A stretch of 30,719 bases of DNA, from assembly GCA_035485355.1 (NCBI GenBank), contig DATHOB010000272.1, positions 1 to 30,719 on the forward strand, in the 5' to 3' direction. Each line of letters starts with the position of its first letter. The first letter of the stretch is position 1. The notes under the pieces were generated by a model. That model searched no databases and had not been told where the DNA came from. It saw only the letters and a list, made by a program, of their open reading frames with translations. This document shows, in pieces, positions 1 through 30,719 of the stretch. A program made the translations under genes and the position numbers. This stretch comes from Opitutales bacterium. GTDB lineage: Bacteria > Verrucomicrobiota > Verrucomicrobiia > Opitutales > JABDGR01.

Positions 1-2150
1 CCGAGGCCGAGAAACGACAGCGCGGCTTCACCCAGAATATAACCGGGGATGGACAAGGTGGCCGCAACGAGCAGGTATCCGGCCAGATTCGGCAGGAAGT
101 GTTTGAAGAGAATCGTCAGCGAATTTTGCCCCATGCACTCCGCGGCGGTGACGAAGGGCCGTTCGCGCAAGGAGAGGCTCATGCCGCGCAACACCCGCGC
201 CGTGCCCGCCCAGCCAATCAGGGACAGGATGACGATGATCACCAGATACATTTCTCCGGAACCAAAGTGGGGCGCCAGCGCCGCGCGCAACGCCAGCAGC
301 AAATAAAGCGTGGGCATGGCCAGCAGGAATTCCACAAAGCGCATGGCAAAAAAATCAAAACTGCCGCCAAAATAGCCTGATAGCCCGCCCACCAGGAATC
401 CCATCACCATGGTGATGGCAATGCCGACCAGGCCAATCGTCAGCGAAATCTGCGACCCATAGAGCAGACGGGAGAACATGTCGCGCCCGGTGGTGTCGCT
501 GCCGAGAAGGTAAAACGGATAATCCCCCGGGTCCACCGGATGGCCGAGTTTCACGGCCAAGGCATCATAATCCGGCACCAGCAGATGGCGGCTGCTCGAG
601 AACAGCCCCCACAATTTATATTCAAAGCCGCGGCCAAAAAACTTCAACGGGATCAATTCCCCCGCCTTCGGCTCGTAATGGGCTGAGGGCGGATCCACGT
701 TTTCGTACACTTGTGCCCATAGCCGGCCATCCTGCCACACCAGCCGCGTGGGAGGATGAAAGGTGTTTTTCAAATTGATTTGGTCAATGGGCCGGGTGGC
801 GAGCACCGGCGCCAATAGCGCGCACCCATAGAGCAAAGCGAGTGTCAGCGCTGCCAGCGCTGTGATCGGCTGCCGCGGCAGGCTGGCGGCCAGTTTTTTC
901 AGCACGGGTATGGCGACCCACAAGAGCACACCACCCGCGGTTAGCAAAATGGCCGCGCCGACGAATTCAATCCGGCCCATGACTTTGTCCATCGCGTCGG
1001 TGTTGTCCCACGGCAGCGCGTAAATCCCCAGGCCGAGCGCCAGTATCACGGCGGCGGCAGCCACCAGCGCCCAAGTGCCACCGCGGCGGTGGGCGACGCT
1101 GCCGGTGTTCTTTTGTTCCAATCGAATGCGCGGATCTAAAAGCGCCAGCAGGATATCCGCCGCCAGATTGCCCAACACCAGAATAATGGTGCCGATGAGC
1201 ACCGACGCGATGACCACATATTCATCATGCCGCAAAAACGCGTCGTAAATCAGGCGGCCCAAGCCGGGGTAATTCAACACAATTTCAATCAGGAGCGCGC
1301 CGGAGAGCAGGCTGCCCAAGGCAAAGCCCAGCGTCGTGACCAGGGGGTTGAAGGCATTGCGCAGCACATGGAGAAACATGATACGGCCTTCGGGGACGCC
1401 TTTGGCGCGGGCGGTGGTCACAAATTCCGCGCGCAGATAATCCAGCATGCTCACGCGCATCACGCGCATCATCGCGGCCACCGTTCCAATCCCCAACGCA
1501 AAAGTCGGCAGTACCAAATGCCACGCGTAGTCCCAGAATCGCGCGCCGGGGTGGTAAAAATCGCTGTCGAAGGAGGAACGCCCGCCGATAGGCAACCAGC
1601 CGGTGTGCGCAGCGGGAATGAGCAGCAGCAAACCGAGAAAATATTCAGGCACGGAAAGCGCGGCATAGGCCAGCAAAGTCGTCAACCGGTCAATCCACGA
1701 ATCTTTCTTGATGGCGGCGAGCACCCCCAGCGGCACGGCCAGGCCCCAGGCGAAAATCAGCGAGGTTATTTCCAGTGTCAGCGTCGCGGGCACGCGCTGC
1801 ATCAACAAGGTCGTCACCGGCACCCGATATTCAAATGAGTCGCCCAAGCTGGGTGGGCCGAAATGCAGCCGCCAGGTGAAGTCGCCATTGTCATCCACAA
1901 ATTTCACCGGCGAAACTGTGTTAACCCAATGGAAATAGCGTACGTAGGCCGGATTGGGTTGGCCTTGGGAATCCTTATATCCGTATTGGCGCTCCAGTTG
2001 GGCGATCAGCGCGGGGGAAACGTCTTTGCGCGCGCGAAATTCGTCGAGCGCGTCGCCCGGAGCCAGGTTCATCAGAAAAAACACCAGCACGCTGATCAAC
2101 ACGAGCAGTGGAATCAGGGAGAGCAACCGGCGGATGATCAAATTCAGCAT
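1..2150 (-). CDS. Fused OppB/DppB-OppC/DppC-type ABC transporter permease (>716 aa, 3' end beyond window edge)
   Basis: Manual translation from ATG at 2150 (MLNLIIRRLLSLIPLL...) has no stop to position 1. OppB motifs: EFVTTARAKGVPEGRIMFLHVLRNA and ADILLALLDPRIR. In the same frame, OppC motifs: LLGSDTTGRDMFSRLLYGSQISL, FVTAAECMGQNSLTILFKHFLPN, ILGEAALSFLGLG. Missing from the ORF track. Confidence 0.92.
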   Translation of the reverse strand, partial: MLNLIIRRLLSLIPLLVLISVLVFFLMNLAPGDALDEFRARKDVSPALIAQLERQYGYKDSQGQPNPAYVRYFHWVNTVSPVKFVDDNGDFTWRLHFGPPSLGDSFEYRVPVTTLLMQRVPATLTLEITSLIFAWGLAVPLGVLAAIKKDSWIDRLTTLLAYAALSVPEYFLGLLLLIPAAHTGWLPIGGRSSFDSDFYHPGARFWDYAWHLVLPTFALGIGTVAAMMRVMRVSMLDYLRAEFVTTARAKGVPEGRIMFLHVLRNAFNPLVTTLGFALGSLLSGALLIEIVLNYPGLGRLIYDAFLRHDEYVVIASVLIGTIILVLGNLAADILLALLDPRIRLEQKNTGSVAHRRGGTWALVAAAAVILALGLGIYALPWDNTDAMDKVMGRIEFVGAAILLTAGGVLLWVAIPVLKKLAASLPRQPITALAALTLALLYGCALLAPVLATRPIDQINLKNTFHPPTRLVWQDGRLWAQVYENVDPPSAHYEPKAGELIPLKFFGRGFEYKLWGLFSSSRHLLVPDYDALAVKLGHPVDPGDYPFYLLGSDTTGRDMFSRLLYGSQISLTIGLVGIAITMVMGFLVGGLSGYFGGSFDFFAMRFVEFLLAMPTLYLLLALRAALAPHFGSGEMYLVIIVILSLIGWAGTARVLRGMSLSLRERPFVTAAECMGQNSLTILFKHFLPNLAGYLLVAATLSIPGYILGEAALSFLGL

Positions 2151-2159
2151 GGAGGAATT

Positions 2160-4028
2160 TTATTTTTGTTGCTCCGTCCACAGCTCTTCCAGATTCCAGA
2201 TGAGCGGGCCCGAGGGCGGCACACGCACATTCTGCCACTTGTTGCGGATGGCCTGGTATTGGTGGGGTGTCACGACGTAGATCACCGGCAATTCTTCGCC
2301 AAAAATTTCCTGGATTTGGTCGTAGTCTTTTTTGCGTTCGGCCCGGTCGAAGGTGCGCTCGGAGGCATCCACCAGATCGTCAATCTGCTTTTCCCAAGGA
2401 GTGGCCGGGGTCTTTTGCTGGGGGTACCACTCATGGTCCTGGCCATTGCTGCGGAAAAGGTTTTTATTGCCCGAGGGATCGGTTTCGCCCTGCGGGCTGC
2501 CAAAGCCGATTAACGACATTTCGTAATCAAACGTATTCAGGGTTTTTTGCAAAACGAGGGAAAAATCAATATAGACGGGTTTGATCTTGATGCCGAGGTC
2601 CTGCATATTTTGCACCAAGATGTTGGAGATGTCCACCACCCGGCGGACGCCTTCATACAGCGTCAATTCGATGTCCACGGTGTGGCCATCTTTGTCCACC
2701 AGGCGGCCGTCTTTATTCCATCTGAACCCCGCTTCCTTCAGCAATTCCCGCGCCTTCGCCGGGTCATAGGCGTATTGTTTGACATTGGGGTCAATCCAGT
2801 GCGGGTTGCCCTGGCTGATGATGGATTTTTCCGGCTCTCCCATGCCGAAATAAACACCTTTGGCGACGCCCTCGCGGTTGAACCCATACATCACCGCCTG
2901 GCGGAAACGCTTGTCCGAAAACCACGCGAGTTTGTAGGGCTCCACATACGGTTTGCCATGTTTGTCCTGGCCGGGGTTGAGGTTGAACCAGTAAAAAATG
3001 GAATCGGGCAGCGGGCCCATGTCGTGGACGGTGAAACCATAGGTTTTTTCGCCTTTGCTCACCCACGCCAAATCCGTGCCGGGAATGCCGGGGTTCCAGG
3101 CGGCATCCGATTGGCCCGTGGCAAACAGCATCATTTCCATTTCCGGCGTGGCGACTTTTTGGATGATGAAAAAGTCCACATACGGCAGCCGCTGGCCAGC
3201 GGAATCGGCCCGCCAGTAATAGGGGTTGGCCGCGTAAACGATGCGTTCGGCCGGGGTGTAAGATTTCACCACGAACGGGCCGGTGCCGACGAGTTCTTCC
3301 GGATGGTCAATCGCCGTCTGGGTGGACCATTGCTTCATGAACGAGCCGTCCTTCAACGAGAACTCCAGTTTGTGTTTGGGGAGGATGAGGATGTTGTTGA
3401 TGTCATTGATAAACGGCGAATAAATCACCGGGGTGATGATTTCCACAGTATAGTCGTCAATTTTGCGGTAGCGGGGGATTTCGCCGTTGAAGGAAAACTG
3501 GTCATACATCTCATTGGGGAATGCCGGTATCTTTTCACCGGTCGCGGGATCTGTTTTTTGGGTGAAAACGCAATCCAGAGTAAAAATCACATCGTCGGCG
3601 TTGAAGGGCACGCCATCGCTCCATTTCACCCCTTGGCGCAAATGGAAGGTGTAGGTTTTTTTGTCGTCTCCGATTTCCCAGGACTTCGCCAGCCCGGGAA
3701 TGTTGCTGGCGGTCATCGGGTCGTAGTTGACCAGGGGGCTGAGAAAATAAGTCGCCGCCTGCATGGAACTCAGATCCGCCGGGACGAGGTAATTAAAAGT
3801 TTTCGGCTCATCAACATCCACCACGACAAACGTGCCGCCATATTTGCCGGGCGGAGTTTGGGATATGTCCACTTCCTCCCCCGGTGCCGGTCGCGCGCCG
3901 TGGTTGGAAGTCGGCGGTGGCTTGCACCCGGCCAGCATCATACTCACCAACCCGAGACTGGCCCAAAAATAAATTCGCCAGCAGGAGTGGCCGAAACGGC
4001 GTGCGGGTGGGCGAAGGCGGCGAAACAT
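2160..4028 (-). CDS. ABC transporter substrate-binding lipoprotein, family 5 (OppA/DppA-like)
   Basis: Family 5 motifs LAKSWEIGDDKKTYTFHLRQGVKWSDG, GTGPF, FRQAVMYGFNRE; lipobox MLAG-C. Start placed at ATG 4028 (MFRRL); the track start at 4097 is probably too far upstream. Stops 10 nt before the permease start. Confidence 0.92.
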   Translation of the reverse strand: MFRRLRPPARRFGHSCWRIYFWASLGLVSMMLAGCKPPPTSNHGARPAPGEEVDISQTPPGKYGGTFVVVDVDEPKTFNYLVPADLSSMQAATYFLSPLVNYDPMTASNIPGLAKSWEIGDDKKTYTFHLRQGVKWSDGVPFNADDVIFTLDCVFTQKTDPATGEKIPAFPNEMYDQFSFNGEIPRYRKIDDYTVEIITPVIYSPFINDINNILILPKHKLEFSLKDGSFMKQWSTQTAIDHPEELVGTGPFVVKSYTPAERIVYAANPYYWRADSAGQRLPYVDFFIIQKVATPEMEMMLFATGQSDAAWNPGIPGTDLAWVSKGEKTYGFTVHDMGPLPDSIFYWFNLNPGQDKHGKPYVEPYKLAWFSDKRFRQAVMYGFNREGVAKGVYFGMGEPEKSIISQGNPHWIDPNVKQYAYDPAKARELLKEAGFRWNKDGRLVDKDGHTVDIELTLYEGVRRVVDISNILVQNMQDLGIKIKPVYIDFSLVLQKTLNTFDYEMSLIGFGSPQGETDPSGNKNLFRSNGQDHEWYPQQKTPATPWEKQIDDLVDASERTFDRAERKKDYDQIQEIFGEELPVIYVVTPHQYQAIRNKWQNVRVPPSGPLIWNLEELWTEQQK

Positions 4029-4265
4029 GGCGCGGGGCGTGGATGCTCTCGGCAAAGTCACTTGAATATCGCGAATTCTGTGGAGCTTATCAATCAAAAC
4101 AACTGTTTGCCGAAAAAGGCACCGCCTTCGCCAGCGGGGCTGCGGCCATTGGCCGGAATTTTCTGCTGGGTGTGCGCTTGACGATGGCCAAAGGGAGTTT
4201 CATCCTTAACTGGCTTTTTATTCAGTGGCTGGTCTCCGACTTATCCCCGCTAAAAAAATTACCCC

Positions 4266-5339
4266 ATGAAAAAATCTTCTCTATCTTTGCCTCCATTGCG
4301 CGCGATTTTTGGTCCGCGCCTGGTAGCAGCGTGGGTTGCTGCGTTGCTCGTCGGTGCGTGTGCCCAGGTTCCTCCTCCCGCCGTGCAAAGCACTGCGCCC
4401 GCCGCGCCCGTAACCCAAGCCGCCCCCGCCCAGCCCGCGTCGGTCGCACCCATCGCTCCCGCGCCCACGATTGCCCAAACTGCTCCAGATCGTTTGGTGG
4501 TCACCGGAACCGATGCGCCCAAGTTCGCGCCGATAGATCCGTTAGAGCGCGACAAGCTGCCTTTCACGCCCGCCACTTTTAAATCCGTCAATCCCAACCT
4601 GCCCACGCTCGTCGTGGCCGGGGATTCCACCGCCCAAGCTGGCGACCCCAACCATCGCGGCTGGGCGGCGCTCTTGGTTGATTATTTCGACACCAGCAAA
4701 ATCAACCTCGTCAATCCTTCCATCGGCGGGCGCTCATTTCGTTCATTCTACCATGAAGGCCACTGGGACGATGTGGTCAAGGGGCTGAAGCCCGGCGACA
4801 TTGTCATGATCCAATTCGGCCATAACGACGGCGGCAACGCGGCCACCGACACCAAAGGCCGCGCCGATGTGCAGGGAGACGGCGACGCGACTGTGGAAGG
4901 CGTGGACTCCAAAGGCCAGCCCGAGACCGTCCACACCCTCGGTTGGTATTTGCGCACTTACATTGCCGATACACGCTCCAAGGGGGCGATTCCGTATGTC
5001 ATGAGCGCCACGCCCTACAATCGTTGGGCGAACGGCATGTTCCGCCACCTGCCGGGCGACTTGTCCGCCACGCAAATACCCATCGCGAAGGAATTGAATG
5101 TCCCTTATTTCGACCACACGACCATGATCACCGACCGCTTTGACGCCATGGGTCAGGACGAAGTCAGCAAATTGTTCTTCACCGATAATCTCCACACCCG
5201 CACGGCCGGGGCCATCTACAATGCCGAGGCGTTCATCGCCGGCATCAAGGCGATGCATATTCAAGTATTGATGGATGCGCTGAATGACCGTGGCAAAGCC
5301 ATTCCCGCTTTTGTTCCTACTGCTGCTCCAGCCCCCTAA
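4266..5339 (+). CDS. SGNH/GDSL hydrolase lipoprotein, rhamnogalacturonan acetylesterase-like (CE12)
   Basis: Blocks VVAGDSTA, GGRS, QFGHND, DNLH; lipobox LVGA-C followed by a Pro/Ala linker. Confidence 0.85.
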   Translation: MKKSSLSLPPLRAIFGPRLVAAWVAALLVGACAQVPPPAVQSTAPAAPVTQAAPAQPASVAPIAPAPTIAQTAPDRLVVTGTDAPKFAPIDPLERDKLPFTPATFKSVNPNLPTLVVAGDSTAQAGDPNHRGWAALLVDYFDTSKINLVNPSIGGRSFRSFYHEGHWDDVVKGLKPGDIVMIQFGHNDGGNAATDTKGRADVQGDGDATVEGVDSKGQPETVHTLGWYLRTYIADTRSKGAIPYVMSATPYNRWANGMFRHLPGDLSATQIPIAKELNVPYFDHTTMITDRFDAMGQDEVSKLFFTDNLHTRTAGAIYNAEAFIAGIKAMHIQVLMDALNDRGKAIPAFVPTAAPAP

Positions 5340-5371
5340 GCAATGGGGTCGGGTGATGGCGGGGAAAAGGA

Positions 5372-5399
5372 TACCTGAATATTACATAATCTTCAGGTA
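5372..5399. promoter_or_regulatory. Intergenic palindrome, possible operator
   Basis: TACCTGAATATT-ACAT-AATCTTCAGGTA: 12-bp arms with one mismatch, 30 nt upstream of ATG 5429. Confidence 0.35.
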
Positions 5400-5428
5400 A
5401 CTTGGTATCTGCTAGTCTCACCACCCCT

Positions 5429-6688
5429 ATGAAATCACTCTCTCGTTGCACCCTGCCCATCTTCGCCGCTGCGTTCGCTTTGCCGACACTCACCGGATTC
5501 GCCCAAACCGCCCCGGCTACCGCCCCCGCGGCCAAGCCGTATAAGATAATTCAAACCACACAAATTCCCGCCACTGGTGGACTTGACTATATCGCGGCGG
5601 ACAGCGTCAACCGCCGGGTCTATTCCGCGGGTGGCAGCGTGGTCAACGTGTTCGACCTCGATACATACAAGTTAGTGGGCACTCTGCCCAATGCCTCCGG
5701 CCATGGTGTTGCGCTCGACCCGGAAGACCATACCGGCCTTGTCTCCGGCACCAATGCGGTCTTCTTTAACACCACGACCCTCACGCCCATTAAAACGGTG
5801 TCGGCGCCCGGCGCGGACGGTTATCTCTATGATCCGTTCACCCACCACTTCATTATTCTCAGCCACGGCGCACCCAACCTCCACTACTTTGATTCCAAAG
5901 ACGGTTCGGACGTGGGCACAACGGACGCCATTGGGCCCAACGATTCCAATGCCAACGTCGAGCAAGGTGTGACCGACGGCCAGGGCAATCTTTACTTTGA
6001 CTGTTCCACCCAGAGCTGCATCGCCGTGGTGGATGCCAAGACGATGAAGGTAACCGGGCATTATGACTTGGGTTCCAGCGGTGGCGGCGCCGCGGGTTTG
6101 GCGATTGACGCCAAAAACCACATTCTCTTCGCCATGTGCCGTGGTGCGGGTGGTCGCGGAGCGCCGGCGGGCGGCGCGGCTGCCAGCGGACCGACGTGCG
6201 TCATCCTGAGCGCCACTGACGGCAAAATCATTACCACGCTTCCCCTCGCGGGCGGCAGCGACGGCGCGGTCTTCAATCCCAATACCATGGAAGCCTTTAG
6301 CTCTTCCGGCGGCGGCAACGGCACCCTGTCCATCATCAAGGAAAACAGCCCGACTGATTTTGTGGTGGAAGATACGGTAACGACCAAAACCAACGCCAAA
6401 TGCTGCACCTTGGATACCAAGACCAATAACATCATCGTGCACACCACGGAAGCCGCTCCCCGTCCTGCGGCCCCCGCCGCTTCCGCTTCGGCCTCGGCGG
6501 CATCAGCCATGGCTCCGACCTCAGCTGCTCCCGCGACGGCTTCCGCCGCTCCGGCCCCGGCCGCAGCCTCGGCTTCGGCCGCTCCCATGGCGGCATCCGC
6601 TTCGGGTGGCCGTCGCGGTGGTGGTCGTGGTCCGGTCGGCCCGCAGAATTTGGACATCATCTTCATTGGTCGCGACAGCGCCAAGTAA
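5429..6688 (+). CDS. Secreted YncE/YVTN-like beta-propeller protein with Ala/Ser/Pro- and Gly/Arg-rich inserts
   Basis: Signal peptide from ATG 5429 (MKSLSRCTLPIFAAAFALP); repeated blade motifs (GLDYIAADSVNRRVY, GHGVALDP, GLAIDAKNHILF, GAVFNPNT). Confidence 0.75.
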   Translation: MKSLSRCTLPIFAAAFALPTLTGFAQTAPATAPAAKPYKIIQTTQIPATGGLDYIAADSVNRRVYSAGGSVVNVFDLDTYKLVGTLPNASGHGVALDPEDHTGLVSGTNAVFFNTTTLTPIKTVSAPGADGYLYDPFTHHFIILSHGAPNLHYFDSKDGSDVGTTDAIGPNDSNANVEQGVTDGQGNLYFDCSTQSCIAVVDAKTMKVTGHYDLGSSGGGAAGLAIDAKNHILFAMCRGAGGRGAPAGGAAASGPTCVILSATDGKIITTLPLAGGSDGAVFNPNTMEAFSSSGGGNGTLSIIKENSPTDFVVEDTVTTKTNAKCCTLDTKTNNIIVHTTEAAPRPAAPAASASASAASAMAPTSAAPATASAAPAPAAASASAAPMAASASGGRRGGGRGPVGPQNLDIIFIGRDSAK

Positions 6689-6698
6689 GATTTATTCT

Positions 6699-6785
6699 AA
6701 ACCACGGATGGCACGGATAGGGTAAGTAAAAGGTGCGTCGTCGCCGACGTATTATTCCACCTCCTATCTGTGGCATCCGTGGTTT
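6699..6785. repeat. Inverted repeat built from 9-mer CACGGATRG units, between convergent genes
   Basis: AAACCACGGATGGCACGGATAGG (starting 6699) and CCTATCTGTGGCATCCGTGGTTT (6763-6785); 23-bp arms with 2 mismatches, about 40-nt spacer. Confidence 0.85.
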
Positions 6786-6816
6786 TTTATTTTATTGGGA
6801 CTGCGCGACGCGGCTT

Positions 6817-7683
6817 TCACTCCGCGGCCGAGCCAGCGACCCGGATGACCAACGCGGTCGTGTTGTCGCGGCCATCCTGTTCAAGGGATGCGTCCACCAA
6901 CCGGCTCGCAACCTCGGGGCTGGGGCCCAGCGGAGTCGTGGCGCGCAAAATATCCGTCACTTGGTGGTCGTATAGCCCTTCGACCAGCCCATCCGAGCAG
7001 AGCATAAAAATATCGCCGGGTTCGTAGGCCACCGCGCCAACCTGGGGCTGCACAAACTGGTTGCTCCCGCCGAGCGCTTTTTGGAGCACGTTGCGCCGCG
7101 GGTGCATGCGTGCCTCGCGTTCATTAAGCATCCCACGGCGGAAGAGCCAGCCCACATGGGTGTCATCCTGGCTGAGCTGTTTGATTTTGTCCTCCCGCGC
7201 GGGGAGATAATAGACCCGGCTGTCGCCCACATGGGCATAATACATTTTTTCGCGCGTAAACCAGCAGAGGCTCAAAGTCGTTTCCATGCCTTTGCATTCC
7301 TCGTAGCTGGCGCCCAGTTTCACCAACGCGCGGTGGATTTCGCCGAATAGCTCCTCCAGCACATCATCCACGCCGGTGGGCAGGCCCACGGCGGAGTGGC
7401 GGTATTCGCGCGGGAGCAACGCGGTGATTTTTTCGACCGCGATGCGGCTGGCGATTTCCCCGGCCTTGGCCCCGCCCATGCCATCACACACCGCAAAGGC
7501 GAGATCGGCATGGTGCATGGAGGCCTCGCCAAATTTCCCCAAAAAATGAACTTCCTGCGCGTCGAATTGCAGACCGAGGAAGGCATCTTCGTTATTTTTG
7601 CGCACCTTGCCAAGGTCCGTCCGCCCCGACCATAAAAGATGGCAGGAGGGGGGCAGGGTAGATGCGCTCGAAGATGTTTCCAT
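6817..7683 (-). CDS. PP2C/PPM-family Ser/Thr protein phosphatase (PrpC/Stp1-like)
   Basis: Motifs RKNNEDAF, VCDGMGG, HVGDSRVY, RNVLQKALG, CSDGL, GRDNTT. Confidence 0.92.
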   Translation of the reverse strand: METSSSASTLPPSCHLLWSGRTDLGKVRKNNEDAFLGLQFDAQEVHFLGKFGEASMHHADLAFAVCDGMGGAKAGEIASRIAVEKITALLPREYRHSAVGLPTGVDDVLEELFGEIHRALVKLGASYEECKGMETTLSLCWFTREKMYYAHVGDSRVYYLPAREDKIKQLSQDDTHVGWLFRRGMLNEREARMHPRRNVLQKALGGSNQFVQPQVGAVAYEPGDIFMLCSDGLVEGLYDHQVTDILRATTPLGPSPEVASRLVDASLEQDGRDNTTALVIRVAGSAAE

Positions 7684-7692
7684 GGCGGGGGG

Positions 7693-8076
7693 CTACTCAA
7701 AGCCCGGAAGGATGGTGGCGAACTCAAAATCAATCACGCAAAATCGCCCGTCGGCTTGGCGGTAGGTGACATTGCGGATGTCGGCATCGTCGTGGCGGAC
7801 GCCGTATTTCTCCAACTCAGCAAACAAATCGCGTAGGCGGTCGGCGTCGAGATGCTCGACGCGGCTGCCGCAATTGGTGGTGACGATGCGGAGCTCCGCC
7901 GCATCGGCTTCCAGGAGGCGGGGGACAAAGGGGCAGCCCCGCGCGGCCAGGAACTTAAGCACCCGCACTTCGTTATCAAAACGTTTGGGGGCGTCCGAGC
8001 CATGGTACGCCTTGAACACCCGCCCGTCATAGGACAGGCGGACCGTGGCGCGAAGGGTGTTTTTGACCAAATCCAT
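7693..8076 (-). CDS. Minimal protein-kinase-like fold protein (127 aa)
   Basis: beta3 Lys (VFKAY), alphaC Glu (NEVRVL), catalytic loop HDDADIRN, metal-binding DFE. An in-frame upstream stop confirms the short length. Ends 10 nt before the PP2C start. Confidence 0.75.
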   Translation of the reverse strand: MDLVKNTLRATVRLSYDGRVFKAYHGSDAPKRFDNEVRVLKFLAARGCPFVPRLLEADAAELRIVTTNCGSRVEHLDADRLRDLFAELEKYGVRHDDADIRNVTYRQADGRFCVIDFEFATILPGFE

Positions 8077-8126
8077 GGAAATTTTGCGTAAAAATAATGA
8101 ACAATGTCCGCTTGTTTACCGTAGAA

Positions 8127-8142
8127 TGGCATCATATCTGCT
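8127..8142 (+). promoter_or_regulatory. sigma54 (-24/-12)-type promoter motif, upstream copy
   Basis: TGGCATCATATCTGCT, exact GG-N10-GC spacing, upstream of glutamine synthetase. Confidence 0.5.
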
Positions 8143-8163
8143 TTAAAAGTTTCTCGCGAACAA

Positions 8164-8179
8164 TGGCATTCTACTTGCT
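8164..8179 (+). promoter_or_regulatory. sigma54 (-24/-12)-type promoter motif, downstream copy
   Basis: TGGCATTCTACTTGCT matches TGGCA-N6-TTGCW; 92 nt before the GS start. Overlaps a possible sigma70 TTGCTT-N18-TATAAC (8175-8204). Confidence 0.65.
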
Positions 8180-8271
8180 TACTCTTTTAACTCCATCCTA
8201 TAACTCCGGGCGGTTTGCCTGAAAGTTAATCTGAACCAAAATAGCATACCAACATCCTACACCCTACATCC

Positions 8272-9297
8272 ATGGCCAAATACAAACTCGAATATCTCTG
8301 GCTGGACGGCTACACGCCCGTCGCCAACATCCGCGGCAAAACGCAGCTCAAGGACTACGACAGTTTTCCGAAGCTGGAGCAATTGCCCATGTGGGGCTTC
8401 GACGGAAGCTCGACCCGCCAGGCGGAAGGACACAGTTCCGACTGCATGCTAAAACCCGTGGCGGTTTATCCGGATTCTACGAAAAAGAACGGCGTCCTCG
8501 TCATGTGCGAAGTCATGATGCCCGACGGCAAAACGCCGCATCCGTCCAACGCCCGCGCGACCGTCCTCGACGATCCCGGTGCCTGGTTCGGCTTTGAGCA
8601 GGAATACTTTCTGTACCGTGACGGCGTACCCCTGGGCTTCCCCATTGGCGGTGGATTCCCGCCCCCGCAGGGCGAGTATTACACGGGCGTCGGCTACAAA
8701 AACGTCGGCGACATCGCCCGCGAAATTGTGGACACGCACCTCGACATTTGCCTCGACGCCGGCATTAACCACGAAGGCATTAATTCCGAAGTGGCCAAAG
8801 GCCAGTGGGAATTCCAAATCTTCGGCAAAGGCTCCAAAAACGCCGCCGACCAGATGTGGGTTGCCCGCTACATCCTGATGCGCCTCTGCGAAAAATACAA
8901 AGTCGACGTCAACTGGCATTGCAAGCCGCTCGGCAAAGACGTGGATTGGAACGGCTCCGGCATGCACTCGAACTTCTCGACCACGCACCTGCGCGAAGTC
9001 GGCGGCAAGCCGTATTTCGAGGCCCTCATGGCCGCGTTCGACAAATACAAGAACGAGCACATCGCCGTCTATGGCCCGGACAATCACCTGCGCCTCACCG
9101 GCCTGCACGAAACGCAGTCCATCGACAAATTCAACTACGGCATCGCCAACCGCGGCGCGTCCGTCCGTGTGCCTCATAGCTTCGTGAACGCGGGCTATAA
9201 AGGCTACCTGGAAGACCGCCGCCCGAACTCGCAAGGGGATCCGTATAAGATCGCGAGCCGCATCTTGCAGACCATCGCCACCGTCCCGACCAAATAA
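8272..9297 (+). CDS. glnA: Glutamine synthetase, type II-like (short, 341 aa)
   Basis: EYLWLDG, WGFDGSST, GFEQEY, EVAKGQWEFQ, WNGSGMHSNFS, RLTGLHET, NRGASVRVP, YLEDRRPNS. Confidence 0.95.
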   Translation: MAKYKLEYLWLDGYTPVANIRGKTQLKDYDSFPKLEQLPMWGFDGSSTRQAEGHSSDCMLKPVAVYPDSTKKNGVLVMCEVMMPDGKTPHPSNARATVLDDPGAWFGFEQEYFLYRDGVPLGFPIGGGFPPPQGEYYTGVGYKNVGDIAREIVDTHLDICLDAGINHEGINSEVAKGQWEFQIFGKGSKNAADQMWVARYILMRLCEKYKVDVNWHCKPLGKDVDWNGSGMHSNFSTTHLREVGGKPYFEALMAAFDKYKNEHIAVYGPDNHLRLTGLHETQSIDKFNYGIANRGASVRVPHSFVNAGYKGYLEDRRPNSQGDPYKIASRILQTIATVPTK

Positions 9298-9334
9298 GAC
9301 CACGGTCTTAATCGTCGGCACTGGCCATCGAGCG

Positions 9335-9381
9335 GGCCGTTCTGGGAATCATAAAAGATTCCTGGAGCGGCCTGTTTTTTT
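9335..9381 (+). terminator. Intrinsic terminator after glutamine synthetase
   Basis: GGCCGTTCTGGGAATC-ATAAAA-GATTCCTGGAGCGGCC stem followed by TGTTTTTTT. Confidence 0.8.
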
Positions 9382-9486
9382 GCGTGACTAGAAACTGACC
9401 AGCAGAAAAAACGGCGCTGGAAAGATGCCTCTTATTTGCTCCGCCAAACCAACCCTCCCAGCTAAAAGCAACTTGCCTTTTGTAGT

Positions 9487-10353
9487 TTAGCTCAACTCAG
9501 CGACTTGCGGTGTCTTTTTGAAACGGCGATAACCCGCGAGCGCAAGCACGACCAAGCCGCCGGCGAGCGCCGTGGTGGCGGGCTCGGGAATAGCGGCGAC
9601 GTTGTCCCAGTCCACCGAGTAACTGCCAGCCTGGCCGAAATTGTAGCCTTGAATCATGCCGCGGATGAGGTCGTCGCCCTGGGTGGTGGATTCGGTGTAG
9701 ACTTCCGAACCGTCGAGGTAAAAGCCGTAGAGATTGTTGCTGTAGGTTATCGCCAGGGTATGCCACGCATCAAAGGAGAAATTAGTCGGCATGACCAAGT
9801 CAACCCAGCCCAGATTATCGTCGAAAACCCGGAAGGTAAACGCGCGATCCGAAGCTGCTGCATTAAACATGTCGGTCGGGCTGGCATTGGTGAAGCCAAT
9901 GATGGGAAAATCACCGCCGTTGGGATCGGTGCCGGTCTGGCCCCAGAGATCGCTGCGGATGATTTCGCCGGTCGTAGTGTCGAATGACGAGGAGATGTAC
10001 GCCTCAGCCGAGAGCGACCAATCGCCGTTGCCGGTGATGTTGGCAAACCGCATTTCCCCCTGGGTATTGTAGAAGGCGCCGGTGAAATCGAAGCCATCGT
10101 TGGCCCCATCGGGCCGGTTGGCCGCGCTGTCGGCCTCGTCGATGGTAAGCTGCAGGCGGTTATCGCCGTCGAAAAACACGGAATTGAATCCCGCTGGAGC
10201 GTAGCGGTTGAGAACCCAGTCGGGGCTGATGGTGTCGAAAGTATCAATGATCTGGGCTGAAGCCACTCCCGAGAGTGTAATAAGGGCAAAAGCGGCGAGA
10301 ATGGAGGCCCCGAAGCGGGAACTGCGGATTTTTGAGAAAAAGGAGATTGGCAT
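9487..10353 (-). CDS. PEP-CTERM sorting-domain surface protein
   Basis: N-terminal signal peptide; C-terminal IPEPATTALAGGLVVLALAGYRRFKK (PEP, TM helix, basic tail). Confidence 0.88.
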   Translation of the reverse strand: MPISFFSKIRSSRFGASILAAFALITLSGVASAQIIDTFDTISPDWVLNRYAPAGFNSVFFDGDNRLQLTIDEADSAANRPDGANDGFDFTGAFYNTQGEMRFANITGNGDWSLSAEAYISSSFDTTTGEIIRSDLWGQTGTDPNGGDFPIIGFTNASPTDMFNAAASDRAFTFRVFDDNLGWVDLVMPTNFSFDAWHTLAITYSNNLYGFYLDGSEVYTESTTQGDDLIRGMIQGYNFGQAGSYSVDWDNVAAIPEPATTALAGGLVVLALAGYRRFKKTPQVAELS

Positions 10354-10649
10354 AATTGGTTGTTGGAAAAGAAAGTGATTAAAACGTCAGATATTCTTCA
10401 CCGTAACGGATCAGCATGGCGGAAATACTCAAATCAAGCGAACGTTTGTTCCAGTTTGGCCCACACGGAGCCGTGTTAGTAGCGCAGGTTATGCAACTGG
10501 CCGAACTAACGCACCATCCGTGACCTTGAAATTAACCCCTAAGCGAGCGAATTGAGCGACGACTTGAGTCGACATTCCACAGGGCGCTAGCCCCCAGCGT
10601 TGAGTAAACGCAGAACCTACTCCATGCGGTCGCTCGCGTCGGTGGAAGG

Positions 10650-11234
10650 TTACGCTCGCAGGGCTCCGACGTAGCGGTAGGTGTTTATGACAATTCCCGT
10701 GGACATCGCCTTCGTGCTGACGAGAGCGAGTTCGCGCGGGCTGGCCTGATCTGAATAGAAGTGTTTGCCCCGCCCGAGCAAGAGTGGGTAGACGAGCAGC
10801 ACCACCTCATCGACCAAGTCCTGCTCGATCAGCAAAGTCGTCAGTGTCGCGCTGCCCCAAACGATTAGGTCTTGGTCGCCCGTGGCTTTGACGCGGCGCA
10901 CTCCTTCTACGATGTCAGGGCCGAGGGACTCGACCGGCCCCCAGCCGAGGCTCTCGGGCCGGTGGGTGGCGACAAATTTTGTCGCGGCGTTCAGGCCGTC
11001 CGCGATCGGGCTGCTCTCGGCCTTCGGCCAATAACGCGACCAGAGATCGTAGGTGCGGCGGCCCAGCAGTAGATCGAAGCCGCTGCCCTGCGCCGCGGCG
11101 ACGGCGTCTCTCCCAGCGGGGCTTCGATACGGGGCCATCCATCCGCCATTCGCGAAGTCGCTGTCGTCGTTCGGCGCTCCGGGTTGGATGACGCCGTCCA
11201 GCGAGACATGTTCGAAAATCCTGATTTTTCTCAT
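10650..11234 (-). CDS. Dihydrofolate reductase family (RibD C-terminal domain) protein
   Basis: MRKIRIFEHVSLDGVIQ..., LLLGRRTYD, VWGSATL, LVDEVVLLVYPLLLGRGK. TTA at 10650-10652 and CAT at 11232-11234 show it is on the minus strand; the ORF track strand label is wrong. Confidence 0.9.
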   Translation of the reverse strand: MRKIRIFEHVSLDGVIQPGAPNDDSDFANGGWMAPYRSPAGRDAVAAAQGSGFDLLLGRRTYDLWSRYWPKAESSPIADGLNAATKFVATHRPESLGWGPVESLGPDIVEGVRRVKATGDQDLIVWGSATLTTLLIEQDLVDEVVLLVYPLLLGRGKHFYSDQASPRELALVSTKAMSTGIVINTYRYVGALRA

Positions 11235-11331
11235 TTTGGGTCTTCCATTAAAAACTCTCCGCCCAAACTCGGCAAACCCAAAGCCATGAAAAAATAATTT
11301 CCGATCCATGATCATTTCACAGCGCGGGTGT

Positions 11332-12672
11332 TTACGGTTGTTCGGCGGTGATGTGCTCGGCTTCCCAGGCGGTAAAATCATTATTCGGGGAGGTGGCGGA
11401 TTCAACATGGCCATCGACAAAAGCGTAAACGCGGCACCATTGGCCATCGGGCAGTTGGAAGGCGCTTTCGGTAAGCAGCACGTTGCGGTCCGGATGCTTG
11501 ATCATTGCCATGACCGAACCATCGCTAAAAGCATGAATCGCTTCCAACTTGACCACTTGATTGGGATTCAAGTTGGCCGCTGTGGTATTGGCCCAGTCCT
11601 TCATGTTTTTGGGAGAAGTGAAAGGGTTGTCCTCGCTGCCTTTATTTATTTCATCAAGCAGGGATGCAACCAATGCCTTCATCACTTCTTCATGGGGAGC
11701 GATGATAGCGGCGGCATCCATTTGAGTCGCGGCTGGCCCAGCCAACGTGGTTGATGCCGGAACTGATGCAGTGGCTGCGATTGGCTTGGTGGTAGTTGAA
11801 GCAGTGGCAGTCGTCGGCTTGGCCAATAATTCAACTGGATTTGCGGAGGGCCTGGAGGCCGCGACCACAGTGGTATTCGCCTTCGGCTTCTCTTGAGTTG
11901 CTTGGTTATCCGCCCAAGGATGAAGTTCGAGGACGGAGATCAACGCGACAAGAACAATAATGGCTAGGCCGATTTTGATTTTGGTTTGGCTCATAAAAAT
12001 TAGAAATTTAAGCAAAGCGAGGCTGCCACCGGCCGCTGCCGCGACTTGGGCCGCGGCGGAAATTTTGCCCGCCAAATAAGTCGGGGCGGGGTGAATGGCG
12101 TGTTGGGAAAGCATGGGAACCAGCACGAGGGCTGGCACGGCGACACCGTTTTTTGAAAAATATTCGCGAAGCTTTTCCAATGCGCGATGCACGCGTTTTT
12201 GCGCGGCATCGTCGGACAGGCCGAGACTCGCGCCAATATCCCGCAGGCTGCGTCCCGCGAAAAAACGTTCAACGACGAGATTCTGCTCGGCCTCATCCAG
12301 CTGGGCCATGCCTTCATCCAGCAGTGGGGCAATGTGTTCCCAGGCGGCGTGGGAATTCTGGAATATTTCGGAGAGTTGCATGGCGGCGGTTTCGTTGTGG
12401 CGACGGCGTTTTTCAGTGCGTAGGGCGTTATAGGCAGTATGGCAGGTGATACGGTACAGCCAGCCGGGGAGGGCGTTGCCGTCGCGCAGGGTGGGCGCGC
12501 GGTGGGCGAGCTGGATGAAAACGTTCTGCGCCACGTCTTCGGCCAAGGCGGGTTGGCGGGTAATGCGCACGGCCGTCGAGTAAACGAGGGGGAGGTGCCG
12601 GTTCACCAACTCGGTGAAAGCCGCCTGGGACCGATGGGTCAGGTAGCTCTCCAGTAGGGCGCGGTCGTCCAT
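11332..12672 (-). CDS. ECF sigma-70 factor with C-terminal TM helix and extracytoplasmic extension (copy 1)
   Basis: sigma2 AAFTELVNRHLPLVYSTA...AEDVAQNVF...GWLYRIT; sigma4 RSLRDIGASLGLSDDAAQKRVHRALEKLR; TM IGLAIIVLVALISVL; C-terminal YAFVDGHVE. Start placed at MDDR (12672). Confidence 0.9.
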   Translation of the reverse strand: MDDRALLESYLTHRSQAAFTELVNRHLPLVYSTAVRITRQPALAEDVAQNVFIQLAHRAPTLRDGNALPGWLYRITCHTAYNALRTEKRRRHNETAAMQLSEIFQNSHAAWEHIAPLLDEGMAQLDEAEQNLVVERFFAGRSLRDIGASLGLSDDAAQKRVHRALEKLREYFSKNGVAVPALVLVPMLSQHAIHPAPTYLAGKISAAAQVAAAAGGSLALLKFLIFMSQTKIKIGLAIIVLVALISVLELHPWADNQATQEKPKANTTVVAASRPSANPVELLAKPTTATASTTTKPIAATASVPASTTLAGPAATQMDAAAIIAPHEEVMKALVASLLDEINKGSEDNPFTSPKNMKDWANTTAANLNPNQVVKLEAIHAFSDGSVMAMIKHPDRNVLLTESAFQLPDGQWCRVYAFVDGHVESATSPNNDFTAWEAEHITAEQP

Positions 12673-12679
12673 GACAGCC

Positions 12680-12711
12680 ATTATAACTATACTGACACCG
12701 GCCAAAGACAA
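12680..12711 (-). promoter_or_regulatory. TTGTC-N21-TATAAT motif upstream of ECF copy 1
   Basis: The same bipartite motif precedes all three ECF genes in the window. Confidence 0.5.
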
Positions 12712-12899
12712 ATTCCGACGAGCCACCTGTTTATTATTCGCAACCGCGGTGCGTCCGCCTGCCAAATAAATTATCGAACTCTATTTAAAAATCATCCGAC
12801 TTTGCCCCTCAACTTCAATGGTTCTGGTGGCCTTATTCCATTCCGGTAGGGATAAACCCCATTGGAATATGCACCGCAAAGATGTAAATTAACCGCATC

Positions 12900-13361
12900 A
12901 TGAAACGCTCCCAGCTACTTCTTTCCTTACTCATTGCGGCTTTGTTCGTCGGTTGCGACAAATCCTCCTCCAGCAGCAGCGACGCTACGGCGGCCCAGCA
13001 ACTGGATCAGGCCAAAGCGGACACCAAGCAGGCGGCGCAAGACATGAAGGACTATACTTACGCGCAAAAGGACGCCTTTATCGCAAAAATGCAGGCGGAG
13101 CTGGACGAGCTGAATGCGGAACTTGCCCAGCTCTCCGCGAAAATTGCCCACGCCAGTGACGCGGCCAAGGCTGCGGCCCAACCGAAAATCGACGCCTTAA
13201 AGGCGCAGGTGGCCGATCTGGGTGCGCAACTGGATCAGGTCAAAAGCTCCACGGAATCGACTTGGGACAAGGTCAAAGACGGCGCGCAAAAAGCCTATGA
13301 CTCCACTGTGCAAGCATTCAAAGACGCCGGCGCGTGGATTGATAAACAGGTCAATTCCTGA
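12900..13361 (+). CDS. Coiled-coil lipoprotein of unknown function
   Basis: Lipobox LFVG-C, Ser linker, amphipathic heptads, STESTWDKVKDGAQKAYD segment. Confidence 0.75.
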   Translation: MKRSQLLLSLLIAALFVGCDKSSSSSSDATAAQQLDQAKADTKQAAQDMKDYTYAQKDAFIAKMQAELDELNAELAQLSAKIAHASDAAKAAAQPKIDALKAQVADLGAQLDQVKSSTESTWDKVKDGAQKAYDSTVQAFKDAGAWIDKQVNS

Positions 13362-13382
13362 GGTGCGGAAGTTGCGGGGGGC

Positions 13383-13650
13383 ATTGAGGTAGCGCGGTGG
13401 TTATGTCCACATTTTGTCATCTTTGTTTCCGTGTCTTGCATGTTGGTCTCGCGTAGCGAGACGCTGATAATAGCCGTGGGCTTTAGCCCACGGTATGGAG
13501 GTTGAAGTTTCACCGCGTCACGTAGTGACGCTTGAAGTTAGGCAACCAAGCCAACCTCAAGCGTCGCTACGCGACAATACAACGAGCCGCGCACAATTGC
13601 AGGTGGCAAATAGGGGAATAGCGCGGGCTAAAGCACCGCGCTACCCCAAT
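13383..13650. repeat. Nested cluster of REP-like palindromes
   Basis: Outer 17-bp inverted repeat ATTGAGGTAGCGCGGTG / CACCGCGCTACCCCAAT. Inner hairpins GTCTCGCGTAGCGAGAC (13446-13462), CCGTGGGCTTTAGCCCACGG (13474-13493), and inverted repeat 13517-13539 / 13553-13575. Confidence 0.85.
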
Positions 13651-13702
13651 CTCGTCTCTCCAATGATGGTTGGGCACAGTGGCAATTTGCCTTGGCCCCA
13701 GC

Positions 13703-13779
13703 GTAAGGAAGAATTAAGCTGCGTGGCTCGGGCTATTCCCGTAGTGCCGGGGCACTGCTTAATTCTTACTTCTTAATTC
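13703..13779. repeat. Short inverted heptamer-array element directly before miaB
   Basis: GAATTAAGC (13711-13719) pairs with GCTTAATTC (13757-13765); TTAATTC-TTACTTC-TTAATTC tandem at 13759-13779. Confidence 0.6.
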
Positions 13780-13781
13780 GT

Positions 13782-15161
13782 TTGAACCGCGTCCACCTCA
13801 AGACGTATGGCTGCCAGATGAACGAGCGCGACTCGGAAGCGGTCGCGTCGCTCCTGCGTGGCCGCGGCTACGCGATGGTGGAGGACGAGGCGGAGGCGGA
13901 CATCGTCCTGCTCAACACCTGCGCGGTGCGCGACTTGGCGGAGCAGAAGGCCATTGGCAAGGCGGCCCATTTGATGAAGCGCAAGCGGCGCAACCCGCGC
14001 TTCCTCGTCGGCGTCCTCGGCTGCATGGCGCAGAACCGCGGCGTGGATTTACTCGACCGGCTCCCGGATTTGGACTTGCTCGTCGGCACGCAGAAATTTC
14101 ACCGCGTGCCGGACATGCTCGATAATCTGCGCGCCACCATCCAGGGCCAGGGCCCGCAGCCCGCGACGTTGGTGGACCTCGACATCGAGGCCGGTTCGCA
14201 AAACGAAATCCGCGGACATTTTAATCCCGCGGCAATTGAGAGTGGGGCGGAGCAGCCCGACGCTCCGCAAGTATCGGCCTATGTTTCCATCATGCAGGGG
14301 TGCAACATGCACTGCACGTTTTGCATCGTGCCGAAAACCCGCGGCGAGGAACGCTCGCGCCCGCTGGACGACATTGTGCGCGAGGCCGAGGAACTCGTCG
14401 CCCATGGCACGCGCGAAATCACTTTGCTCGGGCAAATTGTGACGAGTTATGGGCGGCGCGAGTTTCCCATGGTCGGGGGCAAGACGCCGTTTGTGCAATT
14501 GCTCGAACGGCTGCACAATTTACCGGATTTGCAACGCATCCGCTTCACCTCGCCCCACCCGAGCGGGTTCAAGGCGGACTTGATTGCGGCGTATCGCGAT
14601 TTGCCCAAGCTCGGCGAATACGTGCACCTGCCCATGCAGAGCGGGTCGGACCGCATTCTGCGCGCGATGAATCGGCCCTATACCAGTGATTCGTATCGGC
14701 GGCTCATCGCGCAGCTCCGCGCGGCGCAGCCGCAAATGTGGTTTTCGACGGACATCATCGTCGGCTTCCCCGGCGAAACGGACGAGGACTTTGCCGCCAC
14801 GCGGGAGTTGTTTACGGAATGCGGTTTCGAGATGGGCTACCTGTTTAAATATTCGACGCGCACCGGCACGCCCGCGGCGGAAATGCCCGGCCAGGTGCCC
14901 GTGGAAGTGGCCGAGGCGCGGCATCGGGAATTGATGGCGATTTTGGAAAAACGTTCGCTGGCGCGGCACGAGGCGCTCGTCGGCACCACGCAGGAAGTCC
15001 TCGCCCAGGAACCCGCGCAGCGTCCGCCCGGCCGGTTGCTGGGGCGCACGCGCGGTTACCGCAAAGTGTTTTTCGACGCTTCGGTGGAAACGCTGGGCGA
15101 ACTGGTTTCCGTGCGCATCACGCGGGCGACGGTCGCGGCACTCGAAGGCGAGTTGGTGTGA
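13782..15161 (+). CDS. miaB: tRNA-2-methylthio-N6-dimethylallyladenosine synthase
   Basis: TYGCQMNERDSE, NTCAVR, radical SAM motif CNMHCTFC, HLPMQSGSDRIL, TDIIVGFPGET, C-terminal TRAM domain; TTG start. Confidence 0.95.
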   Translation: MNRVHLKTYGCQMNERDSEAVASLLRGRGYAMVEDEAEADIVLLNTCAVRDLAEQKAIGKAAHLMKRKRRNPRFLVGVLGCMAQNRGVDLLDRLPDLDLLVGTQKFHRVPDMLDNLRATIQGQGPQPATLVDLDIEAGSQNEIRGHFNPAAIESGAEQPDAPQVSAYVSIMQGCNMHCTFCIVPKTRGEERSRPLDDIVREAEELVAHGTREITLLGQIVTSYGRREFPMVGGKTPFVQLLERLHNLPDLQRIRFTSPHPSGFKADLIAAYRDLPKLGEYVHLPMQSGSDRILRAMNRPYTSDSYRRLIAQLRAAQPQMWFSTDIIVGFPGETDEDFAATRELFTECGFEMGYLFKYSTRTGTPAAEMPGQVPVEVAEARHRELMAILEKRSLARHEALVGTTQEVLAQEPAQRPPGRLLGRTRGYRKVFFDASVETLGELVSVRITRATVAALEGELV

Positions 15162-15166
15162 ATGGG

Positions 15167-15183
15167 ATTGGCGTAGCGCGGCG
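15167..15183. repeat. Left half of the GTAGCGCGG REP-like palindrome
   Basis: ATTGGCGTAGCGCGGCG matches the arms at 13383 and 13634 with 2-3 mismatches. Confidence 0.55.
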
Positions 15184-15352
15184 GCTACACTCCCTTTTTC
15201 CCACTTGCATTTAGCGATTAATATAAGGGCATTTGCGAAAGAAAGGAGAGTTTTGCGTATGCTGATCGGCCAGTGGTAGGAAAACCGTAGGAGACCATCA
15301 AGCCCGTTGCGTCCTGTACTGATCCTGATTTCCATTATTTTATTCGGTAGTG

Positions 15353-15952
15353 TCAGTTTGCTTTCAGTTTTGCCGCGATGCCCGCGACGTGCTTGCCCTG
15401 AAAACGGGCCATCGTCAGTTCCTTGGCGCTAGGCAGGCGAGAACCATCAGGACCTGCGATTGTTCCAGCTCCGTAGGGGCTGCCCCCGCGCACTTCGCTA
15501 ACATCCATCATCTCCGGAATGGCGTAAGGCAGACCCGCGTAAATCATGCCATGATGCAGCAAAGTGGGGATGAAGGTGAGAATAGTTGACTCATTTCCAC
15601 CACCTGTGCCGGTGCTGGTAAAAACGCTGCCAACTTTTCCAACGAGGGCGCCCTTGAGCCACAAGCTTCCCGTCCGGTCGAGAAAGTTCCGCATCTGTCC
15701 GGCCATGTTCCCGAATCTTGTGGGAGTGCCAAAGATGATGGCATCGTATTGCGGAAGTTCATCCGGCGTTGCAAACGGTGCCTCCTGCTCAAGCTTCGCC
15801 CCGTATTGCTTGGCCACTTCGGGCGACATCGTATCGGGAACGCGTTTTATCACCACATCGGCATTCGCAGAGCGAGCGCCTTCGGCAACAGCCTTGGCCA
15901 TGATCTCAATATGGCCATACATTGAGTAATAGAGAATGAGCAAGTTTGGCAT
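15353..15952 (-). CDS. wrbA: NAD(P)H:quinone oxidoreductase, WrbA flavodoxin-like
   Basis: [45 protein letters not shown]. Confidence 0.95.
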
Positions 15953-15974
15953 GTTTTTGTGCTCCTTTTGAACG

Positions 15975-16406
15975 TTAATCTTTTTGCACCAAATCTTTCA
16001 CGCCGTTGGGAAACATTGCGCGGGCGACTTCCACGGTGTCACAAAATTCCCGCAAGAGCTTTATCTTTCCGTTTTCTGCAATAAGCCGCCCTCCATAGAG
16101 CTGCCGGTAGCGGCGGCCGGTTTTTTTAATCACGGCGTCCACCTCGTATTCACCGGAGACGTGATTTTCGTCTTCACCCGGGAAGATTTTGATGTTCTTA
16201 AACTTAAAATTCTCCGCGCCGTCCATGACGGGGGCAAAAAACCGCCGCAAAGCCTCTTTCCCCTGATAGCGGATCGGAAGGTTGACCGACCCGAAATAGG
16301 GAAATTCAATTCCGCCATCGTCCGCGAATAACGCTATCGCCCTTTCCGTTTCGCCCGCGGAAATGGCCGCGAGGTAGGTTTCGAGGAGTTGCTTGGCGGT
16401 TTTCAT
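15975..16406 (-). CDS. SnoaL/NTF2-like protein
   Basis: [37 protein letters not shown] pattern; co-directional with wrbA. Confidence 0.82.
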
Positions 16407-16466
16407 GTTTTCAAGTCTTTCGATTGTGGGTTGAATTTCTCCCGGCGATCAATGGGGTTTGCCGGG

Positions 16467-16679
16467 TCATCTTTTTCTTCTTTTGCCAGATCGTTGTTCG
16501 CGGTCCAGATTCGCGGTTTCCAACACCTCGCGTTCGGCCAGAAACCAATGGTGTTCGTGATCGCCATGCCCGCCGCCGCTCTCAAGCCAGATGTGGTATG
16601 CGCGCTCCTCAATCATCTGGCGCAAGACCGCATCCGGGTGGTTACGGATGTTCTGGCTTGCATCAGTGTTGGTGTTCAT
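16467..16679 (-). CDS. DUF2934-family small protein
   Basis: IEERAYHIWLESGGGHGDHEHHWFLAEREV matches the I-x-x-RAY-x-IW...W-x-x-AE pattern. Confidence 0.75.
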   Translation of the reverse strand: MNTNTDASQNIRNHPDAVLRQMIEERAYHIWLESGGGHGDHEHHWFLAEREVLETANLDREQRSGKRRKR

Positions 16680-16806
16680 TTGGCTCCGCCTTCGTCAGGT
16701 CCGTTCACGCTGCCGACTTTGCGGAATATATCACAAAGAGCCGCTGGATGGCTAATGCCATGTTTTTGGTGTTGCTCATACTTTTAGTAATGTCTATGCC
16801 GGGTTC

Positions 16807-17712
16807 ATGGAACTCCGCCACTTAAGATATTTTGCTGCCGTGGCCGCGCTGGGAAGTTTTAGCCGGGCGGCAAAGCAATTGCACCTGACGCAACCGGCCT
16901 TGAGCCGCCAGGTAAAAAGTCTGGAAGACGAAATCGGAGTCGCACTTATCGCTCGCGGCCAAAACACCATTTCCCTGACTTCGGCAGGGGAAAGCTTCTA
17001 CGAAGAAGCGAAAGATATTCTCGCTCGGGTGGATGTCGCGGTTCGGAGAATCAAAACCCGCCAGGAGGGGGAGATGCTGCGGGTTGGGTATGTTCATTCC
17101 CTCACTGCCGGAATCATGCCACGGATCGTTGAGCGCTTCCAGTCTTACAACAAGGATGTTTTTCTTGAGCTTTCCGATCTCACGACCGAGACGATGTGGC
17201 AAAGAGCCGCCGCCGAACAAATTGACATCGCGATCCTTCCCAAGAGCTTGGAAGCGCGGTTCCAAGGGTTCCAGTGGGTGGAATTGCAACGGCTCGCGCC
17301 CATGCTTGTGGTCTCTAAAAGAAACCCGCTCGCGAAATTGACCAAGATTCATCCCAAAAAGCTCCGCGACAAGATGTTGCTCGGCTTGGGCGCGGACAAA
17401 TATCCAGAATATGTTCCGCGACTTAAAGCCATTCTCGAACCATTTGGCGTTAAGCCACAATTACGCAATCACACTTCAGAAGACATCGCCGCGCTGTTCA
17501 TCGCCATTGAGGCACAGGCAGGAATGGCGGTCTTGACCGAGGGCATTTTCCCCATGCTTCCCGCAACCCTCACAGCGCGTCGGTTCGCGCCCGAGTTAGC
17601 TCCGCTCCTGATTGCGGCGGGGATACCAACGCTCCGGCCCAACCCGCATTCCGACGCCTTCCTGAAAATCCTGTTGGAGGAAATAAACACATTCTCCCGT
17701 CGCAAAAAATAG
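16807..17712 (+). CDS. LysR-family transcriptional regulator
   Basis: MELRHLRYFAAVA...SFSRAAKQLHLTQPALSRQVKSLEDEIG HTH plus substrate-binding domain. Confidence 0.95.
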   Translation: MELRHLRYFAAVAALGSFSRAAKQLHLTQPALSRQVKSLEDEIGVALIARGQNTISLTSAGESFYEEAKDILARVDVAVRRIKTRQEGEMLRVGYVHSLTAGIMPRIVERFQSYNKDVFLELSDLTTETMWQRAAAEQIDIAILPKSLEARFQGFQWVELQRLAPMLVVSKRNPLAKLTKIHPKKLRDKMLLGLGADKYPEYVPRLKAILEPFGVKPQLRNHTSEDIAALFIAIEAQAGMAVLTEGIFPMLPATLTARRFAPELAPLLIAAGIPTLRPNPHSDAFLKILLEEINTFSRRKK

Positions 17713-17771
17713 CAGGTTGACCGAGGTTCATATATTCAACAATCCAATGGATAACGAAGGAGAGAAACCAT

Positions 17772-18149
17772 ATGATTGATCACATTATTTTGACCGTGAG
17801 CGACGTGGAGCGCTCACTTAAGTTCTATACGGCTGCACTCAAGCCTCTGAAAATAAAAATGTTCATGCCTTACAAAGGCACCGCTGGACATCCGGATCTA
17901 TGGGGTTTTGGTGATGGCCAAAAGGCTTTTTTCTGGCTGAAACAGGGTAAGCCTGATCCAGCCTCAATCCACTGGGGCTTCAAGGCAGAAAACAATAAAG
18001 CGGTGGACGCCTTCTATAAGGCTGCAATTGCTGCGGGCGCAAAGGACAATATCTCGCCTCGTGCTCGTCTGGAATATTATCCCGGCTATTACGCGGCGGA
18101 TGTCTTTGATCCAGATGGCTACACTTTTGAAGTGGTTCACAAAGGCTAG
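17772..18149 (+). CDS. VOC/glyoxalase family protein
   Basis: MIDHIILTVSDVERSLKFY, HWGFKA, YYAADVFDPDGYTFEVV. Confidence 0.9.
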   Translation: MIDHIILTVSDVERSLKFYTAALKPLKIKMFMPYKGTAGHPDLWGFGDGQKAFFWLKQGKPDPASIHWGFKAENNKAVDAFYKAAIAAGAKDNISPRARLEYYPGYYAADVFDPDGYTFEVVHKG

Positions 18150-18155
18150 TAACTA

Positions 18156-18176
18156 GGTGCTTTAGCACCGCGCTAC
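18156..18176. repeat. Right part of the GTAGCGCGG REP-like palindrome
   Basis: GGTGCTTTAGCACCGCGCTAC; same family as TAGCGCGGGCTAAAGCACCGCGCTA at 13619-13643. Confidence 0.65.
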
Positions 18177-18214
18177 ACCGGAATATCCACACGGATTGAG
18201 CAGCCGACAATTTC

Positions 18215-18245
18215 TTGTCCGCTTTCAAATTGGGCGGTGTATAAT
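18215..18245 (+). promoter_or_regulatory. TTGTC-N20-TATAAT motif upstream of ECF copy 2
   Basis: Shared by all three ECF genes. Confidence 0.5.
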
Positions 18246-18263
18246 GGGTAAACCGTTCCACCG

Positions 18264-19556
18264 ATGAATCCTGATGCCGACTGTTTGCGACGCTATGCGG
18301 AAACGCAGGCCGAGGCGGCGTTTGCCGAGGTCGTGCGGCGGCACACGGATTTTGTCTATTCCGTCGCCCTGCGTGTGACGCTGAACGACGCTTTGGCGCA
18401 GGAGGTGACGCAGATGGTCTTCACCCAACTCGCGCGGCAGGCGGGTGCGCTCAGCAAATACGACACGATTGCCGGCTGGTTGCACACCACCGCGCGGCAC
18501 TGCGCCATCAACACCATCCGCGGCGAGGAACGCCGCCGCGCCCGCGAACACGAGGCCACTCTCATGCAAACCATCGCCACCACGTCGGAGGTCCATTGGG
18601 AACAGCTTCGGCCCATTTTGGACGAAGCCGTGGGGCAGCTCCGCGAGGACGACCGCAAGGCTGTGCTCCTGCGTTATTTCAACAACCTCAGCCACCAGGA
18701 AGTCGGCGCGGTGCTTGGCCTCAGTGAGGACACCGCGCGCAAACGGGTCGATCGCGCGCTGGAAAAACTGCGCGGGTATTTTGCCCAGCGCGGGGTCAAG
18801 GCCACCGCGGCGATTTTGGCGGCGGCCATCAGCACCAACTCGGTGCAGGCCGCGCCCGTGGGCTTGGCGCAAAAGGTGGTGCCCGCGTCGCTGGCAGTGG
18901 CCGGATCGGGTCATGCACTCCTTGGGGCAATTTTTATTATGAGCAACAAAACCAAAATAATCCTGGCCCTCGCGGTCTTGCTATTAATATCCACCGGGCT
19001 TTATTTCGCGTTCGCGGCCCCAAGCGAGCCCAAGAATGTTTCAATCCTAACCAACACATCACTGCAGACCAAGGCAGCCCAAGTGGTCACAACCCCCAGC
19101 TCCACCGCAGCCCCGGTGCCAGCCCCCGCGCCTATATCTCCCGCGCCGGTGACTCCGCCGGCGGTGCAAGAGGCGGCCGTGGCAACTACGGCTTCCGCGC
19201 CGTTTCAAGCAGTCGCAAATGCAGCTCCTGCCGCCCAGCTTAATGTGGACACCGCGATGACCGATTTTGCCAGCCTGTTGCAGGCAGGCGACTATGCCAA
19301 GGCGGTGGAGACTTACATGCAAATTCCGGCGACTGTTTCCGGTCAACAATTGGTGGATGGCCTGCAAAAAAATCCGGATTTTATGAAAACGGTGCAGATG
19401 TTGATCAATTCCACGCAATCGGCCCAAACCGTCACGCCGACTTATAATGACGCGGGCGACCTGGCCACCTACAACCTTAATTCGCCCACGAATGGCAAGA
19501 CCATGGTGCGGTGGAAAAAGATCAAAGGGCTGTGGTTTGTGGATGCCTTTGAATAG
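18264..19556 (+). CDS. ECF sigma-70 factor with TM helix and extracytoplasmic domain (copy 2)
   Basis: AAFAEVVRRHTDFVYSVA, GWLHTT, SHQEVGAVLGLSEDTARKRVDRALEKLR; TM IILALAVLLLISTGLYFAF; Pro/Ala linker; C-terminal domain ending WKKIKGLWFV. Confidence 0.9.
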   Translation: MNPDADCLRRYAETQAEAAFAEVVRRHTDFVYSVALRVTLNDALAQEVTQMVFTQLARQAGALSKYDTIAGWLHTTARHCAINTIRGEERRRAREHEATLMQTIATTSEVHWEQLRPILDEAVGQLREDDRKAVLLRYFNNLSHQEVGAVLGLSEDTARKRVDRALEKLRGYFAQRGVKATAAILAAAISTNSVQAAPVGLAQKVVPASLAVAGSGHALLGAIFIMSNKTKIILALAVLLLISTGLYFAFAAPSEPKNVSILTNTSLQTKAAQVVTTPSSTAAPVPAPAPISPAPVTPPAVQEAAVATTASAPFQAVANAAPAAQLNVDTAMTDFASLLQAGDYAKAVETYMQIPATVSGQQLVDGLQKNPDFMKTVQMLINSTQSAQTVTPTYNDAGDLATYNLNSPTNGKTMVRWKKIKGLWFVDAFE

Positions 19557-19591
19557 TTCCTGGCCAAAAAAACGCCGGGAGGGGAATATTT

Positions 19592-19624
19592 TTGTCAGGT
19601 ATTCGGGCGGGTGACGGCTATAAT
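19592..19624 (+). promoter_or_regulatory. TTGTC-N22-TATAAT motif upstream of ECF copy 3
   Basis: Shared by all three ECF genes. Confidence 0.5.
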
Positions 19625-19635
19625 ACAAATAGCCC

Positions 19636-20940
19636 ATGACTCCCGACCAGGAATTGCTCCGTCAATACGCCGAGGAAGGCTCCGATGCCGCCTTTGGCGA
19701 ATTAGTGCGCCGACAGGTGAATTTTGTGCATTCCGTCGCCGTGCGGGTGGTCGCGCCGGACACCCATCTCGCCGAGGACGTCACGCAGCGGGTTTTTACC
19801 GACCTCGCGCGCAAGGCCCGCCCGCTTTCCCGCCATGCCTGCCTCGCCGGTTGGCTGCACCGCACCACACGCTACACCGCGATTTCCGCCATCCGCAGCG
19901 AGCAGCGCCGCCGCGCGCGCGAACACGAGGCCGCCACCATGCAAACACTGAACACCACCCCGGAACTGAATTGGGAACAAATGCGTCCGTTGCTGGATGC
20001 GGCGGTGGACCAGCTGGGGCCGCTCGACCGTGAAGCCGTCTTACTCCGTTTCTTTCACGGCCAAAGCCATCGCGAGATTGGCGCTGCCCTTGGCCTAAGC
20101 GAAAACTCCGCCAATAAACGCATCGAACGCGCGCTGGAAAAACTGCGTGGGTATTTTGCACGGCGGGGAGTGACGACGACCTCGGCGATTCTCGCCACGG
20201 CCATCAGCGCAAATTCCGTGCAGGCCGCGCCAGCGGGGCTGGCGGAAAAAGTGGGGCGGGCGGCATTGGTCGGTTCCGGCGTGCTGATGGTGGGAGCTGG
20301 CGGCGCATTTTTGACGGCAATTCTTTTTATGAGCACAAAAACCAAAATCATTCTCGCCGTCGCCATCATGGTGGCGTTGGTGGCCACAGTCGCGATAAGT
20401 TGGAACAACTGGCTTAAACCCGCGGTGGGGACGGGTTTTGAAGACCGCTGGGCTCCAGCACCCGAATTGCCGAAAACATCCACGATTGCCGCGCCCGCTC
20501 TTCCGCCCGCGCCTTCGGTCGCCGTTGCTACCGGAACAACATCCGCCGCGACCTCATCGGCAACCGTCAACGACCCGCAGGCAGAGTTAAGCACCGCGTT
20601 GCCGGACTTGATCACGTTGATTCAAAATGGCGATCTATTCACTGCCTATATGCGGTATATGCCGCCGTCTTACTTTGCCTCAATGCCGCAAAATGTGAAA
20701 GATCAGCTGGCCCAGCAGGAGGCCAACCTGCTGGCGGACCCGAACACGGCCCCTCGCAGGCAACAGTTGGTGCAGGCGCTGCAAGCCATGCAGACCCTGG
20801 TGCCGACCATGAACGCTGCGGGCGACACCGCCACCTATGACCTTCCCTTTCCGGCCGGCAACCCGGATGTGCAAAAAATTTCCTTCATCAAAGTTGACGG
20901 CAAATGGTATTTGTCGCCGGGGGCGAATGCGTTGTTTTAG
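19636..20940 (+). CDS. ECF sigma-70 factor with TM helix and extracytoplasmic domain (copy 3, tandem paralog of copy 2)
   Basis: AAFGELVRRQVNFVHSVA, GWLHRT, SHREIGAALGLSENSANKRIERALEKLR; TM; C-terminal domain ending FIKVDGKWYL. Confidence 0.9.
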   Translation: MTPDQELLRQYAEEGSDAAFGELVRRQVNFVHSVAVRVVAPDTHLAEDVTQRVFTDLARKARPLSRHACLAGWLHRTTRYTAISAIRSEQRRRAREHEAATMQTLNTTPELNWEQMRPLLDAAVDQLGPLDREAVLLRFFHGQSHREIGAALGLSENSANKRIERALEKLRGYFARRGVTTTSAILATAISANSVQAAPAGLAEKVGRAALVGSGVLMVGAGGAFLTAILFMSTKTKIILAVAIMVALVATVAISWNNWLKPAVGTGFEDRWAPAPELPKTSTIAAPALPPAPSVAVATGTTSAATSSATVNDPQAELSTALPDLITLIQNGDLFTAYMRYMPPSYFASMPQNVKDQLAQQEANLLADPNTAPRRQQLVQALQAMQTLVPTMNAAGDTATYDLPFPAGNPDVQKISFIKVDGKWYLSPGANALF

Positions 20941-21047
20941 ATCAAAATTGACGGAGTTAAATTATGCTATAAATCAACAACTTATAAAATAAAACTCGAC
21001 TCGCAATGTTATTTATGGTTCTTTGGGTAACGAACCTAAGATAAACT

Positions 21048-21713
21048 GTGGCGACGAAGTCTAAACTCAAAACACCACCAACCCCATCGGGATTGCGGGA
21101 GCATCTGTATCCGCATTTCGATAAAATGCTGCCGCGCGCCGATAAAGAGGCGCGATTGGGGCAGCGTGGGGTGGTGTGCTGGTTGTATGGGTTGTCGGGG
21201 TCGGGCAAAAGCACGCTGGTGTTGGGCTTGGAGCGCGAGTTGTTTGCCGCCGGGCGCGCGGTGCAGGTGCTGGATGGTGACAACATCCGCACGGGGCTGA
21301 ACCGCGATTTGGGCTTTAGCGAGGCCGAGCGGCGTGAAAACATCCGCCGCATTGCCGAGGTGGCCAAGTTGTTTGCCCAATCGGGCGTCATCGTGCTGGC
21401 GTCGTTCATCACGCCACGCGAAAGTTTGCGCGCACTCGCGCGGGAAATCATCGGCGCGGAAGATTTTTTGGGCGTGTATGTGAAGGCGTCGTTTGCCACC
21501 TGCGCGGCGCGCGACCCGAAGGGGTTGTATAAAAAAGCGCAGGCGGGCGCGGTAAAGCAATTCACCGGGCGCGACCAGGAATTTGAGGAACCGGTGGCAA
21601 ATTCAGAAGATTTGGTCTTGGACACGGAAAAGTTGGACTATCCCACCTCGCTCAAAAAACTGCAGACGGTTCTTCAAACACGTTATACGTCACGCACAAA
21701 AACTAAGAACTAA
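21048..21713 (+). CDS. cysC: Adenylyl-sulfate (APS) kinase
   Basis: WLYGLSGSGKST P-loop, LDGDNIRTGLNRDLGFS, RDPKGLYKKA; GTG start. Confidence 0.95.
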   Translation: MATKSKLKTPPTPSGLREHLYPHFDKMLPRADKEARLGQRGVVCWLYGLSGSGKSTLVLGLERELFAAGRAVQVLDGDNIRTGLNRDLGFSEAERRENIRRIAEVAKLFAQSGVIVLASFITPRESLRALAREIIGAEDFLGVYVKASFATCAARDPKGLYKKAQAGAVKQFTGRDQEFEEPVANSEDLVLDTEKLDYPTSLKKLQTVLQTRYTSRTKTKN

Positions 21714-21735
21714 GAACCAAGAACCAAGAACCAAG
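21701..21735 (+). repeat. Heptamer tandem array (AACYAAG)x5
   Basis: AACTAAG AACTAAG AACCAAG AACCAAG AACCAAG; contains the cysC stop and ends 20 nt before the cysD ATG. Confidence 0.9.
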
Positions 21736-21755
21736 CCCCCCAAAAACTTTTTCCC

Positions 21756-22661
21756 ATGCCCTCCTATCTCGTCAACCATCTTGCCCAGCTCGAAGCCGAG
21801 GCGATTTACGTACTGCGCGAAACCGCGGCGCAATTCCAGCGCCCGGTCCTGCTCTTTTCCGGCGGCAAGGATTCCATTGTGATGACGTGGCTCGCGCGCA
21901 AGGCGTTCTGGCCCGCGCGCATCCCGTTCCCACTCGTGCATATCGACACGGGGCACAACTTTCCGGAGACGATTACCTTTCGCGACGATTTTGTGAAGCT
22001 GATGGATGCGAAGCTCGAAGTGGGCCTCGTGGAGGACAGCATCCGGCAGGGCAAAGTCGTCGAGGAAAAAGGGCCGATGGCGAGCCGCAACAAATTGCAG
22101 ACGGTGACGTTGCTGGACAAACTGGCCGCGCTCGAGGCGGATGCCGCGCTGGGCGGCGGGCGGCGCGACGAGGAAAAGGCGCGCGCGAAAGAGCGGTTCT
22201 TCTCGCATCGCAATCATTTCGGCGAATGGGACCCCAAAAACCAGCGCCCGGAATTGTGGAACATTTTCAACGGTCGCAAACATTTCGGCGAACACTTCCG
22301 CGTGTTTCCGCTCTCGAACTGGACGGAGATGGACGTGTGGCAATACATCAAGCAGGAGAAAATTCCGCTGCCGGGTTTGTATTTCGCGCACAAGCGTCCC
22401 ATCCTCGAGCGCAGCGGCATGTTGATCGGGGTCACAGATTTTATCACCCTGCTGCCGGGCGAAAAGCCGGTGGAGCAAGTGGTGCGCTTCCGCACGGTCG
22501 GTGATGCCACCTGCACCGGCGCCGTCTCCTCTTCGGCCTCCACCTTGGACGAAATCATCGACGAAGTCGCCGCCGCCCGCGTCACGGAGCGCGGGGGCCG
22601 CGCCGACGACAAACGCTCCGAAACCGCGATGGAAGACCGAAAAAAAGAAGGATATTTTTAA
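21756..22661 (+). CDS. cysD: Sulfate adenylyltransferase subunit 2
   Basis: LLFSGGKDS PP-loop, GGGRRDEEKARAKER, WDPKNQRPELW, RVFPLSNWTE, MEDRKKEGYF. Confidence 0.97.
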   Translation: MPSYLVNHLAQLEAEAIYVLRETAAQFQRPVLLFSGGKDSIVMTWLARKAFWPARIPFPLVHIDTGHNFPETITFRDDFVKLMDAKLEVGLVEDSIRQGKVVEEKGPMASRNKLQTVTLLDKLAALEADAALGGGRRDEEKARAKERFFSHRNHFGEWDPKNQRPELWNIFNGRKHFGEHFRVFPLSNWTEMDVWQYIKQEKIPLPGLYFAHKRPILERSGMLIGVTDFITLLPGEKPVEQVVRFRTVGDATCTGAVSSSASTLDEIIDEVAAARVTERGGRADDKRSETAMEDRKKEGYF

Positions 22662-22698
22662 AGAGTGTTTTTGTGTCTTGGTGCATGGTGTTTTAGTG
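22660..22698. repeat. Left octamer array (TTTTAGTG-type) flanking the four-helix-bundle gene
   Basis: AAAGAGTG TTTTTGTG TCTTGGTG CATGGTG TTTTAGTG; imperfect reverse complement of 23218-23257. Confidence 0.85.
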
Positions 22699-22776
22699 CC
22701 ATGTCCAATTTCACGCTCCATTCCACGCACCTCCATTAAATTAACTCCATAACCCACCAAGGAATTTTGCTCTGCC

Positions 22777-23151
22777 GTGCTGATTAAAAAATTTGAGGAT
22801 ATTCGATCTTGGCAAATCTCGCGCGAGCTGGTGCGGGAGGTTTACTCCATTTCCAGCAAGGGCGCGCTGGCGAAGGATTTCGGGCTGAAAGACCAGATGC
22901 GGCGCGCTGCCGGCTCCATCATGCACAATATTGCCGAGGGTTTTGGGAGCGGCAGCCGTCCGGAATTCATTCGTTTTTTGCGCTATGCCCAACGCTCGGC
23001 TACCGAATTGATGAGCCAACTCTATATCGCCCTGGACCAAGCTTACATAACCCAAGACCAGTTCGAGCAATTACGCAAACTTGCCGAAGACGCCCACGCA
23101 ACCATTGGGGGATTCATCAAACACCTTCAGACAAAGAAACCCACAGGTTAA
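22777..23151 (+). CDS. Four-helix-bundle protein (23S rRNA IVS-encoded-like family)
   Basis: FEDIRSWQISREL, FGLKDQMRRAAGSIMHNIAEG, EFIRFLRYAQRSATELMSQL; 124 aa; GTG start. Confidence 0.93.
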   Translation: MLIKKFEDIRSWQISRELVREVYSISSKGALAKDFGLKDQMRRAAGSIMHNIAEGFGSGSRPEFIRFLRYAQRSATELMSQLYIALDQAYITQDQFEQLRKLAEDAHATIGGFIKHLQTKKPTG

Positions 23152-23217
23152 ACGCCAAGAGTATGCTTTTTCTTTCACGACACATCATTACAGGCACAAA
23201 AAAACCAGGTACCAATT

Positions 23218-23257
23218 CACTAAAACACTAATTCACCAAAACACTAAAACACTTTTC
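23218..23257. repeat. Right octamer array (CACTAAAA-type) flanking the four-helix-bundle gene
   Basis: CACTAAAA CACTAATT CACCAAAA CACTAAAA CACTTTTC; ends 3 nt before the cysN ATG. Confidence 0.88.
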
Positions 23258-23260
23258 ACT

Positions 23261-24526
23261 ATGAGCACTGGTTATCTGGGCATGGATTTACTTCGCTTTA
23301 CGACGGCGGGCAGCGTGGACGACGGCAAGAGCACGCTGATTGGGCGCTTGCTGTATGACAGCAAGAACATCTTCGAGGATCAGCTCGAGGCGGTCGAGCG
23401 CGCGTCCAAGCAACGCGGCACGGACTATGTGGACCTCGCGCTGTTGACCGACGGGCTGCGCGCCGAGCGCGAGCAGGGCATCACCATCGATGTGGCCTAT
23501 CGCTATTTCGCCACGCCGCGGCGCAAATTCATCATCGCCGACACCCCGGGGCACATCCAATACACGCGCAACATGGTCACGGGCGCCTCGACGGCGAACC
23601 TCGCCATCGTGCTGATTGACGCGCGCAAAGGGGTCATCGAGCAGACCTGCCGCCACGCGTTCATCGCCAATCTCCTGCGCATCCAGCACGTCGTTATTGC
23701 CGTGAATAAAATGGATTTGGTGGAATACAAGGAAGAGACGTTCAAGGAAATTTGCGCGGCGTTCAAGCAGTTCGCGTCGCGGCTCGACAATCTGGTCGAG
23801 ATGACGTTCATCCCCATCTCGGCGCTCAAGGGCGACAACGTGGTGGATAAATCCACCCACATGCCGTGGTATCAGGGGCCGACTTTGCTTTACCATTTGG
23901 AGACGGTGTATGTGCGGCCCGACGCCAACCATGTCGAGGCGCGTTTCCCCGTGCAGTATGTGATCCGCCCGCACATTGCGAAATACCACGATTTCCGCGG
24001 CTACGCCGGGCGCGTGGCCGGCGGGGTGTTCAAAACCGGGGACGACGTGGTCGCGCTGCCCTCGGGCTTCAAGACGAAGGTGACGGGCGTGCACACCATG
24101 GGCGGCGAATTGCCCGAGGCCTTTGCGCCATTGTCCGTCGCCATCACGCTGGCGGATGAAATCGACATCGGCCGCGGCGACATGCTGGTGAAGGAAAACA
24201 ACCCGCCGCAAATCGGCCAGGAGATCGAGGCTATGGTCTGCTGGTTCTCCGAGACGAAGCTGAAGCCGCAGGGCCGCTACGTGATACGCCACACCACGCG
24301 CGAGCTCCGCGCCATCGTGCGCGAGGTGCGCTACAAGGTGGACATCAACACGCTGCACAAAATCGAGGACAATTTGGAAATAGGGCTCAACGATATCGGG
24401 CGGCTGAGCCTGCGCACGTCCGGCCCGCTGTTTTTCGACAGCTACCAAAAGAACCGCACCACCGGCAGCTTCATCCTCATCGACGAGCAATCCAACGCGA
24501 CCGTCGCCGCGGGGATGATTATCTGA
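23261..24526 (+). CDS. cysN: Sulfate adenylyltransferase subunit 1 (GTPase)
   Basis: LLRFTTAGSVDDGKSTLIGRLL, AEREQGITIDVAYRYF, ADTPGH, NKMD. Start placed at ATG 23261; the track start at 23081 runs through the repeat arm. No fused CysC domain. Confidence 0.96.
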   Translation: MSTGYLGMDLLRFTTAGSVDDGKSTLIGRLLYDSKNIFEDQLEAVERASKQRGTDYVDLALLTDGLRAEREQGITIDVAYRYFATPRRKFIIADTPGHIQYTRNMVTGASTANLAIVLIDARKGVIEQTCRHAFIANLLRIQHVVIAVNKMDLVEYKEETFKEICAAFKQFASRLDNLVEMTFIPISALKGDNVVDKSTHMPWYQGPTLLYHLETVYVRPDANHVEARFPVQYVIRPHIAKYHDFRGYAGRVAGGVFKTGDDVVALPSGFKTKVTGVHTMGGELPEAFAPLSVAITLADEIDIGRGDMLVKENNPPQIGQEIEAMVCWFSETKLKPQGRYVIRHTTRELRAIVREVRYKVDINTLHKIEDNLEIGLNDIGRLSLRTSGPLFFDSYQKNRTTGSFILIDEQSNATVAAGMII

Positions 24527-24597
24527 GCGAAGTTGCCGAGGAGCAAAGTGAGTAAACAGTAAATCTCCGCAGCTCCGGCATTTTCTCCAAAAATAAA

Positions 24598-24627
24598 GGC
24601 GGGCCGCCTACCCCTAAGCGGCCCGCC
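24598..24627 (-). terminator. GC-rich hairpin, U-tract on minus strand (possibly bidirectional)
   Basis: GGCGGGCCGC-N10-GCGGCCCGCC perfect 10-bp stem; TTTATTTTT follows on the minus strand, a weaker T-run on the plus strand. Confidence 0.65.
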
Positions 24628-24935
24628 ACTGATTTTCTATTTCGTTGCTGCTGTTACCCCATTCTCCCGGAGGAGAATGACCTTCTCTACACCATCTTTC
24701 ATGCCAAGTTCCGGAACATCGGAAATACTTTAATTTACTTTCATGTGCCCCGGCAAGTGTCACGCGTGCAAGGGGTTATGGTCATGATTATTTTTCGGCC
24801 AATGAGGGATGCGAACCGTAGAGAAAATTTCATCGTGAAGTTCTGGCGCGCAGACGCGCAAAACAAGCTGGATTGCCCGGGGTTTCACGGCTAAGAAAAT
24901 AAAATATCTTTTCCCCTGTTTATCACCCTTACCCC

Positions 24936-26327
24936 ATGAAACGCCGCCTTTTTCTCCGCAATACCCTCGCTGCTTCCGCCGCCGCTTATATCCCCAGCCG
25001 CCTTTTCGCCGCCGCCCCGGCCGCGTCAACCCCGGCTGCGTCTGCTCCGCCTGCCGGCTCCGCCGCGACTGCGGCCAACACCCCGGCCAAGCCCGCCACG
25101 GTGGACATCGCCACCGCCACCGCCGCGCTGTATAAAATGGGCAAGCGCAACGTCGCGATGCACGACCCCTCGGCCATCGTCAAGTGCAAGGACGAGTATT
25201 GGATCTACCGTTCGCAAAACCAATCCTACCGCTCGAAAGACCTGCTCAATTGGACGGCTGGCCCGCGCAACGCCGTCCTCTCCGCGTCTTTTCCATGGTT
25301 TAATGACGCCGTGCCCGGCTACGCCAATGGCCCCGCGTTTTGGGCGCCCGATTGTATCAAGGTCGGCGACAAATATTTTCTTTTTTACGCGATATCCGCC
25401 TTTGGCAAAAACACCTCGGCCATCGGCCTCGTCACCAGCCCGACACTCGACCCCGCCGATCCCGATTACGCCTGGGCGGATCAGGGCATGGTCGTCAAGT
25501 CCGTCAAAGAAGATAACTTCAACTGCATCGACCCCGCGGCGTGTTTTGACGCCGACGGCAACCTCTGGCTCGCGTTCGGTTCGTTCTGGTCTGGCATCAA
25601 AATGATCGCGCTCGACAAGACGGGCCACCGCATTCCCGACAGCCCCATGCACTCGCTCGCGCAAAACAACGGCCACGCCACTGCCACGCCCGAAGGCGCG
25701 CTGACGGACAGCATCAACAAATCGCAAATCGAGGCCTCCTATATTTATCATCACGAAAATTATTACTACCTCTTCGTCAATTGGGGCTTGTGCTGCCACG
25801 CCCTCGCCAGCACCTACAACATCCGCGTCGGCCGGAGCGAGAAAATCACCGGCCCGTATTTGGACAAGGACGGCAAGGACCTGCTGCACGACGGCGGCAC
25901 GATGTTTTTTGAAAGCTCCGGCCCGCTGCTCGATAGCGCGTCTACTGGCGGCGGCGGGCGCGGTGGGCGGCGCGGGGGTGGGGCGAACAACTCGCAAGTT
26001 CCCGCGCAGGTGCATGCGCTCGTCGGCCCCGGACAGGCGGGAATTTTTCTGGAAAACGGCAAACACTGGTTCACCTGCCATTATTACGACGGCACCGCCA
26101 ACGGTAATTCGTTCCTCATCGTGCGCCCGCTGACGTGGGACAAAGCCACCGGCTGGCCGGTGTTGGAAGAATATGCCGACCCCGTGCCGATTCCCACGCC
26201 CACGCCCCGGGGTGGTGGCGGCGGTGGACGCCGCGGTGGTGGTGCAGTTCCGGCAGCGAGTGGCGCAAGTGCGCCAGCACCGGCGGCAAGTTCGGCGTCT
26301 CCCGCAAGTTCGACCGCGACGAATTAA
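24936..26327 (+). CDS. GH43 endo-1,5-alpha-L-arabinanase-like, Tat-exported
   Basis: Tat signal KRRLFL; HDPS, WAPD, NCIDP, IEAS, NWGLCC, YNIRVGRS motifs. Confidence 0.88.
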   Translation: MKRRLFLRNTLAASAAAYIPSRLFAAAPAASTPAASAPPAGSAATAANTPAKPATVDIATATAALYKMGKRNVAMHDPSAIVKCKDEYWIYRSQNQSYRSKDLLNWTAGPRNAVLSASFPWFNDAVPGYANGPAFWAPDCIKVGDKYFLFYAISAFGKNTSAIGLVTSPTLDPADPDYAWADQGMVVKSVKEDNFNCIDPAACFDADGNLWLAFGSFWSGIKMIALDKTGHRIPDSPMHSLAQNNGHATATPEGALTDSINKSQIEASYIYHHENYYYLFVNWGLCCHALASTYNIRVGRSEKITGPYLDKDGKDLLHDGGTMFFESSGPLLDSASTGGGGRGGRRGGGANNSQVPAQVHALVGPGQAGIFLENGKHWFTCHYYDGTANGNSFLIVRPLTWDKATGWPVLEEYADPVPIPTPTPRGGGGGGRRGGGAVPAASGASAPAPAASSASPASSTATN

Positions 26328-26352
26328 AGCAAACGTGCCGGGAAATGACCGG

Positions 26353-28299
26353 CTAATTCTTAATCGCGCCAGCTTGAGAGTACTGGAAAATTATTTTTTG
26401 CAGACTGGCTTTTTGCGCGTCACTGAGGTTGGAGCCATTCACCGTGGCGGTGGCAGTGGCCGGGTCGCGTTTGGCCCATTCCTGTAGCACGTTGGCAAAA
26501 GCGGTGTTCTGGGCGGCGCTATTGGAGATGGTGGAGGCCCACGCGAAGGCCGTCGGCAAATCGTTTTTGCCTTCGACCGCGATGAGTTGCGTAATCGCGT
26601 TATCGCGGGTGGGGCTGGCGGGCATGGCGTCAATGGTCTGCGAGGCGGCTTGCGGATCCTGTTTGATCCAGTTGCCCAAGACGACATTGGTGGCGCTATT
26701 GACAATGCTGCCGGGAGGAAAATCGGCCAGGTGCGCCGCGGCGGCCGCGGCGTCCTGCGTGCTCCACGCGATGACAATGTTGGCCAGCGTTTTGGTTTGG
26801 ATGCCAGCATTGCCATCGTCGGGCGGCTGAGTGTTGCGGCTCCAAGTGGAATTCTCGGCGAGGTCCCACGCGGCCTGTGGGTCCACATTCGCGTAAGTGG
26901 AAAGGGCGGTGCGCATGGCATTGGCTTGGGCACCGGCCCCGGCGGATGGCAGGGCTTGCGCCCAGGCAAACGCCGCTTGCGGATCCGCCATGGCCCAATT
27001 TTGGGTGATGACATCGGTCATGCCGCGGAAGTTGGGGTCGGTGGGAATGGTGAGGACAAATGCGGCGGCACTGGGCGGATCCGTCTGCGACCACGCGCCG
27101 ACCACATTGCGAAACGCCTGGTTGCGGGCATCGGCGTCGGACTTGGGCAGCGATTGCACCCAGGCCAGCGCGCCTTGAATATCTTGTTGCGCCCACGCGG
27201 TCGCCAGGAGCGGAAGCGCGGTATCGCGCACGCTCGCGAGAGTCACTTGTGCGAGTGCAGCGGCAGCGGCGGCAGGGTTGGTGGCTCCCATTTGCGCGAT
27301 GACATCCGTCAATGCCTGATCGTGGACTTCACCGTTGGTGGTGCTATCGACCCAGGCGAGTGCGGCGGCGGGGTCATTCGCGGCCCAATTGGCGGCGAAG
27401 TTGACGACAAGCGCATTTTTGGCTGCGCCGTTGGGAACGGTGCCGAGATAGGTGATGCCGGCGGTCGGGTTTGACCGCGCAAGCGCGGTGAGCGCGGAGG
27501 AGAGCGCGTCCGTCCGCGAATTACCCACGGGTAAGCCAGCGGCCCAGGCGAGGGCGCCAGCCGGATCCGTTTGCGCCCAACCGGCAGCGAGTTGTTGCAG
27601 CGCCTGGTTGCGCGCAAGGCTGGGCGGCAAGGCTTGCGCTGCTGCTGCTGCTGCCGTCGGATTTTGCAAGGCCCAGGCGTGGAAAATCTCGCCAAAGGCA
27701 TCGAGGGATTGGCGGCCAGGCGGCAGGTGGCGCAAAGTGGCGAGCGCAGCAGCGGGGTCGGCGGCGGCCAGCCGTGCAAAGATGTCCCGATAAATTTCGT
27801 CGCGCAATTGCGGATCGTCCACCTGGCTGACGGCGGCCAAGGCGGCATTCGGGTCCTTGGCGGCCCAGGCATCGAACACGGTGGTGAGCGCCAGGGCCCG
27901 GCCATCAAAAACCGTGCGGCTATTGGCCCACGCAAGCGCGGCGGCGGGGTCGGCGGCGGTCCAGCGGGAGAGCAAAAGTTTTTGGGCAAACTCCACCACG
28001 TCGGATTTTGGCAATTGCTGGAGGGCGTCGAGCACGCCGCGCACATCGCCGGGGCGGAGGTGCTCCACGTAATCAAGCACCTGGCGCATGGTGTCGATAT
28101 CGTCTTTGCCACCGTGGCGGAGGAAGCTGGCGAGGTCGGTGATGCGCGCGGTGGCTACCGGGCTGGGCGCATGGTTGGCAGCAGGCAAAGCGGATGGTCC
28201 GCCGCGCAATTGGGTCAGCTGCCGATATTGGACGAGGATGGTGATAATCGCGCCGAGGCCGAATACCGCCGCCACGGTGCATTTGAGGTTTGCGCGCAT
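26353..28299 (-). CDS. Membrane-anchored alpha-helical (HEAT-like) repeat protein
   Basis: N-terminal hydrophobic anchor, then about 16 repeats of roughly 32 aa with consensus W(A)xxDPxAAxAWxxxLP. Confidence 0.8.
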   Translation of the reverse strand: MRANLKCTVAAVFGLGAIITILVQYRQLTQLRGGPSALPAANHAPSPVATARITDLASFLRHGGKDDIDTMRQVLDYVEHLRPGDVRGVLDALQQLPKSDVVEFAQKLLLSRWTAADPAAALAWANSRTVFDGRALALTTVFDAWAAKDPNAALAAVSQVDDPQLRDEIYRDIFARLAAADPAAALATLRHLPPGRQSLDAFGEIFHAWALQNPTAAAAAAQALPPSLARNQALQQLAAGWAQTDPAGALAWAAGLPVGNSRTDALSSALTALARSNPTAGITYLGTVPNGAAKNALVVNFAANWAANDPAAALAWVDSTTNGEVHDQALTDVIAQMGATNPAAAAAALAQVTLASVRDTALPLLATAWAQQDIQGALAWVQSLPKSDADARNQAFRNVVGAWSQTDPPSAAAFVLTIPTDPNFRGMTDVITQNWAMADPQAAFAWAQALPSAGAGAQANAMRTALSTYANVDPQAAWDLAENSTWSRNTQPPDDGNAGIQTKTLANIVIAWSTQDAAAAAAHLADFPPGSIVNSATNVVLGNWIKQDPQAASQTIDAMPASPTRDNAITQLIAVEGKNDLPTAFAWASTISNSAAQNTAFANVLQEWAKRDPATATATVNGSNLSDAQKASLQKIIFQYSQAGAIKN

Positions 28300-28395
28300 A
28301 GTCGGTCAATTAGCCACGGACAATCGGCGAGTCAAATTTTTAGGCAGTGGCGAAATTGAATTCCAGGGCGTCTGAATTCATTTCAGCCCGATGGA

Positions 28396-29667
28396 TTATT
28401 TCGCGGTGAATCGATATTCCGTAATACTGCTAAACGTTTCGCCGGGACGCAAAATGATGGAGGGAAAATTGTCGTGGTGGACGGCGTCTGGAAAATGTTG
28501 AGTTTCGAGGGTGAGGAAGCCGACGGCATTGCGGCCAGCGCCACGGCCACGCGCGGGGGCGGGAGTGGTTGCGGGTGGAGCGGACGCGGCAGAACTTGCG
28601 CTGACACTGGCACTCGCCGCCGAAGCAGCGGGGCTGGTGCTCGCTGGCGCGGGCGGGGGATTCAATTGGCTCGTGTAAAGTTGGAGGCCCGGTTCGTTTG
28701 TCCAGACTTCAACACTGCGGCCGGAGGTCGGCTCGGTAACGCGCGCGGCGAAAGTGAGCGCGGTGCCAGCGGCTTGGTCGCGGTTGAGCACGAAGCTCGC
28801 ATCATAATGGCGGGCGGCGCCGGCGCCGAGCTGGTCGGCGTGCGCGCCGAGCGCGGTGGGTTGGGTAAAATCGAACGGCGAGTCCTTCACGCTTTTGATT
28901 TCGCCGGTGGGGATGAGCGCGGCGTCGGCCACGGTGTAGCGGTCGGCGTTGATTTGCACCTGGTAGCTGTTGCTATCGCCGCGTCCGCCCGCGAGGTTGA
29001 AGTAAGCGTGATTGGTGAGGTTGAGCGGCGTGGGCTTGTCGGTCGTCGCGGAATAGGCAAGGCGCAGCGTGTTGTTCGCGGTGAGCGTGTACGTGAGGCT
29101 CACGGTAAGTGTGCCGGGGAAGCCTTCCTCGCCATCTTTACTGATGTAGGTGAGTTTCACATTTACGTCACCGTCCTTGTTTTCTCCATTGATGACGCCC
29201 GACCAGACAACTTTGTCGAAACCGACGAGACCGCCATGCAATGTGTTGGGGCCGTCGTTGGCTTTGAGGGTGTAGGTGTTGCCATCGAGCGTGAAGCTCG
29301 CGCCCGCGATGCGGTTGGCGACGCGGCCTTTTACGGAGGCCGATTGATTGAAGCGGGCGTAGTTGGCCAGCGGATTCGGGGCAAGCACGACGTTGGCGAG
29401 CTGGCCGTTGCGGTCGGGCATTTCCAAATCCACGATGGTCGCGCCGTAGGCGAGGATTTTGACGACCGCGCCATTTTTATTGGCCAGCGTGTAGAGCGCC
29501 GTGCCATCGGGCAACTGCGAGTATTCCGCTTTGGCGGCCTTGGCGGAAATTGCGGGCGTAGTTGCGACCGGAGCAGAGGCAGCCGCATCGGCAGCAAACA
29601 CATTCGCCAACGGCAGAACAAAACCAACGACGAGGCAAAACGCCTGGCGCAATTGGGGGGTATTCAT
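28396..29667 (-). CDS. galM: Secreted aldose 1-epimerase (galactose mutarotase family)
   Basis: GRVANRI, LHGG, NLTNHAYFNL, LETQHFPD; signal peptide from ATG 29667 (MNTPQLRQAFCLVVG). Confidence 0.88.
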   Translation of the reverse strand: MNTPQLRQAFCLVVGFVLPLANVFAADAAASAPVATTPAISAKAAKAEYSQLPDGTALYTLANKNGAVVKILAYGATIVDLEMPDRNGQLANVVLAPNPLANYARFNQSASVKGRVANRIAGASFTLDGNTYTLKANDGPNTLHGGLVGFDKVVWSGVINGENKDGDVNVKLTYISKDGEEGFPGTLTVSLTYTLTANNTLRLAYSATTDKPTPLNLTNHAYFNLAGGRGDSNSYQVQINADRYTVADAALIPTGEIKSVKDSPFDFTQPTALGAHADQLGAGAARHYDASFVLNRDQAAGTALTFAARVTEPTSGRSVEVWTNEPGLQLYTSQLNPPPAPASTSPAASAASASVSASSAASAPPATTPAPARGRGAGRNAVGFLTLETQHFPDAVHHDNFPSIILRPGETFSSITEYRFTAK

Positions 29668-29709
29668 GGTGGGGTCGGGGTAGATAATAATATTGGTTAC
29701 CAAACTTCA

Positions 29710-29787
29710 GCGGGCGCAGCAAGACTGCGCCCTTACAAAAATCACTTCGGCATTCCGGTTGTAGGGGCGCAGTCTTGCTGCGCCCGC
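29710..29787. repeat. Inverted pair of REP-like palindromes (BIME/REPIN-like)
   Basis: GCGGGCGCAGCAAGACTGCGCCCTTACAA (29710-29738) and TTGTAGGGGCGCAGTCTTGCTGCGCCCGC (29759-29787); 29-bp arms with 1 mismatch; each arm is itself a GGGCGCAG..CTGCGCCC hairpin. Confidence 0.9.
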
Positions 29788-29794
29788 TCCGGCA

Positions 29795-30719
29795 TTACAT
29801 CAGCAACGCTTCGGCGAATGCGGCTTCGATGTCGTCATAGGGTTCGAGGCCGACGGAGACACGGATGAGCGCGGGATCAAGGCCGACGGAGGCGAGTTTT
29901 TGACGGCCAGAGGGCGAGTTGACGAGGTCGTAGTGCGCCAGATACATGAACGGGCACAGCAGGGTGAAATTCACGCCGAAGCTCGGGCCTTTGATGACTT
30001 GGATGCGGTCGTAAAAGCGCGCGAGGTCGCCGCGTGGGACAAAACTGAAGACGCTGCCGTCGCGCCCGTGTTTGCGCGCAAGCTTGGAAAAATTGCCATG
30101 GGCCGGGGCGTCACCCGTCCAATGCACGGCGCGCACGCCGCGGTGCTTCGCCAAATATTTTGCGAGCCAGGCGGCGTTGGCCGTCGCTTTTTCGACAAGC
30201 GGTGCGTAGCCGTCAATCTGTGCGGCGAGGCGCGCGAGGTCGCGCGAGTAATGCGGCGCGAGGTTCGCGGAGACGGCGGGCTGCAGCGTCGCGCTCCAAG
30301 ATGAGGCAGGGTTGAACACGACCGCGCCGCCCATGACATCACCCTGGTTGCCCGCGAATTTTGTGAGGCTGTTGATGACGACATCGCAGTACGGCAGGAC
30401 GTTGACCACGCGCGGGCTGGCGAGTGTTGGGTCGGCGATGAGCACTGCGCCGTGCTTTTGGCAAAGCGCGTACAACGCCGGCAAATCTCCCGCGTGCAGG
30501 AGGGGATTCGTCGGAAACTCCGCGACGACCCCGGCGATTTGCGCGCCATGTTTTTGGAAGTACGCCGCGAGTCCCGCCAAGTCATAGACATCCGGCCAGA
30601 AATGGAAATGCTCATCGGGGCCGAGGAATTTTTGCAGAATCTCGGTGGTGTCCACATATTGCCAGCCGAGCTGGAGCCAGAGCCCGCGCTTGCGCGGAAG
30701 CTGCACTGCGCGCACGGCC
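29795..30719 (-). CDS. Cys/Met metabolism PLP-dependent enzyme (cystathionine gamma-synthase-like), 5' end beyond window
   Basis: EFPTNPLL, ADPTLAS, SLTKFAGNQGDVMGG (PLP lysine), LIRVSVGLE. Confidence 0.85.
   Translation of the reverse strand, partial: AVRAVQLPRKRGLWLQLGWQYVDTTEILQKFLGPDEHFHFWPDVYDLAGLAAYFQKHGAQIAGVVAEFPTNPLLHAGDLPALYALCQKHGAVLIADPTLASPRVVNVLPYCDVVINSLTKFAGNQGDVMGGAVVFNPASSWSATLQPAVSANLAPHYSRDLARLAAQIDGYAPLVEKATANAAWLAKYLAKHRGVRAVHWTGDAPAHGNFSKLARKHGRDGSVFSFVPRGDLARFYDRIQVIKGPSFGVNFTLLCPFMYLAHYDLVNSPSGRQKLASVGLDPALIRVSVGLEPYDDIEAAFAEALLM

Follow-up and report, generated by a model that had tools for sequence, protein, structure and literature searches.

The window, i.e., the whole stretch of DNA that was analysed (30,719 nucleotides from an Opitutales bacterium), contains at the locus considered here a gene for a PP2C/PPM Ser/Thr phosphatase of 288 aa (6817..7683, minus strand), a 127-aa ORF for a protein-kinase-like catalytic core (7693..8076, minus strand; hereafter mini-kinase) and the 341-aa gene glnII for a type II glutamine synthetase (GSII, GlnII-like; 8272..9297, plus strand). 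These three ORFs, and the 195-nt divergent intergenic region common to the kinase-PP2C operon and glnII (8077..8271), had been described in the first-pass annotation and were confirmed in the ORF list. The stop codon of the mini-kinase (TAG) and the ATG of the PP2C gene are separated by a 9-nt spacer (7684..7692, minus strand), and for this gene pair both co-transcription and translational coupling are probable. In the intergenic region a sigma-54 type -24/-12 promoter element, TGGCATTCTACTTGCT (8164..8179, plus strand), matches the pattern TGGYAY-N5-TTGCW exactly and sits 108 nt before the glnII ATG; a putative second sigma-54-like element with one mismatch, TGGCATCATATCTGCT (8127..8142, plus strand), is located 37 nt upstream of it. 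A strong, intrinsic-terminator-like hairpin of 20 pairs followed by a T run (9331..9376, plus strand) lies 3' of glnII, which is therefore probably monocistronic. A search of the whole window against Rfam gave no match.

The GSII protein was recognised by the Pfam models Gln-synt_N and Gln-synt_C, and its best solved relatives are all GSII enzymes (4bax, 6e-86; yeast 3fky; maize 2d3a; human). Since its score against the NCBIfam GlnII equivalog (354 bits) is below the cut-off of 500, it was regarded as a distinct GSII subtype. The same genome also encodes GSI, and GSII is an accessory enzyme. Of 73 related loci, 32 have the same sigma-54 element ahead of the GSII gene, mostly at a distance of ~100-125 nt (range 77-187), and such -24/-12 elements tie glnII to nitrogen control. 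Bacterial type II glutamine synthetases are without the GlnE adenylylation loop of GSI, and for this reason, to our knowledge, no post-translational control of these enzymes is known.

The mini-kinase contains, in the expected order, the beta3 Lys (K22), the helix-C Glu (E36), an HxDxxxxN catalytic loop (H95-x-D97-x4-N102, reading HDDADIRN) and a DF[GE] Mg loop (D116-F-E, reading DFE), each of which is present in at least 90% of 39 diverse members. The retention of this catalytic set, noticed at first in the single sequence, extends to all 110 species-level loci from two phyla, in which K22, E36, H95, D97, N102 and D116 are invariant. As had also been noticed, the protein ends shortly past DFE, after nine residues, and it has no TM or sensor domain. 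With a length less than half that of any characterised kinase domain, the ORF could be taken for a remnant, left by truncation or frameshift of a kinase gene, or for an ORF that arose by chance. Homologues of 127-132 aa with the same end point, however, form more than 7,900 clusters, and relatives of the mini-kinase occur in at least 594 species genomes; a C-terminal end conserved across thousands of homologues argues that the protein is not a truncation artefact. The catalytic residues are invariant and the AF2 fold is confident, and because the PP2C gene starts 9 nt later no downstream sequence could supply a C-lobe. A pseudogene or truncation was therefore rejected, and the probability that we would still assign to a remnant is practically nil.

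APH (PF01636) was the sole Pfam family to score above its cut-off with the mini-kinase (32.9 bits, cut-off 23.2), with only profile positions 141-199 of 239 aligned and the acceptor-binding C-terminal part of APH missing here. Pfam Pkinase gave no match at E <=1, and the Gly-rich loop GxGxxG, the activation segment ending in APE and the helix F of Hanks-type kinases are absent, the beta1-beta2 loop reading SYDGRV. The NCBIfam Bud32 model (TIGR03724) scored 16.8 bits against a cut-off of 125. Membership in the ArkI, Bud32, RIO and Hanks families was rejected, as their defining features are absent. The names under which members appear in public records ('Bud32', 'serine/threonine protein phosphatase', 'hypothetical') are either incorrect or empty, and the family therefore deserves a model of its own.

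The AF2 model of the mini-kinase (pLDDT 96.8, pTM 0.89) comprises the kinase N-lobe and, beyond it, helix E, beta7-beta8 and both the catalytic and the Mg loop, whereas it has no activation segment and none of the helices F to I. The earlier statement that almost the whole C-lobe is lacking went too far in this respect. Over 113-127 residues the model aligned with the N-lobe and catalytic core of many kinases (Z 10-12.7), the helical part of the C-lobe (F to I) being nonexistent here. The structural matches included Rio2 (Z 12.7), Rio1 (12.3), Ark1 (12.0) and Bud32 (11.0), as well as NleH1 (Z 9.7, Foldseek rank 18); Ark1, an RNA 2'-kinase of 171-173 aa, was the best size-matched neighbour (TM 0.54 on target, 23% identity, rmsd 2.8). 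With regard to a possible kinase of GSII, several of these features are unfavourable, namely the loss of the Gly-rich loop, the activation segment and the substrate-binding helices F to I, the IDFE[FY]A Mg loop which together with the Pfam APH match recalls small-molecule kinases, and the nearest structural neighbours RIO, Bud32 and Ark1, which are not classical protein kinases. RIO, Bud32 and Ark1 are mainly ATPases or RNA-acting enzymes.

These similarities raise the question of whether the acceptor of the mini-kinase is a small molecule or RNA, as it is for APH, choline kinase and ArkI, and whether the link to GSII reflects metabolism, e.g., of a GS substrate or inhibitor, and not protein regulation. 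This explanation would account for APH as the only Pfam family above cut-off, for Ark1 as the best size-matched neighbour and for the IDFEFA Mg loop, which we take to resemble the motif of choline/ethanolamine kinases. It is nevertheless very unlikely in our judgement: the mini-kinase has no counterpart of the C-terminal subdomain with which APH and choline kinases bind the acceptor, nor of the alpha6/alpha7 helices and YKR motif that ArkI uses for tRNA (PMC9095486), and the domain has a median pI of 6.2, which is near neutral and not basic. Moreover, PP2C enzymes act on phosphoproteins, so that an obligatory pairing or fusion with one would be illogical for a small-molecule kinase.

The PP2C protein matched the Pfam models PP2C_2 (PF13672; 56 bits, cut-off 24) and PF00481 (34 bits), and scored 189 bits against the Stp1-type NCBIfam model, under the cut-off of 230. 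Its metal-binding motifs NNEDAF, CDGMGG, GDSR, CSDG and RDNTT are intact and kept in relatives, and its best solved relative is tPphA (2.6e-29), PstP giving 8e-25. The partnership of the mini-kinase with PP2C is obligatory. The PP2C gene adjoined it as the next gene in 28 of the 29 loci of a first sample, the remaining locus ending at a contig end. The coupling of the two genes, initially noted for the window, goes as far as in-frame fusion in 66 of 109 loci (split in the other 43), and both states were found within Opitutales and within Verrucomicrobiales. The mini-kinase is the N-terminal domain in these fusions (pTM 0.71 in the AF2 model of a natural fusion), and in the 120 listed out of 934 longer homologues no domain other than PP2C recurred as its fusion partner. 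Solo mini-kinases with neither PP2C nor GS nearby were found in 5 of 151 Pirellulaceae genomes and in genome G081. The natural in-frame fusions point to PP2C, and not GS, as the constant physical partner, and the mini-kinase of the window may work physically complexed with the PP2C whose gene begins 9 nt further on.

The same fusions can be read in another way, in which the mini-domain is not a protein kinase at all and serves as an ATP/ADP-binding or ATPase module, in the manner of RIO and Bud32, that gates PP2C or docks it on GSII, while a Hanks-type kinase adds the phosphate. The closest folds, RIO1/2 and Bud32, are ATPases within complexes, every substrate-binding element of the C-lobe is missing, and the domain precedes PP2C in the 66 fused loci. 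Rare homologues have lost Mg-binding residues (N102Y and D116N in P0217, N102Y in P0224) and retain the domain, with PP2C intact where present, which hints at an additional, non-catalytic role; the PP2C of G081 remains beside GSII without the kinase. A mere binding function, however, would not need the catalytic base D97 and the Lys/Glu/Asn/Asp set that are invariant in 110 of 110 loci, nor would such a module be expected as an intact kinase core beside a degenerate PP2C (P0143) or as a solo mini-kinase without linked PP2C. We consider this explanation unlikely, and regard the 127-aa protein as a putative ATP-dependent phosphotransferase cut down to the catalytic core of the protein-kinase-like fold; its kinase activity is inferred by us.

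Linkage of the pair to GS in relatives had been set beforehand as a test of the first-pass annotation, and the link held strongly, in the co-occurrence of the genes in 301 Verrucomicrobiota and 151 Pirellulaceae genomes, in three gene orders and in congruent trees. Because the genomes compared are related and not independent, the co-occurrence counts overstate the number of events: within Verrucomicrobiota, the phylum of the window, 56 of the 301 genomes encode the mini-kinase and all 56 also encode GSII of at least 70% identity, which was found in none of the 245 genomes without the mini-kinase. Twelve genomes of the same order without the kinase (7-8 genera, 98-100% complete) are also without the GSII subtype. 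Genome G126 has neither gene and was not counted as a joint loss because 8 kb of its sequence is not covered. Planctomycetota were sampled at the family level, since the module was too rare across the phylum and many candidates were unscored (0 of 200 further genomes of a phylum-wide sample with the module, many candidates unscored). Among the 151 Pirellulaceae genomes, GSII of at least 68% identity was present in 19, each of which has the fused kinase-PP2C gene (19/19), and 59 others have only a GSII type of 46-63% and no mini-kinase.

In 60 complete trios the GS gene was divergent in 30, downstream in 16 and upstream in 14, the kinase and PP2C genes being co-directional with glnII in Planctomycetota and Verrucomicrobiales. 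GSII was not within 6 kb in ~35 of 80 loci in the fused-form scan. At loci where GS is not adjacent, no conserved fourth small gene was found upstream of the kinase, the small ORFs there being unrelated; a conserved stretch in one locus (L060) was considered as a fourth gene and rejected, as it belongs to a methyltransferase-like gene on the opposite strand and has no Rfam match. In G081 the kinase has been relocated and the PP2C gene is still divergent from a GSII copy. For the phylogenetic comparison, 11 Planctomycetota rows formed one clade in the GSII tree and in the kinase+PP2C tree (SH-aLRT 95 and 99), and in both trees this clade was nested among Opitutales-type rows, apart from Verrucomicrobiales. 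The congruence of the two trees indicates movement as one module. As read from these genomes and trees, the pair has been inherited, lost and transferred together with one GSII subtype, and for this reason it probably constitutes an undescribed phosphorylation switch for nitrogen assimilation.

A module of nitrogen signalling could also have a direct substrate other than GSII, such as PII (GlnB/GlnK), an NtrC-type sigma-54 activator or an adaptor, through which the expression of glnII or the activity of GSII would be controlled. Among solved structures the closest to the PP2C, tPphA, is the cyanobacterial PII-P phosphatase, and all three PII paralogues of the genome have a T-loop of the cyanobacterial type, YRGSEY, with Ser49. 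Furthermore, glnII is sigma-54 dependent, and an NtrC-like activator is the divergent neighbour of the pair at a locus where GS is not adjacent (L002). Divergent adjacency is also classical for regulators and the genes that they control, and the effect on glnII could therefore be transcriptional. Against these points, tPphA leads the other bacterial PP2Cs by only ~15 bits, no DNA-binding domain is present in either protein of the pair, and the divergent layout gives way to the co-directional one in Planctomycetota and Verrucomicrobiales. The Ser49 T-loop is also found in 9 of 10 same-order genomes without the mini-kinase and GSII; PII-Ser49 thus does not track the pair, whereas GSII does, and PII was rejected as the main target. 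Overall, a direct substrate other than GSII appears rather improbable to us.

We therefore return to a direct action on GSII. That the pair is a dedicated writer and eraser acting directly on GSII by phosphorylation is the explanation that we favour from sequence comparison, and we give it slightly less than an even chance. The mini-kinase and PP2C would phosphorylate GSII reversibly on Ser/Thr, and would thereby provide a fast post-translational on/off control for an accessory, sigma-54/NtrC-induced GSII, in a role like that of GlnE, which adenylylates GSI, or of AceK for isocitrate dehydrogenase. Both the direct action on GSII and the direction of its effect on GS activity are inferred by us. 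Among 61 linked and 9 unlinked GSII sequences, no convincing clade-specific Ser/Thr was found in the linked GSII; T97 and S188 are 93% conserved in variable regions and are weak candidates only, and T237 and Y248 were rejected as clade-specific phospho-acceptors, as both are general GSII residues (4bax, yeast, maize). The initial suggestion of a kinase/phosphatase switch tied to nitrogen is accordingly upheld in its nitrogen part by the link to GSII and the sigma-54 element of glnII, and its phosphotransfer and substrate, together with the idea that the substrate would complete the missing lobe, stand as predictions.

A more far-reaching version, which we put forward tentatively and expect to fail rather than hold, is that a core of ~120 residues is a fully active protein kinase that borrows its substrate surface from PP2C or from the GSII decamer, and that together with PP2C it would form a phosphorylation switch dedicated to a bacterial glutamine synthetase, the first one known and a GSII counterpart of GlnE adenylylation, in a three-gene module spread between Verrucomicrobiota and Planctomycetota. 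Our literature search found no paper on a mini-kinase/PP2C/GSII system. The module is a concrete, testable candidate for post-translational control of bacterial GSII: a proposed writer/eraser pair confined to the presence of one GSII subtype. It is found in hundreds of species of Verrucomicrobiota and Planctomycetota that are abundant in soil, freshwater and the sea, and its cultured carriers include Oleiharenicola lentus, Lacunisphaera and Luteolibacter sp. AS25. The mini-kinase would also be of interest for kinase biology, as the smallest natural catalytic core within the protein-kinase-like fold and as a guide to the parts that a kinase can do without once a partner protein makes up for them.

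Among known systems, the operons of Hanks-type kinases and PP2C (PknB/PstP, PrkC/PrpC, Stk1/Stp1) likewise have adjacent, co-directional genes with the logic of writer and eraser, and the PP2C described here is of the bacterial Stp1/PstP/tPphA type. In contrast to Hanks kinases, the mini-kinase has ~125 instead of ~270 residues; the Gly-rich loop, the activation segment, helices F to I, the TM segment and any PASTA or sensor domain are all absent, as is a Pfam Pkinase match, and it is often fused N-terminally to the phosphatase and phyletically locked to GSII. The effector kinases NleH1/2 and OspG are also very small (~160-200 aa), without most of the C-lobe and reliant on a partner; they are, however, secreted enterobacterial virulence effectors that act on host proteins, are 30-70 residues longer and, unlike the mini-kinase, have no PP2C partner and no linkage to a metabolic gene.

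The best structural neighbours, RIO1/RIO2, Bud32/PRPK and Ark1/ArkI of the AQ578 family (Z 11-12.7), are similarly without an activation loop and work within complexes, as is proposed for the mini-kinase, which is 45-140 residues shorter, ends nine residues past DFE and is partnered by PP2C and not by Kae1 (Bud32/KEOPS), the ribosome or tRNA. The DFE Mg loop is common to the mini-kinase and ArkI (PMC9095486). In ArkI the catalytic loop reads HGQ, RNA is bound through a YKR motif of the C-terminal alpha6/alpha7 helices and KptA is the eraser (PMC9095486), whereas the mini-kinase has an HDD loop, no alpha6/alpha7 helices and PP2C as the eraser-like partner, and the structural similarity of the two is confined to the common core.

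With regard to nitrogen, the tPphA/PphA-PII system of cyanobacteria provides the closest solved PP2C relative, a nitrogen context and a PII with Ser49; the pair described here differs in that it tracks GSII and not PII, the Ser49 T-loop being equally present in relatives without the pair. The same function as proposed here, namely opposing activities for one metabolic enzyme, is performed by GlnE, the adenylyltransferase/removase of GSI, and by AceK, the kinase/phosphatase of isocitrate dehydrogenase. GlnE serves the other GS type and is a nucleotidyltransferase that makes Tyr-AMP, and AceK, which has a kinase-like fold, catalyses both of its reactions at a single active site. Neither protein is related to the kinase-PP2C pair in sequence or domains. 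In comparison with both, the eraser here is a separate PP2C domain and GSII is the presumed target, and, as in GlnE and AceK, both activities would reside on one polypeptide in the fused kinase-PP2C forms.

The window encodes, on the minus strand, a 127-aa kinase-like protein (mini-kinase, 7693-8076) and downstream of it a 288-aa PP2C phosphatase (6817-7683) and, on the plus strand, a 341-aa type II glutamine synthetase (GSII, gene glnII, 8272-9297). These three open reading frames and the 195-nt spacer separating the divergent starts of mini-kinase and GSII, as described in the first-pass annotation, were confirmed at these coordinates. The mini-kinase gene ends in GFE-TAG with the PP2C ATG 9 bases further on the minus strand, and a strong terminator-like hairpin (9331-9376) lies 3' of glnII. 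The phosphatase was assigned using PP2C_2 (Pfam, 56 bits) and the Stp1-type model (NCBIfam, 189 bits, under its equivalog cut-off), and GSII using Gln-synt_N and Gln-synt_C (Pfam/NCBIfam); the best solved relatives of the latter are all GSII (top match 4bax, 6e-86). Among the Pfam and NCBIfam models the mini-kinase exceeded the threshold of APH alone (32.9 bits, Pfam), the match spanning the catalytic and Mg loops. The remaining genes of the window (peptide ABC transporter, GDSL hydrolase, ECF-type sigma factors, MiaB-like enzyme, CysN-like GTPase) are unrelated to the trio, which is thus a self-contained unit.

Two other features of the window were recorded. A 288-aa secreted protein (9487-10353, minus strand) without a Pfam match at 1e-5 ends in IPEPATT...LALAGYRRFKK, by eye a PEP-CTERM sorting signal. 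Three proteins with ECF-type sigma-70 domains (11332-12765, minus strand; 18264-19556 and 19636-20940, plus strand) each carry a fused C-terminal extension of ~250-300 aa in which a membrane segment is predicted, and look like sigma/anti-sigma-like fusions.

A search of 5.8 billion proteins identified relatives of the mini-kinase in 7,988 clusters among 8,000 candidates scored, nearly all of 127-132 aa and with 75-92% identity to the window protein. Only 283 clusters at E <=1e-3 came out of an exhaustive HMMER search across 1.84 billion representatives; the family is compact and does not merge into the large kinase families. K22, E36, H95, D97, N102, D116, F117, and E118 (window numbering) are each conserved in at least 90% of 39 diverse members. 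The kinase catalytic set noted in the first-pass annotation (Lys/Glu/His/Asp/Asn/Asp) was borne out, being intact in 110/110 species-level loci from Opitutales, Verrucomicrobiales, and Planctomycetota, and all 11 sites checked are identical in 107 of them. The AlphaFold2 model (pLDDT 96.8, pTM 0.89) comprises a kinase N-lobe, helix E, catalytic loop, beta7-beta8, and Mg loop; it contains neither a Gly-rich loop nor an activation segment, and helices F to I are lacking as well. Conservation and modelled fold together indicate that the mini-kinase is a genuine protein representing a stripped kinase core.

Foldseek and an independent VIA search grouped the model with atypical small kinases (Rio2, Z 12.7; Rio1, 12.3; Ark1, 12.0, with 23% identity and rmsd 2.8; Bud32, 11.0; lanthipeptide-synthetase kinase domains; APH(2''); NleH1). 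Reading the protein as an RNA kinase is disfavoured: ArkI depends on a catalytic HGQ loop together with helices at its C terminus and a YKR motif (PMC9095486), all of which the mini-kinase lacks, and the mini-kinase domain is near neutral (median pI 6.2). The APH match and the IDFEFA loop are suggestive of a small-molecule kinase; however, the acceptor-binding subdomain of such enzymes is absent, and an obligatory PP2C partner would have no rationale there. At the level of ESM Atlas features, clusters of phage (Uroviricota) and giant-virus kinase-like proteins (142-171 aa) are neighbours of the mini-kinase, which we treat as a lead only.

The coupling to PP2C that had been claimed from the window was upheld in relatives. 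In a first sample PP2C is the next downstream gene in 28/29 loci, the remaining locus ending at a contig edge, and elsewhere both are fused into a single ORF of ~400 aa, as in one genus of Opitutaceae, the majority of Verrucomicrobiales, and all observed Planctomycetota. Across 109 loci the pair is fused in 66 and split in 43, and because both states occur within Opitutales and within Verrucomicrobiales, fusion or fission must have been repeated. Among 120 listed of 934 longer homologues no fusion partner other than PP2C recurs, the PP2C metal-binding motifs are intact, and a natural fusion was predicted with pLDDT 91.5 and pTM 0.71; PP2C is the constant partner of the mini-kinase. Unusual family representatives include a protein with two mini-kinase domains in tandem (P0261, 256 aa), which is a duplication, and a fusion whose PP2C lacks the DGMGG motif (P0143).

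The mini-kinase domain may instead be an ATP-sensing or targeting subunit of PP2C, as its nearest folds are RIO and Bud32 and rare members (P0217, P0224) retain the domain despite loss of Mg-binding residues (N102Y, D116N). Against this, every one of the 110 genomic loci retains the catalytic base, and solo mini-kinases with intact motifs occur. This solo subfamily (~125-134 aa, 47-56% identity) comprises L142-L145 from Pirellulaceae (G618, G598, G621, G628) and L147 from genome G081, with neither PP2C nor GS located within 4-5 kb; the settings vary (after mgtE, after mutS, near a PEP-CTERM gene), and the four aligned Pirellulaceae proteins have an HGD rather than HDD loop with all catalytic residues intact.

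Linkage of the pair to GS in relatives, on which the first-pass annotation had made its reading depend, holds. Within the phylum of the window 56/301 sampled genomes encode a single mini-kinase, and GSII with at least 70% identity to that of the window is present in 56/56 of these and in 0/245 of the others. A GSII type of 55-61% occurs in six genomes from other classes, and the mini-kinase is absent from the five searched with the family profile. Both mini-kinase and GSII subtype are missing from 12 genomes of the same order (7-8 genera, 98-100% complete), of which G126 is best set aside, as 8 kb of its sequence was not covered. The module is patchy among 151 Pirellulaceae genomes: all 19 with GSII of at least 68% encode the fused kinase-PP2C, and none of another 59 with solely a 46-63% GSII type has a mini-kinase. 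All six genomes checked in which GSII does not adjoin the pair nevertheless encode it (G243, G005, G219, G249, G033, G305). In G081, whose mini-kinase has been relocated to an unrelated site, a PP2C (49% identical to that of the window) still faces a second GSII copy in divergent orientation, and the interval contains no mini-kinase (L146, G081:C1:68000-72535; the GS gene is truncated by the contig end). Two Verrucomicrobiales loci have a second, 55-58% identical GSII-like paralogue directly 3' of the linked GSII (L068:5181-6173, L072:8489-9481), and at L048:4740-5732 this divergent GSII-like type is the sole GS adjoining the fused gene.

Of 60 complete trios, 30 have the divergent order of the window (Opitutales), in 16 (Akkermansiaceae, Luteolibacter, Rubritalea) glnII is co-directional and ~110-160 nt downstream, and in 14 (Planctomycetota, a few Verrucomicrobiia) it is co-directional and upstream. 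Adjacency has persisted through three rearrangements, which argues that the linkage as such is under selection. Quick maximum likelihood trees, without inferred roots, were constructed for GSII and for kinase+PP2C. In both, 11 Planctomycetota sequences form a single clade (SH-aLRT 95 and 99) nested among Opitutales-type sequences, on the opposite side of a split that sets off the Verrucomicrobiales clade (86 and 100); the small L034/L035 group differs in position between the two trees. The simplest reading of these phylogenies is that the three genes were passed on as one unit, by transfer or inheritance.

An exact sigma-54 -24/-12 element (TGGCATTCTACTTGCT, 8164-8179) is located 108 nt before the glnII ATG, with a second copy containing one mismatch 37 nt further upstream. 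The strict pattern was found at 32/73 GSII loci, mostly ~100-125 nt (range 77-187) upstream and including loci where it lies between PP2C and glnII, with no match in Planctomycetota loci. By analogy with glnII of rhizobia, GSII is probably induced by NtrC/sigma-54; as GSI is also encoded in the genome, GSII is accessory. At L002, which has no adjacent GS, an NtrC-type activator takes the divergent position.

We tentatively propose, at a little below an even chance, that the mini-kinase in complex with PP2C would transfer the gamma-phosphate of ATP onto Ser/Thr of GSII and that PP2C would strip it off again, giving fast reversible control of GSII, whether activating or inhibiting, on top of the control of its synthesis by sigma-54/NtrC. 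No convincing clade-specific acceptor residue was found in the linked GSII. PII signal proteins as the target are disfavoured: the best solved relative of the PP2C is tPphA, the cyanobacterial PII-P phosphatase, and 3/3 PII proteins of the genome carry the cyanobacterial-type T-loop YRGSEY, but the identical T-loop is kept in 9/10 same-order genomes without the pair, so PII-Ser49 does not track the pair, whereas GSII does. Across the order, all PII proteins (L119, L120, and L121 of the own genome, and L122-L139) bear the T-loop GFGRQKGHTEIYRGSEY and thereby the Ser49 known from cyanobacteria.

No description of a mini-kinase/PP2C/GSII system was found in the literature. Names in public databases are inconsistent across the family: 'Bud32' or 'serine/threonine protein phosphatase' for the split form, solely 'PP2C domain-containing protein' for the fused form, and also 'hypothetical'. 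No structural match has a smaller chain than NleH1 and Ark1 (~160-173 residues), and the mini-kinase core is 35-45 residues shorter than these. A kinase/PP2C pair is known; the unprecedentedly small kinase core and the metabolic partner are new.

Follow-up and report, generated by a model that had tools for sequence, protein, structure and literature searches.

The gap between the sulfate-activation genes cysD and cysN of an Opitutales bacterium is filled by a small conserved gene of unknown function, which is bracketed by two complementary runs of 7-8-base repeats. The window analysed comprises 30,719 nucleotides (contig DATHOB010000272.1 of assembly GCA_035485355.1, positions 1 to 30,719 of the forward strand). 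The enclosed gene belongs to the PF05635 four-helix-bundle (4HB) family, and it is the only Pfam-recognised ORF between cysD and cysN. In order, the features of the locus are as follows.

21697-21735 (+): a solo array of about five AAGAACC-type heptamers, found by TRF, which runs from the end of cysC to 20 nt before the cysD ATG and has no inverted partner; its unit family is that of the arms of the 4HB copy on contig C125 of the same genome.
21756-22661 (+): cysD, sulfate adenylyltransferase small subunit (PF01507; NF003587 CysD, E 3.6e-134); its TAA at 22659-22661 is the foot of the stem.
22660-22700 (+): the left arm, G/T-rich degenerate octamers of GTGTTTTN / GGTGCAT type, beginning inside the cysD stop codon.
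22701-22776 (+): the 76-nt leader of the 4HB gene, with a weak AAGGA 12 nt before the GTG start.
22777-23151 (+): the 4HB gene, 124 aa, of the 23S-rRNA-IVS protein family, with the RxxxSxxxNxxE motif.
23189-23217 (+): an extra A/C-rich stretch that gives the left arm a second pairing register.
23218-23257 (+): the right arm, five CACTAAAA-type octamers with no G, which ends 4 nt before the cysN ATG and so makes up the Shine-Dalgarno-less leader of cysN.
23261-24526 (+): cysN, sulfate adenylyltransferase large subunit, GTPase (PF00009 and PF22594; TIGR02034, E 2.8e-174), with its ATG at 23261-23263.

Assignment of the enclosed gene is supported by several lines of evidence. The protein matches PF05635 with 112.6 bits against a cut-off of 33.8 (E 1.3e-32) and TIGR02436 with 107.8 bits against a cut-off of 24 (E 3.2e-31). 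Its solved relatives are PDB 2GSC (E 1.6e-12) and 2RLD (E 5.4e-05). The RxxxSxxxNxxE motif is visible in the family alignment and is as described in PMC3936711. No transposase-like ORF lies in the segment, no rRNA or other Rfam family was found in the window, and a consensus scan of 21600-23400 identified neither a promoter nor a terminator.

The complementarity of the arms was assessed in three ways. First, a search for inverted repeats paired 22661-22686 with 23231-23256 at 85% complementarity, and identified an 11/11 core with exactly 519 nt between the arms. The right side is longer than the left, as 23189-23229 offers a second register (37 nt, 81%). Second, both the minimum-free-energy and the centroid RNA folds of 22640-23280 close the long-range stem, pairing 22661-22698 with 23218-23256. 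Third, a duplex of the two arms alone gives -41.8 kcal/mol with 39 pairs, only 2 of which are G-U. Here, dinucleotide shuffles average -23.8 (sd 3.7; z = -4.8) and 0 of 500 reach the observed value. Collectively, the arms pair as a 34-39 bp stem of about -40 kcal/mol. GC content falls to 0.35-0.47 over the arms, against 0.6-0.7 in cysD and cysN. The initial annotation, which described a 4HB gene looped out by inverted octamer arrays that join the cysD stop to the cysN start, is therefore confirmed as an observation. The last paired base is 23256, 4 nt before the ATG, whereas in the earlier parsing of units the array ends 3 nt before it.

The arrangement is not confined to this locus. All 4 testable 4HB copies in this genome have inverted arrays that are specific to the locus, and the arms of the five copies present differ from one another. 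In contrast, only 4 of 1011 control small ORFs reach the same score, the best of which is a RAYT-type transposase with REP palindromes (C418:207-665). Relatives were collected with the single protein, as the alignment of five paralogs was too divergent for this purpose. Of 79 loci from Verrucomicrobiota, Planctomycetota, Desulfobacterota, Chloroflexota, Nitrospirota and others, 53 have arms (z > 3). These values come from local alignment scores checked against shuffles and mismatched loci, because duplex energies for whole 220-nt flanks were meaningless (a random pair scored -98). In the window's own family (f1), 27 of 44 copies have arms while 17 score below the threshold, and some have only one arm (G002_C131 and G004_C9b, where G numbers denote the genomes compared). 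Of 102 loci, 62 have both neighbours co-directional, with gaps of about 80 and 60 nt. That other family members might lack complementary arms had been named in advance as grounds for rejecting the initial proposal; instead, complementary arms that differ from locus to locus are a family-wide feature.

Comparison of the cysD-cysN junction between relatives, also suggested beforehand as a check, shows that the segment is a discrete insert. The junction is filled in G000, G001, G002 and G003, which are of the same genus, and in G008 and G009, from two sister genera. In congeners G005 and G006, the gap is 5 and 14 nt, respectively, and in congener G004 it contains a 71-nt gene-less hairpin. The cysD tree places the filled state in all three genera of family f1. 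The 4HB tree does not separate one old insertion from repeated insertions at this site (p-AU 0.048, post hoc, and 0.10). No direct repeat is evident at the filled-against-empty junction, and no movement, target duplication or enzyme was seen. Consequently, the features of an insertion sequence or MITE, namely shared terminal inverted repeats, a target-site duplication and a transposase, were not found. Details also vary between orthologs: those of G001, G003 and G008 lack the leader, so that the ATG follows the arm directly, and in G001 and G003 the right arm lies inside the tail of the 4HB ORF. Metagenome DNA contigs aligned to the locus only re-assemble the filled form and show a diverged relative without the insert.

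The gene and its arms evolve differently. Synonymous sites between these genomes are saturated and the protein is under strong purifying selection, with dN/dS of 0.1 or less against orthologs. The arms differ in every genome, yet they are 85-100% complementary within each one and 35/35 in G002. In all 7 orthologous groups, own-locus pairing beats cross-genome pairing, so the arms evolve in concert. To separate a constraint on RNA from one on DNA, mismatches were counted across 81 armed loci. G·U-type mismatches number 123 (81+42) and A·C-type mismatches 126 (80+46), each about 4.7% of paired positions. This absence of bias towards wobble argues against selection on the sense-RNA stem as the only force. 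The test is indirect, however, as registers in degenerate arrays are ambiguous and many mismatches are unit variants rather than point changes.

The same unit families occur in this genome without the gene, in about 15 gene-less hairpins and about 60 solo arrays. The genome has 86 intergenic arrays and about 18 hairpins, 15 of which are gene-less with loops of 15-200 nt. These span whole intergenic gaps just as the cassette does. Hairpins have the G-rich arm on the 5' side in 19 of 19 cases, and in 25 of 27 in a second set. Solo arrays follow a rule tied to the direction of transcription: they are C-rich before starts in 24 cases against 9, and G-rich after stops in 19 against 8. A search of the gene-less loops for 4HB remnants produced only short low-complexity hits, but these loops are too short for that to count either way. 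The possibility that 7-8 nt periods place stop codons in all three frames to create a translation barrier was rejected, since 6% and 4% of arms do so against 3% and 2% after shuffling.

We interpret the 600-bp segment as a hairpin-armed 4HB gene cassette, the operon-dwelling counterpart of the ORF-bearing intervening sequences of 23S rRNA, and give this reading a probability of roughly 0.5. What the analysis itself demonstrates is that the cassette occupies a junction of only 5-14 nt in some congeners, that it is old at this site and has been lost or replaced by a gene-less hairpin in some lineages (within the limits of the 4HB tree given above), that its protein is under strong purifying selection, and that its arms change sequence quickly but stay complementary within each genome. 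The remainder is inference. Complementarity would be kept mainly by a process that treats both DNA strands alike, such as arm-to-arm copying (gene conversion or template switching between the inverted arrays) or selection on a DNA palindrome, with array slippage renewing the repeat units. Arm-to-arm conversion across about 500 bp with arms of 35-40 bp is at the lower limit for homologous recombination, and the abundance of gene-less hairpins and solo arrays means that the arms may not belong to the gene. Once transcribed with cysDN, the arms would close a stem of about 38 bp that loops out the gene, puts the cysD stop codon at its foot and buries the G-free leader of cysN. The insert could then be tolerated in one of two ways: RNase III may cut the stem, as in the rRNA intervening sequences, or ribosomes terminating at the cysD stop may melt the foot of the stem and free the cysN start. 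The host has an RNase III gene, but there is no transcript evidence of any kind, as no RNA sequencing run was found to contain the locus. The role of the 4HB protein is not known, and binding of the roughly five-unit arrays as a pentamer is a guess.

The closest precedent is the ORF-bearing 23S rRNA intervening sequence of Leptospira and of Coxiella burnetii (S23p IVS; PMC4990558). There, a gene of the same family (PF05635) is enclosed by terminal inverted repeats that form a stem of about 28-40 bp, tandem heptamers lie in the 5' part, there is no transposase, and the element is inherited vertically and occasionally lost. In Coxiella, the stem is 28 bp and RNase III cuts it mid-stem. The cassette differs in that it lies in a protein-coding operon, not in helix 25 or 45 of 23S rRNA, and in that its arms are built wholly of degenerate 7-8 nt arrays that turn over between congeners; excision by RNase III, proven in the rRNA case, is untested here.

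Other systems share some of these parts. The intergenic heptamer repeats of Xanthomonas and Nostoc (Rehm et al. 2015, PMC4692102) are transcribed arrays of 7-nt units between co-directional genes, G-rich just after stops and C-rich (G-rich on the antisense strand) just before starts, and many form convergent inverted pairs (70-75 such pairs are described). The placement seen here agrees with that rule. However, that paper names no enclosed gene family and reads the arrays as G-quadruplex formers, whereas the units here are mostly not G-tract units and a 4HB gene sits in the loop. REP/BIME palindromes with RAYT transposases are likewise dispersed and intergenic, and a gene flanked by inverted palindromes is present in this genome (the RAYT-type control above), but REP copies share one sequence per genome and have a Y1 transposase, while the 4HB arms differ at every locus and the enclosed protein has no nuclease or transposase signature. 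The DGR accessory protein Avd has a homologous four-helix-bundle fold (PMC10053308, citing 4DWL against 2GSC). Avd is a pentamer, and both PDB relatives of the 4HB protein have five chains per entry. No reverse transcriptase or template/variable repeat pair lies next to the gene, as its immediate neighbours are cysC, cysD and cysN. Finally, 23S_rRNA_IVP genes with the same motif have been noted wedged between genes of cas operons, for example between cmr3 and cmr2 (Zhang et al. 2013, PMC3936711). That arrangement was read as a functional link with CRISPR-Cas, and flanking inverted arrays were not described. Full-text searches of the papers accessible to us, for the repeat units and for the gene-plus-arms design, found the parts described but not the whole.

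The main alternative is the one originally proposed, in which the arms are selected as a stem in the mRNA that is cut out by RNase III or controls cysD-cysN translational coupling, with complementarity kept by compensatory substitutions. This interpretation is partly supported. The discrete insertion, membership of the 23S-IVS family, the family-wide arms and the lack of a transposase all hold, while nothing here shows RNA processing, circular RNA or control of coupling. In addition, the arms had been treated as belonging to the element, yet they are part of a wider repeat system. In favor of an RNA-level constraint are the significant predicted stem, the position of the left arm in the stop codon and of the right arm as the cysN leader, the co-orientation of most family members with both neighbours, the RNase III of the host, cleavage of the homologous rRNA IVS stem and the direction rule of the solo arrays. 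Against it is the mismatch spectrum, since helices under RNA selection normally tolerate G·U far better. Further, perfect 24-35 bp arms built of mixed unit variants look like recent copying rather than piecemeal compensation, and in G001 and G003 ribosomes would open the right arm. On balance, we consider the RNA-first reading unlikely, though it is the strongest of the alternatives.

Less likely still, the arms are not part of the element. In this view, the genome, like many others, fills gene junctions with hairpins and arrays for its own reasons, and 4HB genes merely land in, or survive best inside, the loops. The gene-less hairpins and arrays, the solo array before cysD, the gene-less hairpin at cysD-cysN in G004 and the Xanthomonas and Nostoc arrays are all consistent with this. 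However, the frequency of arms at 4HB genes relative to controls and the persistence of the link across phyla speak against it, as does the paralogous copy at the trpB locus, whose arms are of a unit family (GTTCTTG/GTGCTTG) related to that at cysDN.

A more speculative and improbable reading, which the data do not rule out, is that the cassette is a new kind of self-maintaining genetic element without a transposase. The pentameric, Avd-like 4HB protein would recognise the roughly five-unit arrays as folded DNA or RNA, and would drive templated arm-to-arm copying and occasional duplication of gene plus arms into other stop/start junctions. Gene-less hairpins and solo arrays would then be its footprints or non-autonomous relatives.

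An inversion switch is very unlikely: although inverted repeats of 35-40 bp flanking about 500 bp could recombine, all 9 filled cysD-cysN loci have the gene in the orientation of cysD and cysN, no strand-changing joints were listed among the metagenome contigs, and no invertase gene lies nearby. Chance pairing of low-complexity A/T-rich spacers can be all but dismissed on the shuffles, the orthologous groups and the control ORFs, even though arms from different loci pair more than random sequence does because unit families recur (95th percentile of mismatched locus pairs = 42).

PF05635 is one of the largest bacterial protein families with no known function, and its copy count in this one genus runs from 1 to 11. 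Its only described context outside DGRs is the rRNA intervening sequence. The finding that the same gene-in-a-stem design sits inside ordinary operons across phyla, with arms that co-evolve although neutral sites are saturated, turns an rRNA curiosity into a general, testable class. The cysDN locus is a good test bed for this class, as filled, empty and gene-less-hairpin states exist within one genus, at a junction normally only 5 nt long. If the stem is processed or restores coupling, it shows how bacteria tolerate genes inserted into operons. If instead the constraint lies in the DNA, it points to an unrecognised mechanism that maintains palindromes, or to a new kind of mobile element.

The segment derives from a soil-metagenome genome of 2.7 Mb in 423 contigs (58% GC, 84% complete), whose nearest named relatives are Opitutales, Verrucomicrobiota. 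The genes cysC, cysD and cysN lie on the + strand, and 599 nt separate the cysD TAA from the cysN ATG. The features of the region are as follows.

21048-21713 (+), cysC.
21697-21735, solo array of about five AAGAACC-type heptamers, running from the last codons of cysC to 20 nt before cysD, with no inverted partner.
21756-22661 (+), cysD.
22660-22698, left arm, a G/T-rich run of degenerate octamers that begins inside the cysD stop codon.
22701-22776, leader between the left arm and the start of the four-helix-bundle (4HB) gene, with three spaced CTCCAT(T/A) motifs that may be the remains of another array.
22777-23151, 4HB gene, 124 aa.
23218-23257, right arm, a G-free run of five CACTAAAA-type octamers that ends 4 nt before the cysN ATG.
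23261-24526 (+), cysN.

The 4HB gene is the only recognisable gene in the gap and its product matches the PF05635 profile at 1.3e-32 and TIGR02436 at 3.2e-31. Its solved relatives are 2GSC and 2RLD, each of which was deposited with five chains. The two arms are complementary, and RNA folding closes them as a stem in both the MFE and the centroid structure. Here, the duplex of the arms has an energy of -41.8 kcal/mol with 39 pairs, a value reached by 0 of 500 dinucleotide shuffles. The initial annotation, made from sequence alone, was correct in what it observed: its coordinates, the 519-nt loop, the lower GC of the segment and the absence of a transposase all hold. Its interpretation of the segment as a candidate mRNA intervening-sequence element, in which the RNA stem preserves or controls translational coupling or is cleaved out, is partly supported, as explained below.

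A lack of complementary arms in other members of the family had been named among the conditions that would refute the interpretation. The arrangement proved to be a rule and not a one-off. The genome contains five PF05635 genes, each of which sits between the stop of one gene and the start of the next. Each of the four that can be tested is bracketed by inverted short-repeat arrays, with a different unit at each locus: GCGACTAAG on contig C214, GTTCTTG on C125, GGAATGC-type on C142 and AAGGAGCA upstream on C355, where the other side is lost at the contig end. As a control, 1011 other small ORFs of this genome were scored in the same way and only 4 reached the score. The strongest inverted flanks among these belong to an IS200/RAYT-type transposase gene flanked by REP-like palindromes (contig C418:207-665). 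In other genomes, 79 loci encoding relatives could be tested, of which 53 have flank complementarity at z > 3 and 45 at z > 5. These come from Verrucomicrobiota, Planctomycetota, Desulfobacterota, Chloroflexota, Nitrospirota, Lentisphaerota and Kiritimatiellota. In addition, both neighbours run in the same direction as the 4HB gene in 62 of 102 loci, and the gaps of about 80 and 60 nt leave room for little but the arms. One-armed cassettes also exist: two 4HB copies, one in genome G002 (contig C131) and one in G004 (C9b), have only a left array of GTTTCG units, and the next gene, which is hisF-like, starts 4-11 nt after the 4HB stop.

A comparison of empty sites at cysD-cysN in relatives had also been named beforehand as a check, and the junction was retrieved from 28 genomes of the order (designated by G numbers, with G000 being the genome analysed here). 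The family to which this genome belongs has three genera: g1 (its own), g2 and g3.

State of the cysD-cysN junction in relatives.
Cassette present, same genus (g1): G000 (own), G001, G002, G003.
Cassette present, sister genera: G008 (g3), G009 (g2).
Cassette with distant 4HB genes (40-46% identity): G017, G024, G012.
Gap of 5 nt, same genus: G005.
Gap of 14 nt, same genus: G006.
Gene-less hairpin of 71 nt, same genus: G004.
Gap of 55 nt with no gene (sister of the filled G009): G007.

The units of the G004 hairpin resemble the arms of another cassette in that genome, at the atp locus. Next to this hairpin, cysD of G004 (contig C7) matches in two overlapping pieces (residues 1-162 and 128-301), which could be a frameshift, a duplication or an assembly fault. 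In the cassettes of G001 and G003, the 4HB reading frame runs on through the right arm, which is translated as a Lys/Thr/Asn/Gln-rich tail, and in G003 the frame ends only inside the start of cysN. In the window and in G002, the gene stops 45-65 nt before the arm. Further evidence for sites without the insert came from the same soil sample, where a contig from a diverged relative, at higher depth (16.8 against 6.4), joins position 22659 in the cysD stop region directly to 23281 in early cysN. Carriers and non-carriers therefore co-occur.

On a cysD tree, the filled state occurs in all three genera of the family, the simplest reading of which is an old insertion followed by three or four losses. 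The 4HB proteins from this junction form one clade (95/85) that also contains the copies at the trpB locus (contig C125 of this genome and C108 of G001), whose arms use a related unit family, so that at least one duplication to a second junction happened. Repeated insertion at cysDN is not excluded by the 4HB tree, as p-AU is 0.048 (post hoc) for monophyly of the genus's own copies and 0.10 for all cysDN copies. Copy number in the family ranges from 1 to 11.

Between these genomes, synonymous sites of the 4HB gene are saturated (dS is 1.6 or more, or not computable), while dN/dS is 0.1 or less. The protein is therefore functional and any unconstrained sequence of 40 nt should have been randomised. 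The arm sequence does differ in every genome, yet the arms remain 85-100% complementary within each, and in G002 they are 35/35. In the group of cassettes at the moxR-DUF58 junction, the unit itself changes between congeners (GGAATGC, TGCTGAA, GTGTGGA and TAAAC-type) and both arms change together. Consistent with this concerted evolution, in all seven orthologous groups a left arm pairs better with its own right arm than with the right arm from the same locus in another genome.

To separate constraint on RNA from constraint on DNA, the mismatches between arms were examined. A transition in one arm gives a G·U-compatible pair in the sense transcript if it falls in the right arm and an A·C mismatch if it falls in the left arm, and selection on the sense RNA should spare the first kind.

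Paired positions and mismatches in armed loci.
54 armed loci: 1723 Watson-Crick pairs, 81 G·U type, 80 A·C type.
27 loci of the family: 806 Watson-Crick pairs, 42 G·U type, 46 A·C type.

The spectrum is the same for both strands, which argues against selection on the RNA stem as the only force. The test is indirect, because registers in degenerate arrays are ambiguous, but the result fits arm-to-arm copying or a constraint on the DNA palindrome. The 5' arm is G-rich in 19 of 19 hairpins of one set and in 25 of 27 of another. This property is the same when read from either strand, so it says nothing about gene orientation. It does match the placement rule of the solo arrays, which are C-rich on the sense strand before starts (24 against 9) and G-rich after stops (19 against 8), a rule that was published for heptamer arrays in Xanthomonas and Nostoc (PMC4692102). 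Start-codon triplets are three times rarer in right arms than in left arms.

The arms belong to a wider repeat system. The genome holds 86 intergenic arrays of period 6-10, drawn from a handful of unit families, and about 18 hairpins. Fifteen of these hairpins have loops of 15-200 nt and no gene, and they span whole intergenic gaps just as the cassette does. Several unit families that are gene-less here flank a 4HB gene in some congener. No 4HB remnants were found in the gene-less loops. The solo array before cysD has the same unit family as the arms of the 4HB copy on contig C125 and of cassettes in Pirellula and Verrucomicrobiales genomes. On contig C77 (1989-2825), a gene that looks like ribosomal protein L9 is bracketed by AT-rich inverted arrays with a 781-nt loop, and this would be a non-4HB gene inside a repeat hairpin.

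Parts of this arrangement have been published. These are a gene of the family inside a stem with heptamers in 23S rRNA (PMC4990558), heptamer arrays and inverted pairs between genes, with no gene family named (PMC4692102), genes of the family inside cas operons, with no arms noted (PMC3936711), and homology to Avd (PMC10053308). No paper describing the gene-plus-arms cassette in operons was found in the literature searched. What is added here is a genus with filled, empty and gene-less-hairpin states at one junction, the argument from saturated synonymous sites, the wobble-symmetry test and the wholesale turnover of repeat units at orthologous loci.

The analysis demonstrates the insert, its polymorphism, purifying selection on the protein, concerted evolution of the arms and a mismatch spectrum that is the same for both strands, whereas what follows on transcription and mechanism is inference. 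Membership of the segment in the class of armed cassettes is considered likely, with a probability of about 0.9. That a DNA-level process maintains complementarity is possible, though rated somewhat less likely than not, and the same holds for a processing or coupling role of the RNA stem, with which it is compatible. It is unlikely that the protein itself acts on the arms as a mobility or maintenance factor. As a consensus scan found no promoter or terminator, the segment is inferred to be co-transcribed with cysDN, and if so, a near-perfect stem of about 38 bp forms in the transcript. The host has RNase III, and this enzyme cuts the homologous Coxiella stem at mid-stem (PMC4990558). Alternatively, ribosomes stopping at the cysD TAA, which is the foot of the stem, would open it, thereby freeing the cysN leader, which has no Shine-Dalgarno sequence and no G in its last 45 nt. 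This would mimic the 5-nt coupling seen at empty sites.
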